From: an uncultured virus (IMG/VR IMGVR_UViG_3300031862_000640)
Taxonomy: Duplodnaviria; Heunggongvirae; Uroviricota; Caudoviricetes
Length of the DNA stretch: 20,000 bases
IMG/VR virus record: IMGVR_UViG_3300031862_000640
Reading direction: 5' to 3' (one strand)
In this document: positions 1 to 20,000 of the stretch, in pieces
Layout: the number at the start of each line of letters is the position of its first letter
Numbering within the stretch: position 1 is the first letter of the stretch
The notes under the pieces: generated by a model
Seen by the model: only the letters and a program-made list of their open reading frames with translations
Databases searched by the model: none
What the model was told of the DNA's origin: nothing
Program-made: the position numbers and the translations under genes

Positions 1-125
1 TAGCTTCAGTGCATCGTTCGCAGATAATGGAAATGAGGCGGTCGAAGGATACAGGTAATGTTTTTGTAAGGTTCAAAGATTCACATGGAAAAGAATTAAT
101 CGGCTTGCTTAGAGGAGACTTGTGA
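1..125 (+). CDS. 3' end of hypothetical protein (partial, starts before window)
   Basis: Frame open from position 3 (ASVHRSQIMEMRRSKDTGNVFVRFKDSHGKELIGLLRGDL) to TGA 123-125; next ORF starts at 127. Confidence 0.55.
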   Translation, partial: ASVHRSQIMEMRRSKDTGNVFVRFKDSHGKELIGLLRGDL

Positions 126-126
126 A

Positions 127-249
127 ATGAAATGCGGTGGCGACGTAGTTCCAGTCGCGGCTTGGATTCGCGGACGCCAAACGTATCAATGCCAAAAATG
201 CGGGCAAGCCTACTATCATTACAGGAAAAAATGCAATAGAGAAGTGTGA
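127..249 (+). CDS. small Cys-rich (Zn-ribbon-like) hypothetical protein, 40 aa
   Basis: MKCGGDVVPVAAWIRGRQTYQCQKCGQAYYHYRKKCNREV; GAGGAG upstream; stop overlaps next start (GTGA). Confidence 0.45.
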   Translation: MKCGGDVVPVAAWIRGRQTYQCQKCGQAYYHYRKKCNREV

Positions 250-503
250 AGGCGTTGGCACAACATAAAGAAACTCTTGAAAAGATTCTGGAGCTGCTGA
301 AAAAGCAGTATCCTACAGACAAAATAATTTTCCAAGGATTGCAGTATTTTGACGACAGGAAGCCACTGGTAGTTGTCATAACCATTCACCATGACGACCA
401 TGATAATGCCGACCGTCTGAGACAATATTCTCTCTACACCACGATAAAACAAGAACAGATCCTGATCCCAAAAATCGTAGCTATGGAATTTGAGGCGAAA
501 TAA
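246..503 (+). CDS. hypothetical protein
   Basis: 85-aa ORF coupled to neighbours (GTGA and TAATG overlaps). Confidence 0.65.
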   Translation: MKALAQHKETLEKILELLKKQYPTDKIIFQGLQYFDDRKPLVVVITIHHDDHDNADRLRQYSLYTTIKQEQILIPKIVAMEFEAK

Positions 504-934
504 TGCAATGTCCTGACTGCGGAACGGAAATGTGGCAAACTGGCTGGGGAACAAGCGAAGCATATACTTGTCCGAAGTGCAGTTGCTACATAGAAATTCA
601 TCATCGACAAAAGGCGCAGGCAAAAAGCGCTGAAGAAGAACCATACTGCATTTGTTGCGGCAAGCTGATGAGCTACATACGTGCAAAGTTGGAGAGAAAG
701 AAGTTTGTTGACGGCAAACGGTTCTGGAAAGGACACTTCCAATACCAAAGCCATCCAAAGGACATCTATGACAGAAACTTCGTCAAACATTGCGAGCATT
801 GTGGACACAGACTATTAGATGGCGACGTACATACTGTCAGCGAGTTTATGGGAATGTATGGTTCAGCAAGAGCCAACCAGACAATTCTGACAGGCTACAA
901 GTGTAGCAAGTGTGGTTTTGAAACAGAATTTTAG
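503..934 (+). CDS. multi-Zn-ribbon protein
   Basis: Five CxxC pairs (CPDC, CPKC, CICC, CEHC, CSKC); TAATG coupling. Confidence 0.75.
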   Translation: MQCPDCGTEMWQTGWGTSEAYTCPKCSCYIEIHHRQKAQAKSAEEEPYCICCGKLMSYIRAKLERKKFVDGKRFWKGHFQYQSHPKDIYDRNFVKHCEHCGHRLLDGDVHTVSEFMGMYGSARANQTILTGYKCSKCGFETEF

Positions 935-946
935 GAGGTTGATATT

Positions 947-1321
947 ATGGGAGGAGAAATGTGTTTAGCAGGTTTTGAGAAACCTGAAAAGATGAGCATG
1001 GCAGACTTCAAAGCAAAACTATTAGCCAATGTTGAAGCGCTGACGCTTGAAGCCGACATGGATGCTATCGAAAGCTTCTTCGAAAATCTGTCGGGAGACA
1101 TCCCCGAAATCATAGACATCGAACAGGTCAAAAAACAATTCAGAGAAATCATTGAGGAAACAATAAAGCATTCAGAATATCGTGACGTAACCATCTACCA
1201 TCACAAAGGTGTCGACATTTACCTTTCAGGCGGAATGTCGTGGGGCGACGGACCGACAGACAGTTACGATGTCTTTGAACAGTTCCAGTACCTACCCGAA
1301 AAAGTTACGGTGATGGAATAA
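947..1321 (+). CDS. acidic hypothetical protein
   Basis: 124 aa; strong AGGAGGT RBS; TAATG coupling to the ligase. Confidence 0.75.
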   Translation: MGGEMCLAGFEKPEKMSMADFKAKLLANVEALTLEADMDAIESFFENLSGDIPEIIDIEQVKKQFREIIEETIKHSEYRDVTIYHHKGVDIYLSGGMSWGDGPTDSYDVFEQFQYLPEKVTVME

Positions 1322-2475
1322 TGGTTAAGACATCAAACAAAGACGCAGAAGTAATGAAGCTAAAGCCTGACATGGTGCTCGTGCCAAGCCCACAATCGAA
1401 GTATTGGGCTCGGTCGAACGAATTACAACTGAACGAAAACTCGCTTGCCATCGCGAAAGCGGATGGTGAGTTCAATTTACTGGTGTATTCAAACGGTGTA
1501 GCAACTACGCGAAACAAATATGGCAGATGTGAAGACAGCAACAATGTTCCAGCATTACAGGAATTGGCGCAACTACTTAAGAAACGGGTGTCGTCGCTGA
1601 AATCTGCTAAATTTCTCGTAGAGATGTATGCTAAGGACAAGAATGGCAAACCGTTAAAGGTCAGCGACTTCATCCATTACTTGAAGGGCAAAGACCACAA
1701 AGATAAATATTGCAAGTATAAGCTCTGCTACGGAATGTCAGTTAAAGCAGTGCACGGTTTAATTTGTCTTGGACTGTTTGATCTGGTTGAAGTAGACGGC
1801 AAGAAGATCAACATTGACTGGGACTGGAAACTAAATGAAATGGATAGCATGATTAATGGCGGATCAGTTCGGGTGCATGTTTTACCGTTTATGCATGTCA
1901 AAACCAAGAAGGATGTTGAGAGGGCGTGGCAAGAATATAAACTTCGCAGAGGCTATGAAGGGCTTGTGGTTCACACGGATGGCGTAACCTCAAAATTGAA
2001 GCCTGAAATCGAATTGGACGCGGTAATAGTGGCAGTGCAGAAGAATGACGGATACCGAAAGAAATCGGTGACAAGCGTAAGATGTGCATTGATGACTGGT
2101 CCGAACACATTCCTGGAAATCGGCGATGTGTCATCGGGCATAACCCATGCGTTGCGAGCGGAGTTGTGGAAATTCAAGACTGAGTTTCTTCTGGATGAGA
2201 ACAGCAAGTTTGCTTATGTTCATCCGTTGGTAGTGATTAAACTTCGAGTCAATGGCCTGTATTGCCATCAGATGCCAAAATGGAAACTGGTCAACGGCAA
2301 ACGAGTAGACCTTGGCTCGGCAGACTCGATAACCATGCGCCATCCGACACTTGAAGAAATCCGAGAAGACAAGCGCCCGTCGGTCAAGGAAACGGGACTT
2401 TTGCAGGTGCCTAAAATAGTTCCGAATGGCTTTCATCTTGATGAAAAAGATGTGGATGTGAAAAGACATTTCTGA
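1321..2475 (+). CDS. lig: ATP-dependent DNA ligase, minimal (adenylation + OB domains)
   Basis: Motif I AKADGE (KxDG), IIIa LFDL, IV EGLVV, V KLKP followed by ELDAVIV, GDVSSG, and VI MRHP...IREDK; no N-terminal DNA-binding domain. Confidence 0.88.
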   Translation: MVKTSNKDAEVMKLKPDMVLVPSPQSKYWARSNELQLNENSLAIAKADGEFNLLVYSNGVATTRNKYGRCEDSNNVPALQELAQLLKKRVSSLKSAKFLVEMYAKDKNGKPLKVSDFIHYLKGKDHKDKYCKYKLCYGMSVKAVHGLICLGLFDLVEVDGKKINIDWDWKLNEMDSMINGGSVRVHVLPFMHVKTKKDVERAWQEYKLRRGYEGLVVHTDGVTSKLKPEIELDAVIVAVQKNDGYRKKSVTSVRCALMTGPNTFLEIGDVSSGITHALRAELWKFKTEFLLDENSKFAYVHPLVVIKLRVNGLYCHQMPKWKLVNGKRVDLGSADSITMRHPTLEEIREDKRPSVKETGLLQVPKIVPNGFHLDEKDVDVKRHF

Positions 2476-3103
2476 AAGAGGATGGAGAGCAATTCGTTGT
2501 GAACAGTGCCAAACCAAATATCGAAACGGGTATAGGCGTGAACAGTATCGGCGAGACCCACAAAGGTTTCGTGACTACGTTAAGAAAAACATCGACCAAC
2601 TTGGTAAAGAAGGCAGGAGACAGCGCCATAAAAAGGATTGGGAAAAATATCATGTAAGACGTCGGGCGCACGCCAAACAATATTATGAAGATGTTTTCTT
2701 GAAGCAACGAGCAGAGTGGGGATTTAGCAACAAAGAAGTAGCTGAAAAAGCTGAAAGAATAGCGATTCCAATTCTTGAAGAAAAAGGATTCAGCGACTTG
2801 TGGAAGGTGAACCGAGCTTTTCCTTTTGACGTAATAGCGAAGAAGGATGGAGACATTTACTTCATTGAAGTTACATCTTGCTATAAAAAAATGATTAAGT
2901 CGCATCAACAGAAACTTGCAAGCTATTTAGGTATTCAAATGCTTGTTCTTTTTATAAAGCCAGACTTGACGCAGTACAAATTAGTCTCGCCCGTAACTCG
3001 CAATGTGTGCGTCTTCTCAAAGTTTCAGCCAGAAGGAACGACAAAAACTCCATCGTTAATATACGAAAAATACATACAAGAACGGATAGTGACAGAGCCT
3101 TGA
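2462..3103 (+). CDS. PD-(D/E)XK-fold endonuclease with N-terminal CxxC and basic helical region (start uncertain)
   Basis: Frame open from 2462 (KDISERGWRAIRCEQCQTKYRNGYRREQYRR...); first canonical start is TTG 2699; core EKAERIA...FPFDVIAKKDGDIYFIEVTS (Thr in place of the usual Lys). Confidence 0.7.
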   Translation, partial: KDISERGWRAIRCEQCQTKYRNGYRREQYRRDPQRFRDYVKKNIDQLGKEGRRQRHKKDWEKYHVRRRAHAKQYYEDVFLKQRAEWGFSNKEVAEKAERIAIPILEEKGFSDLWKVNRAFPFDVIAKKDGDIYFIEVTSCYKKMIKSHQQKLASYLGIQMLVLFIKPDLTQYKLVSPVTRNVCVFSKFQPEGTTKTPSLIYEKYIQERIVTEP

Positions 3104-3129
3104 TTCCACATCGAGGAAGAAATCTACAA

Positions 3130-3204
3130 GAGATAGGCTTAAACCAAATCCCCAAGATAGTTCCGAGCGGCAATAATCTTAATGAGAAAGACATAGACAT
3201 ATAG
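3130..3204 (+). pseudogene. orphan duplicate of the ligase 3' end
   Basis: EIGLNQIPKIVPSGNNLNEKDIDI matches ligase ETGLLQVPKIVPNGFHLDEKDVDV (2389-2460) at 15/24 aa. Confidence 0.8.
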
Positions 3205-3288
3205 ATGTTCGTCGGACGAACATTTTTAAAGAAGAAACCAATAAGAAATAACTGTGGTTTCTGGCAAGGAGAGACAAAAACGAAAAAA

Positions 3289-3510
3289 ATGCCAAGATTG
3301 ATTTATTGTCTTCGATGCAAGATACTTTACAAGGTGTTTCCGCAAATAGGAGCAATGAAAGTAAGAAATAATGTCTTAAGGCTTCAAATAATCGTTGAAA
3401 AAGTGAAGTTGCGATATAGACGATGGCAATGTAACAGGCTTCTTTATCGGTTTTTGGAAGTTGAAGGAAAGAAAATACCCAAACTTGTTAGCGGAGCTGA
3501 CGTTGAGTGA
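3289..3510 (+). CDS. basic hypothetical protein
   Basis: ATG 3289 downstream of AGGAGAG; stop overlaps next start (GTGA). Confidence 0.5.
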   Translation: MPRLIYCLRCKILYKVFPQIGAMKVRNNVLRLQIIVEKVKLRYRRWQCNRLLYRFLEVEGKKIPKLVSGADVE

Positions 3511-4010
3511 GCGCATACAATTTTCCTGAGAGCCTGCAGACAGGTAACAACCTCTCAAAAAGAGCCCTTGAACCGCCACACAGAAGACTACTTGAGGAAA
3601 CCCTCAAACTCTTAGCGCACAAGTACCATTACCTCACGATTTCACCAGTCCGTGATTCAGTTGGCACATTCGCATATCTCGTGCGCGACCCACACAACCA
3701 AAGAGCCTACCTCATAGCAAAAGCAAGCCGCATATGGCAGGACACAATAAGCTGCCAAGCATTCTTCCCTAATCGACTACAAACCGAGAAACGACCCCTA
3801 ATGCTCGCACTCTACAACGAAGACACAAACGAAACTAAATTCTATCTATTCGACCCAACAGCCATCATCAAATTTGTCAAAGCCAACCCAAACTTCGGAT
3901 ACGACCCGAGATTTGATGTTCAAATGGTGAACTTTAGCATGAACCTCGCCCACGCATTTGACCCAAGCACAAGCTTGGAAGAAGCATGGAACCAAATAAA
4001 ATCTCAATGA
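3507..4010 (+). CDS. hypothetical protein with atypical C-rich/G-poor composition
   Basis: 167-aa ORF with coupled start; alpha/beta pattern; no confident family. Confidence 0.7.
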   Translation: MSAYNFPESLQTGNNLSKRALEPPHRRLLEETLKLLAHKYHYLTISPVRDSVGTFAYLVRDPHNQRAYLIAKASRIWQDTISCQAFFPNRLQTEKRPLMLALYNEDTNETKFYLFDPTAIIKFVKANPNFGYDPRFDVQMVNFSMNLAHAFDPSTSLEEAWNQIKSQ

Positions 4011-4128
4011 GATTTGAGAACATATGTTCGCCGAAATGACGAAGTTGACTGCGATTAAGGGCGTAGTTTGTTGCTTGGACTATGTGCCAAGCAAGTCAAG
4101 AAAATAATTGGTGAAGGTGATTTGTAGA

Positions 4129-4568
4129 ATGAAGTTGTTTGAACCGAACGAGTTTGTAGAGAACTCGGCAAGAATGGAGAGTGAAGAAGTTTGGCCGGAA
4201 TAATAGCGTTTCTCGACCAAAATTCCGTCACTGGCGGTAAACTGGTGTTGTTTTGTTTTGACGATGAGACATGCGAAGAGGTTGAAGCTGAACTCGAGAA
4301 CTCAGATAAATCTAATATCACAGACATCTACAAGCGATTACGCAAGGAAAGTGGGCATTGTATCTTTGCTGAGATAACCCTTGACTCAATTTGGAACGTA
4401 GCGATGAAAGGTAAGATGAGACATGAGGAATTAAAGATGGCTATCAATGAGTCGAATTTGACCGAGGAATCAAAAGAAATGTTGAAAACAATTTTATCAG
4501 ACTTCGCAGGTGAAACTTGGCGGAGAAGAAAACGGTGGAATCTTTTACGGCCCCCATCAATCTGTTAG
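4129..4568 (+). pseudogene. probably disrupted hypothetical gene (frameshift near 4190; 3' end overwritten by a glmM-like fragment)
   Basis: ATG 4129 with GGTGA RBS reads MKLFEPNEFVENSARMESEE then stops at 4203; the main ORF continues in another frame from 4191; sequence after ...SDFAGE reads the inserted fragment out of frame. Confidence 0.45.
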
Positions 4569-4596
4569 GGATGGAGCAATGGCAACAGCCTTAATC
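4513..4596 (+). other. glmM: 84-bp fragment of a cellular phosphoglucosamine/phosphomannomutase gene
   Basis: Translates KLGGEENGGIFYGPHQSVRDGAMATALI, the sugar-binding GGEENGG loop plus RDG motif of archaeal alpha-D-phosphohexomutases; no flanking homology visible. Confidence 0.85.
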
Positions 4597-4621
4597 CGAC
4601 ATCTAAGGAGAAGGGAAAAAC

Positions 4622-4849
4622 ATGGCAAGACCGCAAGAGGAACATACGAGCAACTTTTCGTTGATAAAGGAAGAAGGGCGAGTCCCCGAACCTTTCAAGG
4701 CTACCCTCATAGATGCGAGAACCAAAAAAGAAGCGGAAACTCTATTTCGAAAAGAGCATAGCGAAAAAGAAGCACAGATAGATGAGATTCAAGTGAACAT
4801 GTTCTGTGCGATGGTGATTTGGCACTCCCCTAAGACTCCAACAGTCTGA
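4622..4849 (+). CDS. hypothetical protein
   Basis: 75 aa; purine-rich RBS region upstream. Confidence 0.6.
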   Translation: MARPQEEHTSNFSLIKEEGRVPEPFKATLIDARTKKEAETLFRKEHSEKEAQIDEIQVNMFCAMVIWHSPKTPTV

Positions 4850-4854
4850 AGATA

Positions 4855-5058
4855 GTGAAAACTATGGACGAGACTGAGGAACATTTGAGAAACCGTCTAA
4901 AAGAACACGGTTACAAATTGATTAAAATTACTCACTTCAAAAGGTTTGACCGTGTGACCTTTGGCAACAGAAAAGTCAAAATAAGCATTAATTTAAGGGG
5001 AAAGCTAAGCGAACTTGCTTTTGAAACCCTGGTCGAAGCTTGCGTAGGAAGGAGGTGA
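4855..5058 (+). CDS. small basic hypothetical protein
   Basis: 67 aa, tightly packed in the operon. Confidence 0.6.
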   Translation: MKTMDETEEHLRNRLKEHGYKLIKITHFKRFDRVTFGNRKVKISINLRGKLSELAFETLVEACVGRR

Positions 5059-5062
5059 AAAA

Positions 5063-5614
5063 ATGGTAAGAGAAGATACATTCCCACGATATGACGTTCA
5101 GGAATACGGACAATTAATCATGGACACAATCGCTAAGGCTTTAGCAGCTTTGAAGGAGTTAGGAGTCACTCATGCAGTATATTGGTCATTTCCATGGGCA
5201 CTACCTAAGAGAGATGACTACATCACACGCATAGAGGTTCCAGTTGACCAGTTTCCTTACAAGAGCACAGGTGTCGATGTGCGCGTAGATAATGTCGACA
5301 AGTTTGATTTGACTCTACGCATTGCCGAAGACAAGGCTGTTCTTGAGGCAGAGATGACAATTAACGAATTATTGACGCCACAATACCAAGGAATCCTTGA
5401 CGCATTGTCTGCTGATGCAGTGCTTAAACTGGTTAATTCGCTTGAAAAATGGGTCAATGACCGTCATAAGAGTATTCAGGATAGCTACCAAAAGGATCCC
5501 GCGAGGATGAGATGGTATCTTACCGAACCTGACCTCTTGTGGAGAAAGCAGATGTGCAAAGAGCTACATAGCGTTCTTGTGAGGAAATCAGAAGCTCTAT
5601 CAGAGGAGACATGA
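5063..5614 (+). CDS. hypothetical protein
   Basis: 183 aa; GGAGGTGA RBS; ATGA overlap with next gene. Confidence 0.75.
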   Translation: MVREDTFPRYDVQEYGQLIMDTIAKALAALKELGVTHAVYWSFPWALPKRDDYITRIEVPVDQFPYKSTGVDVRVDNVDKFDLTLRIAEDKAVLEAEMTINELLTPQYQGILDALSADAVLKLVNSLEKWVNDRHKSIQDSYQKDPARMRWYLTEPDLLWRKQMCKELHSVLVRKSEALSEET

Positions 5615-5808
5615 AAATGAGAGCTATTGTGACAGTCAGGTTGCCCAGAAATCCCAAACATAATCCACACCACAAACAAACAGGTGTCTGTCCACTTTCC
5701 ATGGTTGTGAAAGGAGTGACTCAATGCACAGACATCACAGGAGAACATCATAGCTACATTGAGGAAGGAGAGGACTTGACAGAGATAGAGACGAAAGCAA
5801 GAGAATAG
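5611..5808 (+). CDS. small His/Cys-containing hypothetical protein
   Basis: 65 aa; GAGGAG RBS; HNPHH, CPL, CTD, HHS potential metal ligands; last gene before the intergenic region. Confidence 0.65.
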   Translation: MKMRAIVTVRLPRNPKHNPHHKQTGVCPLSMVVKGVTQCTDITGEHHSYIEEGEDLTEIETKARE

Positions 5809-5903
5809 AGCTAATAGTGATTACTGTTGGATAATTTCCTCCTACGGTAATCATCTTATGGAGAGTCCAAATGGATTTAACGTCACGCTGGACACACCAA
5901 AAT

Positions 5904-5931
5904 TGTTGTGATGTTTATATAGGACACAACA
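5904..5931 (+). promoter_or_regulatory. archaeal TATA box flanked by an inverted-repeat operator
   Basis: TGTTGTG (5904-5910) and CACAACA (5925-5931) form a perfect 7-bp inverted repeat around TTTATATA (5914-5921), ~40 nt upstream of the wHTH gene. Confidence 0.7.
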
Positions 5932-5962
5932 TTGCGGAATGCTGTGGGATGCGAATAACACT

Positions 5963-6283
5963 ATGGTAATCAGGAGGAAATCATACAGGGCTAAATTTCA
6001 AGTCACTGCAAGCGTATTAGAATACTGTAACATGGTCGCTAGGAAATCTACAAGTATACAACTTAAATGCGGTCTTGGCAACCAGTATTTTGACTTGTTG
6101 ACGGAACTGGCTACACAGAATCTAATAAGCAAACGTCAAATTGGTGCACGGTTTGAATATATAACAACACCACTTGGCAGAGAATGGCTTCATCACTATT
6201 ACGCTCTTATGAGGTTGCAAGGAGAGGGCGACTATGGTAATGTCTTCAGTAGCGTAGCAGGGCAAGGCCTGAAACGAGTTTAG
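5963..6283 (+). CDS. winged helix-turn-helix transcriptional regulator (archaeal COG3432/HTH_45-like)
   Basis: R..FQVTASVLEYC...STSIQLKCGL...LLTELATQNLI...EYITTPLGREWL matches the family pattern (YxxTxxGxxxL wing); alternative ATG at 5939. Confidence 0.8.
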   Translation: MVIRRKSYRAKFQVTASVLEYCNMVARKSTSIQLKCGLGNQYFDLLTELATQNLISKRQIGARFEYITTPLGREWLHHYYALMRLQGEGDYGNVFSSVAGQGLKRV

Positions 6284-6286
6284 TTA

Positions 6287-6382
6287 TGGAGAACCGCTAA
6301 CAGGAGTACGAAACCATTGGGCGGTAGGCTTGTTAGCGTACTCGCTTATCTCGCAGGATAAACTTGCCCGAGCGCTTTTCTA
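6287..6382 (+). ncRNA. putative structured RNA of unknown class
   Basis: Multiple helices that need G-U pairs on the + strand: 6295-6304/6329-6338, 6304-6310/6337-6343, 6346-6350/6357-6361, 6317-6324/6364-6371, 6287-6293/6376-6382. Confidence 0.5.
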
Positions 6383-6393
6383 CAAAAAACCGA

Positions 6394-6448
6394 GCCTGCA
6401 TTAGCCAGTTACCTCCATGTGGTGCAGGCGGATAACGCTAAAACTGGC
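6394..6448 (+). ncRNA. minimal HDV-like (theta-type) self-cleaving ribozyme
   Basis: P1 GCCUGC 6394-6399/GCAGGC 6424-6429; P2 GCCAGUU 6404-6410/AACUGGC 6442-6448; P3 ACC/GGU closing L3 UCCAUGU; P1.1 CC 6415-6416/GG 6430-6431; J4/2 GCUAA with candidate catalytic C6438; no P4. Confidence 0.85.
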
Positions 6449-6486
6449 CAAGTTTGAAGAGCAATAAAAAAGAGGAGATGGTTTGA

Positions 6487-6837
6487 ATGAGCAAAAACCA
6501 TAAGCCTAAAAAGGCTTCCAGTAAGAAGAATAAAAAAGTAGAGAAGAAGCCAGTCCATGTCTGCGGCGCCATCAATGGAGTCATGGGTAAAGGAGCGTTT
6601 TCGAAAGAAGGCGACAAATTCCGCTGCGTAGAATGCGGGAAAGTACACGACAAGATTCCAGAAGGATACATGGCAGCACTTAAGAAACTAAGTCCAAAGA
6701 AAGCGGCCTTGCTTGAAAAGGGTGCGAAGAAAAACAAAGATGCGGCAAAGAACCCGATTATGGTCGAGGCTGGGAAGAAGTCATGGAAAACACGAAGAGA
6801 GAACGAGGCAGCCAAGAACAAGAAGCAGAAAAAGTAA
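6487..6837 (+). CDS. very basic protein with Cys/His Zn-ribbon
   Basis: Lys-rich; HVC...CVECGKVH; C-terminal EAGKKSWKTRREN motif; GAGGAG RBS. Confidence 0.75.
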   Translation: MSKNHKPKKASSKKNKKVEKKPVHVCGAINGVMGKGAFSKEGDKFRCVECGKVHDKIPEGYMAALKKLSPKKAALLEKGAKKNKDAAKNPIMVEAGKKSWKTRRENEAAKNKKQKK

Positions 6838-7106
6838 GGGCAATTCTCACACAGCAAAACTGTTTGACATGTGCTAAGAACTGTAAAGGTTTCTGTTCTG
6901 GCGTGCACAAACGACTTGACCCGAAAGACATTGCTGTAGGAAAGATGAAATGTGACGGAGAAAAACATGAACCAATCCTCACAAGAGCCCAAGTCGAAGA
7001 CATCACCAACATCTGGACTTACTCCATGGTTCCCCGAACCGACGAGGGAGAAGACCATGAACAACCAAGCCGTATGCTTACCGACCAAAGCCACCTTGAC
7101 CTCTGA
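6783..7106 (+). CDS. Cys-rich hypothetical protein (start uncertain)
   Basis: CLTCAKNCKGFC...KCDG fills the gap after 6837; overlaps both neighbours. Confidence 0.45.
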   Translation: MENTKRERGSQEQEAEKVRAILTQQNCLTCAKNCKGFCSGVHKRLDPKDIAVGKMKCDGEKHEPILTRAQVEDITNIWTYSMVPRTDEGEDHEQPSRMLTDQSHLDL

Positions 7107-7197
7107 CAAGCTGAAAGTCATCAGAGGCATTCTTGAGAATACGCCTGCCGAGGATTTTCACACGATTTGTCAAGTGCTATGGGAGAACGGTGCATAA
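7057..7197 (+). CDS. small hypothetical protein, 46 aa
   Basis: ATG after GAGGGAG; stop lies just before the next ATG at 7199. Confidence 0.5.
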   Translation: MNNQAVCLPTKATLTSDKLKVIRGILENTPAEDFHTICQVLWENGA

Positions 7198-7198
7198 A

Positions 7199-7441
7199 AT
7201 GGAAGCCAAAGTTGTTTTGAATAAGACTAGCAAAAAAGTGCCGAAATGTCCGAAGTGTAATGAACCAATGGACACAATTCACTATGAGGAATGTGGTCCC
7301 ATAATCTTTGATGAAGAAAAAGGTTGCTATGTTGATGGTGGACAATCGCAGCAGATCATAAAGTGTGGAAGCTGTGGTCAACCGATAGGTGGCTGCCGTG
7401 GCGATGGCGAACATTGGGGTTTCCAACCAGAGAGGGAATAG
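7199..7441 (+). CDS. Zn-ribbon protein
   Basis: CPKC...CGSC; tightly packed in the operon. Confidence 0.7.
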   Translation: MEAKVVLNKTSKKVPKCPKCNEPMDTIHYEECGPIIFDEEKGCYVDGGQSQQIIKCGSCGQPIGGCRGDGEHWGFQPERE

Positions 7442-7442
7442 T

Positions 7443-7658
7443 ATGCAAGACAGTAAAAAGAGGTCAATTCTTAAAACATTCACTTCCAAACTTGTTGAAG
7501 TAGTAATTTCAGCGACGGCGCTTCAAATAATCTTTGGACAACCTTTTATAAGCTTAGGCTTGCCAATTTTGCTTGAAGGCTTGCAGATGATAGGCTACTA
7601 TTTCCATGAAAGAGCCTGGAACAAAGTTCGCTGGGGGCAATGGCTGCGAACAATGTAA
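7443..7658 (+). CDS. DUF2061-like small membrane protein
   Basis: DSKKRSILKT...two hydrophobic segments...YYFHERAWNKVRWG matches the DUF2061 signature. Confidence 0.8.
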   Translation: MQDSKKRSILKTFTSKLVEVVISATALQIIFGQPFISLGLPILLEGLQMIGYYFHERAWNKVRWGQWLRTM

Positions 7659-7673
7659 ATGGAGGCGTTAGAT

Positions 7674-7808
7674 ATGGGAACCAAAGTTGTTTTGACTCGA
7701 TGCAAAGATGGGCGATGGCAAATCAAAGGCTATGGATTAGTCTGGGAGAAAGACCTCATTAAATCATTGAAAGAGGTCGTTCCTGAAGAAGACTGCTCAG
7801 GGTGGTGA
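7674..7808 (+). CDS. small hypothetical protein, 44 aa
   Basis: MGTKVVLTRCKDGRWQIKGYGLVWEKDLIKSLKEVVPEEDCSGW; GGAGG RBS. Confidence 0.55.
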   Translation: MGTKVVLTRCKDGRWQIKGYGLVWEKDLIKSLKEVVPEEDCSGW

Positions 7809-7812
7809 AAGA

Positions 7813-8202
7813 ATGAGCGAACAAGCGTTAGACGAGTACGAAGTTGTTGATGTCTACGCCATAGTCATCCCTCCAAGCTGGATTAAAACCGCACCACAAG
7901 ACCTTGTGCATGACGCTGAAAGACTGGTGTTTGAGTCTGAAGAACTAGCCAGAGAGTTTGCAGCGAAAGCCACAGAGAAAAACAGTTTCTGGGGCTTTGA
8001 CGTAGTGAAGAAATCGTTGCTGAAACGAAAGCAAGTTACCATCCTCAAAATGGCGCAGTTTCGAACAAGATTTATGGCATCCATTACAAACCCGAACGAA
8101 CGTAGTGCTATCACGGAAGAAGACATCGCAGGGCTCTACGCAGACTACTTTAAGTCAGGCAACAACTTCGACCAATGGTTAAAGGAGAATAGGAAACGAT
8201 GA
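7813..8202 (+). CDS. hypothetical protein
   Basis: 129 aa; GGTGGTGA RBS; ATGA overlap. Confidence 0.7.
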   Translation: MSEQALDEYEVVDVYAIVIPPSWIKTAPQDLVHDAERLVFESEELAREFAAKATEKNSFWGFDVVKKSLLKRKQVTILKMAQFRTRFMASITNPNERSAITEEDIAGLYADYFKSGNNFDQWLKENRKR

Positions 8203-8453
8203 AGAGCAAATCACTGTACCTCGTAAAATGGACGCCCCTAAAAGACATAACACCAGAAGAAGTTGACTTCCTGAAGGAACATTTCGACGAAAGCGACTCC
8301 GACCATTCACTATACATTGAAGAAGACAATTTCAACGAGGTTCTGAAAAACCTGACCAAAGTAGACAAAAAGAAATTCGCAAACCTGTTAGGCATCATCA
8401 AGGACAAACTATCCGAGAACGAAGGTGACATAAGCGTAGCCATAGGCGATTAA
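8199..8453 (+). CDS. acidic hypothetical protein
   Basis: 84 aa, translationally coupled. Confidence 0.7.
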   Translation: MKSKSLYLVKWTPLKDITPEEVDFLKEHFDESDSDHSLYIEEDNFNEVLKNLTKVDKKKFANLLGIIKDKLSENEGDISVAIGD

Positions 8454-8454
8454 A

Positions 8455-8556
8455 ATGGCTCGGCTTGAAAGAGTTTATAAATTCGCTAAAGACCACAAAC
8501 TTTCAAAGCGTGCGACAGACGAATTGGTAACTCTTGTTTTAGAAATAATTGATTAG
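8455..8556 (+). CDS. small hypothetical protein, 33 aa
   Basis: MARLERVYKFAKDHKLSKRATDELVTLVLEIID; fills the gap between two genes. Confidence 0.45.
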   Translation: MARLERVYKFAKDHKLSKRATDELVTLVLEIID

Positions 8557-8580
8557 AAGAAAAGAAAAAGGAGGAATAGT

Positions 8581-9828
8581 ATGAAAAAGTTTGAGTTTGA
8601 CCCTAATGAGGGTACGTATTACGAAAAGGTGTTCTCACCTCAAAAGGTAGAAGTGTTCAGGGATATAGTTGGAACGCAAACAGGGAAAACTGCTGTTGGA
8701 CAGCAACCGCCCAAGAAACCTCGGTTTGAAACGCGGCTTGTGCTTTCAGACAAGAATGGGCATAAGCTGGAAGTGAAAGGCAGACGACTTGTGCATCGCG
8801 TCATGCAGTATCTTCTACCATGGACTTCATTCGGTAGCGTCGGCAAACTCGCAGACCTTGAGGAAACACCAGACAAATTGCAGGACACGTTGACTAGGGC
8901 AGCAAAGAAATCACATCGCCAGTTGAAAACATACTTCGACGACGAAGGTCAGTTACACGGAATAGCAAGCGAGATACACCAGCAAATAAGCTGGGCAAAA
9001 ATCCGTGAGGTCGTGCAGGGTGCAGTCAAGAAAGCCTATCACGTTGTTGCTGAACCCGACCAAACAATGCCAACTGAGCCAAACAAATGGACATATAAGA
9101 TGCCAGTCAAGGACAAGAACAACAACGTGAGCGCATACGTGACGGTTGACGGCGGCAACAACATCATCAAAGGCAAAAGCGGAATCCGCGTCTACACAAG
9201 GCTCAGAACAGACAGAGGCGGTCCTGGCGGAGCGCCGGCGTGTCTGAACTGGTGTGGAATGTGGCTGGTGCCATTGCAATTCTTCGGCATAAAAACAGAA
9301 AGGCTCGGCATGAAAGACACTGAGGAAACACAGTTGAACATGCTGGAGATCCATTTGAAGTCGACGGCTGAAGGCATGAACGAAATCGAAGCAATCTTGG
9401 CAGCCAAAATGAAGAGCATGGCAAAAGTCGTTGAGAAACACATGATACCGCTCATAGAGGAAAGCCGTAAAGTATCCTTGGCAAAGAAAGAGATGAAAGC
9501 CATCCTCGAAGCATACGCAGAAAAAACACATCTGCCCAAATATATCATCGAACAAATCCTCGACAGCGTAGAAGAAAACACGGTCTGGGGATTCAGCAAC
9601 GCAGTATCCTATGTTCGTACACATGGGCAATTCGACGAGCGCAGAAGCCAGTTGCCACGAGAACAAAGACCACTCACACAGATCCTCGAGAACATCGCAG
9701 GAGAGGTACTTTCAATTACAAGAACTATCGCCAAACTGAAAGCAGTTCTGCCGAACAAGACTATAACACAGAGAGTCTTGACCAACCCACAGGAATTTCC
9801 ACAACTCAAAGCAATGGTCGTGAAATAA
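8581..9828 (+). CDS. DUF932/DUF945-like phage/plasmid protein
   Basis: GIASEIHQQI, SGIRVYTRL...ACLN and NTVWGFSNAVSYVRTHG resemble the family's CxN and TxWxxxNAxxxxxxH motifs; AGGAGG RBS. Confidence 0.65.
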   Translation: MKKFEFDPNEGTYYEKVFSPQKVEVFRDIVGTQTGKTAVGQQPPKKPRFETRLVLSDKNGHKLEVKGRRLVHRVMQYLLPWTSFGSVGKLADLEETPDKLQDTLTRAAKKSHRQLKTYFDDEGQLHGIASEIHQQISWAKIREVVQGAVKKAYHVVAEPDQTMPTEPNKWTYKMPVKDKNNNVSAYVTVDGGNNIIKGKSGIRVYTRLRTDRGGPGGAPACLNWCGMWLVPLQFFGIKTERLGMKDTEETQLNMLEIHLKSTAEGMNEIEAILAAKMKSMAKVVEKHMIPLIEESRKVSLAKKEMKAILEAYAEKTHLPKYIIEQILDSVEENTVWGFSNAVSYVRTHGQFDERRSQLPREQRPLTQILENIAGEVLSITRTIAKLKAVLPNKTITQRVLTNPQEFPQLKAMVVK

Positions 9829-10079
9829 TGGCTAAGAAACGGTTACTTACTGAAGCAGAAGCCAAACAAATAGCGACCCTGAAGACAGAGATAAACGACG
9901 ACTTAGTTTGCATGAGCAGAATATCACGGAACATGGAAAAACTCAGTCAAATATTCAGAGATGCTGGTTTCCTCAACACCGCAAACAAACTAGAAGGCAT
10001 CGCTAACGGCGTTACGCTTTCAGCAGCCGAAGTAATGGACGCATTCAAATATCAAGTGTCTTAACTGGTCGTGAAATAA
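9815..10079 (+). repeat. 14-bp direct repeat TGGTCGTGAAATAA bracketing one gene
   Basis: Exact copies at 9815-9828 and 10066-10079, each followed by a start codon. Confidence 0.8.
9828..10064 (+). CDS. helical hypothetical protein
   Basis: 78 aa; TAATG coupling; flanked by a 14-bp direct repeat. Confidence 0.7.
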   Translation: MAKKRLLTEAEAKQIATLKTEINDDLVCMSRISRNMEKLSQIFRDAGFLNTANKLEGIANGVTLSAAEVMDAFKYQVS

Positions 10080-10394
10080 ATGCGTGGAATGCGAGAAATA
10101 AAGGTAAGAAACGCCTCCATCTATGCTACCGTTAATGGACATAAAGTCGATGTGGAAATACGGTCAACCAAAGACAGTGCTCAAGGAATAGCCTTACTTG
10201 TAGACGGTGTTATGTGGCTGGAAGTAGACATGAAGCCCGATGGCACAATATCCGATACTCCTCCCCCATACCTGACGGATAAGAAACCGCTTTTCCAGGT
10301 AAAACTGTTGACAGTCGGAGAACGTTTCGAACAATGGCGCGAAGCCTACAAACAAGCCTATGGACACTACCCAAAGGCGAAGATGGAGGAATAA
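10080..10394 (+). CDS. hypothetical protein
   Basis: 104-aa ORF within the operon. Confidence 0.7.
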   Translation: MRGMREIKVRNASIYATVNGHKVDVEIRSTKDSAQGIALLVDGVMWLEVDMKPDGTISDTPPPYLTDKKPLFQVKLLTVGERFEQWREAYKQAYGHYPKAKMEE

Positions 10395-10396
10395 GT

Positions 10397-10741
10397 TTGC
10401 CGAAATCCGTAGAAAAAATGAGTATTGCAGAACTCAAGCGAGAGATCGACTGTATTGAACGACAGGAGAGGAGAGGCGAAGTAGGAACCCCGAATGTTCA
10501 TGTTCGGTTGACACAAGTGCAAGATGAGTTGGGAAAAAGGCTTCAAGGAAACGAAAACAAATGCGAAACATGTGGTCAGGAAGTTTGGAAAGAAGGCAGT
10601 TGGAAACGTGAGTTTGACGACAAGTACGCAGAACTCATGAACACTGGCGACATCGACTGGATAGACAAAGCCAACAACGTTCTGACTACGGCTCTTGACC
10701 AGATTAGTCTTGTGGTAAGAAAATACGAGAAGGGCAGATAA
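10397..10741 (+). CDS. hypothetical protein with CxxC
   Basis: TTG 10397 after GGAGGA; CETC; TAATG coupling. Confidence 0.65.
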   Translation: MPKSVEKMSIAELKREIDCIERQERRGEVGTPNVHVRLTQVQDELGKRLQGNENKCETCGQEVWKEGSWKREFDDKYAELMNTGDIDWIDKANNVLTTALDQISLVVRKYEKGR

Positions 10742-11082
10742 TGCCTGAAAATCTCTGGATTGAAGTCGGCGTCCTCTGCAAAACCATGAAGGAGAAACGC
10801 AACATAATAGAAACTCTGAAACAGCACTTCAACATTAACGTGAAATCGGTTGGCAGAAACTCGAAGCGACGATGGCTTGAAGCAACAGTCTTCATGGAAG
10901 ACATGACGGAAGAGGAAGCTGTTAACAAAGTCAGCAAGCTCTTGGAAGGAACGGAAGCAGACGGTTGGTTGGACGTTTGGACACATGCCTTCAGTCATCA
11001 TGTTACATCAGCCAAATCCGTGGAAGCACAACAAAAGGCAGCAAAATTCATCAGTAACAGATTGGCTCGCGGTGAGAAGTAA
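10741..11082 (+). CDS. hypothetical protein
   Basis: 113 aa; TAATG coupling at both ends. Confidence 0.7.
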   Translation: MPENLWIEVGVLCKTMKEKRNIIETLKQHFNINVKSVGRNSKRRWLEATVFMEDMTEEEAVNKVSKLLEGTEADGWLDVWTHAFSHHVTSAKSVEAQQKAAKFISNRLARGEK

Positions 11083-11543
11083 TGAGCAGAATCGATGAAA
11101 CAAACAAGGGCAAAAGAGTCAACCTAATACACACAAACGATCCCTACACGCGACTAAAGCCAGGAATTAAAGGAACATACCAAAACGTAATGCTTCAAAC
11201 AGATGGCCACCAGCACAGTATTCAATGGGACGACGGCTCAACACTGATGATGATTGAAGGTGTAGACAGCTTCGAGTTTCTGGAAGTAGTTAGCACACTG
11301 TCTGACAAATGTCGCTTTGGCAAGAAGGGTTTTCCTCATTGTCATTGCAATGATTGTCTTGGCGCAATAATTCAATATGCAGAATTCAAGAAAGACAAAG
11401 TCTACCATTACAAAGGAGAAGAAGTTACTATCAACAGTTTTTGTCCGCTTCCAAGTTGCTGCGAAATCTTCATTCAAGGTGAACGAGAGCCAGCTTTCTG
11501 CAAGTGGCTCACATTGGAAGAAGCCAGAGGTGCTTTAACATGA
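11082..11543 (+). CDS. DUF4314-domain protein with Cys-rich C-terminal part
   Basis: GKRVNLIHTNDPYTRLKPGIKGT...IQWDDGSTLMMIEGVDSF matches the DUF4314 pattern; followed by CHCNDC and CPLPSCC. Confidence 0.75.
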   Translation: MSRIDETNKGKRVNLIHTNDPYTRLKPGIKGTYQNVMLQTDGHQHSIQWDDGSTLMMIEGVDSFEFLEVVSTLSDKCRFGKKGFPHCHCNDCLGAIIQYAEFKKDKVYHYKGEEVTINSFCPLPSCCEIFIQGEREPAFCKWLTLEEARGALT

Positions 11544-11556
11544 AGAAAACAGGAAG

Positions 11557-12009
11557 TTGTGCGGAATGTTAGTTCGAATACAGGTCTTGAGAGGCAGAAA
11601 GGTCTTAGAAGATTACACGGCACCAGACGGCAGTTGGATACAATGCGACACTGTTGGCGCACAAAACCTTCCCGCCATCACTAAGGCCAGCGAATACACA
11701 CAACTATTGCAGAGCACAGAATACACGATAAGGTTCACTCCCATCGGCGCACCCAGCATCCCTGAAAAACTGGCGAAACTCATCAACGGCTTCGACAAGA
11801 AGTGGGGTCGAAACGGCTACGAGTGGATGGGAGCGAATAGAGAACACAACGGCGGAACAATGCTTGACCGGGCAAGAGAACTTCATGCAAAGTGGGGCTG
11901 GATTAAGAAGGACAACGATTTTCCATTGAAAGACGATGCTGAAACAGTCGCGTTCCTCGACCAGAACTACGTGAAAGTGTGGAAGGAAAGGCAAGGAACC
12001 TTGGCATGA
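11557..12009 (+). CDS. hypothetical protein
   Basis: 150 aa (alternative ATG 11566); ATGA overlap. Confidence 0.7.
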   Translation: MCGMLVRIQVLRGRKVLEDYTAPDGSWIQCDTVGAQNLPAITKASEYTQLLQSTEYTIRFTPIGAPSIPEKLAKLINGFDKKWGRNGYEWMGANREHNGGTMLDRARELHAKWGWIKKDNDFPLKDDAETVAFLDQNYVKVWKERQGTLA

Positions 12010-12245
12010 GAAAACTAACTCGGCGACAGAAGAAACTGTTGAAGGAATGGTTCGAGAAGAACAAAGAGATGGTTACTTTCTCGTTCACAGTACAAAACGA
12101 CTTGCCCTACGAACTTTACCAGCAACTTGAACAAATTAACGACTTTGAAACCTTAAACCAAGAAATCGAAAGGTTCGTCCGCGATTTGGTGTCGGAAGAC
12201 ATCGACAAAGTTGACAAACAATTAACTCAAGGGATAACGAGGTGA
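12006..12245 (+). CDS. hypothetical protein
   Basis: MRKLTRRQKKLLKEWF...; overlaps at both ends. Confidence 0.7.
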   Translation: MRKLTRRQKKLLKEWFEKNKEMVTFSFTVQNDLPYELYQQLEQINDFETLNQEIERFVRDLVSEDIDKVDKQLTQGITR

Positions 12246-12733
12246 AAAACGAAATGGGATTAGTCTATTTAACATTAGTTGTTGAGTGCCCAAAAACAGA
12301 AGAAGAAGCGGTCAAAAACTTCACGGAATATCCTGCACTCTATAGAGGAAACGACAAATATCCTATCCGAATAATCCAGCGCGCATCTTTAATCGGTAAT
12401 TTCAACCCTTTCCAAATGCCAGCGTTTTTCTGTCCAGTCTGCGGTAGCAACAAATTCACTGATTTAGCGCCCTACGGTGGCGTATGGTGCGACAACTGCA
12501 ACGCCAATTTTGAAGTCGCAGCCACATGTGATGGCAACAGAAAACTCTCTGTGCATTGCTTTACGAAGAATGTTTGGTCAAACAAGACCAAGCCGCTGGG
12601 CATGAAATACGAAGCACACTATTGGACTGTGATTTGGCAACACGATGGGCGTGTTGTATGGTTGACAAGAACATCAGATAAAACGATTCGCAGTGTCAGT
12701 TTGGAAAACGACAAAATAGTGATTGAAAGTTAG
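12242..12733 (+). CDS. Zn-ribbon-containing protein
   Basis: CPVCGS...CDNC; GTGA overlap. Confidence 0.7.
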   Translation: MKNEMGLVYLTLVVECPKTEEEAVKNFTEYPALYRGNDKYPIRIIQRASLIGNFNPFQMPAFFCPVCGSNKFTDLAPYGGVWCDNCNANFEVAATCDGNRKLSVHCFTKNVWSNKTKPLGMKYEAHYWTVIWQHDGRVVWLTRTSDKTIRSVSLENDKIVIES

Positions 12734-12742
12734 GAGGCGAAA

Positions 12743-13144
12743 TTGATGAGCTACGTGTACTTGAAAATTCCAGATGTGGAATCGTTTAGAGACTTCCTCA
12801 TCAGCCACCTCGTCCACGAATACGCAATTGTGCAGCGCAGAACGGGCGTCAAAGGATTTGTGCAGTGTTTCATGCGACTCACGGCGAAACTTGAAGGTCG
12901 TAGAGAAGTAGCTGTGTGCGATATCCCCTTTTGGAAAGGTATGGAGTATGACTTGAACAACGAAGAAAAATTGACGCTACTGAACCAGAAGAAAGACGAA
13001 ATTGTAAAAGAAATCGAAAAGACCATGTCAAGCGGAACAGTAGACGAACAAGTGATGACGCTTCCTGAAGGCGAACCACCCACCAAAGTGCCATATCAGA
13101 TGCACTCGATAGATGGCGAATACTCAACAACTCTGGAGAGCTGA
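12743..13144 (+). CDS. hypothetical protein
   Basis: 133 aa; AGGAGG RBS. Confidence 0.7.
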   Translation: MMSYVYLKIPDVESFRDFLISHLVHEYAIVQRRTGVKGFVQCFMRLTAKLEGRREVAVCDIPFWKGMEYDLNNEEKLTLLNQKKDEIVKEIEKTMSSGTVDEQVMTLPEGEPPTKVPYQMHSIDGEYSTTLES

Positions 13145-13149
13145 TAACA

Positions 13150-13542
13150 ATGGAACCGAACAACAACGACCTGAAGAAGCTAATCGGCAAGAAGGTCCAA
13201 ATCAACTACATAAGCCCAGCATCAGAAGAAGCAACCGCAGCAGGCCGCCTAGTAGACGTCACCAACGAATTCATTGTGATAGACGGCGCAGTGATGAAGA
13301 CGCAACTGACACGCAAACACATGAAAATCGTGTCCGTTGACTACATTGAAGAGGCAGAAGCCCAAGCAGTGATGAAATTAATCATCAGCAAAACCAAAAC
13401 AAAAATGACGGTTAACGACTGGAAAATCATAGGTGAAATGATAGAGCAAGGACAGACAAGCGGCAAGAACAAACCGAAAGGCGTAACATGGGAGTTCATG
13501 GATGTAATCGCAACTATTGGGGCAAAGGTGGACTATAAATGA
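13150..13542 (+). CDS. protein with N-terminal Sm/LSm-like fold
   Basis: LKKLIGKKVQI...GRLVDVTNEFIVID...IVSV follows the Sm1/Sm2 hydrophobic pattern. Confidence 0.55.
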   Translation: MEPNNNDLKKLIGKKVQINYISPASEEATAAGRLVDVTNEFIVIDGAVMKTQLTRKHMKIVSVDYIEEAEAQAVMKLIISKTKTKMTVNDWKIIGEMIEQGQTSGKNKPKGVTWEFMDVIATIGAKVDYK

Positions 13543-13715
13543 AAGCAAAACAGCTAATCGAACAGAAAAGCAATTTTCCATGCGAGGAAGGAGGAAACCA
13601 CGAGTTTGACCAATTCGATTTTGACTCTGGCGACGGCGCAGAATACGGACACTGTGCAAAATGCGGCTGCTGGATAGACACAGATACAGGAAGAAACGAA
13701 ACAAGAGGTGAATGA
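13539..13715 (+). CDS. small Zn-binding protein, 58 aa
   Basis: CEEGGNH...CAKCG; ATGA overlap with upstream gene. Confidence 0.6.
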   Translation: MKAKQLIEQKSNFPCEEGGNHEFDQFDFDSGDGAEYGHCAKCGCWIDTDTGRNETRGE

Positions 13716-14004
13716 ATTGAAGAAAACCTTCATTGTCACACTGGAAGGAACACCACAAGCAATAGAACACGCAAGAGCAGAAGTACAGAGAACCTTAGCA
13801 CACAGACAACAATCAAAAGCGTTACCTCTCGATAGAAGTTTGGTCTGCGACACCGTCTATGCCGTAACAGAAGTTTTTCAAGGTGTCGTGTGTGATGTGC
13901 ATTTGTTCACACAACATCCTCCAGCAACAGACAAGAAACTTGCCTTGCACCAGGGCGACACAGACGCAGAAATCTTCGAGAAAACAATAGACGAGGAATC
14001 CTGA
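13708..14004 (+). CDS. hypothetical protein
   Basis: 98 aa (TTG 13717 is a plausible start after GAGGTGA); TGATG coupling. Confidence 0.65.
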   Translation: MNELKKTFIVTLEGTPQAIEHARAEVQRTLAHRQQSKALPLDRSLVCDTVYAVTEVFQGVVCDVHLFTQHPPATDKKLALHQGDTDAEIFEKTIDEES

Positions 14005-14282
14005 TGAAAGAGTATCTGGTGAAAAGCAAAGACCACTCGCGGTTCTTCAAGGCTTCAAGCGCTGAGGTGGCTGCCAAGCGATTTCTTAACTATCTTAGAA
14101 GATATACAAAGGATAGACCGACAGAAATCACAATTGCAGAGAACACGACAAAGAGCATAGACCTTCTTGAAAGTTATGGTGCAGAGATTGTCTGGGTGGT
14201 CGAATGGTACGTCGGACCGAAACAAGATGGCGTGTTCCTCGGCGTGCAAGGTGAATGGTATCGACTCAAAGGACGACGGTGA
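14004..14282 (+). CDS. hypothetical protein
   Basis: 92 aa, coupled start. Confidence 0.65.
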   Translation: MKEYLVKSKDHSRFFKASSAEVAAKRFLNYLRRYTKDRPTEITIAENTTKSIDLLESYGAEIVWVVEWYVGPKQDGVFLGVQGEWYRLKGRR

Positions 14283-14288
14283 TAGTAA

Positions 14289-16418
14289 GTGGCTAAGGTC
14301 AGAAAACAGATAGACCCGAAATGGCGAGAAGCTGGACGCAAAGCTGCTGAAACAAGACGTAGAAACCTTGAACGACTACGACAAAAAACAGATGACAAGA
14401 ATAAGGAAAAGACGAAGGAAACAAGCGATAAGACAAACAACGATAAAGCGAATGGTAAGTCATACGATACGAAGGAAGTGGAAACGAAGTGGCATCTAAC
14501 CTCACAGTCAAGCCTGACGTTGAAAGTAGACTTGCCAGCACGAGAACGACTCTCAGACTTCTGCGACACGCCGTGGACTGAAAAGTACAGACCGATATGC
14601 CTTAATGACTGCATAGGCGAAGTGGTTGGATACTTCAAAGCATTCGTGAAAACAGGGTCGTTCCCGCTTGCGTGCATCCTTCACGGAGAATATGGCGAGG
14701 GAAAAACGTCGATAGTCAAAGCAGCAGTCAGAGATTACTTCGTGCTTCGCGGTCTATTCCGTCGAGACGCAACATTCTTTGACATCACACACGCCAGTAA
14801 AGTCACAAGAGAGTACAACGGCATATTCGCTCCAGCCTTGTTCATAGACACAACGGTCGTTAAGTCAGGAGCCTTCAGCGCTGAAGAAATCATAAGAACC
14901 AGAGTTCAAAACTTCATGCAGTATTCCGTTGGCAAATGGCCAAAATTCATTTGCGTTAAGCCAGACATCGTAATACTTGGGGAGAACATACCAATTTCAA
15001 AACTGGAAACGAATGATGCAGTTGTCGGGTACGGCGGCATACAAAAAGTTATTCGCCCCTTTCAAAGAGCCTACAAAGGCAACATGGTCAGAATAAAAGC
15101 AGCAGGCATGCTTCCCTTCGAAGTTACGCCAGAGCACCCAGTCCTCGCAACGTACCTCAAACTCGGCAGGTACTGTATCTCCAATGTATATTCGCCCCTC
15201 AACTGGACAAAAGCACAAGATTTAGTTCCAAAGAAATGGAGAAAAAACGGACATTACGTCGTCATTCCTCGTCTAAAGGGCGATGTGGAGATGACATCTC
15301 TTAGTCTAAAACCGTTTGCGCGTCGACAACAGCATAGAATCCGCCGAGACAGGCAATATCGCCACAGCAAAGACTTTCCACTTAACGTGAACACCGCATG
15401 GCTGTTGGGTCTCTACGTTGCTGAGGGCTCTGGAAAAAGACAAATACAGTTGACTTTGCATAGTCGTGAACAACACATTTTGACAAGAGTACGGTCTATC
15501 TCTCAAGAACTACGTTCCGTAGCAGGAGCACAGACACAAGTAATACCAAACCCACACGCAAACAGCTTTGCAATCCGCATAGGGTCAGACATATTGGCGC
15601 GAGCCTTTAGGATGTGGTGTGGCGCGGGAGCGCACAATAAGAAAATTCCAGACTTCATCGCATTCCACAAAAACATCAATATTGTGCAAGCATTCTTAGA
15701 CGGATACGTCGCTGGTGACGGCTGCATCTGTCCTGAAACATACGACAATACGAAAACTCGCATTGCTATAACCACTACATCGAAAGTTCTTGTTCAACAA
15801 CTACAATTAATGTACGCAAGACTTGGAAAACCCTCTTTCATAAGCGTAGTTCCAGCTAATCCACACGTAAGAATCCTTGACCATATGAGCAAGAGCAGTG
15901 AAGCATACCATCTATACCTACCGAACCATGAAACACGATGGAAAATAGTCAAAGTTCAGCCAAACCATCTTCTTGTTCCCATCAGAAAGATTGAGCAAAA
16001 TCCCTATGAAGGACCAGTATGCAACGTTAAAACTACAGACAATACGTACTTGGTATCTAACGCGGTGGTTCACAATTGCTTTGATGAGACGGATCGCCTT
16101 GGACATGATTGTCAAGAAGTCGTGACAAGCCTCATTGAGAAGTACCCGCGAACCCGAACCCTTTGGACGTTAAATGACCTCGACAATATCATGGATAGAA
16201 TCGTGAGTAGAGCAGCTGGTGGCGTGTTCGAAGTCAAGAAGCCTGAACCAAAACTAATTGTTCCTCGGCTCAGACATATTGCTCAGTGGGAGAAAGTGAG
16301 GATACCTGAAGAAAAGATACGCGAGATAGCAAAGACGGCGCCAAGCGTTAGAGATGCCATAGGCTTACTGCAACAGCAATGTGTTCTGATTAAGGCAACA
16401 AGAGGTCGAAGAAGATGA
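14289..16418 (+). CDS. rfcS: RFC small subunit-like clamp-loader AAA+ ATPase, intein-containing
   Basis: PWTEKYRP (RFC box II), Walker A GEYGEGKT, Walker B CFDETD after splicing, sensor-1 TLN, SRA (SRC-like), lid SVRDAIGLLQ; 334 aa after removing the intein. Confidence 0.85.
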   Translation: MAKVRKQIDPKWREAGRKAAETRRRNLERLRQKTDDKNKEKTKETSDKTNNDKANGKSYDTKEVETKWHLTSQSSLTLKVDLPARERLSDFCDTPWTEKYRPICLNDCIGEVVGYFKAFVKTGSFPLACILHGEYGEGKTSIVKAAVRDYFVLRGLFRRDATFFDITHASKVTREYNGIFAPALFIDTTVVKSGAFSAEEIIRTRVQNFMQYSVGKWPKFICVKPDIVILGENIPISKLETNDAVVGYGGIQKVIRPFQRAYKGNMVRIKAAGMLPFEVTPEHPVLATYLKLGRYCISNVYSPLNWTKAQDLVPKKWRKNGHYVVIPRLKGDVEMTSLSLKPFARRQQHRIRRDRQYRHSKDFPLNVNTAWLLGLYVAEGSGKRQIQLTLHSREQHILTRVRSISQELRSVAGAQTQVIPNPHANSFAIRIGSDILARAFRMWCGAGAHNKKIPDFIAFHKNINIVQAFLDGYVAGDGCICPETYDNTKTRIAITTTSKVLVQQLQLMYARLGKPSFISVVPANPHVRILDHMSKSSEAYHLYLPNHETRWKIVKVQPNHLLVPIRKIEQNPYEGPVCNVKTTDNTYLVSNAVVHNCFDETDRLGHDCQEVVTSLIEKYPRTRTLWTLNDLDNIMDRIVSRAAGGVFEVKKPEPKLIVPRLRHIAQWEKVRIPEEKIREIAKTAPSVRDAIGLLQQQCVLIKATRGRRR
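14952..16076 (+). mobile_element. intein with LAGLIDADG homing endonuclease, 375 aa
   Basis: N-terminal C (CVKPD), block B VTPEHP, LAGLIDADG motifs LLGLYVAEGS and FLDGYVAGDG, block F/G VCNVKT...YLVSNAVVHN, +1 Cys. Confidence 0.95.
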
Positions 16419-16717
16419 TGATGGGTAACGGAAAACCTAAACTGTGGAAATGCGAATACGATCCGCCGGGCAGCGTTATGCTAAAGATGGATGAGCTTGC
16501 CGAAGGAGAACGAGTAGACAAAATAGGAATATCCACAGAGCAGAAGTTTCGAGAATTTGCAGAAGCAAACAAGCGCCTCATGCCAGATGTTGACCTAAGC
16601 GTAGCACGTTTCAAAAAAGGCGAGTGCAGAGCGAAAGGATGCTACTGGAATCTATCGGTTCTTATAATACCGATAGCAGGCAGCGAGAATTACTACCGGG
16701 TTGCGTACTTCTCCTAA
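16415..16717 (+). CDS. hypothetical protein
   Basis: 100 aa; ATGA overlap. Confidence 0.65.
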   Translation: MMMGNGKPKLWKCEYDPPGSVMLKMDELAEGERVDKIGISTEQKFREFAEANKRLMPDVDLSVARFKKGECRAKGCYWNLSVLIIPIAGSENYYRVAYFS

Positions 16718-16730
16718 CGATGTGAGGGCT

Positions 16731-17003
16731 ATGAACAGAGCAATGTCAGCGACAGAGATAATGAAACGTATGCGGAAATACTTCAATAATTTTCAGGACA
16801 GATTTGACCGAAAACTTCTCATTGAAACATTCAGTCTGCTCAAAAGAGAATTCGGCTTTTCTGTCGAGAAACTTGTAGGCAGCCAAGTAATCCTGACAAG
16901 AATAGATGGATGCATATTGTACGACAGCGAGAGTGAAGGAGAACTCGCTGACCCCACCAAGTTTGAGCGGTTCGTTTTAAAAGAACTGCGAAGAATAATA
17001 TGA
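16731..17003 (+). CDS. hypothetical protein
   Basis: ATG 16731 after GTGAGG; fits between neighbours. Confidence 0.6.
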   Translation: MNRAMSATEIMKRMRKYFNNFQDRFDRKLLIETFSLLKREFGFSVEKLVGSQVILTRIDGCILYDSESEGELADPTKFERFVLKELRRII

Positions 17004-17014
17004 GAGGTGAAAAA

Positions 17015-17428
17015 ATGGCCGAAGAAACACTCGAGTTAAGAATCGACCTGAAAGACGCTGACTTCAAGAAGCTGGAGAAGGGCATAGCGTTGGAACTGGT
17101 AAACGGGTTCGTTGGTGGAACACCGATAAAGCTGGTAATTCAACGCGAAAAGAAGAAAGACAAGACAAAGTTGGAATGGAAAGACGGCGGCAAAGGTCGC
17201 GATGGAAAAACGCTGCGAGTCGCTAACATAGTCGAAGACAAGGACAGCGCAAAAATCTTAAGTCTTATCGGCGACCCACACGATGCCCCGAAGAACCGCG
17301 AAGACATCGTAGCAGAAGCCAAAAAACGCTGGAATATTTCTCCCAGCAAGACGGCGGAAGAACTCAGAACAATGTTTCGAGAAGGAACAATTTACGAGCC
17401 CAGAGAAGGATGGCTCAGAAAAACATAG
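17015..17428 (+). CDS. protein with C-terminal MCM-like winged-helix domain
   Basis: EDIVAEAKKRWNISPSKTAEELRTMFREGTIYEPREGWLRKT resembles the archaeal MCM C-terminal WH (L..EG.IYEP..G); GAGGTGA RBS. Confidence 0.65.
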   Translation: MAEETLELRIDLKDADFKKLEKGIALELVNGFVGGTPIKLVIQREKKKDKTKLEWKDGGKGRDGKTLRVANIVEDKDSAKILSLIGDPHDAPKNREDIVAEAKKRWNISPSKTAEELRTMFREGTIYEPREGWLRKT

Positions 17429-18429
17429 GAGGTGAAAGCACGATAGAAAATGAAACTGAAATACAAAACCTTCTTAAAATGGTGCTTGAAGCCAGGACAA
17501 AGACACAAGAGATTGAGCAAGGCGTTGAACAAGCTAGGGAAACCAACAAAGCCATCAAACAGGCAAACGATGAACGAATCCGCAAAATACAAGAGGAGAA
17601 CCGCGAACTTGATTCGCAACTAGGGACAAAGGAGATAACGCTTAACAAAGCGAAGAGTGAGATTGAGAGTCAAATCCATGAAGCAAAGGCAAAACTGCTT
17701 AGGCGAATAATCTTCTGCAACTTGAAGAACTTGCTAAAAGACCTTCAAGCTCCCAGCGTATTTGGAGAGAACGTTCTATCGACGATATACACAGGAAGAT
17801 TCGCGATTGTCTTTGATGAAATCACTGTTGGAAGTAAACCTGTCAACTGCAATGAATGGAAAGTCAGGATTAAGATACTTGAAACTAAAGGATATGGTCT
17901 AAACAGCCTTCTTGAGGATATATGGACTACATATAGAGAACTTCGCCGAAATTATGCCGAAACAACATTCCAATTCTATCAACGCGACTTCAAATCAGAG
18001 GAAGAAGCTAAAGTCTATGCTGAGAGGAACCGGGCGAAGATTTGTCAGGAGTTAATCAAAGGCATAAAACAGGTTGAATGGGAAATCGAAGGTGCAAACG
18101 ACAACATAGATGAAGTATTCGACTTTCGCTTACTAGAATCAGTTCTTGACCCACAGTATTCTCAATACGACAAATTTCAAGTTGTAGCTGGCACGGAGAA
18201 GCACAAACTTGTACTTTCACCAGTGTTAAGCAGCTATGACAGGAATGTTGAAAAGATACAACCCTACACCGTAACCGTCACGCAGCAAGGCTACCAATTA
18301 ACAATAGCAGGCCACAGATTCCCAGCACAAGCAAGCCAGATCAAATATGCCACCTGTCGATACTTCACAACGGGATTCAAGGCAATAGAAGCCGACACTC
18401 AACAGGAAATCCAGAATCCTGCATATTAA
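17410..18429 (+). CDS. hypothetical protein with N-terminal coiled coil
   Basis: 339 aa; E/K/Q-rich heptads in the first ~95 aa; start uncertain. Confidence 0.75.
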   Translation: MAQKNIGGESTIENETEIQNLLKMVLEARTKTQEIEQGVEQARETNKAIKQANDERIRKIQEENRELDSQLGTKEITLNKAKSEIESQIHEAKAKLLRRIIFCNLKNLLKDLQAPSVFGENVLSTIYTGRFAIVFDEITVGSKPVNCNEWKVRIKILETKGYGLNSLLEDIWTTYRELRRNYAETTFQFYQRDFKSEEEAKVYAERNRAKICQELIKGIKQVEWEIEGANDNIDEVFDFRLLESVLDPQYSQYDKFQVVAGTEKHKLVLSPVLSSYDRNVEKIQPYTVTVTQQGYQLTIAGHRFPAQASQIKYATCRYFTTGFKAIEADTQQEIQNPAY

Positions 18430-18465
18430 AAGCTGTTCGCAACCATTGAAGAGAGATGGGTTAAA

Positions 18466-18654
18466 GTGAAAGTTTGTACTGTTCCAACAGATAAAGCTCA
18501 AGAACTGTGTCCCGATCCACGAATATTCAATATATGCTCGCAAGCTCTCAGTTGTTGCACTTCCAACCAAGAAATGAAAGAAAAATTGGAAGAATGGAAT
18601 AAATTCTGTGAAGAAAATAAATGTCCTTATCTAAAGGAGAGAGAGGTGAGTTAA
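18466..18654 (+). CDS. small Cys-rich hypothetical protein
   Basis: 62 aa with 7 Cys. Confidence 0.55.
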   Translation: MKVCTVPTDKAQELCPDPRIFNICSQALSCCTSNQEMKEKLEEWNKFCEENKCPYLKEREVS

Positions 18655-18655
18655 A

Positions 18656-20000
18656 GTGAAAATCTTGGGAATGGAAACGGCTGTTGGCAAGAAGCCCTCT
18701 GCATTAACGCCGAGGATTTTCACAGAGTTCAATCAAATCTTTTTGGAACTCTATGGCGAGTTTGAGAAGAAGAAAGTCTATGAATATCAGACGAGCAACT
18801 ATGAAAGCAAAGGTGTTCTCAAACACGGCGATTTCACGTTAGGCAAAGTGCGAAACTGGCTGGCTTACCATCAACTCATCGTCGTTCAGAAACTTCACGA
18901 ACCTGACAAGCAAGGTAAAATGAAAACGGTTTGGCAACTTGGTCCAACCAAACTCGGCAAACAAGCATACGAGCATGGCGCGGTCATAGAGGTTGAAGCG
19001 CATCAGAAAACGCAAGTCGGCATCGGGAAGATGTATCCAGACTTTGACAAACTCTGGAAGACATGCTTGGCACAAGCGGAGAACGACGGTGTAGCAAGAA
19101 CCAGACGTGAACAATGGGAATGGCAGTTCAGAGACTTGTTTATCCTGAAACTCGCGGCAATTCAAGAAGAGGATGCGAAAGTCGAAGCGATGTCATGGGT
19201 TCGCAAACTGATAGCAGAATCGCCTAGGAAAGGACATCGAAACAAATTGAAACATATGCCGAATTACAACGCGGTTGCGCTTGAGGGCGAACACCTCTTG
19301 GGAACGCAACAGTCGCTTGTTGACTTCTGGCCTACGAAGTATAAGCCGAAGAAACCGAAGGAAACACCGTACCAAAACGGGTTGCGACGAGCCTTGGTTG
19401 AGGAATGTGAAAAAGCAACTGTCTTTGAGAGACCAAAGGAAAACACAGCGCACATAACCATAGATGCCACACTTCAAAGTCAACAGCTCGGCGGCGAGTT
19501 TATTCCATATTTCCACACGTATTATGGCATAAGCATCGTCGGCGGACTTGGTAGCATGAGCGGAGGCGGTGGCGCATTATACAACGCCAAACACATCGCC
19601 CTATCAGTCAAACATTTCATTACTGAAGCGCTGCATTATAGCGAAAACTTCGAGTCAGACCGTATAGTTACCCGTAAGAACATAAAGGTCGAATGGACAG
19701 AACGAGCAAAGACATTATGGAAACAAACCGTAGGCAAGAAGATAATACCTGAAGCAGTTTTCGGACACGCTATGAACCTTGAGTACGCTGACCAACTGCT
19801 ATTGAAGATACAGCCAAACGACACTACAAACGTGTGGAGAGGACTTGAAAACTACAACGTGCAGAACTATGAAATTGAAGACTGCCTCGGCAGTATGCGA
19901 CATGGAGAAGCGCTGGACTATTGTATCTGGCTCTACGAAAAGGCAGGTAAGAAACGAAAGGAAATCATCAGCATCCTCGAAAAGAGCCGACAATTTGGTT
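18656..20000 (+). CDS. large hypothetical protein (partial, at least 448 aa) with internal PIP-box-like motif
   Basis: GTG 18656 after GAGGTGA; I translated the frame without a stop to the window end (absent from the ORF track); QQSLVDFW at 19307-19330. Confidence 0.8.
   Translation, partial: MKILGMETAVGKKPSALTPRIFTEFNQIFLELYGEFEKKKVYEYQTSNYESKGVLKHGDFTLGKVRNWLAYHQLIVVQKLHEPDKQGKMKTVWQLGPTKLGKQAYEHGAVIEVEAHQKTQVGIGKMYPDFDKLWKTCLAQAENDGVARTRREQWEWQFRDLFILKLAAIQEEDAKVEAMSWVRKLIAESPRKGHRNKLKHMPNYNAVALEGEHLLGTQQSLVDFWPTKYKPKKPKETPYQNGLRRALVEECEKATVFERPKENTAHITIDATLQSQQLGGEFIPYFHTYYGISIVGGLGSMSGGGGALYNAKHIALSVKHFITEALHYSENFESDRIVTRKNIKVEWTERAKTLWKQTVGKKIIPEAVFGHAMNLEYADQLLLKIQPNDTTNVWRGLENYNVQNYEIEDCLGSMRHGEALDYCIWLYEKAGKKRKEIISILEKSRQFG

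Follow-up and report, generated by a model that had tools for sequence, protein, structure and literature searches.

Introduction

The motif called bulge-helix-bulge (BHB) is defined in PMC4090602, where splicing enzymes of the α2β2 form are described as lenient on their substrates and tRNA introns as spanning 11–129 nt. The cut falls after the second bulge base and before the third (PMC2738675), and the route through EndA and RtcB is established for tRNA, rRNA and the 5′ UTR of HVO_1309 (PMC7714728, PMC12558985). In archaeal mRNAs, BHB introns have been described for Haloferax volcanii HVO_1309, whose 5′ UTR contains one of 46 nt (PMC7714728), and for crenarchaeal cbf5 (PMC2738675), which are the two cases beyond tRNA and rRNA listed in PMC7714728. 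As described in PMC3088659, a stem II of two base pairs and pseudoknots are common among natural hammerhead ribozymes, and a 1-nt insertion after A6 left low activity.

Here, we describe a rod-shaped RNA element in a stretch of 20,000 nucleotides from an uncultured virus (IMG/VR record IMGVR_UViG_3300031862_000640), referred to below as the window. The element is a real, conserved and unclassified RNA, and it is best explained as a transferable cassette for a non-coding RNA, carried by a probable virus of archaea. Features are collected in Table 1.

Table 1. Positions of the features in and around the RNA element (window coordinates)
Feature	Position	Strand	Basis
TATA-box-like hexamer, archaeal, candidate promoter	5914–5919	+	sole TATA-pattern match in 5801–6300
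Winged-helix (wHTH) ORF, HTH_45/Sso10a-like	5963–6283	+	Pfam, NCBIfam, homolog P0002
Rod-shaped RNA element, whole; conserved core 6260–6369	6251–6376	+	folding against shuffles, identity to L083
Outer stem, 5′ arm, pairing with 6363–6369; shared with hammerhead-like stem I, whose 5′ arm it mostly makes up	6260–6266	+	probability 0.97–1.0
Hammerhead-like fold: stem I 6261–6268/6327–6334, core 6269–6277, stem II 6278–6279/6308–6309	6261–6338	+	descriptor
Hammerhead-like fold, rest: GAAA 6310–6313, stem III 6313–6315/6323–6325, GUA, predicted cut 6326/6327		+	descriptor
BHB 5′ strand: CCUG 6268–6271, bulge AAA 6272–6274, CGAG 6275–6278	6268–6278	+	predicted cut 6273/6274
Predicted excised intron or circular RNA, 86 nt (87 nt in L083)	6274–6359	+	BHB geometry
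Variable 8–9-nt block in internal loop, containing the wHTH stop codon	6280–6287	+	alignment
10-bp helix 6295–6304/6329–6338, closing the 24-nt apical loop 6305–6328	6295–6338	+	probability 0.95–0.99
BHB 3′ strand: CUCG 6350–6353, CAGG 6354–6357, bulge AUA 6358–6360	6350–6361	+	predicted cut 6359/6360
Minimal HDV-like ribozyme, predicted cut 6393/6394	6394–6448	+	descriptor, base-by-base reading
Basic ORF, 116 aa, conserved Cys/His	6487–6837	+	24 matches including itself

Genomic Context of the Element

The window is a dense array of mostly uncharacterised ORFs on the + strand, and it encodes an ATP-dependent ligase domain, an RFC small subunit with an intein and winged-helix proteins. The intein is of the LAGLIDADG type and splits the RFC small subunit gene at 14289–16418. 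The element had been placed in an otherwise gapless region, which was overstated, as six further gaps, each 101–180 nt long, separate main + strand ORFs in 246–9828. A tRNA search of the window found none.

The wHTH ORF is listed with its start at ATG 5939, but ATG 5963 is likelier. It matched Pfam HTH_45 (E 2.9e-5, just under the cut-off) and NF053610 (E 6.5e-4, under the cut-off). The Atlas clusters nearest to it were 100% Archaea, most commonly Thermoproteota, Methanobacteriota and Bathyarchaeota. These clusters, the intein-bearing RFC small subunit and an archaeal-type CCA-adding enzyme near the homologous locus L083 (see below) are three signs of an archaeal context, and from these sequences the window is probably a virus of archaea. 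In the 154-nt gap ahead of the wHTH gene (5809–5962) there are the TATA-like box and a hairpin at 5818–5853, and 5858–5942 recurs, with ~91% conservation, in a run X3 contig. Downstream of the element, the basic 116-aa ORF had no Pfam, NCBIfam or confident Atlas match.

The final ~15 codons of the wHTH ORF overlap the RNA element and are unconserved; its homolog P0002 (82% identical) stops near residue 99. After the wHTH stop codon, the frame 6284–6361 is open for 25 codons, with the same endpoint in L083 (TAA vs. TAG) and conservative changes. This open frame is probably due to chance, and it shares no start codon with L083.

Conservation and Boundaries

A pattern scan of metagenomes returned 18 loci, two of which (L083 and L096) were true homologs. 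They differ at 22 of ~4,050 positions and were counted as one independent sequence, so that the whole comparison involves two independent sequences, the window and L083/L096. In run X1, from which the window may derive, a second, deeper contig matches 6288–6367, and its loose 5′ end resembles 6262–6279.

The interior 6274–6359 was identical to the window at 78/86 positions in L083 and at 77/86 in L096. In the two BHB arms, identity to L083 was 11/14 (6260–6273) and 8/10 (6360–6369). Outside 6260–6369 it fell to 7/25 in the 5′ flank and 8/31 in the 3′ flank (9/31 in L096). The conserved span thus corresponds exactly to both BHB arms plus the interior, and the flanks of L083 and L096 are unrelated to the window. 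Because identity to these loci begins there, the element starts within the last wHTH codons. The short block containing the wHTH stop codon was identical at 4/8 positions, with a 1-nt indel, compared with 68/72 in 6288–6359.

In L083, the copy lies in a ~526-nt non-coding stretch (L083:1813–2338), upstream of an ORF with an HEXXH motif, which is followed by the CCA-adding enzyme (2885–3931; archaeal-type, E 3.8e-21, below the cut-off). The wHTH ORF was not among the ORFs listed for L083, and the HDV-like descriptor had no match in the 4-kb loci L083 and L096. Since these copies have no HDV-like match, the element does not depend on the ribozyme, and the two modules are separable. The suggestion of a module made of wHTH regulator, structured RNA and ribozyme is therefore not supported by these two loci.

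Further relatives were sought in several collections. True homologs numbered 0/2, 0/76, 0/1 and 0/2 in the pattern scans of a viral collection, with none among the at least 80 matches listed, and 0/8 in a scan of species genomes. These scans require exact motifs, which divergent members would escape. Against phages and plasmids, blastn gave only chance matches of 24–30 nt. Protein-guided locus searches for relatives returned no locus, and a covariance model, applied to the window and to 48 of 193 loci (49 sources in all), recovered the three sequences it had been trained on and nothing else. Rfam, over 17 chosen loci, identified a cobalamin riboswitch alone (RF00174, 114.8 bits, L080:1743–1949), in an unrelated locus that was a chance match of the scan. 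The literature search, with subscription journals mostly outside its coverage, turned up nothing published about this RNA or about BHB cassettes of archaeal viruses. The core motif was absent from the text supplements of PMC3088659 and PMC10085705, in which gapped alignments or figures could hide matches.

Predicted Fold of the Rod

The segment 6251–6376 had a minimum free energy (MFE) of −47.3 kcal/mol (z −3.2), and 0/300 shuffled sequences folded as well; the core 6260–6369 gave z −3.3, again with 0/300. Pair probabilities were obtained for four spans at three temperatures, that is, 12 folds containing position 6260. In all 12, the outer, central, inner and 10-bp helices reached 0.92–1.0. 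The preliminary description had recognized a structured, unclassified RNA here, and this was borne out by the strong fold with corrected ends, the conservation in L083/L096 and the lack of any Rfam match to the window at E ≤ 5, hammerhead models included. Its boundaries, 6284–6393, had to be moved: that span folded no better than chance (z −0.97, 34/200 shuffles as good), and the element starts ~30 nt further 5′.

Five complementary pairs had been named in that span, and a pair table showed that all of them can be written at their positions. As structure, the 10-bp helix stood (0.95–0.97), but the other four dropped to 0.00–0.01 once 6260 was included. In L083/L096, GAGUACG/CGUACUC acquires a C-A mismatch, the long-range pairing UUGGGCGG/UUGCCCGA loses 3/8 pairs, and the closing stem UGGAGAA/UUUUCUA loses 2/7 pairs in a flank that is non-homologous there. 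The hairpin UUAUC/GAUAA is kept in both loci with one U-G, but its probability was 0.00–0.01 in the 12 folds. The RNA had also been described as possibly bistable. The prediction is a single rod and no balanced switch, but a second, hammerhead-like fold does exist, built from helices other than those named.

All pairs of the 10-bp helix are kept in L083/L096, with a compensatory change of C-G to U-A (6295/6338) and A6300G, which gives a G-U pair. The outer stem in L083 shows one compensatory change of G-C to A-U and one A-C mismatch (G6262A) that breaks a pair, and it is lengthened by unrelated flank sequence. The L083 rod reaches ~200 nt, with a side branch capped by a GAAA tetraloop (within 1813–2338). 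In the apical loop, 6306–6314 (G-UACGA-AA-C) fits the pattern of the T-loop module, UNNRA plus two extruded bases.

The + strand had been favoured for its G-U pairs. Changes of the G-U type and the handedness of the BHB back this assignment, but energy alone is insufficient, as the − strand of L083 gave the better fold (z −3.0, against −1.9 for the + strand). The better − strand of L083 would suit another explanation, in which the rod is a DNA element (MITE-like or a recombination hairpin) lately copied between co-occurring mobile elements, its conservation reflecting recent transfer. The sharp edges of homology between unrelated flanks point the same way, as does the presence of both copies in run X1 (depth 15 and 279). 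However, the changes at 6300 and 6354 produce G-U pairs on the + strand, which DNA or the − strand would have to carry as mismatches, and two changes are compensatory. The element also has imperfect end arms, which vary from copy to copy, no target-site duplication was seen by eye, and with the covariance model the window yielded just the one copy. We consider a DNA element very improbable.

Bulge-Helix-Bulge Motif and Predicted Circular RNA

At the base of the rod, a central helix of 4 bp (6268–6271/6354–6357) is followed by an inner helix (6275–6278/6350–6353), and each bulge lies 3′ of the central helix on its own strand. The outer pair 6267/6361 is G-A in the window, forming a relaxed 1×5 loop, and C-G in L083/L096. 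The motif in L083 is a strict hBHBh′ (3,0,0,3), for whose outer C-G 6267 and 6361 have each changed; the window has a strict 5′ site and a relaxed 3′ site. The inner helix h′ is 4 bp in all three copies, and the window has a 7-bp stem one step outside the G-A. The probabilities of H and h′ were 0.92–1.0 in the window and 0.91–0.96 in L083.

Over both strands, 1,988 sliding folds contained a 3-nt bulge with an exact 4-bp helix, an opposite loop and the right handedness at one distinct site (6268). Shuffled sequences contained the BHB in 2/1,500 (window) and 5/1,500 (L083) cases, in a test designed after the motif had been seen. A loose BHB pattern was uninformative, with 43 + and 71 − matches in the window. 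Several observations weigh against the motif. C6354U in L096 leaves a G-U pair in place but lowers the probability of the central helix to 0.64, 0.52 or 0.00, depending on which of three contexts is folded, the 3′ site of the window is relaxed by the G-A in its 1×5 loop, and G6262A costs L083 a pair of the outer stem. The hammerhead-like arrangement described below, which is rarer than the BHB under shuffling, would be a coincidence if the BHB is what matters.

The geometry suggests a processing route, in which we infer transcription, cleavage by EndA, ligation and any function of the element. The transcript would begin at the TATA-like box directly 5′ of the wHTH gene and, after passing through that gene, would fold into the rod with the BHB at its base. 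The host tRNA-splicing endonuclease EndA would then cut behind the second bulge base at both sites (6273/6274 and 6359/6360), and RtcB would close the 86-nt interior into a circle and join the flanks. Excision of 6274–6359 by host EndA for ligation into this circle is the favoured reading, at about even odds. The interior is conserved in sequence, whereas the flanks keep their pairing only, unlike in the cbf5 introns; thus, the circle is likely the functional part. Its apical and variable loops would be candidate contact surfaces, and none of the analyses turned up a partner for them. The 3′ end had been assigned to ribozyme cleavage at 6393, and the predicted EndA cut at 6359/6360 is deemed likelier.

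Several other identities for the element or its product were considered and rejected. Neither the region nor its spliced product or circle gave a tRNA call at the default threshold, permuted and intron-containing forms included; an 80% threshold gave only "possible pseudogene" calls, and 29/200 shuffled circles were also called. The comparison with theta-ribozyme loci, where a tRNA occupies this place, thus extends to position alone, since this RNA is no tRNA, whether standard or permuted. A box C/D guide is not supported, as boxes C (RUGAUGA) and D (CUGA) are absent from the predicted circle and Rfam gave no match. For an antisense guide, the best duplexes of three segments with the + strand of the window (20 kb) were no better than those of shuffled queries (10 each). 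A TIGR- or Nop-associated guide was suggested by a Nop match beside L083, which was under the cut-off (E 0.002) and on the HEXXH-motif protein. A stop-codon readthrough signal or a protein-restoring mRNA intron was dismissed because no ORF enters the L083 element and the spliced frames were unconvincing. Resemblances to c-di-GMP-I, twister, pistol and group II D5 were not backed by Rfam.

Hammerhead-Like Alternative Fold

The same RNA can be written as a type I hammerhead-like fold, whose core CUGA-AAC-GA (6269–6277) overlaps the 5′ strand of the BHB. GAAA, A15.1-U16.1 (A6313-U6325), G10.1-C11.1 (G6278-C6309) and the GUA triplet (H17 = A) are invariant in the three copies. A possible pseudoknot (6295–6299/6334–6338) is also compatible with the compensatory change at 6295/6338. 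Stem I has 7/8 pairs in the window (with a G-G mismatch) and 8/8 Watson-Crick pairs in L083; stems II and III have 2 and 3 bp. Position 7 should be a single base (CUGAnGA), and all copies have three bases, AAC. Because this defining feature fails, the element was not classed as a hammerhead, although it may still act like one.

A relaxed type I descriptor, built after the sequence was seen, matched 0/100,000 shuffles of the window and 1/100,000 of L083. Among 476,854 bases of loci, many of which had been picked on the hammerhead core itself, it matched only L083, L096 and L029. The match in L029 (− strand, ~433 to 365) has the CUGAAACGA core and a GUC triplet and is intergenic in a GC-rich phage; it overlaps the Shine-Dalgarno sequence of an apparent capsid gene and may be due to chance.

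These features would suit a variant of the type I hammerhead in which position 7 spans 3 nt and which would cut at 6326/6327 briefly during transcription, alone or alongside the BHB. The 3′ arm would then silence the core by pairing, the BHB shape being a by-product of silencing or also used. The G-G of stem I would mark decay of the window copy, and cutting may have passed to the HDV-like ribozyme. Every core base is present in order, and the descriptor is rare in shuffles, although it is post hoc. The changes at 6261, 6262 and 6267 all improve stem I in L083, one of them at the cost of a rod pair, and the compensatory 6295/6338 change would also serve the pseudoknot. The 2-bp stem II and the pseudoknot have natural precedents (PMC3088659), but the two extra bases at position 7 must be set against the report that one already lowered activity (PMC3088659).

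The energies argue against the variant, and the equilibrium fold left it unpopulated. The constrained hammerhead fold had −21.8 kcal/mol in the window, ~25 worse than the rod at −47.3, and truncated L083 gave −10.6 against −19.0 kcal/mol, the pseudoknot being uncounted in both. In nascent L083 RNA, stem I dominated transiently, with a probability of 1.0 at length 2068 and 0.17 by 2078; in the nascent window RNA, it was ≤0.01 at 10/10 lengths, and stem III was ≤0.02 in both copies. A hammerhead by itself also leaves the conservation of 6339–6369 unexplained. We therefore regard this reading as tentative and rather doubtful.

The lookalike in the gut phages L186–L190, which is more likely a coding −1-frame pseudoknot, indicates that such coincidences occur. 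This family has the same core and mimics a hammerhead of CSG order with G at the cut site and had the top score in the first hammerhead scan. It is an H-type pseudoknot (L186:1480–1575; also in L187–L191, L003, L004, L010, L025, L075, and L078) with stems of 9–10 and 6 bp, and it follows by a few bases the sequence G GGG GAA UAA, which closes a 158-aa ORF that is probably a tail tube gene from the gene order. The −1 frame is open for ~30 codons, and its changes are mostly synonymous. The element is probably a programmed −1 frameshift pseudoknot, and the synonymous changes rule out L003 and L186–L191 as support for a CUGAAACGA hammerhead class. A scan of the viral collection with the gut-phage pattern gave six loci, all of this family.

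Selection on both folds, with nascent self-cleavage at 6326/6327 competing with EndA splicing after rod closure, appears improbable. With both folds selected, the two extra bases at position 7 would be the BHB bulge. Splicing would destroy the ribozyme core and yield an intact 86-nt circle, and self-cleavage followed by splicing would give a circularly permuted linear RNA. If true, this would be a natural switch between ribozyme and splice site, in a cassette passed between archaeal viruses.

HDV-Like Ribozyme Downstream of the Rod

The ribozyme named in the preliminary description is present, as a descriptor match. It consists of P1 (6394–6399/6424–6429, 6 bp), P2 (6404–6410/6442–6448), P3 (6411–6413/6421–6423) and L3 (6414–6420), with GG at 6430–6431, a predicted catalytic C6438 and no P4. 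The features of minimal HDV-like ribozymes were all found, namely, a nested double pseudoknot of P1/P2/P3/P1.1, U and G at L3 positions 1 and 6, and C-N-A in J4/2. It was the sole match of the HDV descriptor on the + strand in 20 kb; one weaker match on the − strand lies inside a coding region. A second HDV-like ribozyme inside the element was rejected, as the descriptor had no match there and P2 is broken in L083.

The predicted cut falls 17 nt beyond the rod. This distance, the strong and conserved fold, and the absence of rod-ribozyme pairing in the predicted folds would also suit a stable linear RNA or a protein-binding hairpin, neither spliced nor self-cleaving, with its 3′ end made by the HDV-like ribozyme. 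Such an RNA, which is close to what was first proposed, could act as a 3′ stabiliser of mRNA, an insulator or a site for a viral protein. It would require that the BHB geometry and the hammerhead-like core are both accidental, and L083/L096 have no HDV-like match in 4 kb. We hold it to be unlikely.

Under EndA splicing, the ribozyme would work as a module of its own, cutting this transcript and detaching the cassette from the genes downstream. The conserved RNA does adjoin a minimal HDV-like ribozyme, and the idea of an RNA-processing cassette is probably right in that sense. Two coding segments of the wHTH gene (6100–6113 and 6168–6189) are complementary to 6402–6424 in the P2/P3 region, and P1 had a probability of 0.09 in the 6100–6500 fold. 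Translation of the wHTH gene might, in this model, free the ribozyme from pairing with the coding sequence.

Comparison with Known Systems

The ribozyme shares with theta and minimal HDV-like ribozymes, as described in PMC10879173, the nested double pseudoknot, the lack of P4 and the catalytic C in J4/2. It is likewise in sense to the nearest ORFs and directly behind a structured RNA. Unlike the tRNA-associated theta ribozymes (PMC10879173), it has no tRNA 3′ end within 5 nt of the cut. The theta ribozymes belong to gut phage, whereas this element is of archaeal type and from sediment; "archae" does not occur in the main text of PMC10879173.

With type I hammerheads (PMC3088659; block nomenclature in PMC10085705), the alternative fold shares CUGA..GA, GAAA, A15.1-U16.1, the GUA triplet, stems I–III in CGS order, the 2-bp stem II and a possible pseudoknot between loop II and stem I. 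It differs from the descriptions in these papers in its three bases at position 7, in the sequestration of its core in a stabler rod and in the G-G of stem I in the window.

The predicted 86-nt intron is within the size range of tRNA introns (PMC4090602). The circular tRNA-Trp intron, a box C/D guide (PMC12558985, PMC4090602), is a BHB-excised piece whose own sequence matters, as is predicted here. Compared with that intron as given in these sources, the element has no surrounding tRNA, no inner box C/D and no Rfam match, and its only CUGA is on the exon side.

Like the mRNA BHB introns described in PMC7714728 and PMC2738675, the element has its BHB, of hBHBh′ or relaxed form, at the foot of a hairpin within a transcript that is neither tRNA nor rRNA. 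It differs in that it is borne by a probable virus, occurs in two unrelated contexts and has a processing that is predicted. The interiors of the cbf5 introns are called "highly variable" in PMC2738675, whereas here it is the interior that is conserved, as opposed to the flanks. If the splicing route is true, archaeal viruses would borrow the tRNA-splicing machinery of the host for the production of small circular RNAs that have their own function. What is special to this locus is that the BHB overlaps a near-complete hammerhead core, beside a minimal HDV-like ribozyme, in an element of archaeal type.

Follow-up and report, generated by a model that had tools for sequence, protein, structure and literature searches.

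It is likely that the RNA encoded at positions 6394-6448 of the window (the whole stretch of DNA analysed here, 20,000 nt) is a self-cleaving ribozyme of the minimal, P4-less HDV-like type known as theta, with the role and the archaeal carrier proposed below. The 55-nt RNA lies, in the sense direction, between the gene of a winged-helix (wHTH) protein and that of a zinc-ribbon protein. Three results support its assignment as an HDV-like ribozyme of minimal size that stands apart from any tRNA: the match to a covariance model of theta ribozymes (R1), a pair of sub-threshold Rfam matches and conservation at three other loci (L005, L008 and L125). Self-cleavage at the 6394 site can, by analogy with known HDV-like ribozymes, be expected with good probability.

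HDV-like ribozymes have been described in eukaryotes, bacteria, phages and RNA agents. In full-text searches of openly available papers we found no report of such a ribozyme in archaea or archaeal viruses. The main text and supplements of the theta ribozyme study (Kienbeck et al. 2024, PMC10879173) contain, in the part searched, no mention of archaea, and a paper on Bathyarchaeia viruses contains no mention of a ribozyme. What the sequences describe is a conserved ribozyme of a known kind, with predicted cleavage, in what appears to be a new host domain. The novelty is in the carrier; theta ribozymes away from tRNAs have already been published (PMC10879173). If our reading is true, the copy on a Bathyarchaeota contig, together with those in sediment elements, extends the host range of the family to the third domain, and the 6394 ribozyme provides a concrete case for what orphan thetas away from tRNAs do.

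Predicted fold of the RNA and chance expectation

All parts of the nested double pseudoknot listed in the initial annotation are present and in order: a P1 of 6 bp, a P2 of 7 bp, a P3 of 3 bp, a P1.1 of 2 bp and C6438 (Table 1). The parsing script found a single solution in the window, 6394-6448. Cleavage is predicted, by analogy, between A6393 and G6394; G6394, the +1 base, pairs with C6429. The seventh P2 pair, U6410-A6442, is there, thus the 7-bp length of P2 holds, as does the 38-nt spacer to the ATG at 6487. J4/2 had been given as GCUAA; CUAA stands, and the leading G is the last base of the linker. C6438 occupies what is, from the analogy, the position of the catalytic cytosine, and it is retained in L005, L008 and L125. 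The nested fold computed by ViennaRNA was no better than the folds of shuffled sequences (z -0.86); it must be noted that ViennaRNA cannot model pseudoknots.

Table 1. Coordinates of the putative ribozyme, its neighbours and the related RNAs
Feature	Sequence	Position	Strand	Evidence or detail
Whole minimal P4-less HDV-like ribozyme (putative)	window	6394..6448	+	script parse, model R1, Rfam sub-threshold
P1	window	6394-6399 with 6424-6429	+	6/6 Watson-Crick pairs; R1 alignment shows the same pairs
J1/2	window	6400-6403	+	4 nt
P2 (pseudoknot)	window	6404-6410 with 6442-6448	+	7/7 pairs
P3	window	6411-6413 with 6421-6423	+	ACC with GGU, 3 pairs
L3	window	6414-6420	+	UCCAUGU
P1.1	window	6415-6416 with 6430-6431	+	CC with GG, 2 pairs
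Linker replacing P4	window	6432-6437	+	6 nt
J4/2	window	6438-6441	+	CUAA, C6438 first
Upstream gene, winged-helix protein, 114 aa	window	5939..6283	+	Pfam HTH_45, E 2.9e-5, 24.5 bits (cut-off 25.5)
Conserved structured stretch	window	6260..6370 (core about 6308-6329)	+	recurrence, shared motif, MFE
Downstream gene, lysine-rich zinc-ribbon protein with C..C core, 116 aa	window	6487..6837	+	metagenome relatives, alignment A4
R1 match	window	6394-6449		35.7 bits, E 9e-7; full model, positions 1-57
R1 match	L005	182-236		32.6 bits, E 5.2e-06
R1 match	L008	2374-2428		25.1 bits, E 0.00037
R1 row	L005	2303-2331		8.1 bits, E 5.5
R1 match; tRNA-flanked theta-type ribozyme, IMG/VR	L002	584-640	+	53.2 bits, E 4.5e-11
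R1 match; tRNA-flanked theta-type ribozyme, IMG/VR	L001	593-648	-	40.6 bits, E 5.7e-08
tRNA-flanked theta-type ribozyme, IMG/VR	L149	143-201	-	
tRNA-flanked theta-type ribozyme, IMG/VR	L155	143-199	-	
Pseudoknot RNA, two copies	L004	5150-5198, 5754-5802		
Pseudoknot RNA, two copies	L009	3676-3724, 5823-5871		
Pseudoknot RNA	L006	5909-5957		
Pseudoknot RNA	L007	5879-5927		

That the motif is a chance match without function appears extremely improbable. A loose descriptor, which demanded the pairings, a G at +1, a U and a G in L3 and a C heading J4/2 and nothing else, was matched at 3 start sites when run on 20,000,000 nt of random sequence generated by a first-order Markov model of the window. 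This rate, 3 matches per 20 Mb of random sequence, translates into about 0.006 expected across the two strands of the window, where the same descriptor found exactly one site, 6394. What speaks for chance is that the Rfam thresholds are not reached: at gathering scores there was no match in the window. In E-value mode over 6330-6500 the best two of four rows were both HDV-like families, HDV-F-prausnitzii (RF02682; 17.3 bits, E 0.32, start 6394, gathering score 44) and drz-agam-1 (RF01787; 15.1 bits, E 0.93, start 6393, gathering score 37). Their P1, P3, L3 and CUAA junction align to the 6394-6448 RNA, but both models contain a P4 stem, which this RNA does not have, and its scores are far under gathering.

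Model R1 is a covariance model made from 14 unique single-layout theta ribozymes of IMG/VR, with P1 and P3, on a gapless alignment (A2), which was used instead of a MAFFT alignment of 66 theta sequences in which the helices were mis-registered. The training sequences are phage thetas unrelated to the window, and none of them comes from the window, L005 or L008. The search space, 85,134 bases, consisted of the window, L001, L002 and L004-L009; six rows were returned (Table 1), and the 6394 site was the sole convincing R1 match in the window. The covariance-model check suggested in the initial annotation was positive with R1 (35.7 bits, full length) and negative with the Rfam HDV-like families at gathering scores, the top two rows being sub-threshold. 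The low expectation under the loose descriptor, the E-value of 9e-7 with an independent model and the conservation of the motif before the orthologous gene of three other loci all argue against a chance match.

Comparison with theta ribozymes

Theta ribozymes are minimal P4-less HDV-like ribozymes of gut Caudoviricetes, and their reported role is the 3' trimming of tRNAs; the J4/2 cytosine is catalytic, and a C-to-U change abolishes cleavage (PMC10879173). Thetas often follow tRNAs directly, as had been remarked at the outset, but 526 occurrences away from tRNAs have already been published, located in non-coding DNA and in the sense of the nearest gene (PMC10879173). The published list of isolated thetas (PMC10879173, supplement 6, part 1) follows a pattern with a P1 of 6-7, a J1/2 of 1-3 and a P2 of 7, then RCY, U, 2 nt and NCGY, and in the 3' part the 3' strands, an L4 of 5-8 nt and C-N-R-A. 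The 6394-6448 RNA resembles these ribozymes in having a 6-nt linker (listed L4 5-8 nt) in place of P4, an ACC/GGU P3, an L3 beginning with U-CC, GG for P1.1 and CUAA as J4/2; a 6-bp P1 is common in the published list, and the letters of the linker are identical to those of some of its isolated entries (PMC10879173). The full-length match to R1, which was built from such ribozymes, is a further likeness.

There are also differences. L3 has AUGU in the window and ACGUU in its relatives versus NCGY in all rows of list part 1, J1/2 has 4 nt versus 1-3 nt in the listed rows, and the second base of the ribozyme is a C, which is off the listed pattern (PMC10879173). No tRNA is adjacent to the 6394 site, and the element that carries it comes from sediment and has a link to Bathyarchaeota, whereas the published thetas belong to gut phages of Bacteroidota or Bacillota (PMC10879173). 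The designation theta-type is supported by the likeness to R1 and the P4-less layout; the RNA departs from the published list pattern at L3 and J1/2 (PMC10879173). The absence of a tRNA, also part of the original description, was confirmed: a tRNA search found none in the window, L005, L008 or L125.

In IMG/VR the theta core pattern occurs at no fewer than 115 loci; 88 of those 115 were parsed, yielding 71 unique examples, among them the 14 used for R1. Among the matches listed, 16 of the 71 unique parsed examples have a 6-bp P1, thus this length, correctly given in the initial annotation, is ordinary for the type and not the departure that it was taken for. The six linker letters of the window were seen in 7 and a 4-nt J1/2 in 5 of the 71 unique parsed examples among the matches listed. 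In the same set of listed matches the second base is a C in 1 of the 71, and the G1 pair closes with C in 15.

The aberrant L3 bears on the question whether the RNA is an inactive relic or a look-alike, which has lost cleavage or is only a structured leader or protein-binding site. We consider this very unlikely. It is true that L3 has a U where the listed thetas all have a C (PMC10879173), but the same L3 variants are found at the 3' ends of tRNAs, where only cleavage makes sense. L001 and L002/L003 share UCCAUGU with the window, and their ribozymes start 1-2 nt from the 3' end of a tRNA-Ala and of a tRNA-Ile. L149 (53.9 bits) and L155 (36.1 bits), 2 of 11 pattern matches, have the 8-nt L3 seen in the relatives of the window, and their ribozymes are flush with tRNA-Pro and tRNA-Ala. 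Since both variants occur in ribozymes at phage tRNA 3' ends, the unusual L3 is no sign of decay. As a separate observation, L3 of L001, L002, L149 and L155 is unlike every isolated-theta row in list part 1 (PMC10879173), and the published theta pattern probably misses such variants.

Conservation at the zinc-ribbon gene and the probable archaeal carrier

Six relatives of the zinc-ribbon protein, 64-83% identical to it, were found in sediment metagenome contigs from JGI, and a search of species genomes with a profile of all seven proteins (A4) brought up one clear relative, that of L125. Searches of IMG/VR with the zinc-ribbon protein, with the wHTH protein and with alignment A4 found no relative, and blastn of 5900-9900 against phage records gave no match. 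In two of the metagenome contigs, L005 and L008, and in L125, the orthologous zinc-ribbon gene is preceded by the same ribozyme at a distance of 28-29 nt. In the 2.4-Mb genome of L125 R1 had one match (C2:265291-265345, 32.6 bits), located just before the zinc-ribbon gene, and this ribozyme is letter-for-letter the L005 version. Between the window and L005, 50 of 55 positions are identical in the ribozyme, 47 of 100 in the 100 nt upstream, 22 of 38 in the spacer to the start codon and 118 of 150 in the first 150 nt of the gene. T-runs, which may be archaeal termination signals, are found directly 5' of the ribozyme in L005, L008 and L125.

Three distinct versions of the ribozyme are represented (window; L005 = L125; L008). 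They differ at 9 positions, all in J1/2, L3, L4 or J4/2; none of the 36 paired positions changed among them, and P1, P2 and P3 are identical in the four copies. With invariant helices, the covariation asked for in the initial annotation is absent from this lineage. This would suit an inactive relic or look-alike, and so would the presence of a different RNA in the same slot of other relatives (see below), which means that cleavage by an HDV-like fold is not indispensable. Against such a relic, the key bases are all kept, and in three versions no change falls in a helix, with the flanks down to about 47-58% identity. The pattern of change fits selection on the fold, and it must be noted that the identity of the helices could also reflect recent common descent. 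A functional ribozyme remains our preferred reading.

L125 is situated on an 863,169-nt contig labelled Candidatus Bathyarchaeota archaeon, on which an archaeal SRP RNA (167.9 bits, cut-off 96.5) and a TFB gene are present. ORFs found in the window and in L004-L009 have matches over about 5 kb of this contig (261.3-266.5 kb); the window's 415-aa protein is 67% identical to its counterpart there, and the start of the window's clamp-loader gene has 74% identity to the contig. A contig of this sort, from a MAG, can be chimeric. These matches suggest that the carrier is probably a virus-like element of sediment archaea, Bathyarchaeota, and that the ribozyme family appears to reach into archaea. 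The earlier term archaeal element thus receives indirect support, through a related element with the same ribozyme on a Bathyarchaeota contig that has SRP RNA and TFB; for the window's own host it can be taken as no more than probable.

Two genes of the window bear on the question of its host. The RFC-type clamp-loader gene (14289-16418) is split by a LAGLIDADG intein; its PDB matches are RFC subunits at both ends and PI-PkoII in the middle, and the nearest solved structures of the clamp loader are eukaryotic and archaeal RFC subunits. The C-terminal part of RFC had no relative among the genome contigs searched. The solved structures nearest to the ligase are Thermococcales ligases, which, like those nearest to the clamp loader, speak for the archaeal reading. 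Against a firm assignment, the nearest Atlas clusters of the ligase are labelled viral (Uroviricota), and its structural neighbours are bacterial.

In 151 genomes of the same class, R1 had 3 matches at E <= 0.01. On inspection only the one in G001 was real; the other two, in G083 and G024, are partial matches within coding-like sequence rather than ribozymes. When 151 genomes of the phylum were searched, 2 matches reached E <= 0.001, in G001 and G211. The latter (31.7 bits; L156 1501-1560, minus strand, corresponding to G211:C2:185175-185234) is an HDV-like motif whose P4 is a long hairpin; it lies 3' of a GAT-rich repeat and adjoins an ORF with a ubiquitin-hydrolase (UCH) domain. The G211 contig may be a eukaryotic contaminant, and the motif was not counted as archaeal in view of its UCH-domain neighbour and of the lack of any archaeal marker shown on the contig.

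Proposed role and a second RNA in the same slot

Intergenic self-cleaving hammerheads are known in the operons of phages and archaeal viruses, where they lie between genes on the same strand. The 6394 RNA resembles them as a small self-cleaver (putative in our case) between same-strand viral genes, and differs from them in fold and in chemistry; after cleavage of the HDV-like kind, all of the ribozyme stays with the downstream RNA. The zinc-ribbon gene opens a long run of genes on the same strand, and an RBS-like GGAG is found 8-12 nt upstream of its ATG. Archaeal promoter boxes were looked for by eye upstream of the ribozyme, and nothing consistent was seen.

We infer the folding, the cleavage, the chemistry and the biological role, the chemistry from established HDV-like ribozymes. 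Transcription of the + strand through the gap between the wHTH and zinc-ribbon genes would produce an RNA that folds as the nested double pseudoknot. In this fold the 2'-OH of A6393 would attack the A6393/G6394 phosphodiester, with C6438 and a bound Mg2+ as catalysts. A 2',3'-cyclic phosphate would close the upstream RNA, which carries the wHTH message and the stretch 6260-6370. The folded ribozyme, with a 5'-OH, would form the 5' end of the downstream message, and 38 nt would separate it from the start codon. As a result, the fates of the two RNAs would be uncoupled, and the long downstream message would gain a defined, compact 5' end. Whether this uncoupling of two messages and the definition of the downstream 5' end are indeed the role is, in our estimate, evenly balanced.

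An alternative is that the ribozyme is real and makes the 3' end of a structured RNA, 6260-6370, instead of shaping the downstream message. This stretch has an MFE of -41.7 kcal/mol (z -1.67), and RNAalifold, applied to three copies of it, gave only 7 weak pairs. A second contig of run X1, at about 18 times the depth, repeats 80 nt of it (6288-6367) with 5 differences between flanks unlike those in the window, and its core motif is common to L004 (about 5878) and L009 (about 3781), where it lies 3' of a different RNA described below. The recurrence and the shared motif favour such a 3'-end function, and so does the nature of HDV-like cleavage, after which no ribozyme remains on the upstream RNA, as in the trimming of tRNA 3' ends by thetas (PMC10879173). 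Yet the structured stretch is not flush with the cut site but stops about 23 nt short of it, in L004 and L009 it is not followed by an HDV-like ribozyme, and the distance of the ribozyme is constant to the gene start and not to anything upstream. The explanation is weakened above all because L005, L008 and L125 keep the ribozyme without the stretch 6260-6370. We regard it as unlikely, and prefer the action on the downstream message.

Four loci (L004, L009, L006 and L007) have a different, 49-nt RNA before the orthologous zinc-ribbon gene, and L004 and L009 each contain an extra copy before other genes, giving 6 copies overall (Table 1). We refer to it as the pseudoknot RNA. It consists of three helices and invariant junction bases. 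In the 5' part the order is AAA, the 5' strand of helix 1, UUCA, the 5' strand of helix 2, 2 nt and the 5' strand of helix 3; in the 3' part it is GGA, the 3' strand of helix 2, 3 nt, the 3' strand of helix 1, AGAA and the 3' strand of helix 3. In the alignment of the six copies (A3, 5 distinct rows) 80 of 80 cells of the 16 pairs are standard; as a control, when the partners were slid by 1-3 columns, only 26-41% of the cells paired. Eight of the 16 pairs changed on both sides, and none is broken. All eight double changes split L006/L007 from the other lineage, thus they represent one or a few events.

The pseudoknot RNA could not be matched to known families. Rfam at gathering scores found nothing in L004-L009, and in E-value mode no ribozyme or riboswitch family was found in L004 5735-5935 or L006 5880-5990. 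A pattern of the pseudoknot RNA had 0 matches in IMG/VR, and its model R2, run on 82,670 bases, found the six training copies and no others, the window being without it. In the 151 class genomes R2 made ten weak matches, in which the features of the motif were absent on inspection. Pistol (including a permuted form), twister, hammerhead and HDV-like ribozymes were each considered and rejected, as the required helices or core bases are absent; this comparison with consensus features was made by eye.

The alternation of a known self-cleaver type with the pseudoknot RNA before the same gene suggests to us that the two have a like function. On the strength of its sequence and position, the pseudoknot RNA is a candidate for a new ribozyme or a protective leader. 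The more far-reaching proposal, that it is a new self-cleaving class interchangeable with the HDV-like one and that both cut polycistronic messages of Bathyarchaeota viruses into units, we put forward as doubtful. That an unclassified pseudoknot takes the place of the HDV-like RNA at this gene is a lead, and leads of this kind yielded new ribozyme classes earlier.

Two further observations concern the surrounding DNA. A near-identical leader, GGAGAUGGUUUG, followed by a start codon is found in the window at 6470-6486 and in L009 at 3831-3845 and about 5946-5961, in front of different genes, which suggests that GGAGAUGGUUUG is a shared translation-start module. Pieces of the window at 7241-7311 and 7442-7675 recur in short contigs of run X1 at a depth of ~500-1600, compared with 15 for the window's own contig, which suggests a repeated or widely shared segment.
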